A stretch of 64,000 bases of DNA, taken from Prevotella sp. GTDB taxonomy: Bacteria > Bacteroidota > Bacteroidia > Bacteroidales > Dysgonomonadaceae. Positions 1 to 64,000 of this stretch are shown piece after piece. The stretch lies in the NCBI GenBank assembly GCA_031285625.1, contig JAITVV010000080.1, positions 32,001 to 96,000 of the forward strand. Direction: 5' to 3'. The notes under the pieces were generated by a model. That model saw only the letters and a list, made by a program, of their open reading frames with translations, had not been told where the DNA came from and searched no databases. Made by a program: the position numbers and the translations under genes. Position 1 is the stretch's first letter; each line of letters starts with the position of its first letter.

Positions 1-1
1 T

Positions 2-736
2 CTTCAAGTATCTACAGATGAGGTTTACGGATCGTTAGGCGATGAAGGTTACTTTACTGAAACTACCCCGTTAGATCCCCGTTCTCCATATAGTGCAGGT
101 AAAACAGGTGGAGACCTTATTGTAAAAGCATATGGCGAAACATATAAAATGCCAATAAATATAACACGTTGTTCCAATAATTACGGACCATACCATTTCC
201 CTGAAAAATTGATACCGCTTATTATCCGAAATATTCTAGCAGGTAAGCAATTACCTGTTTACGGAGATGGAAGTAATGTGCGTGACTGGTTATATGTAGA
301 AGATCATTGTAAAGCTATTGATGTGGTTCTTCATAAAGGACGTATCGACGAGGTTTACAATGTAGGCGGACATAATGAGTGGAAAAATATAGATATTGTA
401 AAACTCGTAATCAAAACAATACATGATATAATGGAACAAGAGCCAAAATATCGTGAAGTATTGAAAAAGAAAGAAAAATCTGCTGACGGTAGTATTGATA
501 TTTCCTGGATAAATAATGATCTTATATCTTTTGTAAAGGACAGGCAGGGACATGATCAACGTTATGCAATAGATCCTACCAAAATATCTACCGAATTAGG
601 CTGGTTACCGGAAACTTCTTTCGATAAAGGTATTGTGAAAACAATTTACTGGTATCTCGATAACCAACATTGGGTAGAGGAGGTAACTTCGGGCGATTAT
701 ATGAAGTACTATGAACAGATGTACGGAAACAGATAA
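2..736 (+). CDS. rfbB: dTDP-glucose 4,6-dehydratase, 5'-truncated by the window edge
   Basis: Frame is open from base 2: LQVSTDEVYGSLG...PYSAGK (SDR YxxxK), then RCSNNYGPYHFPEKLIP, RDWLYVEDHC and GHDQRYAID, all typical RmlB motifs. Confidence 0.95.
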   Translation, partial: LQVSTDEVYGSLGDEGYFTETTPLDPRSPYSAGKTGGDLIVKAYGETYKMPINITRCSNNYGPYHFPEKLIPLIIRNILAGKQLPVYGDGSNVRDWLYVEDHCKAIDVVLHKGRIDEVYNVGGHNEWKNIDIVKLVIKTIHDIMEQEPKYREVLKKKEKSADGSIDISWINNDLISFVKDRQGHDQRYAIDPTKISTELGWLPETSFDKGIVKTIYWYLDNQHWVEEVTSGDYMKYYEQMYGNR

Positions 737-750
737 TACCAGCCTGTTCT

Positions 751-1620
751 ATGGAACGTTTAAAATCTATATTAGCGGATAAGGTGCTTGATTTGTCTTC
801 GGAAAGTGGAGATGCTGTGAAAGTAAAGATAGATAGAATCCAGCGCTTTCGTGATTTTGCAAATGCCCTGAAATCCCTTATGGTTAAATACCCTGCTATC
901 GAGGATGAGCTGATTACAATGGTTGAAGATGGTGATTTTGATACAAAAGTAGCTTCTTCTCGCGTTGATACAGTAATACGGTTAGCAGATACTGAGGCAG
1001 CTCAGATAAATAAGGTTGCACCAATTCAATTAGACCAAATTCAAATTGAAGAATCTGTTGTAATATCTGAAGATGAAAAGGAACCTGATACTTTTATTGA
1101 AGAGGATTTAAGAGCAAAGACACTCGGCTCTGAATTAACGGAATATACCAGTCCTGATGATATTCCAATGGAAGTCTACAGAGGTAATGAAGAACCTTTG
1201 TATCGGCAGGAGGATATTGATAATGAAGCATCAGATGATTCTGTTGAATCGGAAAATGAATATATTACTTATGCAAATGTAGAAGAGGAGGACCCCAATA
1301 CTGAAGTAATAGAAGAGCAGTCAGTCAGCTATGAAGATAGTGAAAATTTGAAATCAGAAACTGATACGATTACTGAAGATATATTGGAATCGGAAGAGGA
1401 AAATCAAGCAGAAGATATAACTTTAACCGAAGAAGAAAAAGCTGCGAGAAGAAAAGTTATAATTAAAAGAGTTATTCAGGTTACCGGAATTATTCTGGCA
1501 GTAGTTATACTTATCTTTATCATTAAATTTGTTATGAGTCATTGGCAGGCTGTCCTGGTTATTGGCGGTATTGTTATTGTACTCGTTATATTATTTGTTT
1601 GGCTTAAGCGAAAGCGTTAG
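751..1620 (+). CDS. Hypothetical protein with a long acidic region and two C-terminal transmembrane helices
   Basis: 289-aa ORF tightly spaced between rfbB and murB; E/D-rich centre; hydrophobic hairpin ending in the basic tail KRKR. Confidence 0.8.
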   Translation: MERLKSILADKVLDLSSESGDAVKVKIDRIQRFRDFANALKSLMVKYPAIEDELITMVEDGDFDTKVASSRVDTVIRLADTEAAQINKVAPIQLDQIQIEESVVISEDEKEPDTFIEEDLRAKTLGSELTEYTSPDDIPMEVYRGNEEPLYRQEDIDNEASDDSVESENEYITYANVEEEDPNTEVIEEQSVSYEDSENLKSETDTITEDILESEEENQAEDITLTEEEKAARRKVIIKRVIQVTGIILAVVILIFIIKFVMSHWQAVLVIGGIVIVLVILFVWLKRKR

Positions 1621-1650
1621 TCGAATATTGTTGAATCAATAATCCCAGAA

Positions 1651-2658
1651 ATGGACTATTATAGGCAAACCCAGTTAAAAGATTACAATTCATTTAAAAC
1701 AGAAGCTCAGGCTAAAATATTTTGTAAGCCCAGCACTATTCAAGAGCTTCGTCAGTGTTTATCAGATTTTCCAGACGAAAAAAAACTCATTATCGGGGGA
1801 GGATGTAACATCTTCTTTACGAAAGACTTTGACGGATTGGTTATTCATCCGTATATAAAAGGCCTTCGCGAAATATCGGATGAGGAAGAAGAGGATGAGG
1901 ATATATTTCTTGAGGTAAATGCTTCTGAAGATTGGGATGAGTTTGTAGCTTATTGCGTAGAGCGGGGATTTGCCGGACTTGAGAACCTTTCATATATCCC
2001 TGGTACTGTCGGGGCTGCTCCCATACAGAATATTGGAGCTTATGGAGCTGAGGTGAAGGATGTGATTCGTGAAGTAGTGGCTGTAGATATGGAAACTGGA
2101 GAAACAGTTTCTTTCTCTAATGCAGAATGTGAATTTGGCTACAGGGATAGTGTCTTTAAGCGAACAAATAAATATCTTGTTATCTCAGTTGTATTTCACC
2201 TGAAGCGGACATTTGTCTATATTCCTAAGTATGCAGATTTGAACAAAGAACTCGAAGATTTCGAAGAACCTTCTATTCAGGATGTACGTGATGCGGTAAT
2301 ACGTGTCCGTCAGCGGAAATTGCCTGATGAAAAAGTTTTACCAAACGCCGGCAGTTTTTTCAAAAATCCATATATTAGCAAAGAGCAAGCGGATAAGATT
2401 TTGATTGATTATCCTAACTTACCTGCATATCCATTGAAAGATGGTTTGATAAAGACCTCGGCTGCATTTCTTATCGACAAAGCCGGCTATAAAGGTAAGA
2501 GAAATGATAATGTCGGTACGTACCCTAATCAGCCACTTATTATAGTGAATTATGGTACTTCGGATGGTAATGAGATATTGAGCTTTATGCATGAGGTACA
2601 GAAAGCAGTGAAAGATACCTTTGGTATAGAATTAGAACCGGAAGTCAGAATATTTTAA
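1651..2658 (+). CDS. murB: UDP-N-acetylenolpyruvoylglucosamine reductase
   Basis: IGGGCNIFF, GLENLSYIPGTVGAAPIQNIGAYG, FGYRDS, PNAGSFFKNP, LEPEV motifs. Confidence 0.96.
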   Translation: MDYYRQTQLKDYNSFKTEAQAKIFCKPSTIQELRQCLSDFPDEKKLIIGGGCNIFFTKDFDGLVIHPYIKGLREISDEEEEDEDIFLEVNASEDWDEFVAYCVERGFAGLENLSYIPGTVGAAPIQNIGAYGAEVKDVIREVVAVDMETGETVSFSNAECEFGYRDSVFKRTNKYLVISVVFHLKRTFVYIPKYADLNKELEDFEEPSIQDVRDAVIRVRQRKLPDEKVLPNAGSFFKNPYISKEQADKILIDYPNLPAYPLKDGLIKTSAAFLIDKAGYKGKRNDNVGTYPNQPLIIVNYGTSDGNEILSFMHEVQKAVKDTFGIELEPEVRIF

Positions 2659-2673
2659 CAATAATATAGAAAC

Positions 2674-3978
2674 ATGGCATCATTTATTATAGAAGGAGGT
2701 TGTCACCTCACAGGAGAGATAACACCACAAGGAGCTAAGAACGAAGCATTACAGGTAATATGTGCAACATTACTGACTCCAGAAGAAGTTATAATAGAAA
2801 ATATTCCTGACATATTAGACGTGAATAACTTGATAGCCCTGCTGGGTGAGATGGGAGTAGAAACAAGGCGAATGGGAGAAGATACATGGTCTTTCAAGGC
2901 TGAAAATGTAAATATTGATTATTTGCAGACTCCGGAATTCTTCAAGAAAAGTGCTTCCCTTCGCGGTTCGGTTATGATCATTGGCCCGTTGGTGGCTCGC
3001 TTTGGAAGAGCTATATTGCCAAAACCTGGAGGAGATAAAATAGGCCGTCGCCGTTTAGACACACACTTTATAGGTATACAAAAATTGGGAGCTGATTTTA
3101 ATTATAATGATGCTCAACAGATATACAATATTTCTGCAGACAGGCTTAAAGGAACATATATGTTATTGGATGAGGCTTCGGTGACAGGTACAGCAAACAT
3201 AATTATGGCAGCAGTATTAGCCGAAGGAGAAACAACTATATATAATGCAGCCTGCGAACCATATATACAGCAGCTCTGCCGTATGCTTACCCAGATGGGG
3301 GCAAAAATAGATGGGCAAGGTTCCAATTTGTTACGGATCGAGGGAGTCAAAGTATTATCTGGTGCAAAGCATCGTATCTTGCCGGATATGATCGAGATTG
3401 GTAGCTTTATTGGTATGGCGGCTATTACAGGCTCTGAAGTAACCATAAAAGATGTTGCATATGACGACTTGGGAATAATACCCGATACATTTCAGCGATT
3501 AGGTATCCAGTTGGAACGAAGAGGAGATGATATATATATACCTGCTCAGAAGGAATATACAATAGATACTTTTATAGATGGCTCTATTTTGACTATTGCT
3601 GATGCGCCATGGCCGGGACTAACTCCCGATCTTATAAGTGTATTGCTTGTTGTTGCAACACAAGCTAAGGGTAGTGTGCTGATACATCAGAAAATGTTTG
3701 AAAGCCGTCTATTCTTTGTTGATAAGTTAATTGACATGGGAGCTCAGATAATACTATGCGATCCTCATCGTGCTACGGTTATTGGTACGGGTAAACGCCC
3801 TATGCGTGCTACTACAATGACTTCTCCCGATATTCGTGCGGGAATAGCATTACTTATCGCTGCTATGTGTGCCGATGGTAAAAGTACTATACATAATATT
3901 GAGCAAATAGACCGTGGATATCAGAATATTGATGTCCGTCTTAACCAGTTGGGGGCTAATATTATGAGATTAGATTAA
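2674..3978 (+). CDS. murA: UDP-N-acetylglucosamine 1-carboxyvinyltransferase
   Basis: GAKNEAL, LRGS, PGGDKIGRR, SVTGTAN, PDIRAG, IDRGY motifs. Confidence 0.96.
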   Translation: MASFIIEGGCHLTGEITPQGAKNEALQVICATLLTPEEVIIENIPDILDVNNLIALLGEMGVETRRMGEDTWSFKAENVNIDYLQTPEFFKKSASLRGSVMIIGPLVARFGRAILPKPGGDKIGRRRLDTHFIGIQKLGADFNYNDAQQIYNISADRLKGTYMLLDEASVTGTANIIMAAVLAEGETTIYNAACEPYIQQLCRMLTQMGAKIDGQGSNLLRIEGVKVLSGAKHRILPDMIEIGSFIGMAAITGSEVTIKDVAYDDLGIIPDTFQRLGIQLERRGDDIYIPAQKEYTIDTFIDGSILTIADAPWPGLTPDLISVLLVVATQAKGSVLIHQKMFESRLFFVDKLIDMGAQIILCDPHRATVIGTGKRPMRATTMTSPDIRAGIALLIAAMCADGKSTIHNIEQIDRGYQNIDVRLNQLGANIMRLD

Positions 3979-4070
3979 AATCAATGTTTTACTTTCACAA
4001 TAAACTTTATTATTTATTACGAATGCACCATTCTTATTCGGGATGGTGAAATGTCTTAATTCTTTACACT

Positions 4071-4712
4071 ATGACAGAAAATGAAAAGTATCTCTTTGAT
4101 CATTTCCTTATTAGTATAAAATCAGGATTTGAGTCTTTAGATGATATTATTACTGATGCCCTCGAAGCTGTAGAAGACGAAGGGTGGGAGAGTGAAATCT
4201 CAGAGGAGTGGATCAAGGAAACCTTAAGTATTCAATATGCAAAAAATGAGGCTGAAAGCAAAGACTGGATACACCCTACCGATACTGAAAAATTGCATAC
4301 AGTCTTTGATAATCTTTGTAAACAGAAAATAGTAGCACTTCACAATGCAGGCTATACGCAGTCAGATGCTATCTATGATGTTCAAGACGTTTGGCAGGAT
4401 TTAGAAGATAATGGGATAAAACCTGTTGGCTATTGCTATTACCATGGACAGGACCTAGAGCGTGTAATAGAAACAGGTACTCTTTGTATTGGCTTTTATG
4501 GAGAAAAAGAAAAGAATGACAAAGAAGCCATTATTATAGGGCATAAGATTGTTTCTCTTTTAAAAGAACAAGGATTCACTATCGAATGGGATGGATCAGC
4601 TTCAAAAAGGATTGAAATTCATGATTTCAACTGGCAAAATCTTTTTACATCAGATGAAGATGTAGAAGATAAATGGGGCTATGATCGTGTTTTGGAATTG
4701 ATGGAAGAATAA
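4071..4712 (+). CDS. Hypothetical acidic protein (DUF6891-like)
   Basis: 213-aa ORF with IVALHNAGYTQSD, GYCYYHGQDLER and WDGSASKRI; family name recalled from memory. Confidence 0.7.
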   Translation: MTENEKYLFDHFLISIKSGFESLDDIITDALEAVEDEGWESEISEEWIKETLSIQYAKNEAESKDWIHPTDTEKLHTVFDNLCKQKIVALHNAGYTQSDAIYDVQDVWQDLEDNGIKPVGYCYYHGQDLERVIETGTLCIGFYGEKEKNDKEAIIIGHKIVSLLKEQGFTIEWDGSASKRIEIHDFNWQNLFTSDEDVEDKWGYDRVLELMEE

Positions 4713-4718
4713 TATTTA

Positions 4719-4758
4719 TACAATAAGAAGTGTTAAATAAATAACACTTCTTATTGTA
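4719..4758. terminator. Bidirectional hairpin between convergent genes
   Basis: Perfect 17-bp inverted repeat tacaataagaagtgtta / taacacttcttattgta with a 6-nt loop. Confidence 0.75.
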
Positions 4759-4777
4759 GTATGGTAGTAGTCAAACT

Positions 4778-6190
4778 TTACTCAGCTGTAATTTCCTCTG
4801 CATATATCCAGCATTTGGTTTTCGGATAATCTGCAAACTTCCTGTTGGGTGCTCCAAAAAAAAATGAATAACGATATATCCTTTTAGTATTATCTGTAGG
4901 AGTGAATATCAATTGCCGATATTCCGGTTTTGCACTGTAATATACATCCGGATTCCCGTGTGTAGCCCAACTTTTTGTTACAGTATGATTATTGCTGGAC
5001 CGATTGGGGGCTCCTCCCCCTGCATTATAAGCAACAGTATGCATAATCATAACATTGTCATTCCCTGATGAATATACGGTGCCGTTATGTTTTATTTGAA
5101 TATCTGTATAATCCAAATTTTCATTTGATTTAGCATAGAATCTCAGTGAATATCTTCCATCAAATGTAGTTACAGCAAATTCTGCACCCCCACTTGTCGG
5201 TGTCATAGGTCCAAGATACGTCCGAGTCTCAAAAGAAGCTCCACCATGTCCGACTTTTGCTTCGCAGTTTTTTCCTAAAAATGATACTGGAAATACAGTT
5301 TCAACAGGGGAAGATGCTTTTGGTTTGCCCGTTACGGCATATGTTATTCTACCATTACCATATTCCAGGGTACCGGGTTGTAACGTATAATATAATCCAT
5401 TGATGGGTCCTAGCTTTTCTCCTCCCGAATAAGATGCTCCATTTCCACCTGTATATGGTATCTCCATAACTCCATTATATTCCTGATCTAAATTATATCT
5501 GGAAGGGCTTAACTGGGCATTATTACATAACAAAGCTTCTATTGCCGGAGGATTGGTTTTGCGGTCTGCAAGCATGAACCAGGATGTCTTGTTCCAGTAG
5601 AGAAAACCTTTTACAGCAAAATCTTTATGTTCGCCAGTATTGTAAACAAGTAGTCCTTCTGCCGGATTTGGTATTGTTTCTACATCGGTAGAGCTCTTTA
5701 GAGTTACACGAGGAAGTAATACCCCTTTATTCTTAGATACAACATTAAAGGCAGCTGAAGGATCTCCGTTGGATGTGCCTACACTGACTCGTCCCATTTG
5801 AAATATGTCTTGATTGTTTCTGGTGGGAATACTATCTCCATGGATATCATGATTGGAAACCCTCCATGGACTTACAATATCAAGTCTTGCCCATGTTGTG
5901 CCATTCCAGTACTCAACAGAGTTAGTTTTAATATCATATACTGTGAGTCCTTTTGCTTTTTCGATTTCATCTTCGTTTGTTAGCTCATCCAAGTCAAGAC
6001 CTAGTTTTTCATCTGTTGTCAACTGGGGCAGTCTGATTCCCCCTTTAGTAGTAAGGGTAGATAATTCTAAAATGGAAAATCTTTGGGGTTCAATCCCATC
6101 ACCAATAGTAACCTGGGCGTGTAATTTTGTGCTGCATGCTATCATAAAAGATAGGATCAGCAGGGCATTCTTTGTTAGTTTTGTTCTCAT
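4778..6190 (-). CDS. Secreted or surface protein with an internally repeated Bacteroidetes module
   Basis: Signal peptide ending LHA-QVTIG; two related blocks (KGGIRLPQL...GLTVYD and KGVLLPRVTL...GLLVYNT); beta-rich C-terminus. Confidence 0.75.
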   Translation of the reverse strand: MRTKLTKNALLILSFMIACSTKLHAQVTIGDGIEPQRFSILELSTLTTKGGIRLPQLTTDEKLGLDLDELTNEDEIEKAKGLTVYDIKTNSVEYWNGTTWARLDIVSPWRVSNHDIHGDSIPTRNNQDIFQMGRVSVGTSNGDPSAAFNVVSKNKGVLLPRVTLKSSTDVETIPNPAEGLLVYNTGEHKDFAVKGFLYWNKTSWFMLADRKTNPPAIEALLCNNAQLSPSRYNLDQEYNGVMEIPYTGGNGASYSGGEKLGPINGLYYTLQPGTLEYGNGRITYAVTGKPKASSPVETVFPVSFLGKNCEAKVGHGGASFETRTYLGPMTPTSGGAEFAVTTFDGRYSLRFYAKSNENLDYTDIQIKHNGTVYSSGNDNVMIMHTVAYNAGGGAPNRSSNNHTVTKSWATHGNPDVYYSAKPEYRQLIFTPTDNTKRIYRYSFFFGAPNRKFADYPKTKCWIYAEEITAE

Positions 6191-6332
6191 TATTATTCTA
6201 TTAAATACAAATTCATATAATCACAAGTCTGTGTGTTTATGAGTGTAATTTTTAATAGAAGTATTCAGGAAAATGAATTAGCAAAGGCATTTATAGTTAC
6301 TAAATCATTTCACATATTTTTCTTAGAGGCTG

Positions 6333-6340
6333 CAAATATA
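6333..6340 (-). promoter_or_regulatory. Bacteroidetes -7 promoter element
   Basis: Minus strand reads TATATTTG (consensus TAnnTTTG) upstream of the 6190 start. Confidence 0.55.
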
Positions 6341-6435
6341 GAGATAATTTATAAAAAACAAAAAAAAATAAGAAATTTAAATGTGTTAGTTTGACTTTTT
6401 GTTATTGCTTTGTTCTTTTTTCTCGTGATATATAA

Positions 6436-6465
6436 ATATAAGCAGCCGGAGAGGGCTGCTTATAT
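6436..6465 (-). terminator. Intrinsic terminator of pncB
   Basis: atataagcagcc-ggagag-ggctgcttatat, 20 bp after the pncB stop. Confidence 0.75.
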
Positions 6466-6485
6466 AAAACTATATTTATTTTTGT

Positions 6486-7652
6486 TTATTCTTCTAGACC
6501 TAATGTTTTCAAGCTAAGCTCTATTTCTTTCGCATCTCCTGTATGTTTGCCGGCAACATCGGATAGTTTTACAGCTTTCAGGAAAGTAGTATCCTTCTTA
6601 TGTAGTTTAACATCTGTGAGTTTAATAACTATATTTAGCGCTTTTACACCTACATCATTTGAAAAAAAAGTGCCAATGCCATATGTATCGTGCATACGTC
6701 CGTTCACATGATCCTTTATTTGTTTAACAGTTTCCAGATTTAAAGAATCACTGAAAACCAGTGTCTTTGAAGTAGGATCAATGCGATTCTGCTCATAGAA
6801 TTTGATGGCTTTATCGGCAAAACAAAGAGGGTCTCCACTATCGTGGCGTACTCCATCAAACAGCTTAGCTTGTTTCAAGCTGAATGAGTTGAAAAACGAA
6901 TCGGTAGTATACGTATCTGTGAGGGCAATACCCAGACTGCCATCATAAACATCTACCCACGCTTCCAGCCCTTTGATATTTGCAGACCGGTAACCAAATA
7001 GCGCACCATGGAACATAAACCATTCATGCGGCATTGTGCCGATTGGTGTTGTATTGTATTTCATCGCAAGATATACGTTACTGGTTCCTTTGAAGCACTC
7101 TCCTGAATTAGCCTGTAATGCACCTACTACTTTATCCTGAACATCAAAAGAAAAACGACGACGGGTTCCGAATTCTGAATAGTCGGCACCTATCTCTTTC
7201 AGCGCTTTGGCTTTTATAATTGCTTTTTCTTCAATATCTTTTGGCTCTGCTCCTGTCATCTGAAAGTAGAGTTCAGATATAATTGCCATCAACGGAACTT
7301 CCCATAACACTGTACGATACCAATAACCCTCCATAACAACACTAAGGTTTCCACCTTCCTGTGTAATGGTAACTTCCTCCGGCTTGTACCTGAACCCTTC
7401 CAGAAAATCTACAAAAACGGGATCGAAGAAATAACATTTATTTTTTATAAATTTCTTTTCTTCGGCAGTTAATTGCAGATTGGCCATTGATGCGACTTCT
7501 TCACGCATCCTCTCGGCAAATCCCTCAGGGAATTGTGTTCCACCCCGATTGGTAAAAGCGTATTTTACGTATGACCATGGATACAGTTTTTGTATGGCCA
7601 ACATTACAGAGAATTTGTATAAATCGTTATCAGTAAAATGTTTTATAATCAT
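6486..7652 (-). CDS. pncB: Nicotinate phosphoribosyltransferase
   Basis: TDNDLYKFS, EFGTRRRFS, GTSNV, GTMPHEW, GVRHDSGDP, VFSDSL, KLSD motifs. Confidence 0.96.
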   Translation of the reverse strand: MIIKHFTDNDLYKFSVMLAIQKLYPWSYVKYAFTNRGGTQFPEGFAERMREEVASMANLQLTAEEKKFIKNKCYFFDPVFVDFLEGFRYKPEEVTITQEGGNLSVVMEGYWYRTVLWEVPLMAIISELYFQMTGAEPKDIEEKAIIKAKALKEIGADYSEFGTRRRFSFDVQDKVVGALQANSGECFKGTSNVYLAMKYNTTPIGTMPHEWFMFHGALFGYRSANIKGLEAWVDVYDGSLGIALTDTYTTDSFFNSFSLKQAKLFDGVRHDSGDPLCFADKAIKFYEQNRIDPTSKTLVFSDSLNLETVKQIKDHVNGRMHDTYGIGTFFSNDVGVKALNIVIKLTDVKLHKKDTTFLKAVKLSDVAGKHTGDAKEIELSLKTLGLEE

Positions 7653-7712
7653 AATCTGGTTTAGTGTTATTGTTTGATTGACAAATATAACTTTTTATAT
7701 AACAAATAAGAG

Positions 7713-7744
7713 AAGCCGATGTTGAGAAAAATTAACACCGGCTT
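7713..7744 (-). terminator. Hairpin downstream of the DUF1015 gene
   Basis: Imperfect stem aagccgatgttga...ttaacaccggctt. Confidence 0.55.
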
Positions 7745-7766
7745 TATTTTTTATCTTGTAATTATT

Positions 7767-9011
7767 CTAATCCAACTTGTGAATAACCAGTCCTGAACGT
7801 AGTTTGGGCTCAAACCAAGTGGTTTTGGGTGGCATAATATTTCCGGAATCGGCAATGTCCATCAATTGCTTCATCGTGACGGGATATAGCGCTATTGCCA
7901 GCTTCATTTCCCCACTATCTACCCGTTTTTTTAATTCACCTAATCCTCTGATTCCACCTACAAAATCGATTCGTTTATCAGAACGTAGATCTTTTATACC
8001 TAATATTTCATCTAGTATGTATTTTGAAGAAATAGTTACGTCTAAGACCCCGATAGGATCATTGTCGTCATAAGTCCCGGCTTTTGCTGTAAGGCTGTAA
8101 CACTTTCCATCCAGATAGATTGAAAAATTGTGTAATCCTGAGGGAGGTGTAATTTCAGAACCTTTTTCTTCAACTATAAAGTAATTGTCTAATTTTTTTA
8201 TAAATTCAGTTGTGCTCAATCCATTCAGGTCTTTCACCAAACGATTATAATCTATAATATTCAGTTGATTATCGGGAAAGCATACTGCCATAAAGTAGTT
8301 ATACTCTTCATCTCCTTTATGATCCGGGTTCTGCTTTGCCTTTTCGGCTCCTACCAGTGCAGCTGCTGCAGAGCGATGATGCCCGTCAGCAATATACAGA
8401 TTAGGTATTGATGCAAACAGGTCAGTTATCCTTTTAATATCTTCTTTCTCCCTTATGACCCAAAAGTGGTGACCGACACCATCAATTGACGTAAAGTCAT
8501 ATTCTGCAGGTAAGGATATTACTTTTTTTATTATTTTATCCAATTCCTTATTGTCAGGGTATGCAAAGAATACAGGTTCTATATTGGCATTATTTATACG
8601 TACATGTTTCATGCGGTCCTCTTCTTTATCTCTGCGTGTAAGTTCATGTTTTTTTATCTTCCCGTTCATATAATCATCAACATGGGAGCATACAACGAGG
8701 CCATATTGTGTTTTTCCATTCATTGTTTGTGCATATACATAGTAGTACTCTTCCGCATCTTGTACCAACCAACCCATTTCCTGAAACTTGTTGAAATTAT
8801 CTACAGCACGATTATATACATCCGGATGGTGTTCATCAATCATTTCCTCGAAGTCTATTTCAGGCTTTATTATTCTATACAGGGACTTTTCATTTCCTTC
8901 TGCCTCCAGTCTGGCTTCCAGAGAACTTAATACATCATAAGGGCGTGATACAACATCTTTAACAATGCTTTGGGGAGGTCTGATCCCTTTAAATGGTTTT
9001 ATTACAGCCAT
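7767..9011 (-). CDS. DUF1015 family protein
   Basis: IKPFKG, PYDV, IKKHELT, YIADGHHR and the C-terminal MPPKTTWFEPKLRSGL signature. Confidence 0.92.
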   Translation of the reverse strand: MAVIKPFKGIRPPQSIVKDVVSRPYDVLSSLEARLEAEGNEKSLYRIIKPEIDFEEMIDEHHPDVYNRAVDNFNKFQEMGWLVQDAEEYYYVYAQTMNGKTQYGLVVCSHVDDYMNGKIKKHELTRRDKEEDRMKHVRINNANIEPVFFAYPDNKELDKIIKKVISLPAEYDFTSIDGVGHHFWVIREKEDIKRITDLFASIPNLYIADGHHRSAAAALVGAEKAKQNPDHKGDEEYNYFMAVCFPDNQLNIIDYNRLVKDLNGLSTTEFIKKLDNYFIVEEKGSEITPPSGLHNFSIYLDGKCYSLTAKAGTYDDNDPIGVLDVTISSKYILDEILGIKDLRSDKRIDFVGGIRGLGELKKRVDSGEMKLAIALYPVTMKQLMDIADSGNIMPPKTTWFEPKLRSGLVIHKLD

Positions 9012-9291
9012 AATATTTTTAAGGTTTTAGTTATAAGGTTAATATTTTTACTCAGAAATTTTAAATCTTTAAACTAACTTTTTGCTATATGCAAATATAT
9101 AAAAACAATGAAAATAAGAGCATTTGTATATGAAAAAATATAATAAGCGATATTATGAAATCAATTTGATAAAATGCTGGAAATAAAGTTAATATTTTTT
9201 TTCTTAAGCCTCTTAGTTTTAATATATAATTACTAATTTTGGAACTCTAAAAGTATAAGAACAATTCATAATTCCCTAATTTATATAAAAA

Positions 9292-10365
9292 ATGAAGAAA
9301 TATAATTTTAGTGCAGGACCATCAATTCTTCCTCAACAAACTATTGAGGAGACAGCTAAGGCTATTCTGGATTTTAATGGTTCATCTTTTTCATTGATGG
9401 AAGTAAGCCATAGAGGTAAAGACTTTCAGGCAGTAATGGACGAAACTATAGAATTATTTAAGGAGTTACTGGATATTCCTTCCGGTTATTCGGTAGTATT
9501 TCTTGGGGGGGGGGCCAGTCTGCAATTTTGTATGGTTCCATTTAACCTGCTAGAAAAGAAAGCTGCTTATTTAAATACGGGAACTTGGGCAAGTAAAGCA
9601 CTAAAAGAGGCTAAGCTATTTGGCGAAGTTGTAGAAGTTGCATCTTCTAAGGCTGCTAATTTTACTTATATTCCTAAAGATTATACTATCCCAACTGATG
9701 CGGACTATTTCCATATCACAACTAATAATACAATCTTCGGAACAGAATTACATACCGATTTGGATTCTCCGGTTCCATTAGTAGCTGACATGTCTTCAGA
9801 TATTTTCTCTCGCCCGGTGGATATCTCAAAATATGCATTGATATATGGTGGCGCGCAAAAGAATCTTGCACCTGCCGGATTAACATTTGTGATTGTGAAA
9901 GATGAGGTATTAGGTAAAGTAAATCGTCCGATACCTACTATGCTTGACTATCGTACACACATCGAGAATGGTTCGATGTTTAATACCCCTCCTGTAGTAC
10001 CTGTTTATGCGGCTATGCAGACTCTTAGATGGCTCAAAGCTAATGGTGGAGTTGAAGCTATGTACAAACGCAATAAGGAAAAAGCAGCATTGTTATATAA
10101 TGAAATAGATCGTAACCCTGTCTTTAAGGGAACTTGCCAGGTAGAAGATCGATCATTGATGAATGTATGCTTTGTCTTATCTTCGGAATATGAGGGTAAT
10201 GAGGCTGCATTCCTTGATTTTGCTAAGGAAAGAGGATTATATGAACTGAAGGGACACCGTTCTGTAGGAGGTTTCCGTGCTTCTATTTACAATGCGATGC
10301 CTATCGAGGGTGTACAGGTTTTAGTTGATACAATGAAAGAATTTGAAAAGAAAATTGCTAAATAA
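9292..10365 (+). CDS. serC: Phosphoserine aminotransferase
   Basis: [30 protein letters not shown] (PLP lysine), [20 protein letters not shown]. Confidence 0.97.
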
Positions 10366-11289
10366 ATGAAAGTACTTATAGCAACAGACAAGCCATTTGC
10401 AGCCGAAGCAGTAAATGGTATAAGAAATGTAATTGAACAAGCAGGTTATGAACTTGTCCTGCTCGAAAAATATACAGAAAAGAAACAGCTGCTAGATGCT
10501 GTGGTAGATGTTGAAGCAGCTATAATTCGTAGTGATATTTTTGATAAAGAAGTATTGGATGCCGGTAAGAACCTGAAAATTGTAGTTCGTGCCGGTGCCG
10601 GATTTGATAATATAGACCTTGAAGCTGCTACAGCAAACAATATCTGTGTGATGAATACTCCGGGGCAAAATGCCAATGCAGTAGCAGAACTGGCTCTTGG
10701 AATGGCTGTATTTGCTGTGCGTAACTTTTATAACGGAACATCCGGTACTGAACTTTTTGGAAAGAAGCTTGGTATCCATGCATATGGTAATGTAGGGCGC
10801 AATGTTGCCCGTATTGCTAAAGGCTTTGGTATGGAAGTATATGCTTTCGATCCATTCCTTACAGCAGAAGCTATAGAAAAAGAAGGAGTAAAAGCAGTAA
10901 ACTCAGCAGAGGAATTATACACAACTTGTCAGGTTGTTTCTTTACATATTCCGGCTACAACTGAAACCAAGAACTCTATAAATTATGCCTTGTTGAGCAG
11001 AATGCCTAAAAATGCATTGCTTATCAATACAGCCCGTAAAGAAGTTATTAACGAGGCTGAAATGGTGAAGTTGATGGAAGAACGCAAGGACTTTAAGTAT
11101 GTAACAGATATTATGCCGGGAAATCATTCGGAAATGAATGAAAAATTTGCCGGACGTTATTTCTCTACTCCAAAGAAGACTGGAGCTCAAACAGCAGAAG
11201 CTAATACAAATGCAGGTATTGCCGCTGCAAACCAGATTGTAGACTTTATTAAGAATGGAAACGAGCGTTTCAGAGTGAATAAGAAGTAA
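10366..11289 (+). CDS. serA: D-3-phosphoglycerate dehydrogenase (short form, no ACT domain)
   Basis: RAGAGFDNID, MNTPGQNANAVAE, GNVG, INTAR, GAQT; abuts the serC stop (TAAATG). Confidence 0.9.
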   Translation: MKVLIATDKPFAAEAVNGIRNVIEQAGYELVLLEKYTEKKQLLDAVVDVEAAIIRSDIFDKEVLDAGKNLKIVVRAGAGFDNIDLEAATANNICVMNTPGQNANAVAELALGMAVFAVRNFYNGTSGTELFGKKLGIHAYGNVGRNVARIAKGFGMEVYAFDPFLTAEAIEKEGVKAVNSAEELYTTCQVVSLHIPATTETKNSINYALLSRMPKNALLINTARKEVINEAEMVKLMEERKDFKYVTDIMPGNHSEMNEKFAGRYFSTPKKTGAQTAEANTNAGIAAANQIVDFIKNGNERFRVNKK

Positions 11290-11310
11290 ATGCTTTAGAT
11301 ATGAAAAGAT

Positions 11311-11333
11311 TGGCTATCTCATTGAGGTAGCCA
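11311..11333. terminator. Bidirectional terminator
   Basis: tggctatctc-att-gaggtagcca followed by ttttt, between convergent genes. Confidence 0.7.
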
Positions 11334-11336
11334 TTT

Positions 11337-12761
11337 TTATTTTGTATTCTTCTTATTGCCAAATGGAATACTTATTCCCATCTGAAAATTTAGTGCCCTG
11401 CTTGTTGTTGGTAAAAACTCAGATGATATATGAGGTATTGCATAGTCGCTAGCCAGAAAAAAGTGAATGCCTTTAGCCGGAGTCAGATGCAGAGCTACCC
11501 CAAATGTATCAAAATTACTATGCACAATTGAATAACTGGCACTTGTGGATATCCAGGAAGAAGGCCTGTAGTTTAAAGAAACTACAAATTCCGACAGGTT
11601 GAAATAATTACCAAAACGAATAGAGTATAATACCCCTGCTGATAATTTATCTTTCAATATTTCATATTCAGCACCAACATTCATATTGATACGTAGTTTT
11701 GTTACACGTGTTTTTTTAGTTTCTCCCTTCAGATTGATCGCTTTCTTTATATCATCAAATGCATTCTCAAACACATCACTAAGCGATGATCCGCCACTTT
11801 TGAAATGCTCATAATCACTTGGCTTTATGGTGACTTCTGTTTCGGGTGATTGTAGATCAATACTGTTTTTCTTTGTCCATACAATAAATCCAATGTCATT
11901 GATTGCTGCTGATACTTTTAATCCATCTAGGGCTGATAAAGTATTTTTCATATCGTATACTGCTCCAATGTCCAGCCCTAAACCATACCCCGGAATATTA
12001 AACCAACTACCGAAATCAAATCCATCCAGATTGTCCTTCTCATCGTATCTGGCTTGTACGCCTGATGCCGATCCCCTTAATGTCGCTTTAGACTTTGCAG
12101 TCCAGTAATCAGGCCCGGCATCGATGCTCAGGCTTTTTGCATCAAGATTAAAATCAGCAAGGCCACCTAGTAGTTTTGCACGTGCCCCCACAGTTAGATT
12201 ATTATTTATAGAACGGGAGTGCGATACTCCTAATTCGAGAAATGCATAACCTGTTGCGCTCAGATCCGAGAGGTCATATCTGCTTTGACCTTCCTGATCG
12301 AATCCTTTTTTTAATAGTCCAAAAAATGGTTTTGGTATATTGACATCAGCATGTGCTCTTACATTGAGGTCTAGTGACCAGAATCCATTTTCTTTGTAAA
12401 CTCCCAATGCAAAAAGTTTGTAGCTGGCATCTGTATTGATATAATTATCTGTGGACAAATTAGACAAAAACTGATCTGTACCAATGCTTTGGTGCATAAA
12501 GGTGACACGCTTTCCATCTGTTCCCCGGAAAGTAAGATTGTTGAGATTAAGATTATTTGTTTGAAAATTAGCGGCTATATTAGGGAGAACAGGAATGATC
12601 AGGTATCCTTGTTCCGGTTGTAATGCCGGATTCAGACCACTTCTCATATATGAGGTTTTCATGAAATAGTCAGTCTTAATAACTTGTGCCACCCCGGTAT
12701 TTACACATATGAAACAAATAACTGAAATCAGGATAATACGTATATTATTAACGGATTTCAT
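11337..12761 (-). CDS. Outer-membrane beta-barrel protein (DUF5723-like)
   Basis: Signal peptide, LNPALQP, GLGLDIGAVY, SAAINDIGFIVW, and C-terminal NFQMGISIPF strand. Confidence 0.8.
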   Translation of the reverse strand: MKSVNNIRIILISVICFICVNTGVAQVIKTDYFMKTSYMRSGLNPALQPEQGYLIIPVLPNIAANFQTNNLNLNNLTFRGTDGKRVTFMHQSIGTDQFLSNLSTDNYINTDASYKLFALGVYKENGFWSLDLNVRAHADVNIPKPFFGLLKKGFDQEGQSRYDLSDLSATGYAFLELGVSHSRSINNNLTVGARAKLLGGLADFNLDAKSLSIDAGPDYWTAKSKATLRGSASGVQARYDEKDNLDGFDFGSWFNIPGYGLGLDIGAVYDMKNTLSALDGLKVSAAINDIGFIVWTKKNSIDLQSPETEVTIKPSDYEHFKSGGSSLSDVFENAFDDIKKAINLKGETKKTRVTKLRINMNVGAEYEILKDKLSAGVLYSIRFGNYFNLSEFVVSLNYRPSSWISTSASYSIVHSNFDTFGVALHLTPAKGIHFFLASDYAIPHISSEFLPTTSRALNFQMGISIPFGNKKNTK

Positions 12762-12771
12762 ATCTATTGCT

Positions 12772-13377
12772 TTACAGTTCGTAATGAAACCCTCCAGTTT
12801 TTATGATGGTATCCCTTATATAGATATAGTCGTTTTCTCCGAGCCATACTGTTCCATCTTCTGAACTCAAAACTATTGTTAATAAGAGGTCTTTGGCTCC
12901 TTCCATATATCTCATATATTCAGAATCTACTTTAATGGAAAGTACCTGATCATTTATTGTTGTTAAAGTCTGTTTGGGAATCTTGACGTTAATATTTCTG
13001 GCATTATCATAGTTGATTATATCGAAATATATATCAATATTAACTCCCTTAATTTCCAGATCAATATCTATCTTAGCGGAGATTTCTACAGTATTAGCTC
13101 CTTCAAAAAAGAAATTTTTTACTGCATTTCCTTCAAAAAGTCCTTTTATCGTATCACTTCTGGTTATCGAAAAATCCGGTATTGGAATACCCCAAGGTGT
13201 TTCTCCCTGAGGAAGCCCATGTATATAAATTGTATCGATGCTGCCTAGCGGAACAGGAGGAATGCTTATAACCCCGTTCTTGTCTATATTATCCCAGTTG
13301 TATTCTTTGTCTACACATGCTTGCATAACAAATACGCATACAGCTATATATATAAGATATTTGATATGATACTTCAT
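12772..13377 (-). CDS. Lipoprotein co-transcribed with the DUF5723-like barrel
   Basis: Lipobox VMQAC followed by VDKEYNWDNID; start moved to the ATG at 13377, downstream of a TAACTTTG promoter element. Confidence 0.75.
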   Translation of the reverse strand: MKYHIKYLIYIAVCVFVMQACVDKEYNWDNIDKNGVISIPPVPLGSIDTIYIHGLPQGETPWGIPIPDFSITRSDTIKGLFEGNAVKNFFFEGANTVEISAKIDIDLEIKGVNIDIYFDIINYDNARNINVKIPKQTLTTINDQVLSIKVDSEYMRYMEGAKDLLLTIVLSSEDGTVWLGENDYIYIRDTIIKTGGFHYEL

Positions 13378-13447
13378 TGGGAGCGTTTTGTCGTGAATAC
13401 ATAACAAAGTTAAGATATATAACTTGATTTCCTGATAAAAAAGATAA

Positions 13448-15055
13448 TTAACCGGACATATCGTTCCCCATTTTCATTAATTTAACAGGTTTGAACTGTA
13501 AGAAATAAAGGACAATTCCAATTAATAATATAATTCCAAAGATGAGCATCCACCCGGCAATTGTCTTTATACTTACTGTTACGGCTTGTATCTGTATTTT
13601 TTGATAGAGCAGATTTGTTGCTATCTTCTGTGCATCCTCTATACTCCAGCCCTGGGCTAAAGCTGTGTTTACTGAGGATGAAAACTGACTGGAAGCCAAT
13701 TGATTTTGCATATCTACACCTTGTGAGAGGATAAGGCTGTTTTTTTGCTGAAGACGATATAGCCAGTTGGTAAGGATGGAAGCACCTACGGCAGGAGCAA
13801 GGGCAGAACGCGCTCCAATCAGGAAAAAGGCATTGTAGATTAGCTGCTTTGGTGATAATCCGTATATCCCATAAATAGCGAATGCAACAAAGAGTACCAG
13901 CATTCCTACTCCCCGCAGAAACATTAACAAATAAAGGTCCTCATAAAGTCCGCTTGGCATTATCTGAAAATAGAGAAGTGCTATGGAAAGTGTGAAGCAG
14001 GAAAATCCCAGAAATATAAGCCATGTCATACGTATTTCTTTCATAAACCAGTAATAGCAAATAACCCCACCGACTACAAACCCCGGAATTGTATAGAGAT
14101 ACAATTCATTAACATGTGCACTATCCAGACGCAGAACATTTGTTGTGTATGAAGATACCAGTATGCTGAATGATGTATAAAACATCAGAACAAAGGATAG
14201 TATATAGACTGTCACAGAATTTCTGTTTTTTAAAACACTCAGATCAAGAAATGGTTTGTCTGAGAATTGCCTGCGTATAAAAAGCCATCCTGTAACAGGA
14301 ATTAGAACAGTCGCTATAATGATACTATTTGAGGCAAACCAGTCTTTTGTCTTCCCGTATGTTGCCACATATATAATTGCCATAAAACAGACAGAAATAA
14401 GGAAAAAACTTATCCAGTCTATATCTTTTATGGGAATACGCACCAAGCGCCTGGCAAACGACATACATAGAACAACAGCTATGATTGCTACCAACAGCAT
14501 CAATATCATAAAGTAATACATATATTGCCAATTATATATGTAAGCTAGTTCGGCAGTTATGACTAATGATAATTGACCACAGGTGAGGGTTATAGGATAG
14601 AATTTTGCATAAAACTCATTACGTGTTCCGCTGGGACTTAAAGCAGGCATTAAGATGTTGATTGTCTCAATCATCGAAAAGGCTTTGAAATAGCCGATAA
14701 AGAAACTACAGATTATGATAACTTCTATATAGTTTGTTTCAGCACAAATAAGGCTGAGTAAAACCTGAAAAAGAAGGACTATCAGTATGATCGTTTTAGC
14801 AGTCGCTATTGGTTTTATTTTGGGTATGACCAGATGTGCAACGGCCATACCTGCCGAAGAGGCATAATAGGCCATATTTATATCTTCAGATAAAACCCCC
14901 AGATAACCGGAAATGTCAATATTGCTTCCTGTATAAGCTCCATTAACCAGCAAAATAGGTATAAGTATGAGCAAAGCTACCACAACCTTCAGCCAATTGG
15001 GTACCCAACTTCTAAAAGGACTTATTGTTGTGGTTCGTATAACAGGTATGATCAT
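13448..15055 (-). CDS. MFS efflux permease (EmrB-like)
   Basis: Many hydrophobic helices (DHA2-like length); last gene of a MarR-TolC-HlyD operon. Confidence 0.85.
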   Translation of the reverse strand: MIIPVIRTTTISPFRSWVPNWLKVVVALLILIPILLVNGAYTGSNIDISGYLGVLSEDINMAYYASSAGMAVAHLVIPKIKPIATAKTIILIVLLFQVLLSLICAETNYIEVIIICSFFIGYFKAFSMIETINILMPALSPSGTRNEFYAKFYPITLTCGQLSLVITAELAYIYNWQYMYYFMILMLLVAIIAVVLCMSFARRLVRIPIKDIDWISFFLISVCFMAIIYVATYGKTKDWFASNSIIIATVLIPVTGWLFIRRQFSDKPFLDLSVLKNRNSVTVYILSFVLMFYTSFSILVSSYTTNVLRLDSAHVNELYLYTIPGFVVGGVICYYWFMKEIRMTWLIFLGFSCFTLSIALLYFQIMPSGLYEDLYLLMFLRGVGMLVLFVAFAIYGIYGLSPKQLIYNAFFLIGARSALAPAVGASILTNWLYRLQQKNSLILSQGVDMQNQLASSQFSSSVNTALAQGWSIEDAQKIATNLLYQKIQIQAVTVSIKTIAGWMLIFGIILLIGIVLYFLQFKPVKLMKMGNDMSG

Positions 15056-15062
15056 TTTCTTA

Positions 15063-16157
15063 TTACTTTATAGCTTCGGTAACAACCATCATTCCGGCAC
15101 GTAATTTTTTCATATCTTCATTTGATATGTTTTCGAATTCAATACGTACGGGGATACGTTGTTGGATTTTCACAAAGTTTCCTGCCGAATTATCGGTCGG
15201 TAACATCGAATATTTTGCTCCGGTTGCTTCAGATATAGCAGTAACCCTTCCTTTAAATGTTTTATCATTGATAGCATCAACACGTATTTGTATTTCTTGT
15301 CCGATATAGATATTCTCAATCTGTTTTTCCCTGTAGTTGGCTATTATCCATTTGTTGTCATTTTTTATCAGATTTGTAATAGTTTGCCCTGCCTGAACCA
15401 GTTGTCCTGCTTCGAGTGTCCGCCGCCCTACATAGCCACTATAAGGGGCAATTATAATCGTATATGACAGGTTTAGTTTCGCCATAGCCAAATCAGCCTT
15501 ACGGCGGAGAATAGTTGCTTCTGCATTACCTTGCCTTTTCGACGTTTCGGTGGAAGTTGATTTTAAGGCTTCCTTTTGCTTCATCAGTGCATTGTAGTGT
15601 GCATTTTGTGCATCATAGTCACTTTTTATCTGATCGTATTGCTGTTGGGAAACAGATTCTGCATCCAATAGGTTTTTATATCTTTTCAGGTCTTGTTCCG
15701 ATCTCCATAGACGTGCTTTCGCTTCTTCAATATTAGCGTCAGATACTGCTACATTTGTTGATGTTGTGATTATGCTGGAAGATAAAACAGATGATGTATT
15801 TCTAGCATCCATCAATGCTGCTTCTGCATCCATTTCTTTTATTTTAAATTCCCTGTCATCGATTATAAGTAAGGTATCGCCCTCATTTACCCATTGATGG
15901 TCTGTAAAACGAACTTCTTTGATATAACCCGCAACCCTTGAATTGATTGGAGTTATATATTGCTCTATGGTAGCATCATTGGTTATTTCATATTTATAAT
16001 AACGGATAAAGAAATTAATCCCCCATGCTATACCACCTAATGCAAGAAGGATACTGATCGTATTAAGTATAATATTACGGGTACGCTTTTTCTTAAGCTT
16101 ATGATAGGCTTCCTTTTCTTCTTGTTTATCTTTTAGTGCTGATTTATCTGTATCCAT
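15063..16157 (-). CDS. HlyD/EmrA-family membrane fusion protein
   Basis: N-terminal TM; INSRVAGYI; APYSGYV; ATGAKYSMLPTDNSAGNFVKIQQRIPVRI. Confidence 0.93.
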   Translation of the reverse strand: MDTDKSALKDKQEEKEAYHKLKKKRTRNIILNTISILLALGGIAWGINFFIRYYKYEITNDATIEQYITPINSRVAGYIKEVRFTDHQWVNEGDTLLIIDDREFKIKEMDAEAALMDARNTSSVLSSSIITTSTNVAVSDANIEEAKARLWRSEQDLKRYKNLLDAESVSQQQYDQIKSDYDAQNAHYNALMKQKEALKSTSTETSKRQGNAEATILRRKADLAMAKLNLSYTIIIAPYSGYVGRRTLEAGQLVQAGQTITNLIKNDNKWIIANYREKQIENIYIGQEIQIRVDAINDKTFKGRVTAISEATGAKYSMLPTDNSAGNFVKIQQRIPVRIEFENISNEDMKKLRAGMMVVTEAIK

Positions 16158-16159
16158 AA

Positions 16160-17467
16160 TTATAGATTTCCACTTACTTTTTGTAGTTGATAATACGTAT
16201 ATATTGCATTAGTTTTAGCTGCAGTTAGTTGCAGTTCAGCATTTAGCTGTACAGTATTTGCATCTAACAGGTCGGTTAGTATAGCTAATTGATTAAAGTA
16301 TTTATTCTTTACAATGCGGTAATTTTCATTAGATTGCACCAATGATTCTTCCAGTGATTTTATCCTGTCCTGAGCTTCCTTATGTTTTACATACGCTGAT
16401 TTTACGCTTGTACGTATATTTTGTTTTTGCTGCTCTTGTGCCAATTCCTGTAATTGTATTTGCCGTTTGGCAGCACTTGTGCTATGTTTTTTATCAAAAA
16501 GTGAAGATATATGGTAAGACAAATTCAATGTAATGCCCCACGCGTTTAGGTATAAATCTTGTGCCGGGGAAACATTCGGTATGGGACGTGCCAATGTATT
16601 GCTTGCCTGTAAAGATAGGGTGGGCAAGTAGTCTGCCTTCACCAGTTTCAGGTTGTTTTGAGCCAAAACTATATTTGTTTCTGTTATTTTCAGATCAGGA
16701 TATTGCATATAAGCCTGATAGATGTAATCGTTTTCTGCTTTTATCTCAAGTTGAGAAGATAGGAAGTTGCCATCGGGTTCAAGAATTCTGTTCTCATCCA
16801 TACCTAAGACAATATCCAGTTGCTGTGAAGTGAGTGCAATATCATTTTCAGTTTCTTTATATGATAGTTTATAATTTGTAAGAATAATCTTACTACGTAA
16901 TACATCATTGGTAGTGATCATACCTTGTTCTTTCATCTTTTCAATGTCGCGCAATCGTGTCTCGGCTTCTTCAATATTCTTGGCATATACATCCCGCTCT
17001 TTATATAGATTGAATAAGTCAAGATACTTACCTATTAACCAAAGTTTCAATTCGGATTTATCTTTTTGTAAGGATAGCTGAGCTACTTCTTTCTCAAGAT
17101 TAGCTTTTTCTATGCTGTTTTTAATCCTACCACCCTGATAGATTGGTTGTGTAGCAGTAACCTGATAATTTTGTTTCCAGTCCGGGGTATCGGAATGTTT
17201 CAGGAAGGATAAGTCTTTATCCAGTATGGTGGGGGTACCTACATAGCCAAATAGTCCTGCTACTGAAATATCGGGCAATTGTTTGTTTTTAGCCAGGCTG
17301 ACTTTGTCTTCGGATATCTGTGTTTTTATAACAGACGCCTGAATAGCCACACTGTTTTGTAGTCCACGGTCGAAAAGCTCATTCACAGTTATCCTGTATG
17401 GTGCCTGAGCTACCAATGGCAGTGAAAAGATTAGAAATATATATAATATGTGAGTACTCTTTTTCAC
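16160..17467 (-). CDS. TolC-family outer-membrane efflux protein
   Basis: GTG start directly after the marR stop; signal peptide; QPIYQGG, ADYLPTLSL, TDLLDA motifs. Confidence 0.92.
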   Translation of the reverse strand: MKKSTHILYIFLIFSLPLVAQAPYRITVNELFDRGLQNSVAIQASVIKTQISEDKVSLAKNKQLPDISVAGLFGYVGTPTILDKDLSFLKHSDTPDWKQNYQVTATQPIYQGGRIKNSIEKANLEKEVAQLSLQKDKSELKLWLIGKYLDLFNLYKERDVYAKNIEEAETRLRDIEKMKEQGMITTNDVLRSKIILTNYKLSYKETENDIALTSQQLDIVLGMDENRILEPDGNFLSSQLEIKAENDYIYQAYMQYPDLKITETNIVLAQNNLKLVKADYLPTLSLQASNTLARPIPNVSPAQDLYLNAWGITLNLSYHISSLFDKKHSTSAAKRQIQLQELAQEQQKQNIRTSVKSAYVKHKEAQDRIKSLEESLVQSNENYRIVKNKYFNQLAILTDLLDANTVQLNAELQLTAAKTNAIYTYYQLQKVSGNL

Positions 17468-17893
17468 TTAGTTTTCTTTTATAGTCTGCGTAAATTCTTT
17501 CATATAGCCAATGCACAGTTCGATATGGTTGAGATTCACATTCTTCTCCAGTTCGTTGTATACATCTTCTATTATTTTTTTTATTTCTACATAGAGCTTA
17601 TTACCCTTGTCTGATAATACAACAAGTTTACTTCGCTTATCGTTTACGTCTTCTTCACGTTTTATCAGACCTCTTTTTTCCATATTCTTTATCAAATATG
17701 ACAGACTCGATTTGTCTTTATACGTCAGGTTGGCCAATTCCTGCTGGTTTACTTTTCCAGCTCCATCGAGACACCTCAAAATATGTAACATTTCAAATGT
17801 TACATCTATGCTATGTTCTCGTATTTTTCTATGGATTATCTGACGGTAGTAAGACTGTGTCTGCAATATTGTTTGTACAAAAGTTTGCAACAT
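17468..17893 (-). CDS. MarR-family transcriptional regulator
   Basis: QQELANL...DKSSLSYLIKNMEKRGLI...DKRSKLV winged HTH; start moved to MLQ because a TATCTTTG promoter element lies just upstream (~17913-17920). Confidence 0.9.
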   Translation of the reverse strand: MLQTFVQTILQTQSYYRQIIHRKIREHSIDVTFEMLHILRCLDGAGKVNQQELANLTYKDKSSLSYLIKNMEKRGLIKREEDVNDKRSKLVVLSDKGNKLYVEIKKIIEDVYNELEKNVNLNHIELCIGYMKEFTQTIKEN

Positions 17894-18055
17894 GTCTTTA
17901 TTATTTTGTGTGCAAAGATACAACAAAAACAATGATAGTTGAATGTTCAACTAAATATTTTTTGATATATCAAAAAATATTATTGATAATAGATAGAAGA
18001 GATTTCTTCGCCTGAAATTATCTTATATAATAGGCTTGTTATATAATACGGAAAG

Positions 18056-18106
18056 ATAAAGTGACAATCAGAAAGTATCGAAAAGCTGTTACTTTTGTCA
18101 CTTTTT
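18056..18106 (+). repeat. Dispersed GT(T/C)AC element, copy A (short)
   Basis: ataaagtgacaatcagaaagtatcgaaaagctgttacttttgtcacttttt aligns with copies near 46754, 47077 and (reverse) 55703. Confidence 0.75.
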
Positions 18107-18108
18107 AG

Positions 18109-21100
18109 TTAACAATGAGGCATTCTTTCCAATATTCTTCTATATATGCTATTCTGATTTAGGATATAATCGTTTCCGATAAGGAATAGTTGTTCACGGG
18201 CACGGGTCAGGGCTACATTTAACTTCCGGTCAACAGTCCCTTCACGGTTCATATTGCAAAAGTTAGTCAACTGATAAGGTCTGTTGAAACAGAATGATAG
18301 CATGATAACATCGCGTTGACTTCCCTGATAACGCTCAACAGTATCTACCATAATATTTCTAAATTCTGCAATACCAGTCTCTTCTAATTTCTGTTTTATT
18401 AATGCTATCTGATTTCTGTATGGAGTGATAATTCCTAGTGTTTTTTGTGAATCAAATTGTAGGCTGTTTGCTTTATATAAATTGAATAATGCTATAGATA
18501 ATAACACTACCACATCAGCTTCGGTGCTGTTCGTTTTATCACTTATATTGGTGTTGTCAGATTGTCTTACGGGTATGAATCCCGTTCTTTTGGTGGCAAT
18601 CAGGGATTGAAATCTATCTGATTCGTCAAATACCAGATATTGCAGATTGATTTCCTGCCTTTCAGTAGCGGTTTTTAACAGGCTGTCGTAAAAGTTTGTA
18701 TTTACAAGGTCTGCAATTTCTCGATGCATGCGTCCATGATATGTAAGTGTATCAAAGGCATGTGTCCACCCATTATCTTTACAAATGCGAAACAGACGTT
18801 CAAACAGTGATTCCCTGCAATCGTATAACTTTATGTCATTTAATAATTCTTCGTTTACTTTCGACTTATTCTCATTTTGCAATGTGATTGTTGACAGCTG
18901 TTTATGATCTCCTATCATAATAAATTTATCAAAGCAGGTAAGAAGTCCTGCTATCTGTGGCTCCAGAATTTGAGATGCTTCATCGATAATTGCTACATTA
19001 AAATGTTTCAGATCAAGTAATTCCGGTTTCCCTATTATAGATGCCAGGGTACCTACAAAGATGCGGCTGCTATCTATCGTCTGCAATAGTTCTTTCCGGT
19101 TGTTAGCCTGATGTGAGATGTTTTGCAATAACCTGTGTCGATATGGTTCTCCACAAGATAGTTCTGAACCTATTCGGATATATTTATTACAGTTAGCATT
19201 GTCTTTATCAAAAGCCTGGCAGATAGAGGCACATAATTCATCCACAGCACGATTGGTATATGCCATTACCAGAATGTTTGTATCTGGGTCTGCATGTAAT
19301 TTTTCTATAAGCTGCTTGGCAAATATCGAAGTCTTTCCTGTACCGGGAGGGCCAACTATCAGAAAATAGTCTTTGGCAGCTAATGCTTTATCTATAACTG
19401 TTTTCTGCTTTTCCTCCTTTGTTAATTCCTGGATATCTAGTGATTGGGTATATGTTGTATCTGGTTTGTTAAGCCCTAGTAACAGATTTTTCTTATCCTT
19501 GGGTGCTGCTAAAAAAGAAAACAGACTCTTGTACATGGCATTGTAACTATGGTCGAGTTTGTCATGCTCAACAGCCCAATATTTATATCTGGAAAAGAAA
19601 CTGTGATTTCGTTGCTTGTATCTGAAACGTAAAATGACTTTGTCAGCAGAAACTTCTACTACGGTGCCTTTCAATATTTGATTGGTAAGCACAGTATGAC
19701 TTTCATTTTGTCTTGGGTAGAGTATACATATCTCTCCTTCACGGAAGTTCGCACAGTCCTCAATATTTTCTCTTCTGAACCGGATGATCATATCTCTACC
19801 GTTGTCGTCGATATCCTCAATTTCCAAGTCGGAGATCAGGTCAAGTGCATCTTTACGTTCAGCAAAAGTAGTATTCCACAGGGCGGATATACTCATGGAT
19901 GAATCAAAATGTTCATCCCCCATTTTTTGTAAATAAAGTTCCCTGGTTATGAAATTAATATAGCGATAGAAATATGTTTTTTCTAGAGGTGTTGCCTCTA
20001 TCAGTACTTTCTTTAATTCTGATAGTTTGTCTGTGAAAAAGTCAGGTACACGACCGTAATTATCCAAATCAAACAGTTCATTGAATGTATCTTCTACTGT
20101 TTGAGTATTTCCCAGATATAAATCATGCTCTGTAGCTACAATCATATTTCTGAGATTAATTATATCTTTTTCCAGTTGATAGAATCTGGCTGCAAAACGG
20201 ATATTTTCACCCGCATTGTCAGCACTTGAATATAAAATTGTCGGATAAATATGTCGTGCATCCTTATTGAACACACTTTGTATCATCAGACGGTAAATGG
20301 CTGTCTGCGTTTCATGATTTGGAGCTATTTTGGTAACATCTTCGCGAGGGTAGGGAGGTTTCCCCGATTTCAATTCAATGATACGTTCTGTTCCTGTCGT
20401 CTCATTTGATAATTGAAGCAGATCGAGTCTTCCCTGAAATCCATATTTTTCACAAAAGAATGAAGGCTCTAACATACAGGAAGATATGTCGAATCCATTT
20501 GCAGGCATGTCGTGCAACACTACCCGCTTAATATTATTGAAGTGTCTTTCTGCTCGCGACATGAAATCCTTGAAATCATGTATAGCACGAATGTCCTTAC
20601 ATGAGGCGTACTCAAACGGCATTTGTTGGAAAGACTTCTTAAAGGTCTCCTCAAAAGTCAGATCCTCTGCATCTTCGGCGTAGATGAGTTCATCTAAAAA
20701 GAAGTTAGCCAGATTTCCTAACAGTATATAATGAGAATTTACATTAGGCTCAAACTTTCTCCGGAAGTAGTGCAGATACGAACTTCCATATGATTGAAAA
20801 CATTCAGCCATAGCAGAAGCATCTATCAGGTAGTCCGGTTCTAGAACGAATATTTTTGATATATAATATCCGGCCTCATCTTTCTTTACATCAATCAGAT
20901 TCAATTGTGCACCAATCCAAAGGCGATCGATGGTAGGGGTAAAGATATCATTCATTAATAAGACATTGTATCTTATAGTTAATATCTTATCAGGAAGGAG
21001 ATCTGATTGACAAATAATTATTTCGTTTTCTTTGTCAATATTTATTACCTGTACCCTTATTTTGTCTAATCGAAGATCTTCGTTTTCAGAAGTTGTTCTC

Positions 21101-21471
21101 TCAAAATTGGTGAGATCAATTTTCTCTCCGTTTATGAATGAGAGAAAATTATTTAATGCTTCTTTGGCTAGCTTATATTGGTTCGGAGATATTAAATTCT
21201 GGTCGCTACGAAGTAAGAACGTTGATTTTATTCTTATGTTTTGCAGTTGCCATTCCAGCGGTTTCGGCAACTCATATTTTTGAGAAATAAATACCAGACG
21301 CGAGAATAAAGAAGGAAACTGCAAAGATTCACTTCCTGTGATTTCTTTGCAGCTTCTTTCCAGTATCCGTTTTAAGCGGATATATTTGTTTCTTAATGAT
21401 AAATCGGATTGATCTATTTGTTGTATCTCAGAGAGATAGTCGGATAATAATGTTTTAATATTATCAGACAT
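18109..21471 (-). CDS. Dna2/NAM7-like nuclease-helicase (PD-(D/E)xK nuclease plus SF1B helicase)
   Basis: GFQGRLDLL...IIELKSGK nuclease motifs; GPPGTGKT, YTNRAVD, IIDEASQ, IGDHKQL, RMH, ITPYRNQ, TVERYQGSQRD, NVALTRAR helicase motifs. Confidence 0.9.
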   Translation of the reverse strand: MSDNIKTLLSDYLSEIQQIDQSDLSLRNKYIRLKRILERSCKEITGSESLQFPSLFSRLVFISQKYELPKPLEWQLQNIRIKSTFLLRSDQNLISPNQYKLAKEALNNFLSFINGEKIDLTNFERTTSENEDLRLDKIRVQVINIDKENEIIICQSDLLPDKILTIRYNVLLMNDIFTPTIDRLWIGAQLNLIDVKKDEAGYYISKIFVLEPDYLIDASAMAECFQSYGSSYLHYFRRKFEPNVNSHYILLGNLANFFLDELIYAEDAEDLTFEETFKKSFQQMPFEYASCKDIRAIHDFKDFMSRAERHFNNIKRVVLHDMPANGFDISSCMLEPSFFCEKYGFQGRLDLLQLSNETTGTERIIELKSGKPPYPREDVTKIAPNHETQTAIYRLMIQSVFNKDARHIYPTILYSSADNAGENIRFAARFYQLEKDIINLRNMIVATEHDLYLGNTQTVEDTFNELFDLDNYGRVPDFFTDKLSELKKVLIEATPLEKTYFYRYINFITRELYLQKMGDEHFDSSMSISALWNTTFAERKDALDLISDLEIEDIDDNGRDMIIRFRRENIEDCANFREGEICILYPRQNESHTVLTNQILKGTVVEVSADKVILRFRYKQRNHSFFSRYKYWAVEHDKLDHSYNAMYKSLFSFLAAPKDKKNLLLGLNKPDTTYTQSLDIQELTKEEKQKTVIDKALAAKDYFLIVGPPGTGKTSIFAKQLIEKLHADPDTNILVMAYTNRAVDELCASICQAFDKDNANCNKYIRIGSELSCGEPYRHRLLQNISHQANNRKELLQTIDSSRIFVGTLASIIGKPELLDLKHFNVAIIDEASQILEPQIAGLLTCFDKFIMIGDHKQLSTITLQNENKSKVNEELLNDIKLYDCRESLFERLFRICKDNGWTHAFDTLTYHGRMHREIADLVNTNFYDSLLKTATERQEINLQYLVFDESDRFQSLIATKRTGFIPVRQSDNTNISDKTNSTEADVVVLLSIALFNLYKANSLQFDSQKTLGIITPYRNQIALIKQKLEETGIAEFRNIMVDTVERYQGSQRDVIMLSFCFNRPYQLTNFCNMNREGTVDRKLNVALTRAREQLFLIGNDYILNQNSIYRRILERMPHC

Positions 21472-21477
21472 AGAATA

Positions 21478-22029
21478 TTAATATCTGATTTCAAAGTCAA
21501 AAATATTTTTTACTTCAAAGTCGAAATAGGTTTGTTGAGGTATATCGAGTAGCTCCCCGTCAATATAGAAATTGAGTTGACCTCTACGAGCTAAGTTATA
21601 TGCCATGTCAGACATAAACTCTTGTAGTAGATGATAGTCCGCGTCTATTACTTTCGCTTCTTTATCATTGTCAACGATCATCCTTAATGTACGTGAATTA
21701 ACACCATCGGCAGACAATCTGATATTTACGTGATCACCTGCTACAAATAATTCACCATAGAAAAGAAAAACTTCGGACTCGATTGATCTTACATCAACAA
21801 TGTCTAATCTGCGTGCATCTATGCCTCCGATATCTTCGGCACGCAAATCATATGAAAAACTGAATCGTCCCTTATTATCAGTATATATAGGATCTTTATC
21901 AAATTCCGTAGATAAATTTAATGTACCACGTCTCCACTCATAATCATCATCTGAACTACACGAGGAGAATGTTACTACAGCAACAACTGTTAGAATAACC
22001 GCAAAAAGTTTGTTTTTATAAAGTTTCAT
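21478..22029 (-). CDS. Lipoprotein of unknown function
   Basis: Lipobox FSSC followed by SSDDD (acidic export-type signal); start at MKLYK, downstream of TATCTTTG. Confidence 0.8.
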   Translation of the reverse strand: MKLYKNKLFAVILTVVAVVTFSSCSSDDDYEWRRGTLNLSTEFDKDPIYTDNKGRFSFSYDLRAEDIGGIDARRLDIVDVRSIESEVFLFYGELFVAGDHVNIRLSADGVNSRTLRMIVDNDKEAKVIDADYHLLQEFMSDMAYNLARRGQLNFYIDGELLDIPQQTYFDFEVKNIFDFEIRY

Positions 22030-22162
22030 ATTTTTTAATTTTGGTGACAAAGATACATATTTCTATATATATGACTAAAGAAATTCGATTTTGTAACATG
22101 AAGAAATGGAGATATAGAAAAATTTTATAAGTAACGGGTAGTTATTTGTAAAAGGGTTTGCT

Positions 22163-22170
22163 TATCTTTG
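22163..22170 (+). promoter_or_regulatory. Bacteroidetes -7 promoter element for the riboswitch leader
   Basis: TATCTTTG about 10 nt upstream of the TPP aptamer. Confidence 0.65.
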
Positions 22171-22177
22171 TCACGAA

Positions 22178-22256
22178 ATCTTAGGGGTGCCTTAATATCA
22201 CAGGCTGAGATCACACGCATAAAACCTGATCCGGATAATGCCGGCGTAGGGAAAGA
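22178..22256 (+). ncRNA. TPP (thiamine pyrophosphate) riboswitch
   Basis: ggggtgc...gctgaga...aacctgatccggataatgccggcgtagggaa matches the THI-box consensus; lies upstream of thiamine transporter genes. Confidence 0.93.
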
Positions 22257-22390
22257 AAATATGCATATGCGCAGATGCATATCTTTAAAATTCGGGAAAT
22301 TATCTTATCAAACCCCTTTTTTGTTTAACATCAGGACATGAGGTCGAAATATTAAGCTAGCGACCCTGTCAGAATAATTTTAATTATTAA

Positions 22391-24613
22391 ATGAAAAAGG
22401 TATTTATAACTCTGTCTGCATTCTTAATAGGTGGGATAGGAGTTTTTGCACAACAAAAAGCGGATAGTCTGAAAGTTGTAAAATTAGATGAAGTGGTGGT
22501 GTCTGCCACACGTGTTAGTCAGGATGCACCAATTGCATACTCCAACATAACAGAAATGCAGATAAAGCAGGATAATGCTGCACGCAATATCCCTTCTATA
22601 TTGCAAACACTTCCATCTGTAGTGGCTTATACTGAAGGTGGTACTGCGGTGGGTAATATGTCTTACTGTATTCGCGGAACGGACGCCAATCGAATCAATG
22701 TAACACTGAATGGCATGCCTCTCAATAATCCTGAGAGTCAGGAAGTATATTGGGTGAACTTACCGGATCTGTCAAATTCTTTACAAAGTATGCAAATCCA
22801 ACGCGGGGTAGGTACATCTACCAATGGTGCTGCTTCTTTTGGCGCTAGTATTTCTATGCAGACTCTAGGAGGAAGGCCGAAACCCTATGGAGATCTATCA
22901 ACCGCTTATGGACAATATAATACATTCTTGGTTTCAGGTGCAGTTGGTACGGGTATAATGAAAAACGGTTTGTCTCTGGATGCGCGTTTTTCACATGTGC
23001 AAAGCGACGGTTATATACGTAACGGTAAAGTGGATCATAAAAACATTTATGCAGCATTGTCTCACTATTCCGACAAACAACTGATACGTCTTATATATAT
23101 GAATGGAATACAGCATACCGGAATCACCTGGGAAGGTATAGACCCAGGTATGCTGGATATTGACAGGCGATACAACCCTGCAGGACAATATACAGATGAG
23201 AATGGAAATATACGTTATTATGATAACGAAACTGACAATTATTATTCCAATATAGGTCAGCTTGTCTATACCCGATATTTAACTCCTTCTCTGACGTTTA
23301 ATGCCAATCTGAGCTATAATCATGGATATGGGTATTATGAAAATTATAAGGTAGACAGGAAGTTCTCTGAATTTGGTCTCGATAATCAGGTTGTCGAAGG
23401 AACTACTTACAAAAAGTCAGATATTATACGCCGTAAACTGATGATGAATCACCTGTATGTTGGAGGACTCAATTTGAAATATGAGAGAGAGAAATTTGGA
23501 TTAACTATAGGGGGAATGTACAGTTACTATGATGGAGAGCATTATGGCCGGTTACTTTGGGCTAAGCATAATCAGGATATACCTGAAGGCTATGAGTGGT
23601 ATCGCAACGAGGCTGATAAAAAAGATATAAATGCTTATTTCAAAGCAGAATACCGTCCTGTTGAGAATTTTTCATTATTTGCTGAGGTGCAAGAACGATA
23701 TATCGATTACCGGATGAAAGGTATAGATGATGATTTGGCAGATCTGACAAACAACAATTATTACAATTTTATAAATCCTAAGGGTGGTCTGTCTTTTCGC
23801 TTTGCCGGATATAATGAAATATATGGTTCATTTGGTATCTCCAATAGAGAACCATTACGTGCCGACCTAAAAGAATCTTTAAAAGGGGGAGGAGTACGAT
23901 CAATAACCTCTGAAAGGCTTTATGATTACGAATTAGGATATAAATATGCAAATTCCATTGTTGCTTTCAGTGCCAATTTTTATTATATGAACTATAAAGA
24001 TCAACTGGTACAGACTGGAAAATTAAATGATACAGGTTATAAGTTGCAAGAGAATGTTCCCGATAGTTACCGTACAGGGATTGAATTGGCACTATCATAT
24101 ACTCCAACTTATTGGTTGCGTATGGATGGTAATCTCACTTTAAGCAGAAATAAGATAAAAAATTATACTGTTTTTTATGATTATTATGATAATCAGAGTG
24201 ATTGGAACTATTTGGGACAAGTATCACAGACATATAAGTCTACCGATATTTCTTTCTCTCCTAAAGTGGTAGGGAGTTTTATGATTACATTCAAGCCATT
24301 CGAAAAAGAAGATATCAGTTTTTCATTTATCAACAAATATGTTGGAAAGATGTATTATGATAATACTTCTAATTCTGAAAACCGGCTGTCAGATTACCTT
24401 GTTACCGATTTTGTTGCATCTTATACTTTGGATGCTTCCAGAGTCGGTAAATTCGATTTTCAGTTCTATATAAACAATCTGGCTAGTATAAAGTATAATG
24501 CTAATGCATGGGTTGATACATCCAAATTCGAAGATGGTACGCAGGCTGTTTATAAAGGAGTATTTCCTCAGGCAGGTGCAAATCTGATGGGAAGAATAAG
24601 ATATAGATTCTAA
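22391..24613 (+). CDS. TonB-dependent outer-membrane receptor, probably for thiamine
   Basis: LDEVVVSATR TonB box, IRG...RINVTLNGMPLNNPES plug, C-terminal YRF; under a TPP riboswitch. Confidence 0.9.
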   Translation: MKKVFITLSAFLIGGIGVFAQQKADSLKVVKLDEVVVSATRVSQDAPIAYSNITEMQIKQDNAARNIPSILQTLPSVVAYTEGGTAVGNMSYCIRGTDANRINVTLNGMPLNNPESQEVYWVNLPDLSNSLQSMQIQRGVGTSTNGAASFGASISMQTLGGRPKPYGDLSTAYGQYNTFLVSGAVGTGIMKNGLSLDARFSHVQSDGYIRNGKVDHKNIYAALSHYSDKQLIRLIYMNGIQHTGITWEGIDPGMLDIDRRYNPAGQYTDENGNIRYYDNETDNYYSNIGQLVYTRYLTPSLTFNANLSYNHGYGYYENYKVDRKFSEFGLDNQVVEGTTYKKSDIIRRKLMMNHLYVGGLNLKYEREKFGLTIGGMYSYYDGEHYGRLLWAKHNQDIPEGYEWYRNEADKKDINAYFKAEYRPVENFSLFAEVQERYIDYRMKGIDDDLADLTNNNYYNFINPKGGLSFRFAGYNEIYGSFGISNREPLRADLKESLKGGGVRSITSERLYDYELGYKYANSIVAFSANFYYMNYKDQLVQTGKLNDTGYKLQENVPDSYRTGIELALSYTPTYWLRMDGNLTLSRNKIKNYTVFYDYYDNQSDWNYLGQVSQTYKSTDISFSPKVVGSFMITFKPFEKEDISFSFINKYVGKMYYDNTSNSENRLSDYLVTDFVASYTLDASRVGKFDFQFYINNLASIKYNANAWVDTSKFEDGTQAVYKGVFPQAGANLMGRIRYRF

Positions 24614-24633
24614 TATCTTTTACTTACTTTTAC

Positions 24634-24658
24634 GGAGTGCTGAAAAAGCACTCCTTTT
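24634..24658 (+). terminator. Intra-operon intrinsic terminator
   Basis: ggagtgct-gaaaa-agcactcc-tttt. Confidence 0.7.
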
Positions 24659-24665
24659 ATATATT

Positions 24666-25259
24666 ATGGAAATTATAAATTTTATTGAGAATAATTGGAT
24701 TAGTATAGCCGGTGCTATCATCGGACTTGTATTTCTTTTTCTGGAGTATAAGGCTAATGTATGGATGTGGGCTGCCAGTATTGTTATGGCTGCATTTTAC
24801 ATCTATATCTTTTATACTACCAGATTGTATGCCAGTATGGCGATCTATATCTATTTCTTTTTAGCATCAGTTTATGGCTGGGTTGTTTGGGTATTTCGTA
24901 ACAGGGATAGAGAAACCGGGCGTGAAATTATTACACATGTCGGAAAACGCTATATCTTACCTATTATACTGGGAGTGTTTTTCATTTCCATATTGATTTA
25001 TCTGGTTTTGGTACAGTTTAGTAATAATCTGGCATTAATTACTATTGGCGATTCTCTAACCACTTCCCTTAATATTGTCGCTCTATGGATGATTTCCCGT
25101 AAATGGGCCGAGCAATGGTTGTTGGTTATTCCTGCAAATCTTATTTCAGCAATTCTTTTATTTGCCCGGCATGACGTCATGTCAGGTTGTCTCTTCATTA
25201 TATTCTTTCTTGTATCCATTATGGGTTATTTTAAATGGAAAGGGTTGATTAATAGATAA
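24666..25259 (+). CDS. pnuC: PnuC-family transporter (probable thiamine transporter PnuT)
   Basis: Multi-TM protein with SVYGW..W, DSLTT, WM.SRKWAEQWL and GYFKW PnuC motifs; TPP regulon context. Confidence 0.88.
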   Translation: MEIINFIENNWISIAGAIIGLVFLFLEYKANVWMWAASIVMAAFYIYIFYTTRLYASMAIYIYFFLASVYGWVVWVFRNRDRETGREIITHVGKRYILPIILGVFFISILIYLVLVQFSNNLALITIGDSLTTSLNIVALWMISRKWAEQWLLVIPANLISAILLFARHDVMSGCLFIIFFLVSIMGYFKWKGLINR

Positions 25260-25317
25260 TAAGTGGTAGAATATGTTATAAAAAGGGAATATTAACAATG
25301 AGAAAAATTAAAAATAC

Positions 25318-25325
25318 TATCTTTG
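25318..25325 (+). promoter_or_regulatory. -7 promoter element of the glycan operon
   Basis: TATCTTTG 20 nt before the 25346 start. Confidence 0.55.
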
Positions 25326-25345
25326 TATCTATTATAAAGTAAAGT

Positions 25346-26410
25346 ATGAAGATTTTTCAGGTTATAACAGTATCTGAATATGGTGGTGCTCAAACCATTG
25401 TTGCAGATCTGGTAAAAAACCTTAGTTCAGAGAATGAACTTTATATTCTTTATGGAGGTAACGGAGAGGCATGGAGTAATCTCGGAAACAATTTTACCCG
25501 GCTGAAATTGAATGATCATCGTAAATCGGTTTCAATTAAAGATATTGGCCTTCTTCTGAAGCTTTTTTATTATCGGTTTAAATACAGACCCGATGTAGTT
25601 CATTTACACTCATCCAAAATGGGAGTATTAGGACGCTTGGCCTTTAACAAGAAAAAAATAGTCTACACAGTTCATGGATTTGATTCTATACGTACTGCTT
25701 TCCGTAAATTCTTAACAATTGAAAAGTTATTGAAAAACAGGGCCTTCCGTATCATAGGTGTTAGCCAGTATGATGTGAATATGATGAAGGAGGAAAACAT
25801 TTATAAAAATGTAGATAGAATTTACAATGGAGTTTCAGATCATTATATTCAACGAAGTGATGTAAATCCTGATGTAATAAGCAAACTGGAGGATATCCGG
25901 CAAGATTTTCCTAAAATTATAATGTGTATATCCAGAATATCCAAACAGAAAAAGTTTGATCTGTTTCTGGATATTGCAAAGCAAATGCCTCAATATGCTT
26001 TTGTGTGGATAGGTAATAAAGAGAATATGGCCGGGCTTCCTGGCAATGTATTTTGTTTAGGAGAAATGCATTCAGCTTTTTCCTGTCTGAGATATGCCGA
26101 TGTTTTTATTCTTCCTTCCAATTATGAGGGGTTACCAATGTCTATACTTGAAGCTTTGGCATTTGGAGTTCCTGTAGTTGCCTCGGCTGTAGGTGGAATT
26201 ACAGAGGTGTTGGATGGGGAAAATGGGTTTGCAGTAGAAAATAGTATTACAAACTTTGAAGATAAAATAAATCACATTTTATCTAATGAAAATATACAAA
26301 AAGAGATGTCACATAATGCAAGACAATCATATCTTGCTAACTTTACAATCGAAAAAATGGTAGGCAGCTATAAAGCTGTTTTTGACACAATCGTAGCAAA
26401 TAAAAAATGA
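25346..26410 (+). CDS. Glycosyltransferase family 4
   Basis: GGAQ, VHLHSSK, TVHG, PSNYEGLPMSILEA (E-x7-E). Confidence 0.92.
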   Translation: MKIFQVITVSEYGGAQTIVADLVKNLSSENELYILYGGNGEAWSNLGNNFTRLKLNDHRKSVSIKDIGLLLKLFYYRFKYRPDVVHLHSSKMGVLGRLAFNKKKIVYTVHGFDSIRTAFRKFLTIEKLLKNRAFRIIGVSQYDVNMMKEENIYKNVDRIYNGVSDHYIQRSDVNPDVISKLEDIRQDFPKIIMCISRISKQKKFDLFLDIAKQMPQYAFVWIGNKENMAGLPGNVFCLGEMHSAFSCLRYADVFILPSNYEGLPMSILEALAFGVPVVASAVGGITEVLDGENGFAVENSITNFEDKINHILSNENIQKEMSHNARQSYLANFTIEKMVGSYKAVFDTIVANKK

Positions 26411-27471
26411 ATCAACCTTTGGTTTCGGTGTTAATACCTTGCTATAATGTAGAGGCGTATGTAGAAGAATCGGTATTGTCGATTCTCAATCAAACATATC
26501 CTAATCTGGAGATTATAGCTATTAATGATTGTTCTACTGACAGAACAGGCGAGTTGTTGCAAAAACTGGCTAATCAGGATTCACGCATGAAGGTTTTTAC
26601 GAATGAGGAAAACCTGAAGCTTATAAAAACACTGAATAAGGGTATCGGTCTCTGTAACGGAGAATACATTGCCCGTATGGATGCTGATGATATAGCCCTA
26701 CCGGCGCGTATAGAAAAAGAAGTTAATTTTCTAGAACAGAATAGAGACCATGATATCGTCAGTACACAGTTTTTAGCCTTTCGTTCGGAAAATCCTAAAA
26801 GAAAAGATCTAAATCATAGCCCCTTACATGATTGTGAACTCAGGGCTTATATGTTGTTTCGCTCAGGAATATGTCATCCTGCTGTAATGATCAGAAGAAG
26901 GGTTTTCTCTGAACTTGGATTGAAGTTTGAAGCAGAATACTTACATGTTGAAGATTATGCATTATGGTCGGAAGCCTTATATAAAACGAAATTGGCTAAT
27001 TTAGGTGAGGCATTGTTATTATATAGAGTTCATAAGCACCAGATATCTTCTATACACGAAGACCTTCAGATAGAAAATAAGAAGAGAGTCTTTAAGATTC
27101 ACTGTAATCATTTAGGCTTGCCTACAGATGAAGAATATATTAATATCTATGCATCTGTAGCTGAATGTGTGCCTTTACATTCTTCGTTTGAATACTTAGA
27201 TAGATGTGAAGCTTTTATACTCTCATTAGTACAACTGAATGAAGATAAACCATTCTGTGATGACCTTTTTTTGAAAAAAATGTTGTCAATAACATGGTTG
27301 CGTCTATGTGCCAATTCTCGTCTAGGGTTGAAGGTTGTGAAAAAATTGAAAGCCTCTTCCTTGTATAGCAAAGCTGATTATTCTTTAAGAGATTTGGCTG
27401 TTTTTTATACAAAATGTACTTTTAGACTTAGGTATAAGAAGTCCTTTATTTATAAACTTGTATTCAGATAA
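26407..27471 (+). CDS. Glycosyltransferase family 2
   Basis: VSVLIPCYN, NDCSTD, ARMDADD, EDYALW. Confidence 0.93.
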   Translation: MNQPLVSVLIPCYNVEAYVEESVLSILNQTYPNLEIIAINDCSTDRTGELLQKLANQDSRMKVFTNEENLKLIKTLNKGIGLCNGEYIARMDADDIALPARIEKEVNFLEQNRDHDIVSTQFLAFRSENPKRKDLNHSPLHDCELRAYMLFRSGICHPAVMIRRRVFSELGLKFEAEYLHVEDYALWSEALYKTKLANLGEALLLYRVHKHQISSIHEDLQIENKKRVFKIHCNHLGLPTDEEYINIYASVAECVPLHSSFEYLDRCEAFILSLVQLNEDKPFCDDLFLKKMLSITWLRLCANSRLGLKVVKKLKASSLYSKADYSLRDLAVFYTKCTFRLRYKKSFIYKLVFR

Positions 27472-27473
27472 GT

Positions 27474-28769
27474 ATGCCAAAGTTGAAACATATTATTCCC
27501 ATGTTACTGCCATTAATAGTCATGTTCTATTATATTTATCCGCAGGCATTAGACATAAGAGGATCGTCTTTTATCTCTTTATCCGGGGTAGTTGGGCTTG
27601 GGGTATATGCATATCATCGTTTCCCGTTCAAAGAAGTGGTTTTCTTGTTATGCGGTTTTTTTGTGTTGTTCTTTACATTTTATTCTTCAACATGGATTAA
27701 TGGGGCTTACGATGATTATAGTATGAGCTATGCAAAGAGTCAGATTGCATGCTTATTTTCAGCATACCTGGTTATTTTCTTAATTTTTAAAACACATGTA
27801 AGACCCTCACTAAATACTGTTTTATTATACATCATTGCAGCTATAGCTTTACAATCTTTTCTGGCTTTTCTAATGTATATCAGTGAACCTATTGAAACTT
27901 TCCTTTTCTCACTTCAGATGCAGGTTGATTATACAGAAGAGATTAGAGAAGAGGCTGGACGGCAACGCTTGATGGGATATGGAATTGGGTTCTTTGGAGC
28001 AGGTGCGATTAGTGGGATAGCACTTATTTTGTTATCCTATCTGTTCATGAGGATGAAATTGAAAACTACAGAATTTGTGCTGCTGGCTGGACTGTATGTT
28101 CTTATTTTCTATATTGGCTTATTTATGGCGCGTACAACAATTGTGGGTATGGCCGTAGGATTTGGCGTGATAGCAGTTTTATACATTTGGGATAACCGAG
28201 CTGTAAAGAAGCAGGCTAAGACATTTGTTATTGCTTCTATTTTTTTGATGGCAGCCGGTTATGTTTTTGCAATGTTTTATTTCTCTAGTTTTTCTGACTG
28301 GGCATTTGAGTTGTTTACAAATCTGTTCGTTCATGGTAGGTTAGAAACAAAGTCATCCAGCGGATTAGCCGAAATGTTTATAATTCCTGAAGAAACATGG
28401 ACTCTTATTTTTGGTACCGGATCGTCGGCGTTTTTTGGTAGTGATGTAGGATATACACGTATTCTTTTCTATGTAGGTATAATTGGAGGATTAGCCTTCT
28501 TCTTATATCCATTGTTTATAATAAAATTGAGCATGACTAAAGACTGGGGAGTTAATATTGTAGCTTTCTCAATATATGTATATTCACTAGCCCTTAATAT
28601 TAAGGGGTTGATCGAATTGAATCTTATATTATACCTTATTTTCTTTTATTTCATGTTCTATAGGTATTATATTTATTACCCTAAGCAGTACAGAATGGCA
28701 TTGAAAAGGAAAAAAATGAGAGAGGCGTATAAAAAATCTCCAACAGAAGTAATAGATATTACAAAATGA
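27474..28769 (+). CDS. Polytopic membrane protein, probable polysaccharide polymerase or ligase (Wzy/WaaL-like)
   Basis: About 11 TM helices; ARTT, FGTG and SDVGYTR..FYVGIIG loop motifs; glycan-locus context. Confidence 0.7.
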   Translation: MPKLKHIIPMLLPLIVMFYYIYPQALDIRGSSFISLSGVVGLGVYAYHRFPFKEVVFLLCGFFVLFFTFYSSTWINGAYDDYSMSYAKSQIACLFSAYLVIFLIFKTHVRPSLNTVLLYIIAAIALQSFLAFLMYISEPIETFLFSLQMQVDYTEEIREEAGRQRLMGYGIGFFGAGAISGIALILLSYLFMRMKLKTTEFVLLAGLYVLIFYIGLFMARTTIVGMAVGFGVIAVLYIWDNRAVKKQAKTFVIASIFLMAAGYVFAMFYFSSFSDWAFELFTNLFVHGRLETKSSSGLAEMFIIPEETWTLIFGTGSSAFFGSDVGYTRILFYVGIIGGLAFFLYPLFIIKLSMTKDWGVNIVAFSIYVYSLALNIKGLIELNLILYLIFFYFMFYRYYIYYPKQYRMALKRKKMREAYKKSPTEVIDITK

Positions 28770-29473
28770 AAGAGTGTATTATATTGGCGGGAGGCTTAGG
28801 TACGCGGCTCCAATCTGTAGTGAGTAATGTTCCTAAATGTATGGCTGAAGTGGCTGGTAAGCCATTTCTGAGCTATCTGTTTGATTATTTACAAAAAAAT
28901 GATTTTGATCACGTAATTTTAGCGTTGGGTTACAAATCTGAAATAGTTCTCCAATGGCTTGAAGGCGTAATTTATCCATTCTCTGTATCATATGTTATCG
29001 AAGAAGATCCTCTTGGTACGGGAGGGGCTATAAAGCTTGCTTTTGGAAAAGTCCAGGGAGATAAATCCTTTGTTTTTAATGGAGATACTTTTTTTGAAAT
29101 AGATACTGATAATCTTTTAGAGTTTCATAAAAAGAAGAATGCTGTTATTTCATTAGCTCTCAAACCAATGCTTGACTTCGATCGTTATGGTTCGGTTGAC
29201 TTGGATGAGGAACAGCGTATTATACGTTTCAATGAAAAACAGCATTGTAAAAAAGGCTTGATAAATGGAGGTGTGTATATAATTAACAAGGAGTTGTTTA
29301 CACGTTTGGATTTACCTGAAAAATTTTCATTCGAAAAAGATATTCTTGAAGCACATTTGCTCGATATTTTGGTATATGGTTGTCAGCAAGACAGGTATTT
29401 TATCGATATAGGTATTCCATCTGATTTCGAAAAAGCTAATCAGGAATTTAAGAATAGATATTTTGATGATTGA
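28766..29473 (+). CDS. hddC: D-glycero-alpha-D-manno-heptose 1-phosphate guanylyltransferase-like nucleotidyltransferase
   Basis: ILAGGLGTRL...PKCM, PLGTGGA, NGDT, FIDIGIP; adjacent to gmhB and hddA. Confidence 0.82.
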   Translation: MKECIILAGGLGTRLQSVVSNVPKCMAEVAGKPFLSYLFDYLQKNDFDHVILALGYKSEIVLQWLEGVIYPFSVSYVIEEDPLGTGGAIKLAFGKVQGDKSFVFNGDTFFEIDTDNLLEFHKKKNAVISLALKPMLDFDRYGSVDLDEEQRIIRFNEKQHCKKGLINGGVYIINKELFTRLDLPEKFSFEKDILEAHLLDILVYGCQQDRYFIDIGIPSDFEKANQEFKNRYFDD

Positions 29474-30008
29474 CTTTAGTAAATATAAATATTTATTCCT
29501 TGACAGAGACGGAGTGGTCAATGTAGAGAGACCTGATGATTATGTAAAATGCATTTCGGAGTTTGTATTTATAGATGGTTCTCTACAAGCCATTGCAAAA
29601 TTAACGAAGAAGTTTGATTATATTTTTATTATTACAAATCAACGGGGAGTTGGACGTAATATAATGACTCTGCTAGACTTGCAACGAGTACATGCATTTA
29701 TGTTGTCGGAAATAGAAAAGGCCGGAGGAAGAATAGCACAAATATACTTCTGTACAGATATAGACTCTACTTCTATAAACAGGAAACCTAACATTGGGAT
29801 GGCTTTTCAGGCGCAACGTGATTTCCCGGATGTAAATTTCTTAGAATCAATAATGGTTGGAAATAGTAAATCGGACATTGAGTTTGGTAACAAGCTGGGT
29901 ATGTATACGGTTTTGGTTGGGGACAAATATAATGCAGACCATAAAATATACGGAGATATAGATGCATATTGCGAAAATCTGTATAAGTTTGCAGAGAGTT
30001 TAAATTGA
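29466..30008 (+). CDS. gmhB: Heptose-1,7-bisphosphate phosphatase (HAD IIIA)
   Basis: FLDRDGVVN, ITNQRG, RKPNIGM, MVGNSKSD. Confidence 0.88.
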   Translation: MIDFSKYKYLFLDRDGVVNVERPDDYVKCISEFVFIDGSLQAIAKLTKKFDYIFIITNQRGVGRNIMTLLDLQRVHAFMLSEIEKAGGRIAQIYFCTDIDSTSINRKPNIGMAFQAQRDFPDVNFLESIMVGNSKSDIEFGNKLGMYTVLVGDKYNADHKIYGDIDAYCENLYKFAESLN

Positions 30009-30021
30009 TAAATACAAAATC

Positions 30022-31050
30022 ATGATTATAAGAAGTAAGGCACCTTTCAGATTAGGTTTAGCTGGTGGTGGAACAGATGTTTCACCTTATTCAGATTTGT
30101 ATGGAGGATGTATTCTGAATGCAACAATCAATTTATATGCATACGCCAATATCGAACCCCGTAACGATAACAAAATAGTATTCCGTATACCTCAGACTGA
30201 GGAAGAATATATCTTCGATGCCGCACTAGAGCTACCTATATTACATGATAAGGCCGACCTGATGAAAGGTATTTATAACAGGGTTATAAAGGATTTCATT
30301 AAGAAACCTCTGTCTTTTACCCTGACTTGTGCATTAGAAGTGCCATTTGGTTCGGGGTTGGGTACTTCATCTACTCTGGCCACTGCAATACTGGGAGCAT
30401 ATACCGAATGGTTGTCGTTGCCTTTGGGTGATTATGATCTTGCTTATCTTGCATACCTTATTGAAAGAATAGATCTTGAACAGGCCGGAGGAAAACAGGA
30501 TCAATATGCTGCAGCATTCGGCGGATTTAATTTTATGGAGTTTTATGCTGAGGATAAGGTTATTGTTAATCCGTTGCGTATTCGTAATGAGATTATAAAT
30601 GAACTATCAAATAACTTGCTGTTATATTATACAAACTCGAGCCGTAATTCCGGCGATATTATCGAAAAACAGCAGAAAAATGTAAAAGAACATAAGGATA
30701 AATCTGTGGAAGCAATGCATCAGATAAAAAAACAGGCTTATGAAATAAAAGAGGCTATTCTGAAAAATAATCTGGATGAAATAGGTAATATATTACACCG
30801 CGGATGGACTTATAAGAGAGATATGGCTGATGGTATATCCACTCCGTTATTTGAAGAATTATATAATACAGCGATAGATGCCGGATCTACGGGTGGTAAA
30901 ATATCCGGAGCGGGAGGTGGAGGATATGTGTTTTTCTATTGCCCTGATAATACTCGTTTTGCTGTAGCTAAAGCTTTGGAAGGCCTCGGCGGATGGGTGC
31001 AACCTTATACTTTTACAAAAAAAGGTTTGGAAACTTGGCATACTAAATAA
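30022..31050 (+). CDS. hddA: D-glycero-alpha-D-manno-heptose 7-phosphate kinase (GHMP)
   Basis: APFRLGLAGGGTD, PFGSGLGTSS, GGKQDQYAAAFGGFN, KISGAGGGG. Confidence 0.9.
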   Translation: MIIRSKAPFRLGLAGGGTDVSPYSDLYGGCILNATINLYAYANIEPRNDNKIVFRIPQTEEEYIFDAALELPILHDKADLMKGIYNRVIKDFIKKPLSFTLTCALEVPFGSGLGTSSTLATAILGAYTEWLSLPLGDYDLAYLAYLIERIDLEQAGGKQDQYAAAFGGFNFMEFYAEDKVIVNPLRIRNEIINELSNNLLLYYTNSSRNSGDIIEKQQKNVKEHKDKSVEAMHQIKKQAYEIKEAILKNNLDEIGNILHRGWTYKRDMADGISTPLFEELYNTAIDAGSTGGKISGAGGGGYVFFYCPDNTRFAVAKALEGLGGWVQPYTFTKKGLETWHTK

Positions 31051-31056
31051 AGCTGA

Positions 31057-31890
31057 ATGAAAATAGCAGTTCTTATACGTGTATATGACCGGATTGAAGA
31101 TTTGAAATATAACCTTCAGATCATATCAGATACATGGAAGGAAAATGATTATTATATTATTGTTGTAAGCAATGGAAGGAGCAACGGCTTCGAGGTCTTA
31201 CCGGAATCATTACCTTTTATCGATAAGTTTATCGTCTTGGAGCAGAATGCAGGACATCGTAAAGGTAACTCCCAGTTGCTGATGGAAGGTATTAAGGCTA
31301 TTCCTGCTGATTGTGCTTTTACACTGATACTCGAAGCTGATACTTGGATGTATGGTGATACCATTATATCTAAGTATACAAGCCTCCTGAAGAACTCCAA
31401 AGCTGTATGGGCCAGTGCAGACTGGTACGATAAATATTACGCATTAGCAACAGATTTTGCAATCGTAAAAACAGATTATATCAGACTAAATCCGGGTATA
31501 TTCGATTTTGAACTTTTCCCTGAATGCCATATAACTAATTTTTTAAGAGATACTAATGCGGATTTTATATGGATAACGGAGAATATGCCGGTGCATGTAC
31601 CTAGTTATGTAAATTATAAATATCCATATGTACCGAATATAAAAGAAGGCCGTTTTTATGTTTTTCCAAAATCGAAAACGGTTACACATCATATCGAATT
31701 TCTAAAAGGAGGTATGTATCAAAAGAAGGGTTATTTCAATATAATAGCCAATTGTGATTATTTCTCTAATATCAAGACTGGTAATAAAGGATGGAACCGG
31801 TTTAAGATGAGGTTTTGGACTGGATTGACGAAGCTTTTTATTAAGAGGAGCTGGTATAGTAAGAAGACATATAAAGATATTGAAGAATAG
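31057..31890 (+). CDS. Putative GT-A-fold glycosyltransferase, family unclear
   Basis: KIAVLIRVYDR...IIVVSN...QNAG...LILEADTW follows the GT2-like layout with EAD in place of DXD; basic C-terminus. Confidence 0.55.
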   Translation: MKIAVLIRVYDRIEDLKYNLQIISDTWKENDYYIIVVSNGRSNGFEVLPESLPFIDKFIVLEQNAGHRKGNSQLLMEGIKAIPADCAFTLILEADTWMYGDTIISKYTSLLKNSKAVWASADWYDKYYALATDFAIVKTDYIRLNPGIFDFELFPECHITNFLRDTNADFIWITENMPVHVPSYVNYKYPYVPNIKEGRFYVFPKSKTVTHHIEFLKGGMYQKKGYFNIIANCDYFSNIKTGNKGWNRFKMRFWTGLTKLFIKRSWYSKKTYKDIEE

Positions 31891-31898
31891 TTTGAATT

Positions 31899-33350
31899 AT
31901 GATATTCTCATCATATAGTTTTATTTTTATCTATTTACCTATTGTGCTTTTGTTATACTTTGGTATGGCAAGGTATGTAAGCCGGAGATTTCAGCAGATT
32001 TTTCTTATTCTGGCATCTTTGGTATTTTACGGAGCACTATTTTTTCAGGGTTTTAATCATTTATGGTATATCTGGCTTATTCTTTCTTCTGTTATAGTAA
32101 ATTATACTATAGCCAGTGGAGTTGAGAATATAAAGAAACCTCTTACCCGGCGGGTTACTTTTACTATAGGAGTCCTGTTTAATGTCTGTTTATTAGGATA
32201 TTATAAATATTATAATTTTTTTCTGGAGAATGTAAACTATACTTTTGGTACAGAGTATATTATAAAAGAAATTGCATTACCTATCGGGATCAGTTTCTTT
32301 ACATTCCAGCAAATAGCTTTTTTAATCGGAGTTTGGAAGAGAGAAGAACGTGTCCCTAACTTCTGGGATTATACTCTCTTTATTGTATTTTTCCCCCAAT
32401 TGGTAGCTGGTCCTATAGTTTTCTTAAAGGATGTGTTGCATCAATACCAGGATAGCCAGAATCGCTTCTTTAATAGTGAGAATTTCTCAGCCGGACTCTT
32501 CATTTTTGCAATTGGACTTTTTAAAAAAGCCGTTATTGCAGATACAATAGATAGTTTCGTCTTCTATTCTTATCTAACGCCAGAAAAACTTTCATTCGGA
32601 ACTTCCTGGCTCGCTTCTTTATCCTATTCGTTTCAGATATATTTCGATTTTAGCGGATATTCCGATATGGCTATCGGCTTGGCTAAGATGATGAATATAA
32701 ATCTTCCTGTCAATTTTTATTCACCGTATAAATCAGTAAGTATTACTGAGTTTTGGAAACGGTGGCATATTACATTAGGGAGGTCTTTAGCTGTACTTAT
32801 TTATTTCCCTTTAGGAGGAAATAGAAAAGGAGCAGTACGTACATGTCTTAATCTTTTTGCTGTGTTTTTTGTTAGTGGTGTATGGCATGGGGCAGCATGG
32901 ACATTTATTGTATGGGGAGTAGCTCATGGAGTTGTGCGCGTTTTTGAAAAACTATTTATTAAGCAGTTAGAAAAAATACCAGATTTGATAAGGATTTTCT
33001 TTACATTTATGTTTGTCAATGCGGCGTGGGTCTTATTCAGGTCTCCAACCTTTGATACCGCATTGATTATGTTAAAGAAAATGTTCATGCCGGATAGTTT
33101 CAGTTTTGCCGGCATATCCGATATGGCATATAATACAAGTATAACATATCCTGAAAACATAGCAGTGGTGTATGTTCTGGCTATCCTTGCTATAGTGGCG
33201 GCATTGATATTTTTATATCCAAAGAATAGTATTGATAAATATAATGAGTTTAAACCTACAGTAAAAAATGCTTTCGTTATAGCTGTGTTGTTCTCTGTAT
33301 CTGTTGTCCATTTTTCTAGGGTAGGAGCTTTTATATATTTCAATTTTTAG
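31899..33350 (+). CDS. MBOAT-family O-acyltransferase (AlgI/DltB-like)
   Basis: LPIGISFFTFQ, FFPQLVAGPI, QIYFDFSGYSDMAIG, FWKRWHITL, SGVWHGA (catalytic His), FIYFNF end. Confidence 0.93.
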   Translation: MIFSSYSFIFIYLPIVLLLYFGMARYVSRRFQQIFLILASLVFYGALFFQGFNHLWYIWLILSSVIVNYTIASGVENIKKPLTRRVTFTIGVLFNVCLLGYYKYYNFFLENVNYTFGTEYIIKEIALPIGISFFTFQQIAFLIGVWKREERVPNFWDYTLFIVFFPQLVAGPIVFLKDVLHQYQDSQNRFFNSENFSAGLFIFAIGLFKKAVIADTIDSFVFYSYLTPEKLSFGTSWLASLSYSFQIYFDFSGYSDMAIGLAKMMNINLPVNFYSPYKSVSITEFWKRWHITLGRSLAVLIYFPLGGNRKGAVRTCLNLFAVFFVSGVWHGAAWTFIVWGVAHGVVRVFEKLFIKQLEKIPDLIRIFFTFMFVNAAWVLFRSPTFDTALIMLKKMFMPDSFSFAGISDMAYNTSITYPENIAVVYVLAILAIVAALIFLYPKNSIDKYNEFKPTVKNAFVIAVLFSVSVVHFSRVGAFIYFNF

Positions 33351-33353
33351 ATT

Positions 33354-34454
33354 ATGGAAACACCGGAAAATAAATATTCATATAAGCGATTCCTTGCTGT
33401 TGTTTCTGTATCAACTATTTTGCTGTTGTTGGTTATAGGCTTAGCGAGTTATATTGTTGATCCGTTTTTCCAGTTCAGGGTTAAAAATGATAATCATTAC
33501 TTCTTGAATCCCTGGCTTGTTAATGGCGGGTTGGCAAAAAATTATGATTATAATACAGTAATATTGGGCTCGTCGATGGTTCAGAACTATGACCTGTCTG
33601 TATTAAGAAAAAAAGACTCATCGGTAAGACCTGTAAAATTATCTTCAGGAGGGATGAACAATGAGGAAATGAAGTACCTTTATTCATTTGTAAAGAAAGA
33701 TAGTGTAAAGTCTTTTATCATCAATATTGATGTCCCTCAACTAAATCTAGGTTTCGAAGAAGTGCGCTTTCCCAAATTTTTGTATGATAATACATTCAAA
33801 AACAAAATGGAATATTTGTATGGTTATGAAACCTGCATCCGCTTTATACCTATAGATATAGCTTTGTCATTATATCTTAAGAATAAAGATGTTGAAAGTT
33901 TATCACCTACTTATAGGATGAAAACAGATATAGATCAGATAGGGAATAATAGCCACCAAAATATATATGATGCTGATTATGTAAAAGATATGTACCTTAG
34001 TGGCCGGACGGTCTCTGTACAAAACCTGGAAGGAATACATGAACGTATGCATCAAAAACTTGATACATTACTAGCCAGTATGGATTTGGATAATTATAAA
34101 CATATTGAGTATACATTTGTTTTATCTCCATATTCGGCATTGTATTGGTATCACACTCGCAAAGAGGGCTATTACAACCATTTTTTGGACTTTGTTTATT
34201 ATCTGAACGAATCGGTAGGGAAGCATGATAATGCTAAACTTATGTTTTTCTTCGACTTGGACGAAATACTGGATCTGAATTATTATACAGATGTATCACA
34301 TTTTAGTCCGGCTTTATCAAATAAAGTACTTGATAATGTATATAACCCGGAATATGAACTCAATGCATCGAATATTGATTATAAAATCCAACGATTAGAT
34401 AGTCTGGTGAATGTATTTGTTGAAAAAAATAAGGATTGGCTACCTAAAAATTAA
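33354..34454 (+). CDS. Membrane-anchored SGNH-like partner of the MBOAT (AlgJ/DltD-like)
   Basis: N-terminal TM then VDPF; ILGSS (block I Ser) and YTDVSHF (DxxH). Confidence 0.65.
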   Translation: METPENKYSYKRFLAVVSVSTILLLLVIGLASYIVDPFFQFRVKNDNHYFLNPWLVNGGLAKNYDYNTVILGSSMVQNYDLSVLRKKDSSVRPVKLSSGGMNNEEMKYLYSFVKKDSVKSFIINIDVPQLNLGFEEVRFPKFLYDNTFKNKMEYLYGYETCIRFIPIDIALSLYLKNKDVESLSPTYRMKTDIDQIGNNSHQNIYDADYVKDMYLSGRTVSVQNLEGIHERMHQKLDTLLASMDLDNYKHIEYTFVLSPYSALYWYHTRKEGYYNHFLDFVYYLNESVGKHDNAKLMFFFDLDEILDLNYYTDVSHFSPALSNKVLDNVYNPEYELNASNIDYKIQRLDSLVNVFVEKNKDWLPKN

Positions 34455-34460
34455 TTAGAT

Positions 34461-35522
34461 ATGTTTGTAGTAAATGGCAGATATTTGACCCAGAAAGCGA
34501 CAGGTGTTCATCGTTATGCGTTTGAAATATGCAACAAATTGCATGAGATGGGAGTTGACTTTCATGTAGCTATACCGCAAGAGATAGACCCCGGTTATAA
34601 GATTGCATTCAAGACGGTAAAATGCGGGTCGTTGAATACACATATGTGGGAACAAATATCTCTGCCTCGTTATCTGAAAAGTATTGGTTCTCCATTACTG
34701 ATTAGCTTCACGGGCTGTGGGCCGCTGAACTATGATAATCAGATAATGACAATTCACGATGTCTCTCACGAACGTTACCCCCAGTGGTTTTCGAAGAACT
34801 ATTACCGGTTTTACCATTTTATGATGCCCCGTATAGGGAGAAAAGCACATGCAGTACTTACTGTAAGTGAATTTTCGAAAGATGAAATCGTGGATACTCT
34901 TGGGCTTGATAAGGATAAAATACATGTAATACATAGTAATGTACCTTTTCATAATAAACCGTCGAAAGATGAGATTTTAAACTTTCGTCGTGACCCTGAT
35001 GCCGAAAGATATATCATTGCTGTATCATCTATGGATCCCCGTAAAAACTTTGTACGTCTGGTTGAAGCTTTTGATAAGATTGAAGATAAGTCTGTTAAAT
35101 TATATATAATTGGAATGTCCTTTAAGGCATTCAATACCCCTGATTTGCAGAAGCTGATAAACGAAAGAGTGCATTTACCAGGATATATCCCCGACGAAGC
35201 ATTACAGACAATGTATCAAAATGCATTATTGTCGGTATACCCTTCATTATATGAGGGATTTGGATTGCCACCATTGGAGTCGATGACTTATGGTTGTCCG
35301 GCGATTAATTCTAGTATTCCTGCATTGCGTGAGGTAAGTGAAGATGCGGCATTGTACGTCGATCCGTATGACGTTGAAGATATGACAATAAAAATAAACC
35401 AGTTGTTAGAAGATGAATCTTTGAGGCAGGCGCTGCGTTTAAGAGGCTTGGAACAGATTAAGAAATACTCATGGGACAAATCTGCCAAGCAGGTATATGA
35501 ATTAGCACAACGATTTATGTAA
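34461..35522 (+). CDS. Glycosyltransferase family 4 (mannosyltransferase-like)
   Basis: TGVHRY, TIHD, TVSEFSK, PRKN, PSLYEGFGLPPLESM. Confidence 0.92.
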   Translation: MFVVNGRYLTQKATGVHRYAFEICNKLHEMGVDFHVAIPQEIDPGYKIAFKTVKCGSLNTHMWEQISLPRYLKSIGSPLLISFTGCGPLNYDNQIMTIHDVSHERYPQWFSKNYYRFYHFMMPRIGRKAHAVLTVSEFSKDEIVDTLGLDKDKIHVIHSNVPFHNKPSKDEILNFRRDPDAERYIIAVSSMDPRKNFVRLVEAFDKIEDKSVKLYIIGMSFKAFNTPDLQKLINERVHLPGYIPDEALQTMYQNALLSVYPSLYEGFGLPPLESMTYGCPAINSSIPALREVSEDAALYVDPYDVEDMTIKINQLLEDESLRQALRLRGLEQIKKYSWDKSAKQVYELAQRFM

Positions 35523-35715
35523 ACCGTTGATCCTGTGATCTAATCTTTTGCTTTATAGTTATCGCAAGCGATATGATCAATAAGATTACTGAAGCTGCAA
35601 AGCATACATACCCCAATGTCTTATTCGAATCAAAATTGAGTAGCCCTATTGATGTAAGCAACATAGCAGAAGGTACAAGGGCATACGTGATTGTAAATGG
35701 CTTAGACGATTTCAT
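35515..35715 (-). CDS. Small two-helix membrane protein
   Basis: 66 aa with ATG start after an A-rich leader; two hydrophobic segments and a basic tail; 8-bp overlap with the convergent GT4 gene. Confidence 0.5.
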   Translation of the reverse strand: MKSSKPFTITYALVPSAMLLTSIGLLNFDSNKTLGYVCFAASVILLIISLAITIKQKIRSQDQRFT

Positions 35716-36240
35716 TTTCTTTGTATTTTTTGTGTTCTACTTATTAGATGCAATTTTTAGTGAAAAGCTTCAAAAATAAATTTATTTTATGATAATTTAA
35801 CTTTTATTGACTTTTTGAAGTGTGAAATAATTAATCTAAAAAATAGATAACAGTTTGGAAATCTATATATCTTCTGTATAATAAAAACATCTGACACACG
35901 CTTTTAGTTCATCATTTATATCCTTTTAATTGTTAAGTTTTTGTGTATTTAAATAAAAACACTATTTTTAACTTATTGCATTGTTCTTAATGAACGTAAT
36001 TATTGTTAACTTGTTTACCTAATAAGACCCGGAATCTTGATAAATAAATGGATGTAGAATTGTTTACCATGTGATAAATCATTTTACTTTTTGACTAAAT
36101 TGGTATTCCTTTTGCTTTGAAAATCCCTTTATTTAATCTACTTTTGCATGACAATAGAAAAAAACGATACCATATGGTTATTTTCTATGATTATCAGCTA
36201 TTAATTAACTATTCTAAATAACTAAAAACAAATTTAATTT

Positions 36241-36915
36241 ATGAGTTGGTTACTTAAATCTTCTATTGGCCGAAAGTTTATTATGGCTTTGTCCGGCTGT
36301 TGTATGGTTTTGTTCCTGCTGTTTCACATGTCGATGAACTTGGTTTTGGTATTTTCCGCCGAAGCTTATGACATGATATGTGAGTTTTTGGGAACTAATT
36401 GGTATGCTATCGTCGGAACAATGGGGTTGGCAGCTTTATTTTTGGTGCATATTATATATGCAATCATACTGACGTTGCAAAACAGAAAGGCCAGAGGAGC
36501 TGATTCTTACGCTTCATCAAGCCTTAGCGACGCTACATGGTCTTCCAAGAACATGTTCGTTCTGGGTGTGGTTATCCTTGCCTTCCTGGGCTTACATCTT
36601 TACGATTTCTGGTACAAGATGCAGTTCTCTGAACTTCTTCATCTGCCGGGTGCAGAATCCAAGGGATCGGTAATTGCATTGGCTCTGTTCAAAAATCCGG
36701 TGCATGTAATTCTTTACCTGATAGGTATTGCTGCTGTATGGGTGCATCTATCTCATGGTGTTTGGAGTATGTTCCAATCTACAGGTCTTAACGGTCGTAC
36801 ATGGGCTCCTCGTCTTAAGGTGATTGGATATGTGGTTGCTACGATTATCGCAGTAGGATTTGCTATTGTTCCGATCTATTGTTTGGCAAGAGCATATTTA
36901 TGTCCTTTTGCTTAA
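36241..36915 (+). CDS. sdhC: Succinate dehydrogenase/fumarate reductase cytochrome b subunit
   Basis: SSIGRKFIMALSG, heme histidines (FH, VH, LH, VHLSHG), five TM helices. Confidence 0.93.
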   Translation: MSWLLKSSIGRKFIMALSGCCMVLFLLFHMSMNLVLVFSAEAYDMICEFLGTNWYAIVGTMGLAALFLVHIIYAIILTLQNRKARGADSYASSSLSDATWSSKNMFVLGVVILAFLGLHLYDFWYKMQFSELLHLPGAESKGSVIALALFKNPVHVILYLIGIAAVWVHLSHGVWSMFQSTGLNGRTWAPRLKVIGYVVATIIAVGFAIVPIYCLARAYLCPFA

Positions 36916-36961
36916 GTTAGGCACTGATTATTTTTGTTAAAGATTAAAAGAAAAAACAGAT

Positions 36962-38920
36962 ATGAGTACTATACTAGATCCAAAAAAAGATTCAAAAATA
37001 CCTGAAGGACCATTGGCAGAAAAATGGACTAACTACAAGGATCATCAGAAATTGGTGAACCCTGCAAATAAACGTCGTCTCGATGTTATCGTGGTTGGTA
37101 CTGGCCTTGCCGGAGCTTCAGCCGCCGCTTCTCTGGGAGAAATGGGCTTCAATGTGCTGAACTTCTGTATTCAGGATTCACCTCGTCGTGCACACTCTAT
37201 TGCGGCACAAGGAGGTATTAATGCTGCAAAAAATTATCAAAATGATGGTGACTCTGTTTACCGTCTGTTCTATGATACAATTAAAGGTGGTGACTACCGT
37301 GCACGTGAGGCTAACGTATATCGTTTGGCTGAAGTAGCTAACAGTATCATCGACCAGTGTGTTGCACAAGGTGTTCCGTTTGCTCGTGAATATGGTGGTT
37401 TACTTGATAACCGTTCATTTGGTGGAGCTCAGGTTTCACGTACATTCTATGCAAAAGGACAAACAGGACAACAATTATTGTTAGGGGCTTATTCAGCATT
37501 GAGCCGTCAGGTAAACAAAGGAAGTGTAAAACTTTACACTCGCTACGAAATGCTTGATGTTGTTATCGTTGATGGACGCGCCCGTGGTATTATTGCCCGC
37601 AATCTGGTAACAGGTCAGTTGGAACGTTTTGCCGCTCATGCAGTAGTAATTGCAACAGGCGGTTATGGAAATACATTCTTCCTTTCTACCAATGCAATGG
37701 GTTCGAATGGTTCTGCTGCTATCCAGGCATACAAGAAAGGCGCTTATTTTGCAAATCCTTGTTATGCTCAGATTCACCCTACATGTATTCCTGTTCATGG
37801 TGAATTCCAGTCGAAATTAACTTTGATGTCAGAATCTCTTCGTAATGATGGCCGTATCTGGGTTCCTAAGAAAATAGAAGATTCGGAAGCTATCCGTGCA
37901 GGAAAACTGAAACCAACTCAAATAAAAGAAGAAGACAGAGATTACTATCTGGAAAGACGTTACCCTGCATTTGGTAACCTTGTGCCTCGTGACGTAGCTT
38001 CACGTGCTGCTAAAGAAAGATGTGATGCCGGTTATGGTGTAGGCTCTACAGGTCTTGCTGTTTATCTTGACTTTAGCGATGCTATCAAACGTCTTGGTAA
38101 AGATGTGGTAGAGGCTAAATATGGTAACCTGTTCCAGATGTATGACAAAATTGTAGACGAGAATCCATACGAAACTCCGATGATGATCTATCCGGCTATC
38201 CACTATACAATGGGTGGTATATGGGTTGATTATGAGTTGATGACCTCTATCAAAGGTTTGTTTGCTCTTGGTGAAGCTAACTTCTCTGACCACGGAGCTA
38301 ACCGCCTTGGAGCATCTGCTTTGATGCAGGGATTGGCTGATGGATATTTCGTATTGCCTTATACTATCCAGAATTATCTGGCCGATCAGATTACTGTTCC
38401 TCGCTTCAGTACTGATCTTCCTGAATTTGTACAAACAGAAAATGAGATCAAAGAAAAGGTTTCTAAATTGATGAACATCAAAGGTAACCGTTCTGTAGAC
38501 TCTATCCATAAGCAACTTGGTCTTATTATGTGGGACTTTGTTGGTATGGCCCGTACAAAAGAATCTCTTGAAAAAGCGATTGAGGAATTAAAGGTTGTGA
38601 AAAAAGAATTCTGGTCTAACGTTCGTATTCCGGGTGATGCTTCCGACTTGAATACAGAGTTGGAAAAAGCATTACGTTTAGCTGACTTTATCGAAATCGG
38701 TTTATTGATGGCATATGACGGACTGAATCGTAATGAGTCTTGCGGAGGACACTTCCGTGAAGAATATCAAACTCCTGAAGGTGAAGCGATGCGCGACGAT
38801 GAGCATTATTCTTATGTTGCATGTTGGAAGTTTACAGGAGAAGATTCTGCTCCTGAACTTGTAAAAGAACCTCTTGATTATGAGTTCGTAGTAAGACAAC
38901 AACGTAATTACAAGGCATAA
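36962..38920 (+). CDS. sdhA: Succinate dehydrogenase/fumarate reductase flavoprotein
   Basis: [46 protein letters not shown]. Confidence 0.97.
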
Positions 38921-38931
38921 AATAAACGACG

Positions 38932-39687
38932 ATGGAAAAATTAATAAATATAACATTAAAAATTTGGCGTCAAAGAGGTCCTAAAGAAAAAGGAGCCTTT
39001 GAAACATATCCACTTAATGGTGTTTCTACAGAAAGTTCATTTCTAGAAATGCTTGATATATTGAATGAAAACCTAATCAATGAAGGTAAAGAGCCTGTAG
39101 TATTTGATCATGACTGTCGTGAAGGTATCTGCGGTATGTGTAGCCTTTATATAAACGGCCATCCTCATGGACCGGATGAAGATATAACTACCTGTCAGCT
39201 GCATATGCGTAAATTTAAAGATGGTGAAATTATCACTATCGAACCATGGCGTTCAGCAGGATTTCCTGTTATTCGCGACCTTATGGTTGACCGTAATGCA
39301 TTTGATAAAATTATACAAGCCGGAGGTTATGTAAGTGTAAACACTGGTGGTATACCAGATGCAAATGCTATACCTATTCCTAAGGTTGACGCAGATGAAG
39401 CTATGGACTCTGCATCATGTATTGGTTGCGGTGCCTGTGTTGCTGCTTGTAAAAATGGTTCGGCTATGTTGTTCCTTTCAGCAAAGGTTAGTCAGTTGGC
39501 GCTTCTTCCTCAAGGACGTGTTGAAGCTACCCGTCGTGCTAAAGCGATGGTTGCTAAAATGGATGAACTTGGATTCGGTAACTGTACAAATACAGGAGCA
39601 TGTGAGGTAGAATGCCCTAAGAACGTTTCGATAAGCAATATTGCACGTCTGAACCGTGAATTCCTGAAAGCTAAATTCAGAGATTAA
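38932..39687 (+). CDS. sdhB: Succinate dehydrogenase/fumarate reductase Fe-S subunit
   Basis: [32 protein letters not shown]. Confidence 0.97.
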
Positions 39688-39702
39688 GAACAATCTTATT
39701 AT

Positions 39703-39740
39703 AATAAAAGGTGGCTATTACAAATAGTCACCTTTTTATT
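39703..39740 (+). terminator. Terminator of sdhCAB
   Basis: aaaaggtggctatt-aca-aatagtcacctttt followed by a T-run. Confidence 0.8.
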
Positions 39741-39916
39741 TTTTAATATGGAGCTATAACTAACTCTTTTTCATTGAAGATGCTGATATATCCTTTTGCC
39801 CATAACTTAAAGTAATTGAAGTATTCTATCTGTGTCATATGGTTGTTGTATTAAAATGCATAAGCAAATATATCCAATCTGCACAAAATCTGTTATATAT
39901 TTGTAAAAAAATAGTT

Positions 39917-40837
39917 ATGTCATTAAAATACGCAGTTATAGGAACCGGTGCCATTGGAGGATACTATGGCGGGAAATTAGCCAGAGCAGGAAAAGATGTT
40001 CATTTCTTATTTCATTCTGATTATGAATATGTGAAGAGGCATGGTTTGAAAATTGATTCTGTAAACGGAGATTTTAGCCTTTCTTCTGTAAATGCCTATA
40101 ATAATACGATTGACATGCCTAAATGTGATATTGTATTAGTGTGTCTGAAGTCAACAAATAACCATTTGCTGAAAGACTTACTAGCTCCTGTTCTTCATAA
40201 AGAGACTTTGGTAATTCTTATTCAAAATGGACTAGGGTTGGAAGAAGACCTTCAAAAAGATCTTCCCCGATTATATATTGCGGGAGGATTAGCCTTTATA
40301 TGCTCTAATAAGGTAGGGGAGGGGCATATTGCCCACCTCGACTATGGAAAGCTTAATATCGGCTCTTATTCATGCTCTGATCCGGTTTTAATAGATACTG
40401 TGGTTACCGATTTTCAGCAAGCTGGTATTGAAGCAAAGAATGTGGACTTGAAGGAGGCTCGCTGGATGAAGTTAGTATGGAATATTCCTTATAACGGAAT
40501 GACTGTGGTTTTGAATACTACTACTGATAAACTGATGAATAATCCCGATACTCAGGGTTTATTGTATGAGATGATGCTGGAAGTGATCAGGGCTGCTAAT
40601 AGTACCGGATTGAGGCATGATATAGATGAATCATATGCAGATGAAATGATTGAGATGACGAAGGCAATGACTCCGTATTCTCCGAGTATGAAACTGGACT
40701 TTGACTCTCTTCGCCCATTAGAGATAGAATATATTTATAGCCGTCCTGTAGAAGTCGCTAAAAGATCTGGTTTTGAAATGGCTCGCGTGTCAATGCTCGA
40801 AAAGCAATTGAAGTTTATAGAATCCAACTATAAGTAA
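39917..40837 (+). CDS. panE: 2-dehydropantoate 2-reductase family protein
   Basis: IGTGAIGGYYG, IQNGLG, WMKLVWN, PSMKLD, LEIE; start moved to MSLKY after a TATATTTG element. Confidence 0.85.
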   Translation: MSLKYAVIGTGAIGGYYGGKLARAGKDVHFLFHSDYEYVKRHGLKIDSVNGDFSLSSVNAYNNTIDMPKCDIVLVCLKSTNNHLLKDLLAPVLHKETLVILIQNGLGLEEDLQKDLPRLYIAGGLAFICSNKVGEGHIAHLDYGKLNIGSYSCSDPVLIDTVVTDFQQAGIEAKNVDLKEARWMKLVWNIPYNGMTVVLNTTTDKLMNNPDTQGLLYEMMLEVIRAANSTGLRHDIDESYADEMIEMTKAMTPYSPSMKLDFDSLRPLEIEYIYSRPVEVAKRSGFEMARVSMLEKQLKFIESNYK

Positions 40838-40857
40838 ATATTACTACTATCCATAAC

Positions 40858-40890
40858 AAAATAAGCGTAGAGAAACTCTACGCTTATTTT
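40858..40890. terminator. Bidirectional terminator
   Basis: aaaataagcgtagag-aaa-ctctacgcttatttt, perfect stem. Confidence 0.85.
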
Positions 40891-40912
40891 GTTCTTTCTA
40901 TTGTATAGTATT

Positions 40913-41563
40913 TTATGGATTGATCAAGAACAATACTGCACGGTTCTTGTCATTCTCTAATTGGAATGGTTGTAACCCGTCTCCTTTCCAGTTAACGGAT
41001 ATCCTGCTTTTCGCAATTCCATATTTTGTTTCCAGTGCTTTAGCAACCTCATTAGAACGTTGCTGTGACAGTTTCAGATTGATAGCAGCAGTACCTGTTT
41101 TCTTGTCTGCATATCCTGTAACAACTACAGTTGATCCCGGATTTTCGTTTAGGTAATTAACAGCCAATTCGATCTTGGACCATTCTGATGCATCGATAAC
41201 ATATTTGTTGATACGGAAGAATACAGGATCTGGCAAGAAGAATGGGTCACGTTTTACCGGAGCAATCACTGGATCTGGATTCTTGATTGTATTAGGTGTA
41301 TGCGAAATTGGAGGTGTGTCTTTTACTGGTCCGCATAATACAGGAATATTATCAGGGCATCCAAAATATTTTTTTCTTTTTGTTGCAGGGTTTGACAAAA
41401 CTATCGTCTTTCCAGGAGTGTCACTTCTTAAAATAGTAATGCGATCATCACTAATTAATTGTACAGTCGTAGAGTCTTTTGCAGTTGAAGTGATAATTTG
41501 CGCTTTCACAGGAAATACAAATAATCCCAGAAGCAGAAGTGAAAATAAAAATCTTATGTTCAT
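40913..41563 (-). CDS. OmpA-family peptidoglycan-binding protein (no beta-barrel)
   Basis: Signal peptide, Pro-rich linker, GYADKKTG...NLKLSQQRS...NRAV OmpA_C motifs. Confidence 0.88.
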   Translation of the reverse strand: MNIRFLFSLLLLGLFVFPVKAQIITSTAKDSTTVQLISDDRITILRSDTPGKTIVLSNPATKRKKYFGCPDNIPVLCGPVKDTPPISHTPNTIKNPDPVIAPVKRDPFFLPDPVFFRINKYVIDASEWSKIELAVNYLNENPGSTVVVTGYADKKTGTAAINLKLSQQRSNEVAKALETKYGIAKSRISVNWKGDGLQPFQLENDKNRAVLFLINP

Positions 41564-41784
41564 AACAATATTCTTGGTGTTAAGGTAAATACCTATATAC
41601 TCATATTAAAGTACAAATTTAATACATTTCTTATATTATTATCTATTTTTTTAGGAAAAGATTTGCAGAAACTGAAAAATAGCAAAGAATATCCCTGTAT
41701 TTTATTCGATTTACAAATTGTTGTGGCTTTTTATCTTTTATAAGTAAACTGTTTTAACTTTGAAACTCGAATTTAAAATATAGA

Positions 41785-43236
41785 ATGAAAAGAACATTGA
41801 TTGAAATAAAAAATGCTGTTCCCCGGCTTGATAATTTTAGGTTTTGCAAACCTATCGACTGGTCGGTAAAAGAGGGAGAGCATTGGGCCATTGTAGGATC
41901 GAACGGAGGAGGTAAAACGCTTCTTACTGATATCTTATTAGGAAAGTTTGCATTAAAAAGTGGAGAGGTTATTTGCAAAGGTAGTAAAGGTGAAGTTTTG
42001 CCTGTTTCATCTGTGGTGAAGAGTGTTGCTTTCCGTGATATATATGGTATTATAGATACACAAAACAGTTATTATCAACAAAGATGGAATAAGGGAGATG
42101 AACAGGATGTGCCTTTAGTTAAAGAACTTGTCTTGAATGCCGATCCTCAGTGGTTAAACACGTTGATTGAATGGTTTGGTATAGAGGAACTGATGAACAA
42201 AGAGGTGAATATGCTGTCGAGTGGGGAGTTGCGCAAATTTTTGATTGTACGCTCACTATTAACCAAACCTCGTATTCTGATACTTGATAATCCTTTTATC
42301 GGGTTAGATGCTGCCTCACGCACTGTATTGAATGAACTGTTGGTGCGTCTTTCCGAGCTGGATAACCTGCAAATTGTTTTGGTGCTATCCAATCCATCCG
42401 ATATTCCCGAAATGGTCACAGATGTTTTGTCAGTTAAGGATAAGACTATATGTTCGTCTTTATCCCGTCAGGATTTCATAAATGATAAACTGCTGGTTGA
42501 GGAATTATTTCCAAACGTTGAAGTTGGAAAATTAGACTCATTAAAGAATAGTGAAAAGAATGATTTTACTTTCGAAAATGCTGCCGTTTTAAAAAATATC
42601 CATATAAAATATGGTGCACGCACAATACTGAAAGGTCTGGACTGGACAGTAAAGAATGGCGATAAGTGGGCATTGTTGGGGGTAAACGGATCCGGGAAGT
42701 CTACACTATTGAGCCTTATTTGTGGAGATAATCCTCAAGCTTATGCTAATGACATAACTCTTTTTGACCGTAAGCGGGGTACAGGAGAGAGTATCTGGGA
42801 TATAAAAAAGCGTATTGGGTATATTTCGCCGGAGATGCACTTGTATTATTTGAAAAACGTGAAGTGCCTTGATGTTGTCGGTTCAGGTTTTTTTGATACA
42901 ATTGGTCTGTATCGGAAATGTAATAGCGAGCAGGAAGAAATTGCACTGCAGTGGATGGAGTTATTCCGGATAGAGCACCTGAAGGATACATCTTTCTTAA
43001 ATATATCATCGGGAGAACAACGCCTGGTACTTTTGGCGCGGGTTTTTGTGAAAAATCCGGATTTATTGATTCTTGATGAACCTCTGCATGGGCTTGATAT
43101 TATTAATAAAAAAAGAGTGAAAGAAATAATCGAAAAGTTCTGTGGAAAAGATAAATCTCTGATATATGTTACGCATTATGAAAATGAGATACCCGATATC
43201 GTTGATAAACGGATGATTTTAGTAAAAAATGAGTAG
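41785..43236 (+). CDS. Double-domain ABC ATPase (ModF-like)
   Basis: GSNGGGKT / LSSGE / LILDNP and GVNGSGKS / ISSGE / LILDEP; PQAYAN and GTGESIWDIKKRIG are ModF-typical. Confidence 0.85.
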   Translation: MKRTLIEIKNAVPRLDNFRFCKPIDWSVKEGEHWAIVGSNGGGKTLLTDILLGKFALKSGEVICKGSKGEVLPVSSVVKSVAFRDIYGIIDTQNSYYQQRWNKGDEQDVPLVKELVLNADPQWLNTLIEWFGIEELMNKEVNMLSSGELRKFLIVRSLLTKPRILILDNPFIGLDAASRTVLNELLVRLSELDNLQIVLVLSNPSDIPEMVTDVLSVKDKTICSSLSRQDFINDKLLVEELFPNVEVGKLDSLKNSEKNDFTFENAAVLKNIHIKYGARTILKGLDWTVKNGDKWALLGVNGSGKSTLLSLICGDNPQAYANDITLFDRKRGTGESIWDIKKRIGYISPEMHLYYLKNVKCLDVVGSGFFDTIGLYRKCNSEQEEIALQWMELFRIEHLKDTSFLNISSGEQRLVLLARVFVKNPDLLILDEPLHGLDIINKKRVKEIIEKFCGKDKSLIYVTHYENEIPDIVDKRMILVKNE

Positions 43237-43384
43237 GCTTTAAACATAAAAGAAGATTTGTTGTTTTAAGAAATAATTGCATGATCAGTATAAAAAGGGG
43301 TAGTTTATATATCCCTTTTATGTTTTTATATGTAGATAATGAAAAAATTATTATTTTTGAATTAGAAATAAAAATAACAATTAA

Positions 43385-43936
43385 ATGGTATTTCGTTTTT
43401 TACTTTTATCAGACGAAGTTGAAGACTTCAAACGTGAGATTCAAATTAGTGCAGATGCTACATTTTTTGATCTGCATAAAGCTATCATAAAGTCAGTAGG
43501 CTATAAGGATGGAGAAATGACTTCGTTTTTCCTGTGCAGCGATGATTGGGAAAAAGAGCAGGAAATTACTCTTGTAGAAATGGACACAAGTTCGGATGAG
43601 GATTCATATACTATGGATGCTACAGTCTTGAATGATTTTCTTGAGGATGAAAGACAAAAGCTAATGTATGTATTCGACTATCTAACCGAGCGTGCATTTT
43701 TTATGGAGCTGCGCGAAATCATTACAGGTACGAATCTACCGGAAGCTGTTTGTACAAAATCTATAGGCGATGCACCGGCCCAGTTTGTCGATTTCGACAC
43801 CGTTTCGGCAACGACTACTTCTCTGGATACCGGAGAAAGTTTTTATGGAGATGAAAGCTATGATATGAATGAACTCGATGCTGAAGGATTTGACGGATTA
43901 GATGACGTTCAGTTACCAAGCGACGAAGAGTATTGA
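43385..43936 (+). CDS. pRiA4b ORF-3-like hypothetical protein
   Basis: TFFDLH, SFF..DD.WE, YVFDY, acidic tail; usual neighbour of miaA in Bacteroidales (recalled). Confidence 0.75.
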
Positions 43937-44844
43937 TGAAACGCCTGATAGTACTGCTTGGACCTACAGGTGTAGGAAAAACAGCACTTAGTCTTAACCT
44001 GGCTGAACATTATCACTCTACGATAATCTCGGCTGATTCACGACAATTTTATAAAGGACTTGAAATTGGTACTGCTGCACCTACAGCAGATCAGTTGTTG
44101 CGCGTACCCCATTATCTGGTGGGTATGCTCGATATAAATGATTATTATAGCGCGAGCGAATTTGAGCGTGATGCCCTGAATATAATAGACGATCTGCATA
44201 AAAAACATGATGTTGTAATTGCTTCCGGTGGTTCTATGATGTATATCGATGCCTTGTGCAATGGTATAGATGATGTGCCTACCATCGATGAAAATCTGAG
44301 GAAGGAACTGTTTCAACTATATGAGCAGGAAGGACTAGAGCCTATACGTGCACAGCTAAAAGTACTTGATCCTGTATTTTATGATGAAGTCGATCTTAAG
44401 AATCATAAACGTGTAATCCATGCGCTCGAAGTTTGCCTGATGACAGGGAAGCCGTATTCTTCTTTCAGGACAAAAACGAAGAAAGAGCGTCCTTTCCAGA
44501 TTATTAAAGTAGGGTTGATGCGTGATAGGGAAGAGCTATATGACCGTATTAATAAGCGCACCGATGAAATGATGGATTTGGGATTTCTGAAAGAGGCTGA
44601 GAAGTTTTATCCGCAACGACACCTGAACTCTCTGAATACTGTAGGATATAAAGAACTATTTAAGTATCTGGATGGTGAGTGGACATTAGACTTTGCAATA
44701 GAGAAGATCAAACAGAGCACGCGTATCTATTCCCGTAAGCAAATGACATGGTTTAAGCGGGATAAAGAGATTTATTGGATAAACTTATCGGAAGTTAGCG
44801 AGTCCGAAGCGTTAAAAAAAATAATATCTATTAGTGGTTGTTAA
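43936..44844 (+). CDS. miaA: tRNA dimethylallyltransferase
   Basis: [36 protein letters not shown]. Confidence 0.96.
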
Positions 44845-44914
44845 CAAAACTAACCGTTTAGTTGTTTAAAAAGAACATATTCCATATTTTTAGCAAAATT
44901 TTAAAATTTATTAT

Positions 44915-45412
44915 ATGAAAACAAAGCTATACAAGTATTTAATAATCTCTTTGGTTACTGTATTTGGAATCACTGGTTTTACTAGTTGTGGGGATGATAT
45001 TACAGAACAGTATTATGTTGGTTCAGAGGTAATAACAAGGGATATTCAAATAAAAAAGAGCGAATGGGGTTGGAATAGTGTTTATAACCGTTATGAATGT
45101 ACTATAGGAATACCTGAAATAGATGAAAGGTTGTATGAGTATGGTACAATAGCTGGAACTATATTTGTAACAGAAGAAACAGAAAAAGGAGAAACATATG
45201 AAGTTCAAAAAAATCTACCTTTTGTACAAGCGTATAAAAACTTAACTACTCCATATACTGAATATATAGGTTTTGATATATTTTATGGAAATGGAACTAA
45301 TCCGTCTGTAACTTTTTATATACAAACATCAGATGGTTTGTCGACAACTCCTTTTATCCCAGATGTATATTATTTTAAGTTAGCTTTAATATGGGATAGT
45401 GAGACAGCTTAA
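44915..45412 (+). CDS. Lipoprotein of unknown function
   Basis: Lipobox FTSC followed by GDD. Confidence 0.8.
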   Translation: MKTKLYKYLIISLVTVFGITGFTSCGDDITEQYYVGSEVITRDIQIKKSEWGWNSVYNRYECTIGIPEIDERLYEYGTIAGTIFVTEETEKGETYEVQKNLPFVQAYKNLTTPYTEYIGFDIFYGNGTNPSVTFYIQTSDGLSTTPFIPDVYYFKLALIWDSETA

Positions 45413-45435
45413 TTAAATAAAAAATATCATAAATG

Positions 45436-45468
45436 AAAAACAGACATCGTTCGATGTCTGTTTTTTTT
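45436..45468 (+). terminator. Intrinsic terminator
   Basis: aaaaacagacatcg-tt-cgatgtctgtttttttt. Confidence 0.8.
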
Positions 45469-45481
45469 ATACCTTTAATTT

Positions 45482-46687
45482 ATGAAACGCGGACATGCCG
45501 ATTTACCCCTTCATTATGGAACAGTACCACCTTGGTTAGCTCAGCGGATGAGCTTACTGGGCGGAGCTATTGTAGAAGCTATTGTAATGGAATATGGGCG
45601 GCCTGCCCTTTTACAGCGGCTTAGCGATCCCTTTTGGTTTCAGTCTTTGGGTTGCGTGCTTGGTATGGACTGGCATTCGTCCGGTATTACCACATCGGTA
45701 ATGAATGCGCTTAAGAAAGCTGTAAATAAACGGTCGGCCGAACTGGGTGTATACATCTGTGGCGGCCGTGGAAAATCGTCACGGCAAACACCTGCCGAAT
45801 TGCTCGAAATTGCAAATAAAACAGGGCTGAACGGAGAAGAACTTGTCCGCAACAGTAAGCTGTCGGCAAAGGTAGATAATACGGCCATTCAGGACGGGTT
45901 TCAGCTCTATCTGCACTCTTTTGTACTTACTATAGACGGCGAGTGGGCTGTAATTCAGCAGGGTATGAATGGTAACAACCGCATGGCAAGGCGTTATCAC
46001 TGGCTTTCGTCCTCTATCCGCTCTTTTATGGAAGAACCGCACACATCTGTTTGTGGAAAGAATCAGGGATTGATACTTAACCTGACAGATAAACTTGCTT
46101 CACCGACCAAAGATGGTATAATAGAACTAACCAAAGAACTACCCGATAAACTGATGAATGAGGTTTCTATTATTTTACCAAACCATCATGATGTAAGAGC
46201 AGAAGATGTAAACCTCAAACGATTGGGAGCCGCTCTCATACTGGCTCACGAAACAGACATAACGGATATGGAATCCTTGCTTTTGCTGGAGGGGGTAGGG
46301 CCTCGTACCGTACAATCCCTTACGTTGGTGAGTGAAGTAATACATGGTACACCTTCGCGCTTTTCCGATCCGGCACGTTTCTCATTTGCGCATGGTGGTA
46401 AGGATGGGCATCCTTTTCCGGTGCCTACACGTGTGTATGATGAAACGATAGAAATTTTTGATAAGGCTATTCATCAGGCCAAACTAGGCGACAAGGATAA
46501 ATCGGATGCCTTGAAGAACCTGTCTAAAATATCGCAGGAGATGGAGAAAGACTATACTCCAAACGATTATTTCGATGATCTGGTACAGCATGAACGTGAT
46601 ACGTCGTACAAGTATGGAGGCAAAACCGTATTTGGTGATGCTAAAAAGCCCAAAGATAAAGGTACTCAGTTGAGCCTTTGGGATTAA
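45482..46687 (+). CDS. DUF763 family protein
   Basis: ADLPLH.G.VPPWL, DPFWFQSLG...DWHSSG.TT, KVD....QDG, VIQQGM, ARRYHW, FAHGGKDG.PFPV. Confidence 0.9.
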   Translation: MKRGHADLPLHYGTVPPWLAQRMSLLGGAIVEAIVMEYGRPALLQRLSDPFWFQSLGCVLGMDWHSSGITTSVMNALKKAVNKRSAELGVYICGGRGKSSRQTPAELLEIANKTGLNGEELVRNSKLSAKVDNTAIQDGFQLYLHSFVLTIDGEWAVIQQGMNGNNRMARRYHWLSSSIRSFMEEPHTSVCGKNQGLILNLTDKLASPTKDGIIELTKELPDKLMNEVSIILPNHHDVRAEDVNLKRLGAALILAHETDITDMESLLLLEGVGPRTVQSLTLVSEVIHGTPSRFSDPARFSFAHGGKDGHPFPVPTRVYDETIEIFDKAIHQAKLGDKDKSDALKNLSKISQEMEKDYTPNDYFDDLVQHERDTSYKYGGKTVFGDAKKPKDKGTQLSLWD

Positions 46688-46721
46688 AGCTACATCTATA
46701 AATTATCTAAAAGATTATCTA

Positions 46722-46863
46722 ATTATAAGGTCTTTGGCATAATCAGTAATAGAAATAAAAGTTACAATTAAAAGTCTGTCAAAAGGTGTTACTTTTGTCA
46801 CCTTTTTGCTTTAGTGATTTGTATATCATGTGTTTAATAAAAATGAGAATTTGTCACTTTTTT
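46722..46863 (+). repeat. Dispersed GT(T/C)AC element, copy B
   Basis: Imperfect direct repeat of 47045-47185, sharing gtgttacttttgtYacctttttg and tttgtatatcatgtgtttaat. Confidence 0.85.
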
Positions 46864-46894
46864 GCTTTATGATTTTTTTATATGATCAGCCTCC

Positions 46895-47009
46895 TTGTCA
46901 TTGGCTCCGCTTCGCTCTGCCGAACGTTGTTTCTGAGTGTAATGAAGAATCTCTTAGCTTCTTTCCTTGATAAATGGGTCGGGATGTTTCACTTCGTTCA
47001 ACATGACAA
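46895..47009. repeat. REP-like palindromic element
   Basis: Ends ttgtcat / atgacaa are inverted; the inside has ttctgagtgtaatgaagaatct and gatgtttcacttcgttcaacatgac, resembling the widespread gtcattctgagcgaagcgaagaatct-type extragenic repeats. Confidence 0.7.
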
Positions 47010-47044
47010 ATGAAACAAATAAAAATTGCCTGGATGATCATCTG

Positions 47045-47203
47045 ATTATACACTTCTTTAGCATATTTCGGAGAAGAATAAAGTAACAATAAAAACTATG
47101 TTTGAAAGTGTTACTTTTGTTACCTTTTTGTTGTACTATTTTGTATATCATGTGTTTAATGAAGATGGGAATTTGTTACTTTTTCAAAATCTGTCACTTT
47201 TTT
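47045..47203 (+). repeat. Dispersed GT(T/C)AC element, copy C
   Basis: aataaagtaacaa...gaaagtgttacttttgttacctttttg...tttgtatatcatgtgtttaat...gaatttgttactttttc...tgtcactttt. Confidence 0.85.
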
Positions 47204-47320
47204 CATATATACATGTATAATCGGACGGAAATTCATCCTAAAGAGGCAATTTATAAGGCATTTAACCGTTATTTAAATAAATTGTACTTACTTTGCACTC
47301 CATTATCACTATCATTGTGA

Positions 47321-48259
47321 ATGAAGCTTAACTATATAATATTATTCGTTTTATTTCTTGTTCTCGAAACCACTAGTGTTTATGCACAATGGGATACACA
47401 GATCAGTCAATATTGGCGGATGAAGAATTTCTATAATCCTTCATTTATAGCAGGGGAGAATGTTATAGAGGCTTCTCTATTGCATCGTCGCCAATGGGTG
47501 GGGATCGATAATGCTCCTGTAACATCACTAGTTTCGCTTAACATGCCTCTGAAATTTCTTGGAAAAGAACATGGAGTGGGGGTTATGGTAGTAAATGATA
47601 AGCTTGGTCTGTTTTCTAATACATCGATGATGGGACAATATTCCTATAGATTTAAATTCAAGAAAAACAGATATTTGAGTATCGGATTACAAGCCGGATT
47701 GATAGATGTTGGTTTCGATGCTTCAGATATAGAAATACCGGACGACCAAAAGACAGGTATAGAACTGCCTCCGGCAATAGGAGATAAGAAACTGGATGTA
47801 GGCTTAGGTATTTCGTGGGTAACGCCAAAATATTATGTAGGAGTGTCCACAACCCATATTTTAGAACCAAAATTTGATATGGATGATGAACATTCTACCT
47901 CTATTGGGCGTATATATTATATGGTAGCAGGATACAATATTCAGATGAATAATCCGTTAATAGAATTGCAACCTTCTGCTCTCTTTAAATCTGATGCTGT
48001 AACCTATCAATTAGACGTAACGGCAAAAGTTGAATATAAAAAGATGTTCAATGGAGGAATATCTTGGAGAAAAGGAGACGGTTTTGTATTTTTGTTGGGC
48101 GTAAAAATAAAAAATATAGATGCGGGCTATTCATACGACCTTTCGACATCAGCGATATCGAAGGTTAGTAGTGGAAGCCATGAGTTGTTTATACGCTATT
48201 GTCTTCCTCTCGAAAAGAGAAAAGATAGGCATACCGGCAAGAGTATAAGAATACTTTAA
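47321..48259 (+). CDS. porP: Type IX secretion membrane protein PorP/SprF
   Basis: SQY....FYNPS..G, HRRQWVGI..AP.T, GYSYD, GSHELFIRY. Confidence 0.92.
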   Translation: MKLNYIILFVLFLVLETTSVYAQWDTQISQYWRMKNFYNPSFIAGENVIEASLLHRRQWVGIDNAPVTSLVSLNMPLKFLGKEHGVGVMVVNDKLGLFSNTSMMGQYSYRFKFKKNRYLSIGLQAGLIDVGFDASDIEIPDDQKTGIELPPAIGDKKLDVGLGISWVTPKYYVGVSTTHILEPKFDMDDEHSTSIGRIYYMVAGYNIQMNNPLIELQPSALFKSDAVTYQLDVTAKVEYKKMFNGGISWRKGDGFVFLLGVKIKNIDAGYSYDLSTSAISKVSSGSHELFIRYCLPLEKRKDRHTGKSIRIL

Positions 48260-48343
48260 GAGATTGATTATATACAAGTTTACAAACATACAAATAAAAT
48301 AAACTAAAGGCCGCTGGGATAGTTCAGGGCATTGAAAGTAAAT

Positions 48344-49765
48344 ATGAAACATTTGTTTTTTGCAATAATAGCTTCACTTGCATTGTTTACATCCTGCGGT
48401 AAATCTGTGGGATCAGGCATCGGAGGTGAGGTTACCGGCGAGAAAGGATCGTCGTGGGCAGAACCTTCACCCTATGGTATGGTATTGGTTTCGAGAGGTT
48501 CAATAGAAATGGGACCTGCCGAAAACGATTCTTTGTGGGATATCAAAGCTAATCCGAAAGGGGTATCTGTTGATAACTTCTGGATGGATGAAACTGAGGT
48601 TACCAATTCTAAGTATCGTCAGTTTGTTTATTGGGTTCGCGATTCTATTATCCGGGAACGGCTTGCCGATCCTGCTTTTGGCGGTGATGAAACATTCAAG
48701 ATCACAGAAGATAGATATGGAGATCCTGTAAAACCGTACCTGAACTGGAAGAAAGCTATTCCTAAAAGACCACTGGAAGAGGAAGAACTGGCTATAAACA
48801 GTGTTACGTTCCTGCATCCTATAACAGGTGTACGTGGTCTTGACCCTAGGCAAATGAACTTTAAATACGAATGGTTTGACTATACAGAAGCTGCAAAGCG
48901 TAGAAACAGGCTTATACCTCAGGAAAGAATCCTTAATACAGATATTACTGTGGATCCTAACCAGTCTGTTATGATATCGAAAGATACTGCCTACATTAAT
49001 GATGAAGGGCTTCCTGTAAACGAAACTATTGTGCGTCTGTTGAGTTCCCTGTTCGATTTTGTGCATACCAAGATTGTAAACATATATCCGGATACTACCG
49101 TTTGGGTAAATGACTTTAATAATGCATATAACGAACCTTATATGCGTATGTATTTTACACATACAGGCTATAATGACTATCCTGTTGTTGGGGTAACATG
49201 GGAGCAGGCAACAGCATTTTGTGAGTGGAGAACTGCTTTTTACAGGATGGGGCAACCTAGAAATGGACGTCCTATCGAGAATTTCCGCCTGCCTACAGAA
49301 GGTGAATGGGAGTTTGCAGCGCGTAATGGTAAAACAGAAAACAAATATCCGTGGGATAAAGAAGGAACAATGGATGAAAAGGCATGCTTTATGGCGAACT
49401 TTAAACCGGGAGAAGGTAACTATACGAAAGATGGTAACCTGATTCCTGCACGTGTTGCCTCTTATGTTCCAAACCGCTTTGGAGTCTACGATCTTGCCGG
49501 TAACGTATCGGAATGGACATCTACAGCTTACACCGAATCAGGAACTGCGCAAATGAATGATATGAATCCTCAATATAAATATGATGCTGCTAAAGAAGAC
49601 CCCTATTCTATAAAGAAGAAGGTTGTAAAAGGTGGTTCATGGAAAGATATAGGTCGTAATATCAGAGGAGATATGAGAGAGGGTGAATTCCAAAATCAGC
49701 CCCGCTCATACATCGGGTTCAGATGTGTGAGAACTCAGATCGGTTTTGCAAAATCTAAGAAGTGA
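48344..49765 (+). CDS. porK: Type IX secretion lipoprotein PorK/GldK (FGE-sulfatase fold)
   Basis: Lipobox FTSC; PYGMVLV, MDETEVTN..YRQFV.WVRDSI, YPVVGVTW.QA, RLPTEGEWE, ANFKP, AGNVSEW, GGSWKD, YIGFRCV. Confidence 0.93.
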   Translation: MKHLFFAIIASLALFTSCGKSVGSGIGGEVTGEKGSSWAEPSPYGMVLVSRGSIEMGPAENDSLWDIKANPKGVSVDNFWMDETEVTNSKYRQFVYWVRDSIIRERLADPAFGGDETFKITEDRYGDPVKPYLNWKKAIPKRPLEEEELAINSVTFLHPITGVRGLDPRQMNFKYEWFDYTEAAKRRNRLIPQERILNTDITVDPNQSVMISKDTAYINDEGLPVNETIVRLLSSLFDFVHTKIVNIYPDTTVWVNDFNNAYNEPYMRMYFTHTGYNDYPVVGVTWEQATAFCEWRTAFYRMGQPRNGRPIENFRLPTEGEWEFAARNGKTENKYPWDKEGTMDEKACFMANFKPGEGNYTKDGNLIPARVASYVPNRFGVYDLAGNVSEWTSTAYTESGTAQMNDMNPQYKYDAAKEDPYSIKKKVVKGGSWKDIGRNIRGDMREGEFQNQPRSYIGFRCVRTQIGFAKSKK

Positions 49766-49773
49766 TTGAAAAG

Positions 49774-50811
49774 ATGAAAAAAATATATCAAATAGCAGCC
49801 TTATTAATTTGCTCTCTGTGTTTTGCATCTTTGGCATATGCACAGGATCAACCGGAGTCTCTCCGCGACAGGCTGGCTAAGAAACAACAGCAACAACAAG
49901 GTACTGCGCAAGATAATGGTCCTAAGGTACCTCAATTATCTGTCCGTGCCGAAATGATGAATGATACACAAACTCAGGATTTGTCGAATGCAACATGGAT
50001 ACGCGAAGTATACCGTTTTCTTGACCTTACAAAGGGAAAGAATGCAGCTTTATTTTATCCGGTTCAACCCGTTGGAAATCAGATGAATTTCTATACAATG
50101 ATTTTTAAGCTGATGGGTGATGGAAATTTGGTTGCCTATGATTGGAATAATGGAAAGGATCTATTTGTAGATAAGCTCCGGGTTAATTTTGGAGATGTTC
50201 TGGAAAGGCTGGAGATACCATATCAAAAAAATGGAAATGCCTATTCTTATGATGAATTTAGTATTCCTAGCAATGAGGCATTGGGCTATTACATCAAAGA
50301 GGCATGGTATTTCGATCAGTCGAACTCTGTACTGGGTGTAAAAACAGTGGCTATTTGTCCTGTCTTGTTTCGTCAGGAATATGTTGATGGAATCGACTTG
50401 GGTACAGATCAGGGATTGCGTGAGCCTCAGTTCTGGATTCCTTACGAGAATATTCGTCCGTATGCTGCCCGTATGCCCATTATGGCTTCTGATAAGAATA
50501 ATGTGATGAATAAGACTATCGATGACTATTTCCGTATGCGATTGTATGAAGGAGAAATATACATGACTACAAATATGGAAAATAAGGTCTTGAGTCAGAA
50601 ATATACAACACCAGAAGCTTTAAAAGAAGCTCAGGAAAAGATTGAAGGTGAATTAAAGGAGTTTGATAAGGAATTATGGGTGTTGAATGATTCAATCAAT
50701 AATTTACCTGTAAATAATAAGTCGAAGAATACTAAGACAAAGGCGCCTAAAATGAGTAAGCCTAAAAATTCATCATCTGGTGCTACATATTCGGCCAGAG
50801 ACAGGAGGTAG
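49774..50811 (+). CDS. porN: Type IX secretion ring protein PorN/GldN
   Basis: Signal peptide; W.REVYR.LDL....NA.LFYP, YYIKE.WYFD, AICPVL, FW.PY, IE.ELKEFDKELW. Confidence 0.9.
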   Translation: MKKIYQIAALLICSLCFASLAYAQDQPESLRDRLAKKQQQQQGTAQDNGPKVPQLSVRAEMMNDTQTQDLSNATWIREVYRFLDLTKGKNAALFYPVQPVGNQMNFYTMIFKLMGDGNLVAYDWNNGKDLFVDKLRVNFGDVLERLEIPYQKNGNAYSYDEFSIPSNEALGYYIKEAWYFDQSNSVLGVKTVAICPVLFRQEYVDGIDLGTDQGLREPQFWIPYENIRPYAARMPIMASDKNNVMNKTIDDYFRMRLYEGEIYMTTNMENKVLSQKYTTPEALKEAQEKIEGELKEFDKELWVLNDSINNLPVNNKSKNTKTKAPKMSKPKNSSSGATYSARDRR

Positions 50812-50838
50812 ACTTCATAAATCGATATAGTGAATGGG

Positions 50839-50865
50839 AAGAGTAGCATTTTGCTACTCTTTTTT
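50839..50865 (+). terminator. Terminator of porPKN
   Basis: aagagtagca-ttt-tgctactctt-tttt. Confidence 0.8.
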
Positions 50866-50980
50866 CATTAATTGATATACGTATATTACATTATTATATA
50901 ATATTTATTCTGTATATGTTATATTGATACAATCAATTCTGATTTAGTGTTAATATGTTTTGTTTTTTGTCTTTTATCTC

Positions 50981-51069
50981 TATCTTTGTACTGTGATTTA
51001 GGTTATTTAATTTATTATAAGATATAGACCAGAGAATACCATGATACCATAGGTGTTCTCTGTTTTTTT
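50981..51069 (+). ncRNA. Candidate small RNA or 5' attenuator
   Basis: TATCTTTG promoter element (50981-50988), then hairpin cagagaatacc / ggtgttctctg (51030-51062) and a T7 run, all upstream of the 51116 start. Confidence 0.45.
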
Positions 51070-51115
51070 ATGTCTTATAGGTAATAAAGATTGTTTAATT
51101 AAGAAAAGATTGGTT

Positions 51116-51481
51116 ATGAAAAGGTTATTAATTTTATTTGCTGCTATTGCAGGTTTTAGTATTAGTTCATTTGCCGAAAAGGATTATGAGGTACTTTGGG
51201 TATTGAATAACAAATCGACTTTCAATACAGTTACAGACTATGTACAAGCTAGCCCTAATCAACAGGCATTGATGAAGAATATATTTTATGATTCAGCAGA
51301 GAAACTCAAAGATGCACTTATTGAGAACGATCTGCAAGCTGCCGAAAAGGCATTATACTTTAATCTTGTAAATGTAAAATCGGTTTTGACTGTTGACCAG
51401 TATAAAAAGTATTTGACAATATTAAATGCTACAATACATAATCAGCAAGATAAGTATTTGGCACTTTCCAAGAATAAGTAA
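51116..51481 (+). CDS. Small secreted helical hypothetical protein
   Basis: Signal peptide ending SFA; C-terminal VLT.DQYKKYL.ILNAT block seen in Bacteroidales hypothetical proteins (recalled). Confidence 0.8.
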   Translation: MKRLLILFAAIAGFSISSFAEKDYEVLWVLNNKSTFNTVTDYVQASPNQQALMKNIFYDSAEKLKDALIENDLQAAEKALYFNLVNVKSVLTVDQYKKYLTILNATIHNQQDKYLALSKNK

Positions 51482-51495
51482 GAAAGTAATTTATA

Positions 51496-51537
51496 AAATA
51501 AAAGAGGATATCTGATTTCAGATATCCTCTTTTATTT
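51496..51537. terminator. Bidirectional terminator overlapping the stop of the convergent gene
   Basis: aaataaaagaggatatctga-tt-tcagatatcctcttttattt, perfect 20-bp stem. Confidence 0.85.
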
Positions 51538-52591
51538 GTAATCTTTTTTTCTTTATATTATCTATTATTAATACTATAACTAAATAGATAGGCATAAGCA
51601 TAAGGAAAAAGAAAAATATAAAAATCATATATTCGGCTCTTCCTGAGGCGTATTTTCCTATTATAAAATTAGTCAGTGAGCATGAAATAAGATATAAGAC
51701 CCAATAAATAAACGGAGCCATAATGCTTCCGGCGATTACTACAGGAGAGAATCGTTTGTTCGGATTTTTTATTCTATATCTTATAATAAAGTAAATATGA
51801 AAACTAATTAATAAAATGGATAAAATAAGAAAAAGACCTTCTGGTGTTAGCTTTATCAGCATTTTTGCTAACCAGCTTATTTCAGGTTTATAACTGATTA
51901 TAAGTTCATCTTGCGGTAATTCTGTAAAGTGAAGATGTGTAACAGTGCTGGTAAGGATTGAGTCCGAACTGATATTTGTTTCAAAGATACCTTTTATATT
52001 CGATGTGTTGATCTCTACATCAAGGCTACCAAAAGATCGCCAGTAACGTGCAGGTTTGAGATTATATTGTATTTTAAATTTTTTTATCAGGTCCCAATTA
52101 TCAACTTCTGCTTGTGCTGTATATTCTACATGTATTGTATGTTCCCCTTTTGTTAGGTCTATTTCAAAGTATTTCAGTCCTATGATATTCGGAACATCTT
52201 CCTTAGGATATCTTAGATAGTTATCTAAAGAGTCAATCCATTGAAGCGCATTCGGATTTTCATATGTAGATGGTATTCTTAGTACAGGTATAGTTTGATT
52301 GTCTAGCCATACTGAAAATGATCCGTCTTCAGCATAGCGATTAGTCATAGTGTCAAATATCATCGGAATTTGTTTTCCGTCACGGTCTGATTTTATTCTA
52401 TATACTACAGTGAACTTTACAGTATAGAAGTCTATAAAAGTTATGAGCAAATGTTCGTGAAGTATATCTATATCTTTACTAGAATATGCCTCAGAGGTAA
52501 TATCTCCTTTATGAATCGGAGAACTCATGTTTGCATATACTGATGTGTATAATGTAAAAAGAGTAATAAGTATTACAAGCCGTTTTAGCAT
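51518..52591 (-). CDS. Exported-domain membrane protein
   Basis: Signal peptide (VYA-NMSSP), soluble domain with YNLKPARYWRSFG, three C-terminal TM helices. Confidence 0.75.
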   Translation of the reverse strand: MLKRLVILITLFTLYTSVYANMSSPIHKGDITSEAYSSKDIDILHEHLLITFIDFYTVKFTVVYRIKSDRDGKQIPMIFDTMTNRYAEDGSFSVWLDNQTIPVLRIPSTYENPNALQWIDSLDNYLRYPKEDVPNIIGLKYFEIDLTKGEHTIHVEYTAQAEVDNWDLIKKFKIQYNLKPARYWRSFGSLDVEINTSNIKGIFETNISSDSILTSTVTHLHFTELPQDELIISYKPEISWLAKMLIKLTPEGLFLILSILLISFHIYFIIRYRIKNPNKRFSPVVIAGSIMAPFIYWVLYLISCSLTNFIIGKYASGRAEYMIFIFFFFLMLMPIYLVIVLIIDNIKKKRLQIKEDI

Positions 52592-52596
52592 CCTAA

Positions 52597-53493
52597 TTAC
52601 CTTAGGTTATTAATTATATGTCCTTTTGTTGGAAATATCTGATTCAGAGTCTTTTTGATACTTTGCTTCTCTTCGGCTGTTGCTTGTAAACTGATTTGTA
52701 CTATTTCATTCATTTTTGTTTCTCCAATGATCGTAAGCAACGGTGATGCAGGTCGCGCATCATATAATTTCTGAAGATCGGGTAAACATTCTATAATACG
52801 TATTCTCCCACGTGATGCATTTGCAGCCATTTCATCTAATCCCATACGATGATAATTATACCAGAATGCATGAAAACTCTTAGAGCTCTCGTCAGTTAAG
52901 GCTACAGCAAGATCATAACGGTTGTCATTCTTTCCGGAGAAAGGTTCCCATCCCTTTGTATTAAGGGATTGTGCCATATTAGCGATTTCCATTGCTCTTG
53001 CAAAATAGGGTGCCCCTCCATTCAGCGAAAAAGAATCAAAATCCAACCCTATAACAATGTTAGCATAAAAAGAAAGTACAGCAACCAGATTGCTATTTAA
53101 TACAATGTTATTTAGATCGAGAGATTCACCTTGGGTATAAGTAAATTCAAATTTTGTATCTCTGAAATTCAGTAGGGTAGCGATGTAAGTTGAATTATAT
53201 ACTGGACGTCTCGACGAAACCTGTATTTCGGCAGAGAAACTATTATCTGCAGTCATCTCATTCATCGAAATGACTATAGTACAATCGATACGTTCATTCT
53301 TGTTGAAGTTTGTATCTGTCCATTTCTGATCATTCAATAATTGATTGACTGATCTTTCTAATGAAGAAAATAAAGCTTCGTTTGCTGCAGGTAGTTTACG
53401 GGTATTTAATGTAAGCTTCGCGTTTAGCTCCTGCGCCTTTATAGTAGCGGATATAAGTATTACTGATATGATGAATAAAACTAGTATTCTCAT
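52597..53493 (-). CDS. DUF4835 family protein (T9SS-associated, PorD-like)
   Basis: Signal then QELNAKL, WT...F...ERI.C, SRRPVYNSTY, FYA..IVIGLDFDSF, Y.YHR.GLD; directly behind porE. Confidence 0.8.
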   Translation of the reverse strand: MRILVLFIISVILISATIKAQELNAKLTLNTRKLPAANEALFSSLERSVNQLLNDQKWTDTNFNKNERIDCTIVISMNEMTADNSFSAEIQVSSRRPVYNSTYIATLLNFRDTKFEFTYTQGESLDLNNIVLNSNLVAVLSFYANIVIGLDFDSFSLNGGAPYFARAMEIANMAQSLNTKGWEPFSGKNDNRYDLAVALTDESSKSFHAFWYNYHRMGLDEMAANASRGRIRIIECLPDLQKLYDARPASPLLTIIGETKMNEIVQISLQATAEEKQSIKKTLNQIFPTKGHIINNLR

Positions 53494-53494
53494 C

Positions 53495-55477
53495 TTATTC
53501 AAGATTATAGGTTACACTCAATACTTTAAACTCTGTGCGGCGATTTATCTGGTCCGCCATTTCTTGTTGCTCAGGTGTTAATCCCTCAATGAAATCCTCA
53601 GTGAGTATTTCGCCCTCTTTAAGGAAATCATACTTCTTAATTACAGCCTTAGTTACATTTTTTGGTTGCGATTTTCCTTTTCCAACGGCTGTAAGCCGCT
53701 CTTTGGCTATACCGGCAGCAATCAGATAGCTGACTACCGATTCTGCTCTTCGCTGAGATAGTTTAATATTATATTCGTCAGATCCTTTTCTGTCAGTATG
53801 AGCTGATAATTCGATCGTAACATTCGGATTTATATTGAGCAGATCTATTAACCCATCGAGCTCTTCTTTCGATTCAGGACGTAGAGTTGCTTTATCGAAG
53901 TCATAGAATATATTCTCCAATACTACCGGCTTATTGATAGGTGTGAGGATGAAATCTATCAGGTATGTTGAATCCTTCTCTGTGGTTATGGTTTTTAGCG
54001 ACATTCTGGTATTCAGATGATCTTTTGCACTGGCAAGGAATACATAATCTACGCCTTGATTAACGTCCATTTTATAGGTTCCATCATTCTTCCCCGGAAA
54101 TCTCATATTAGTACCGTCTCTTCCCACTACACGTATTGTTGCATTGGTTATAAATTCGTCATCAGTATCTACTATATAACCTTCCGCAACTGTAGTTATT
54201 ACAGGGTAGACAAAGGAATAGATATGGTCAAATCCTTTTCCATCTCCTCTGTTAGAACTGAAGAACCCACTTTCTTTCTCTCCTTCAAATGTGATTCCAA
54301 AATCGTCACCTTGAGAATTTATCGGTGACCTCAGGTTTTCTATAGTCCAGCTTTTTGTCTTTTTGTTATAATCAGCCTTATATATGTCCAGTCCTCCCAT
54401 GCCAACATGCCCATCAGAGGAAAAATACAGAGTGGAGTCATTTCTCATATAAGGAAACATTTCATCTCCTGCTGTATTTATATCCGGTCCCAGGTTTTCC
54501 ACGTATTCTACCAGATCGCCAACCATACTTGCCCGCCATATATCTTTACCGCCATGTCCCCCTGGCATATCTGATACAAAGTATAGGAACTCTCCAGATG
54601 GAGTGATAGTCGGATGTGCATAAACGCTGGTAGAATCTCTTTTATTGATTTCTATCTTGGTCCCTGCTCCCCAAGATCCGGAAGAACGATAAGAGACGTA
54701 GATAGCCGGAAAAGAGGTATTAATAGAATCTAGTTTCGTCTGAGTGAAATACATGGCTGTACCTGATGCTGAAAAAGATGTAGTACCTTCATCGGAAGAG
54801 GTGTTTATTGCTGATTCAAGATGTTCCGGCTTCATCCAGTTACCACTTTCATCCTTTCGCGCCATAAATACGTCGTTGAGTTTGGACCCCGTAATGTTGC
54901 TTATTGTATCTCCGATCACTTCATCCCTGTTTGATGTAAAATATAGTTGGTCGTAGTCCGGAGGAAGTAACATCGGGCTAAATTCTCCTCTTCTCGAATT
55001 TAGCAATTCCATCCTCTTTACGGTGTGAAGAGTTGGATTTGCTTTCCATTCGGGAGCTATCTTAGAACCTTCCAGTCCATTAAGAGCAAACTTATTATTT
55101 GGGTACAGTTTAAGGAAATCAGTATAATATTTGATGGCCTGTTTGTAATCTCCTGCTTTTTGTAACGATCTGGCATATTGCAGGTTGATGGTGCTATCAT
55201 TTACCTTATAGCGAACAGCGTTTGCATAAGCAGCATTCGCCCGTAAAGGGTTGTTGATAAGGCGATAACTTTCGGCCATCCTGTGAGCAATCTCTCCCCG
55301 GAATTCCCTTTTCTTAGCAGGGGTTTGACGATATATCTTTCGATACATATCAGCTGCTACAAAGTACTCGCCTTGTGCAAATTTCCGGTCTGCATCTTCC
55401 AACTTGACCTGTTTGCAAGACCATACAGATAATAGTAGTGTGAGAATTCCCAGTGTATAGGATATATATCTTTTCAA
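53495..55477 (-). CDS. porE: T9SS peptidoglycan-anchor lipoprotein PorE (TPR-PD40-carboxypeptidase-regulatory-OmpA)
   Basis: TTG start, lipobox VWSC, TPR helices, LYFTSNR / LYFVSD / LYFSSDG repeats, ENIFYDFDKA, SAHTD...LSQRRAES, NRRTEF. Confidence 0.85.
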   Translation of the reverse strand: MKRYISYTLGILTLLLSVWSCKQVKLEDADRKFAQGEYFVAADMYRKIYRQTPAKKREFRGEIAHRMAESYRLINNPLRANAAYANAVRYKVNDSTINLQYARSLQKAGDYKQAIKYYTDFLKLYPNNKFALNGLEGSKIAPEWKANPTLHTVKRMELLNSRRGEFSPMLLPPDYDQLYFTSNRDEVIGDTISNITGSKLNDVFMARKDESGNWMKPEHLESAINTSSDEGTTSFSASGTAMYFTQTKLDSINTSFPAIYVSYRSSGSWGAGTKIEINKRDSTSVYAHPTITPSGEFLYFVSDMPGGHGGKDIWRASMVGDLVEYVENLGPDINTAGDEMFPYMRNDSTLYFSSDGHVGMGGLDIYKADYNKKTKSWTIENLRSPINSQGDDFGITFEGEKESGFFSSNRGDGKGFDHIYSFVYPVITTVAEGYIVDTDDEFITNATIRVVGRDGTNMRFPGKNDGTYKMDVNQGVDYVFLASAKDHLNTRMSLKTITTEKDSTYLIDFILTPINKPVVLENIFYDFDKATLRPESKEELDGLIDLLNINPNVTIELSAHTDRKGSDEYNIKLSQRRAESVVSYLIAAGIAKERLTAVGKGKSQPKNVTKAVIKKYDFLKEGEILTEDFIEGLTPEQQEMADQINRRTEFKVLSVTYNLE

Positions 55478-55580
55478 GACTTTTTACATCTAAGTTATTA
55501 CAGTCTACAAATATAACTCATTTCCTTGTAGAATATTGCTTTTATGACATGGAAACGTAATCAGGATGTAGTATATCTCC

Positions 55581-55703
55581 AAAAAGTAACAAAGCCGAGA
55601 GGTAATAATTATCCCATTTATTTAAGTTGTTGTATGCCAGTTTTGTATTGTGAAAAGGTGACAAAGGTAACAGCTTTCAAGCTATTTTTGCATGTAACTT
55701 TTT
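55581..55703 (-). repeat. Dispersed GT(T/C)AC element, copy D (inverted)
   Basis: Reverse complement reads aaaaagttacatgcaaaaatagcttgaaagctgttacctttgtcacctttt...tttgttacttttt, the same architecture as copies B and C. Confidence 0.75.
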
Positions 55704-55739
55704 GTATTATCATCCTTTTTCGAGAAATACAGAAAATAA

Positions 55740-55771
55740 TAAAGCAAGGAATCAAATCAATCCTTGCTTTA
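55740..55771 (-). terminator. Terminator of recA
   Basis: taaagcaagga-N10-tccttgcttta. Confidence 0.75.
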
Positions 55772-55801
55772 TATAAGATAATTTTATGTATATTAAATAC
55801 T

Positions 55802-56827
55802 TTAGTTTTTCTTTTCCTTCAATGCATTGAATATAAGCACTTCCAGTTCATCAGCCAGTTCGGGATTATCTTTTATTACCTCTTTTGCCGATTCACGGCC
55901 TTGCGCTAATTTAGTATCGTTGTAGCTGTACCACGAACCACTTTTCTTGATAATACCCAGTTCCGATCCTAAATCAATGATTTCTCCTGAACGGGAAATG
56001 CCTTCACCATACATGATGTCAAATTCGGCTTTACGGAACGGAGGAGCCACCTTGTTTTTTGCCACTTTTACACGGGTCTGGCTACCTTTTACTTCGTCCC
56101 CGTCTTTTAACTGTCCTATACGGCGTATATCAAGACGTACAGATGAATAATACTTCAGGGCATTACCTCCGGTTGTTGTTTCCGGTGAACCGAACATAAC
56201 CCCGATCTTATCACGCAACTGGTTGATAAAAATACATGTTGTACTTGTCTTATTGATTGCTGCAGTAAGTTTACGTAATGCCTGAGACATCAAGCGTGCT
56301 TGTAATCCCATTTTAGAATCACCCATCTCACCTTCCAGTTCGGCTTTTGGCGTAAGAGCTGCAACCGAGTCTATAACAATAATATCTATTGCTGACGAGC
56401 GGATAAGCTGTTCCGCAATTTCCAGAGCTTGTTCTCCGCTATCAGGTTGTGATATATAAAGATTTTCAACATCTACACCCAATTTCTCTGCATAAAAGCG
56501 ATCGAAAGCATGCTCAGCATCGATAAATGCAGCTATACCACCTGCTTTTTGAGCTTCGGCGATAGCATGTATCGCTAAAGTAGTTTTACCTGAAGACTCA
56601 GGGCCATATATTTCCACTACTCTGCCACGTGGGTATCCACCTACGCCAAGAGCAGCATTTAATGCTATTGAACCTGTAGAAATAACGGCTACCTCATCGA
56701 CTTTTTCGTCGCCCATTTTCATTATCGAGCCTTTACCGTAACTCTTTTCAATTTTGTCCATTGCAGCATGCAGAGCTTTTAGTTTCTCTGTATTTGGTGC
56801 TGCTTTCTTTTCTTTTTCTTCTGCCAT
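55802..56827 (-). CDS. recA: Recombinase A
   Basis: [54 protein letters not shown]. Confidence 0.99.
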
Positions 56828-56859
56828 TATTTTCTTGTAATTATATGTAAGTAAACTTA

Positions 56860-57318
56860 TTATAGATCCAATATCTGTTGCGCGTGCTCTTTTGTCTTTA
56901 TTTCTTTTGGAGTGATTATTTTTTCTATTACTCCCTTTTCATCAATGAGGAAAGTTGTGCGGAATGTACCCATATATTTACGTCCGGCAAGAGTTTTTTC
57001 TCCCCATACACCAAATTGCTCAACCAGTTTTTTGTCTGTGTCTGCTATCAAAGGGAATGGCAACTGTTGCTTTTCGATAAACTTTTGATGAGATTTCTCA
57101 CTGTCTACACTGACACCTAATATCTGATACCCTGCTTTTCTAAGTTGAGAGAAATTATCCCTGAAACTGCAAGCCTCTGCTGTACATCCCGGTGTGCTGT
57201 CTTTAGGATAAAAATAAAGTACAAGCTTAGTACCTGCATAATCTGCAGCTTTTACTTCTTTTCCATCCTGATCTGTTCCCAGTATATCAGGTATTTTATC
57301 TCCTATACTCAACGCCAT
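56860..57318 (-). CDS. bcp: Thioredoxin-dependent peroxiredoxin BCP
   Basis: [20 protein letters not shown]. Confidence 0.95.
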
Positions 57319-57320
57319 AA

Positions 57321-57845
57321 TTATTCTATATAAAATGTTTTTTCGTATGTACTTTTTTTATCTCTTACTATATTTCTCAAATCTATCGTTTGATTAGAGA
57401 CATCAGTAAATTTAATAGATGCATTATTGTATTCTATTGCATCTGCATTAGGATCATCTCCAAGTATCCCCAGATTTTCCAAAGCTTCGACCTTTGCTTT
57501 TACCGAATTGATATAAGTCAGAACGGCCAGTTGATATTCTTCTCCCCCTTTGTAGATAGGAGTTGTTTTTACTATATCGAGGTACTTGTCAATTTCTTTA
57601 AAAGCCTCTGTTTTTCCTTTACGTAGGTCTGCGCTTATCTTTTTATCCCATACATCCTGTACTTTTTTCTCATATTCGGAGTATACTGCATCACTATAAT
57701 TAACCGCATCTAAAAGTAAATAATTATAATGCTTTTTTGAATCTCCTTTATTTGTGTTCTCTACCACACGTTTTACTACATTCTGAGCATTCATAACTGT
57801 TGTAACGCTCAACATCGCTAATACGATGAATAAATACTTTCTCAT
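57321..57845 (-). CDS. Secreted hypothetical protein
   Basis: Signal peptide ending MNA-Q; predicted all-helical; tightly spaced before bcp. Confidence 0.75.
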   Translation of the reverse strand: MRKYLFIVLAMLSVTTVMNAQNVVKRVVENTNKGDSKKHYNYLLLDAVNYSDAVYSEYEKKVQDVWDKKISADLRKGKTEAFKEIDKYLDIVKTTPIYKGGEEYQLAVLTYINSVKAKVEALENLGILGDDPNADAIEYNNASIKFTDVSNQTIDLRNIVRDKKSTYEKTFYIE

Positions 57846-57884
57846 AGCTCGTTTTGTTTGTTTGTTTTTATCTTTAGTCCAATT

Positions 57885-58460
57885 TTAATTCACTACAAAC
57901 CATTTATCATTTACAGGTGGAGCATATTTCTCCATCTTGTTTAATAAACAATCTATTTTATCGTCTACTAACAATAGATCCTGATATTCCTCTTTGAGAA
58001 AACCATTTTTAATCATTGTTTGCGACATTGTTATCAATGGATTGTAATACCCATTGGTATTTAATATAGCTACCGGTTTCTTATGCAAAGCTAATTGCGC
58101 CCAGGTAAGCATTTCAAATAACTCGTCCAATGTACCATACCCGCCAGGAAGAGCGATGATTCCGTCACTTAGGTCGTTCATCAATGCTTTTCTTTCGTGC
58201 ATAGTTTCCACTATATGTATTTTGGTGAGTCTGGTATGTTCCAGTTCCTTACTTTTCAGAAACTCAGGAATTATACCTATCACTTCTCCTCCGGCATTAA
58301 GCGCTCCGTTGGCAACATATCCCATAAGTCCTACATGAGCTCCCCCATATACAATCCCATAACCACGTTGTGCAATTGTTTTTCCCAATAGTGTAGCTTG
58401 TTCTGCATATACGGTATCATTACCGGAAGATGAACCGCAAAATATAGATATATATTTCAT
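57885..58460 (-). CDS. LOG-family nucleotide phosphoribohydrolase (TIGR00730)
   Basis: FCGSS, YGG..VGLMG, MHERK, PGGYGTLDE. Confidence 0.92.
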   Translation of the reverse strand: MKYISIFCGSSSGNDTVYAEQATLLGKTIAQRGYGIVYGGAHVGLMGYVANGALNAGGEVIGIIPEFLKSKELEHTRLTKIHIVETMHERKALMNDLSDGIIALPGGYGTLDELFEMLTWAQLALHKKPVAILNTNGYYNPLITMSQTMIKNGFLKEEYQDLLLVDDKIDCLLNKMEKYAPPVNDKWFVVN

Positions 58461-58619
58461 TCAATAATTCTTTCCTTTCTTAAGAAGCAAAGATAATAAT
58501 ATTCTCAAATAATTTTAATAATAAAATATGCTGTTGAAAACTTTTGAATGATTTATCTTTGTTTAGAAATGATCTGTGAAATGATTTTCTGTTTTACAGA
58601 AAGAAAAAACTTATATGAT

Positions 58620-59114
58620 ATGAAGTTTATTTTATTTTTAATAAGTCTCATTTTATTATTTTCAGGTTGCCAGTCGGTACCCAAAACAGTCTCAAAAACG
58701 GAAGGATGGCATAATATAGCTGTTACCGAAGATGTTGAAATCTTTACAGATACTACAAGTATTCGTCAGGAAGGAGCCGTAGCATATGCCCGTGAAAAGA
58801 GAATATATGTTACTGTAGATGGCCGTAAATCGTATGTGGATAAAATAAGGAATGAATATGCCAAAATGGGTAAAGCTGAAAAGGCTGATAAGTGGAGCGA
58901 TTTTAGCTACTGCATATATAATAGCCTGTATGACTGTACAAACAAAAGATTCAGAGTCTTATCTGTAGAAGACTATGATTCGGCAGGGAAGCTAATAATG
59001 AAAACTACTTCTTCCAAAAAAAATATAAGGTGGTTGAATGTAGACAGTGAAACGGTAGGCGATTATACTTTCTTTTTTGTCTGCGATTATCAGAACCGAT
59101 TTGTTATAGAATAA
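58620..59114 (+). CDS. Lipoprotein, surface-adhesin-E-like fold
   Basis: Lipobox FSGC; W..I....D...F.DT.SI, YDC..K.F..L....YD..G and a terminal Cys resemble protein E-type domains. Confidence 0.7.
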   Translation: MKFILFLISLILLFSGCQSVPKTVSKTEGWHNIAVTEDVEIFTDTTSIRQEGAVAYAREKRIYVTVDGRKSYVDKIRNEYAKMGKAEKADKWSDFSYCIYNSLYDCTNKRFRVLSVEDYDSAGKLIMKTTSSKKNIRWLNVDSETVGDYTFFFVCDYQNRFVIE

Positions 59115-59143
59115 GAAAAGAGTAGGGAACTACTCCTTTTCTT
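59113..59143. terminator. Bidirectional hairpin
   Basis: aagaaaagagtag-ggaa-ctactccttttctt. Confidence 0.65.
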
Positions 59144-59513
59144 TTATACGTATAAGGCGCATTATAATTTTATTCGGATCGTCTTTATCTACTACGGTAA
59201 GGATATCATCTTTTAGTATAAACCGGTGTGTTTGTTGCTCTCCCATTCTGCCGGTAACAGTGATCAGATTGTCTTGGATAGAATAGACACCCATACACTC
59301 ACTCCTGGCTATTACTCCGTTTGTACGTACTTCCATATACATCGTATCCCGTTCAAATCTTAGTTCGGGTGCAACGATAGTATCTCCTCTGACAACAAAG
59401 GCTGTATCCTGATTATGATCCATCTCCATAGCCCATCTTCCTTCTATTGTAGGACGGGTACTACAAGCCATAAGTACGATTACAAATGAAAAGCAAAAAA
59501 ACAGTCGTTTCAT
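59130..59513 (-). CDS. Small lipoprotein (lipocalin-like)
   Basis: Lipobox LMAC; IEGRW (GxW), G.Y.I..N.I and a C-terminal L.R strand. Confidence 0.75.
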   Translation of the reverse strand: MKRLFFCFSFVIVLMACSTRPTIEGRWAMEMDHNQDTAFVVRGDTIVAPELRFERDTMYMEVRTNGVIARSECMGVYSIQDNLITVTGRMGEQQTHRFILKDDILTVVDKDDPNKIIMRLIRIKEKE

Positions 59514-59726
59514 TATTATATGTTTAAGTATGATATCTCTGTCTGTAAGACGATGTGAAGATATTAAAAAAAGTTGAATTACTGTTTTCTCAGGTATTTA
59601 ACGATATTAAAAAAACGTTATACACGTTATTTATGGATAAACAATTGACTTAACTTGATTGTTATTTTAATAAATAAGCTATATTTGTTAAAACGAAAAT
59701 GTATAACTCATAAAATACAGCACATT

Positions 59727-60029
59727 ATGAAAGGATTTATATTAGGATTGGCTGTTGGTGCACTAGGTGTATATGCAGCATTGAAACTATCAGATGAGGA
59801 AACAAGGGAAGAATTGCGTTCCAGAGTGAATAATGTTACTGATAAGGCAAAATCTGAATTAGATTATGGTCTTACTGTAGGTAGGAGTAAAGCATTACGT
59901 GCTGGGGTAAAAGCAAGACAGGAAGTAAGAAAAGGTAAGCAGAAAATTAATCAGGTAACTGGTGATGTAGCCGGAAAGTTAGCTAGTGAACTGTCTGAAA
60001 TAGAAGCAAAGGCGAAAGCTAATGCATAA
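59727..60029 (+). CDS. YtxH-like small protein
   Basis: GFILGLAVGALG then a charged helical region (EETREELR); TATATTTG element upstream. Confidence 0.7.
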   Translation: MKGFILGLAVGALGVYAALKLSDEETREELRSRVNNVTDKAKSELDYGLTVGRSKALRAGVKARQEVRKGKQKINQVTGDVAGKLASELSEIEAKAKANA

Positions 60030-60055
60030 ATTGACAAAGTAATAAATTACTATAA

Positions 60056-60086
60056 AAAAGGATTATCTGATACAGATAATCCTTTT
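60056..60086. terminator. Bidirectional terminator
   Basis: aaaaggattatctg-ata-cagataatcctttt. Confidence 0.85.
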
Positions 60087-60098
60087 CTTTTTATGTTT

Positions 60099-61013
60099 TC
60101 ACTCTCTTATCAATGGCAGAGTAGAACATCTGAGTAATCCCCCCATCTTTGATATTTCGTAATATGGGACTGTTTCTACGGTCAACCCCCATTGATCAGC
60201 CATATGGCGATTGAGTCTCTTAAAGTTCTGCTCACTTACCACTACCGAAGGAGATATAGAAAAGACATTGGTATTCATATAGTACATTTCTTCTTGTGTA
60301 ATATCAAAAATATTTTCCTTTCCGAAAAAGTCTACTACAAAATTATAATCTTCTTCATGCTTGAATCCTCTCTTGTAAATGATGGCTTTTCCTTTACCGA
60401 CAGGCATGAAAGTACAGTCGAGATGCAGAATCCCTTTGCGTGGATCTGTATCACTCTTTTCCAGTTCCAGTGGAACAAATACTTTATTAGGGAATAACTC
60501 CTTTAGAAATGCAAAAGCATAGGCATTTGTACGTGCTGTTTTGAATTCAGGATAGTCTCTTTCTGTATACGTCCCTACAAAAACAGTGTCTCCGTATAGC
60601 ACTACATCACCACCTTCTACATGGGCCTTTTCGGGCAGATTGTATATCTTGTTGAATGCAATCTCGCTATATATAGGGGCATACGCCTCTTGCTCGTCAG
60701 CCCGGTCAGGGATAATGTTGGATGTGATTATCATATCATCTATAACAAATGCTACATCACGGGCATATACCTGATTGCAATTGGGTAATATAAGCGGGCG
60801 GAGTACTTCTACTCCGTATTTAACAAGAACTTGTTCAAAAGCTGTCATTTCAGCAGCTATGTCTTCTTCTTTCGGATAGGTTCCGTTTTGTATGGTCTCG
60901 TATGATTTCGCATCATATGACTCATCTAGGGTGGGCACTTTGCCTAAAGAATAAGGCTGCCCTAAGACTACAGTTCTGAGCGTTGAAGTCTCGTTTTGGA
61001 TATTCAGTATCAT
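60099..61013 (-). CDS. Amidinotransferase/pentein-family enzyme (arginine deiminase or DDAH-like)
   Basis: YARD, EGGD, LHLDC and GGLLRCSTLP (catalytic Cys). Confidence 0.88.
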   Translation of the reverse strand: MILNIQNETSTLRTVVLGQPYSLGKVPTLDESYDAKSYETIQNGTYPKEEDIAAEMTAFEQVLVKYGVEVLRPLILPNCNQVYARDVAFVIDDMIITSNIIPDRADEQEAYAPIYSEIAFNKIYNLPEKAHVEGGDVVLYGDTVFVGTYTERDYPEFKTARTNAYAFAFLKELFPNKVFVPLELEKSDTDPRKGILHLDCTFMPVGKGKAIIYKRGFKHEEDYNFVVDFFGKENIFDITQEEMYYMNTNVFSISPSVVVSEQNFKRLNRHMADQWGLTVETVPYYEISKMGGLLRCSTLPLIRE

Positions 61014-61077
61014 AATCTTCTTATTTGATACAAATATACAGTTTTCAAACGGTAATGAAAAAACAATAGGGTGATAC

Positions 61078-61656
61078 TTATTTCAATATAACAGTTACCC
61101 CTTTAGCACCGTGGGCTCCTACAACGAGAGCCTGCTCAATATCAGCTGTTTTAGAGGGACCGGAAATAAATACTCCAAAACCGTAATCATTAAATTTAAG
61201 CTGGTTATATGCCTCATGCATATTGTTGACTATATCATTTCTATCCAGAATGATAATAAGGTATTCTGCGATAAAGTAAATGACTTTTTCTTTCACATTC
61301 TGCGGTATCCATACACAGCCATTTTCTGCAACACCCAGTTCTCCCTCTATTATGGCCAAATCAATACCATTTAAATCATGGGGTGACTGCACATCATCCG
61401 GATTGATTGCTGTCAGGCTGATGTCAGGCAGATTGGAAGCTATTGTCTTAGCTTCCGGATATAGGGCTCTGATCAATTCATTTATATCATCTTTCCCATC
61501 ATGGATAATCGCATCTCCTCCAACCGATTTGCTGATCTCAATAAATTGTGCTGTCTTATCTGCATATTGGATTCCCTGAATATCAATATCCGGCATTTCA
61601 TATTGCGTATTGATATGGCGCCTTATATTCTCTAATATGTCTTTCTTATTACTCAT
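61078..61656 (-). CDS. lutC: Lactate utilization protein C (LUD domain)
   Basis: GVAENG.VW, FISGPSKTADIEQ.LV.GAHG. Confidence 0.9.
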   Translation of the reverse strand: MSNKKDILENIRRHINTQYEMPDIDIQGIQYADKTAQFIEISKSVGGDAIIHDGKDDINELIRALYPEAKTIASNLPDISLTAINPDDVQSPHDLNGIDLAIIEGELGVAENGCVWIPQNVKEKVIYFIAEYLIIILDRNDIVNNMHEAYNQLKFNDYGFGVFISGPSKTADIEQALVVGAHGAKGVTVILK

Positions 61657-61658
61657 AC

Positions 61659-63038
61659 TTAACTTTGTTTATTCTGTATTTTCTCCTTTTTCCACATTTC
61701 CGTGAATGTTTCTTTTGAGAATCGAGGCAATTCCCTTCCTTTTCCCCAATCGTTTAATCCATTGTATAACATAAAGCGGGGTAAATGATTTATTACAGGA
61801 GCAAATTTCAGACTAGTGTTATATAATCCCGGATGAGTAAATATAAATTTCATGCCTGTTGACATCAATTTTTTCATTTTGTCTGCCTTGTGCAACGAGT
61901 CAAGATCTTGCCGCCACCTATATATCTGATCGGCTAAATCTATCTTTACTGGGCATACATTGTTACATGAATAGCATAGTGAACAAGCTGATACATTATC
62001 GGCATATTCCTGTGGAGACTTGAGCATCCCAAGATTGATCCCTATCGGTCCGGGTATAAAGTAGGTATATGAATATCCTCCGCTTCGGCGATATACAGGG
62101 CAGGTATTCATGCAGGCTCCACAACGGATACACTTTAATGTCTGAATATGTTCTTTATTTCCCAGTATCTCGCTTCTGCCATTATCAACAAGTATAATAT
62201 GCATTTCGCAGCCTTTGCGTGGTTTACGAAAATGTGAGGTGTATGTAGTTACAGGCTGTCCTGTAGCAGAGCGTGCCAGTAGCCTGGTGTATATACTGAG
62301 TGCTTTGTGGTTGGGTATTACTTTCTCCAATCCCATGGATACAATATGTACTTTAGGGAGTGAAGTTCCCATGTCAGCGTTCCCCTCATTGGTACATACA
62401 ACGATATCGCCTGTTTCTGCTACACCGAAATTGGCTCCTGTCATAGCCGCATCAGCAGTTAAGAATTCATTTCTCAGATGTTGCCGGGCTGCACGGGTGA
62501 GATAGGTAGGGTCGCTGTTGTCTTTTTCGGTTTGAAGCTTTTCTTCGAATAATTTACCTACTTCCTGCCTCTTGAGGTGGATTGCCGGCATTACAATATG
62601 GCTTGGAGGCTCGTTCATCAACTGTAGTATTCGTTCACCCAGATCGCTTTCCACAACATCTATTCCTCTTTCTATCAGGTAAGGATTTAAATGACATTCC
62701 TCGGTGAGCATCGATTTGCTTTTCACCAGCTTTTTTGCATTACGATCAGCCAGTATTTGATACACTATTTCGTTATGTTCTTTTTCATCTTTAGCCCAAT
62801 GTATTACTACTCCGTTTGCTTCTGCATTTTGTGCAAATTGCTCCAAATACTTATCAAGATGGGTGATGGTATGCATTTTCACTTTGGCGGCGAGTTCCCG
62901 TAATTCTTCCCATTCGGGTATTAGCATAGCCATCCGGTCTCTCTTCTCCCGCACCATCCAGAGAGTCTCATTATGCCAGTTTTCCTGTTCTTTATTTCCG
63001 ATGAAGCGTTTTGCTGCTTCTGCATGTTTTGTACTCAT
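61659..63038 (-). CDS. lutB: Lactate utilization protein B (Fe-S)
   Basis: KSKSM, ESDLGE, PSHIV.PAIH, TNEGN, CIRCGACMNTCP, CSLCYSCNNVCP. Confidence 0.93.
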   Translation of the reverse strand: MSTKHAEAAKRFIGNKEQENWHNETLWMVREKRDRMAMLIPEWEELRELAAKVKMHTITHLDKYLEQFAQNAEANGVVIHWAKDEKEHNEIVYQILADRNAKKLVKSKSMLTEECHLNPYLIERGIDVVESDLGERILQLMNEPPSHIVMPAIHLKRQEVGKLFEEKLQTEKDNSDPTYLTRAARQHLRNEFLTADAAMTGANFGVAETGDIVVCTNEGNADMGTSLPKVHIVSMGLEKVIPNHKALSIYTRLLARSATGQPVTTYTSHFRKPRKGCEMHIILVDNGRSEILGNKEHIQTLKCIRCGACMNTCPVYRRSGGYSYTYFIPGPIGINLGMLKSPQEYADNVSACSLCYSCNNVCPVKIDLADQIYRWRQDLDSLHKADKMKKLMSTGMKFIFTHPGLYNTSLKFAPVINHLPRFMLYNGLNDWGKGRELPRFSKETFTEMWKKEKIQNKQS

Positions 63039-63775
63039 ATTCCTGCAGCTAAGATTTGTATTACATGAATAAACTTAACAGGTAGGTTTTCCCTGTTGAC
63101 AATTCCCTGCATATGCATCAGGCATGAGCTGTCTGCCCCGGTAATATATTCCGCTCCGGTAGCAATATGATTATTCACCTTATCCTGTCCCATACAAACC
63201 GATACTTCAGGCTCCTCAATGGAAAACATACCTCCGAAGCCACAGCACTCATCAACTTTCTTAGGTTCCAGTACTTCTATACCTTCCACTAAAGACAGTA
63301 AGTCTTTAATTTTAGAATAGCGGGGGATATTCAGTTCGCTGGCTGATGACAGATGTAATTCTCGAACACCATGACAGCTATTATGAATACTGACTTTATG
63401 ATGAAATTTCCCCGGCAGCTTATCCACCTTCAGTATATCATGTATGAATTCGCATAAATCATATATTTTCTCACTGGCCTGGCATAAGTGTCCATCCTTT
63501 TTCATCAGGCGGGGATAATTTTCCTTTACAAATACTGCACAACTGGCCGAAGGAGCAACTATATACTCATACTGCCCAAATAATTTCTCGAATTGCTTTG
63601 CCAAAGGAATTGCCTTTTCTTCAAAACCTGCATTGGCCATCGGTTGACCACAACAAGTCTGCCCCAGAGGATAATCGACTTCTACACCCAGATAATTTAG
63701 TAATTTGTATGAAGCAATTCCAACTTCAGGATAGATTGTATTTACATAACAAGGAATAAATAATCCGACTTTCAT
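63035..63775 (-). CDS. lutA: Lactate utilization protein A (CCG domains)
   Basis: QTCCGQP, S.SC, H.SCH, ECCGFGG.F, SCLMH; start at MKVGLF. Confidence 0.92.
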   Translation of the reverse strand: MKVGLFIPCYVNTIYPEVGIASYKLLNYLGVEVDYPLGQTCCGQPMANAGFEEKAIPLAKQFEKLFGQYEYIVAPSASCAVFVKENYPRLMKKDGHLCQASEKIYDLCEFIHDILKVDKLPGKFHHKVSIHNSCHGVRELHLSSASELNIPRYSKIKDLLSLVEGIEVLEPKKVDECCGFGGMFSIEEPEVSVCMGQDKVNNHIATGAEYITGADSSCLMHMQGIVNRENLPVKFIHVIQILAAGI

Positions 63776-63792
63776 ATTGATAAAGTTAAGTA

Positions 63793-63824
63793 AAAAACTC
63801 AAAGCTAATTTGCTTTGAGTTTTT
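63793..63824 (-). terminator. Hairpin between aldA and lutA
   Basis: aaaaactcaaagc-taattt-gctttgagttttt. Confidence 0.75.
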
Positions 63825-63837
63825 AATCTTATTTTAA

Positions 63838-64000
63838 TTAGCCTTTTGTTTCCAGATATACGACATGTGTTTGGAGATATTCTTCAAGTCCGTGTTTTCC
63901 ATCTGCACCACCAATACCCGATTTACGCCATCCGGCATGGAATCCCTGCATAGCCTCAAAGTTTTCCCGGTTGATGTAGGTTTCGCCAAATTTGAGAGCT
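63838..64000 (-). CDS. aldA: Lactaldehyde/aldehyde dehydrogenase, C-terminal fragment (not in the ORF track)
   Basis: Manual translation gives ALKFGETYINRENFEAMQGFHAGWRKSGIGGADGKHGLEEYLQTHVVYLETKG*, very close to the AldA C-terminus as recalled. Confidence 0.9.
   Translation of the reverse strand, partial: ALKFGETYINRENFEAMQGFHAGWRKSGIGGADGKHGLEEYLQTHVVYLETKG

Follow-up and report, generated by a model that had tools for sequence, protein, structure and literature searches.

A Dysgonomonas type IX secretion ring operon encoded apart from its PorLM motor genes, and an assembly gap at the motor locus

Results

A porP-porK-porN cluster in which porK abuts porN

The window, by which we mean the whole 64,000-nucleotide stretch of DNA analysed (contig JAITVV010000080.1 of assembly GCA_031285625.1, here G000, from a gut bacterium), carries three T9SS genes on its forward strand. 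The first, porP (47321–48259), encodes an outer-membrane protein of the PorP/SprF family of 312 aa, and no other gene of the PorP family turned up in the assembly; in NCBIfam and Pfam profile searches it scored 243.6 bits with TIGR03519 (cut-off 90.55) and 229.9 bits with PF11751, the match spanning nearly the whole model. The second, porK (48332–49765), encodes the ring lipoprotein. Its reading frame opens at TTG 48332, the start codon likely being ATG 48344, and ends with a TGA at 49763–49765. The product matches positions 3–407 of the 408 in TIGR03525 with 525.9 bits (cut-off 350), contains an FGE-like domain (PF03781, 171 bits) and aligns with the Porphyromonas gingivalis PorK chains 9ots/9mzu at 629 bits. 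Its lipoprotein signal is the lipobox LFTSC at residue 22, an alignment column occupied by cysteine in all 12 K sequences of the genus and all 8 from other families. Across the genus, PorK identity is 76–96%. The third gene, porN (49774–50811), encodes the periplasmic ring subunit of 345 aa, counted from ATG 49774–49776, and scored 190.9 bits with TIGR03523 (cut-off 85.9) and 165.6 bits with PF19841 over nearly the whole model. Its N-terminus is a signal-like sequence that fits a secreted periplasmic protein, and no other GldN match occurs in the assembly. The three genes are full length, as originally predicted, given matches above the cut-offs over nearly whole models.

Only 8 nt (49766–49773, + strand) separate the porK stop from the porN start, as can be read directly from the sequence, in the slot that porL-porM occupies in canonical operons; the cluster is therefore not a canonical contiguous porK-L-M-N. 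Downstream of porN, RNA folding revealed an intrinsic-terminator-like hairpin with a U-run (50837–50863, annotated as 50837–50866, + strand) with a folding energy of −24.3 kcal/mol and a z score of −7.55, and none of 200 shuffled sequences folded as well; the hairpin bears out the terminator proposed there and was not among the entries of a scan for sigma-70 and terminator consensus sequences. Two further T9SS genes are found nearby on the reverse strand, porD (52597–53502; NF052317 340.8 bits, cut-off 170, and PF16119) and porE (53495–55477; NF052230 995.4 bits, cut-off 600, with TPR, PD40 and OmpA domains).

The motor genes are missing from more than the window. Profile searches gave no GldL or GldM match in the window or anywhere else in the 4.84 Mb and 96 contigs of the assembly, and tblastn with the conspecific PorL and PorM described below returned nothing at E ≤ 1. 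Fourteen control genomes had no GldL, GldM or GldN match, so the models were validated on relatives instead. The assembly is rated 94.25% complete with 3.85% contamination, and its smallest contig is 2566 bp. A missing pair of genes in an assembly of this completeness is what would be expected if a deletion or rearrangement at the second locus described below had really removed porL-porM from the strain, leaving its PorKN ring motor-less or decaying, and the original prediction indeed contemplated a ring that was motor-less or differently energised.

The arrangement is shared by the genus

A contiguous P-K-N block of the window type was found in 32 of the 34 other genus genomes. The two misses were G001, which is 51% complete and gave no hit, and G010, which is 88% complete and gave only a cross-hit to the paralog. 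We further surveyed the neighbours of PorN in 80 named loci. Among the 24 with PorN at least 56% identical to that of the window (21 of them titled Dysgonomonas), PorK was always directly upstream of PorN, with the aligned PorK end 8–61 nt ahead of the aligned PorN start. In the 56 more distant loci, with PorN identity of at most 46% (Tannerellaceae, Parabacteroides, Tannerella and others), the gene upstream of PorN was without exception PorM. K abutting N characterises the genus Dysgonomonas.

The ordered K-L-M-N arrangement was present in 11/11 loci from other genera of the same family and in 8 of the 9 loci fetched from other families, the ninth being interrupted by a contig end; porP leads the operon in all 11 of the former and in 7 of the 8 ordered loci of the latter. 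On the family scale, 41 genomes outside the genus have both GldL and GldN, and in 40 of these the two share a contig at a distance of about 3 kb or less; in the genus, none of eight cases has the long-type GldN linked to GldL. The window K and N are orthologs of the K and N of the family's canonical operons, with K identities of 63–78%, and group together with them in the tree.

The genes show the marks of purifying selection. Against three genus members, porP had dN of 0.15–0.22 and dS of 1.4–1.8; for porK dN was 0.024–0.056 with saturated dS, and for porN dN was 0.09–0.19 with dS too saturated to compute. Saturation made dS incomputable in four of the nine window-gene comparisons, and the dN/dS values are rough. 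For porP and porK, dN is far below dS and there is no sign of decay. The strong purifying selection on porK and porN runs counter to the relaxed selection by which a decaying ring would be recognised, and counts against true loss of the motor.

The motor genes form a second locus

Of 24 genus genomes sampled, 23 have GldL, and the one without it is 51% complete. We call crown group those later-branching species in which paralogs of porK and porN (K' and N') occur; there the second locus reads PFOR-K'-L-M-N' in 12/12 loci, PFOR being the pyruvate:ferredoxin oxidoreductase gene. K' and N' are in most species a divergent pair flanking porL-porM. Four earlier-branching genomes (G009, G014, G015 and G020) have porL-porM at the second locus and neither K' nor N'; among these, PFOR was observed directly upstream of porL-porM only in G015. 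The window-type K and N are thus the sole ring genes available to the motor in the four species.

This distribution bears on the proposal that porP-porK-porN works without PorLM, whether as an envelope scaffold or in a device powered by TonB/ExbBD, and leaves the motor to K' and N'. Such a division of labour would account for a motor flanked in all 12 crown-group loci by its own K'/N' pair, itself under purifying selection, and for a window cluster that is transcriptionally separate from the motor genes. It is nevertheless highly improbable: in the four species without K' and N' the window-type K and N must partner the motor, the same K and N are the orthologs of those in canonical operons, and PorK retains the lipobox and client-attachment cysteines that K' has lost. 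Also against the TonB/ExbBD-coupled apparatus that had been suggested, neither window annotation nor profile searches placed exbBD or tonB genes beside the cluster.

The second locus of the assembly is broken by a gap

The second locus is present in G000 up to its first gene. On contig C18, positions 1358..3 (− strand) encode K' residues 1–449 and the gene breaks off where the contig does. Upstream of K', five genes are in synteny with G043, G022 and G041; in G011, whose contig piece was shorter, this holds for the last two. Beyond the gap, synteny with G043 is picked up again on contig C28, about 300 bases from its end. No orthologs of L, M, N' and the following roughly 29 kb of G043 occur in G000, a finding that taken alone would suit a deletion; the unassembled or unbinned remainder amounts to about 29 kb in the nearest complete relative. 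We also tried G003 as a synteny reference and rejected it, its genes downstream of N' mapping to the middle of contig C5 of G000, where synteny is not kept.

The last bases of C18 are anomalous. Positions 1–344 are 99.7% identical to the K' of another species and 73% identical to the conspecific K', and the foreign match identifies the contig end as a chimera. A genuine recombinant allele, as opposed to a misassembly, is a theoretical alternative for the tail; a near-identical match to another species at a contig end is typical of a graph tangle.

The missing genes are found in conspecific DNA. The metagenome contig L032 is 96.6% identical to C18:1–3540 and was taken as conspecific, 92 of the 120 differences falling in the chimeric tail. 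It was used in place of a relative's locus, L021, rejected as a read reference with only about 78–82% identity to G000. L032 continues with what remains of K', followed by the genes for PorL (297 aa), PorM (522 aa) and N' (290 aa), with the TIGR-family domains present in PorL and PorM. Logan contigs from all four public runs holding C18 cover L032 at 30/30 bins, and in runs X11 and X2 single contigs bridge the break into porL and porM. In run X1, the contigs agree with the C18 alleles at every one of the 26 listed variant sites and extend across porL/porM without a change in depth; X1 may be the source sample, and as such it tests the assembly and is not independent support. The evidence for porL/porM thus comes from a conspecific contig and public-run contigs rather than from the reads or contigs of G000 itself, and places a PorL/PorM motor in the organism.

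True loss of porL-porM from the strain would have left a junction with other DNA, and both the second locus and the far side of the gap stop instead at contig ends; together with the tangled tail, the continuous strain alleles of X1 and the selection on porK and porN, this makes loss extremely unlikely. What keeps porL/porM out of G000 is a gap of assembly or binning, with a contig end on either side. Of the two outcomes foreseen by the original prediction, a motor encoded elsewhere is the one borne out, for the genus by its second locus and for the species by L032 and the four runs; the motor-less or differently energised ring finds no support.

Cysteines for attachment to the ring

The motifs ACFMANFKP in PorK and AICPV in PorN are both present as described, with Cys352 (counted from TTG 48332) and Cys195 (counted from ATG 49774), respectively. 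The PorN Cys195 column is cysteine in all 12 N and all 12 N' sequences, in 10 of 11 from the same family and in 8 of 9 from other families. PorK Cys352 aligns with P. gingivalis PorK Cys356, and its column is cysteine in all 20 canonical K sequences, 12 from the genus and 8 from other families. The two residues had been placed at about the positions of a reported K-N inter-subunit disulfide, which is not what the literature consulted describes: the native disulfide is that of PorK Cys356 and PorG Cys232 (PMC12365241), GldK Cys343 is disulfide-bonded to SprF or PorG (PMC12635249), and the K-N disulfides of PMC12421860 are engineered cross-links. PMC12635249 terms the client cysteine completely invariant across GldK/PorK. 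With the homologous cysteine retained, Cys352 of the window PorK would be the disulfide attachment point for outer-membrane clients. Set against this mode of attachment, K' has leucine or methionine at the client cysteine in 12/12 sequences.

The paralogs K' and N'

K' is a PorK paralog with a fused N-terminal OmpA-like 8-stranded barrel and without the conserved client cysteine. Both its lipobox cysteine and its client-attachment cysteine are replaced in all 12 K' sequences, and its TIGR03525 score of 368 is barely over the cut-off of 350, for which reasons we did not file K' as a canonical PorK. The N-terminal domain matched no Pfam family, the sole hit, to AcrIIA4 (E 0.016), being taken as chance, and a sequence profile search of the PDB gave no hits at E ≤ 1. 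K' and N' are both under purifying selection. The PorK tree places K' within the family clade (support 91/99), in a polytomy and with a stem of 1.25 changes per site, and does not separate duplication in the genus from transfer between family members. The placement of N' in the PorN tree has 3% support. A full-text literature search found neither a second PorK/PorN pair in Bacteroidales nor a barrel-PorK fusion; supplements, for example Supplementary Fig. 6 of PMC12365241 on PorK/PorG cysteine conservation, which may be relevant to the exception seen in K', were outside its scope.

Other components of the secretion system

Profile searches for the rest of the T9SS recovered the translocon SprA/Sov (2723.7 bits), the shuttle PorV (501.2 bits) and a small set of CTD cargo with 5 type-A and 2 type-B hits. 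Together with PorD and PorE, these make up the rest of the system. The PorU sortase was above the cut-off in none of 35 genus genomes, and the same model finds PorU in four of five controls from outside the genus. With no PorU found in the genus, its T9SS departs from the P. gingivalis model in further ways.

Discussion

Very probably, what we observe is an ordinary split operon combined with an assembly gap: a vertically inherited porP-porK-porN in a Dysgonomonas genome whose motor is encoded at a second locus. The ancestral porP-K-L-M-N operon is split in the genus, the ring genes staying together with K abutting N and porL-porM forming a second locus directly after the PFOR gene; the present assembly, a draft of metagenome style, breaks that locus off at a contig end that falls within K'. 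The 629-bit similarity to the solved PorK ring subunit suggests that PorK and PorN form a ring under the outer membrane. As in P. gingivalis, the outer-membrane-associated ring would be driven by PorLM, here separately encoded, and PorKN and PorLM would be expected to interact even when encoded apart, to judge from sequence.

The value of the case is mainly corrective, as an apparently motor-less T9SS ring turns out to be a draft-assembly gap lying over a real genus-wide operon split, and it advises caution with presence/absence calls from metagenome-assembled genomes. The split layout itself shows that T9SS ring and motor genes need not share a transcript; our full-text search of the literature, with supplements outside its scope, found no paper on a split porKN/porLM layout.

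For the crown group we offer a more tentative proposal, which we consider possible but would not bet on: PorLM shares its locus with a second ring pair (K'/N'), in which K' carries a hard-wired outer-membrane client, the two forming a distinct ring or anchor subunits in a mixed ring. The OmpA-like barrel of K' would replace the lipid anchor, and the cysteine linking PorG/SprF-type barrels to the ring would have been lost. If true, gene fusion has given K' a natural equivalent of the covalent bond between PorG and PorK, in a T9SS without PorU. A model put forward in 2025 requires a covalent link between outer-membrane proteins and the moving PorK/GldK track; K', adjoining the motor genes in a genus with cultured strains, may provide a natural test of this covalent-track model.

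The system compares most directly with porP-K-L-M-N of P. gingivalis. The same five families are involved, the window PorK is a lipoprotein with an FGE-like fold domain like its counterpart and has a cysteine aligned with the PorG-binding Cys356, and PorN and PorP are far above their family cut-offs. Unlike in P. gingivalis, porL-porM lie away from K-N, after the PFOR gene at the other locus, and the genus is without a detected PorU and the cargo is limited to the few CTD hits given above. A precedent for a partly redundant second ring subunit beside the core genes is, according to PMC9127263, the GldN paralog GldO accompanying gldKLMN in Flavobacterium johnsoniae. Dysgonomonas differs from it in duplicating both K and N, in having the paralogs flank the motor genes with the canonical pair unlinked, and in a K' that has gained an N-terminal barrel domain and lost two conserved cysteines.

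The ring genes of the window

The window content is an ordinary, well-conserved type IX secretion (T9SS) ring module. ORF calling finds three genes at 47321–50811, all in one direction: porP, a PorP/SprF-family gene (TIGR03519, 243.6 bits), porK/gldK, whose product has an FGE-like domain (stop 49763–49765; TIGR03525, 525.9 bits), and porN/gldN (ATG at 49774, ORF to 50811; TIGR03523, 190.9 bits). The scores are far above the curated cut-offs and nearly the whole model is covered in each case, in agreement with the original prediction that all three are full length. Its coordinates were likewise all correct, including the 8-nt spacer between porK and porN and the hairpin behind porN; by RNA folding, the hairpin and its U-run occupy 50837–50866 (−24.3 kcal/mol, z −7.55), and the consensus scan did not list it. 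The genes for PorD and PorE lie 1.8 kb downstream on the opposite strand, and the window ORFs and profile searches revealed no flanking ExbBD or TonB genes. Two ORFs are located between porN and porD, one on the plus strand (51053–51481; 142 aa, N-terminus signal-like) and one on the minus strand (51518–52591, a multi-pass membrane protein of 357 aa), neither with a significant match in Pfam or NCBIfam. The assembly, G000, has a single PorP-family gene.

Decay of the ring genes, a possibility raised together with the original prediction, left no sign in porK, porN or porP. In comparisons with three genus members, dN was 0.024–0.056 for porK (dS saturated, above 2), 0.09–0.19 for porN (dS not computable) and 0.15–0.22 for porP (dS 1.4–1.8).

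The operon is split throughout the genus

The abutment of porK and porN is a derived and fixed character of the genus, Dysgonomonas, and no peculiarity of G000, since the genus genomes carry porP-porK-porN whereas the order outside the genus is porK-L-M-N. The window-type block is contiguous in 32 of the 34 other genus genomes; the two others gave no match (G001) or only a cross-match to a paralog (G010). Among 80 named loci, whose titles include D. mossii, D. gadei, D. hofstadii, D. termitidis and other Dysgonomonas, PorK is directly 5′ of PorN in all 24 with PorN identity of at least 56%, and PorM is 5′ of PorN in all 56 with identity of at most 46% (Tannerellaceae, Parabacteroides, Tannerella and others). 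The fetched loci have porK-L-M-N in order in 11/11 cases from other genera of the family and 8/9 from other families, the ninth being cut at a contig end, and porP heads the operon in all 11 of the former and 7/8 of the latter. In a family scan, 40 of the 41 nongenus genomes having both GldL and GldN had them on the same contig and within ~3 kb of each other, and the long GldN was unlinked from GldL in 8/8 genus genomes. The genus has two GldN forms, a long one (~340–390 aa), which is the window's type and never near GldL, and a short, lower-scoring one (~290 aa) adjoining GldL. The window PorK, 63–78% identical to canonical-operon PorK of the family's other genera and grouping with it in the PorK tree, is its vertical ortholog.

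The motor genes lie at a second locus

The crown group comprises the later-branching species with K′ and N′, and in all 12 of its loci a gene for pyruvate:ferredoxin oxidoreductase (PFOR) is followed by those for K′ (a PorK paralog of ~720 aa), PorL, PorM and N′ (a PorN paralog of ~290 aa). The earlier-branching G020, G014, G015 and G009 (loci L104–L107) also have porL-porM at a second locus, with PFOR seen directly upstream in G015 only, and none has K′ or N′ there. As these four species have no other ring genes, the motor, encoded apart, must work with their window-type K and N. Their lack of K′ and N′ limits the extra ring pair to the crown group, which reflects either a single gain or several losses.

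The original prediction of a missing motor holds for G000 as assembled and not for the genus. The GldL and GldM models have no match in its 4.84 Mb and 96 contigs, and tblastn with conspecific PorL and PorM gave nothing at E ≤ 1. The same GldL model matched 23 of 24 sampled genus genomes, the exception being 51% complete. The contig sizes (shortest 2566 bp), completeness (94.25%) and contamination (3.85%) of G000 suggest a genome binned from a metagenome. Its contig C18 encodes K′ residues 1–449 on the minus strand (C18:3–1358) and then ends. Synteny with G043, G022 and G041 covers the five genes upstream of K′, and synteny with G011, whose contig piece is shorter, covers the last two of these; G000 contains no ortholog of PorL, PorM, N′ or the genes that follow. 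On the far side, the gene order shared with G043 reappears in contig C28, ~300 bases from its end, and the absent segment (~29 kb in G043) therefore has a contig end on either side.

The end of C18 is itself chimeric. Positions 1–344 are 99.7% identical to K′ of another genus member (locus L012) and 73% to L032, a conspecific metagenome contig; this 344-base tail holds 92 of the 120 differences between C18:1–3540 and L032. Because the tail matches another species' K′, C18 appears to end in an interspecies assembly tangle inside a gene common to co-occurring relatives, hence the contig break, and the sample probably contained another Dysgonomonas species as well.

L032, 96.6% identical to C18:1–3540, continues past it with the rest of K′ (738 aa; L032:2129–4345), PorL (297 aa, with a GldL_N domain), PorM (522 aa, with all four GldM domains) and N′ (290 aa). 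Parts of C18 occur in 12 public runs from insect, termite or ant samples or coded organisms. We mapped the four runs best covering C18 on L032 at likeness of at least 90%, and each covered 30/30 bins. In X11 (2189–5362, 7 differences) and X2 (2209–5362, 28 differences), a single contig runs across the point where C18 breaks off and on into porL and porM. X1 contigs carry the C18 alleles at 26/26 variant sites listed, of 28 before the chimeric tail, and their depth is unchanged (47–53) across K′, the two motor genes and N′. G000 may derive from X1, which is therefore the right test of the assembly and no independent support; X11, X2 and X12 come from other studies. The motor is thus encoded elsewhere, one of the two readings offered originally, and the absence of porLM from G000 is explained by the genus-wide split together with an assembly gap.

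Ring cysteines and the paralogs K′ and N′

PorK Cys352 (ACFMANFKP) aligns with P. gingivalis PorK Cys356, for which PMC12365241 describes an essential disulfide to PorG Cys232; in PMC12635249, the equivalent residue of F. johnsoniae attaches the track to SprF and PorG. The native bond described is thus PorK–PorG, and the K–N intersubunit disulfide proposed originally is unsupported, because the K–N disulfides in PMC12421860 are engineered cross-links. PorN Cys195 (AICPV), a single cysteine of mature PorN, is kept in all 12 N and all 12 N′ sequences, in 10/11 from the same family and in 8/9 from other families (42/44 across the order); the accessible portions of the literature on T9SS ring cysteines state no partner or role for it.

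K′, with another full copy at L021:8913–11075, has lost the lipobox cysteine in 12/12 sequences, and its client-attachment cysteine, called invariant in PMC12635249, is Leu or Met in 12/12 and Cys in 20/20 canonical K aligned. Its extra N-terminal region (~300 aa) has no Pfam family and gave 355 matches at E ≤ 0.001. Ten of these proteins were scanned with Pfam: eight have a C-terminal OmpA domain, another is itself a K′ and the last is without family. What the region matches is thus the N-terminal part of these OmpA-domain proteins, presumably their membrane barrel. Its AlphaFold model (mean pLDDT 62.8, strands confident, loops not) matches the eight-stranded barrels of the OmpA transmembrane domain, Ail, NspA and OmpX, with target-normalized TM-scores up to 0.74, and predicts an OmpA-like eight-stranded barrel domain in place of the lipid anchor. 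K′ and N′ are under purifying selection (dN 0.075–0.09 vs. dS 1.4–1.9). In the PorK tree, K′ falls inside the family clade, in a polytomy, and its stem is very long, at 1.25 changes per site. K-L-M-N may have been duplicated, after which the old site reciprocally lost L-M while K′ and N′ diverged quickly; otherwise K′ and N′ may have been acquired later, on either side of L-M.

Comparison with known systems

The PorU sortase model (NF033707) matched 0/35 genus genomes and, as a control, 4/5 genomes outside the genus, including 2/2 other genera of the family; with PorV present, the attachment complex may be reduced in the genus. G000 has few matches for C-terminal-domain cargo (5 type A, 2 type B). 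Full-text searches of published papers, supplements apart, turned up no description of the split layout or of the barrel-fused, cysteine-less K′; with these two features, the system departs modestly from a known one.
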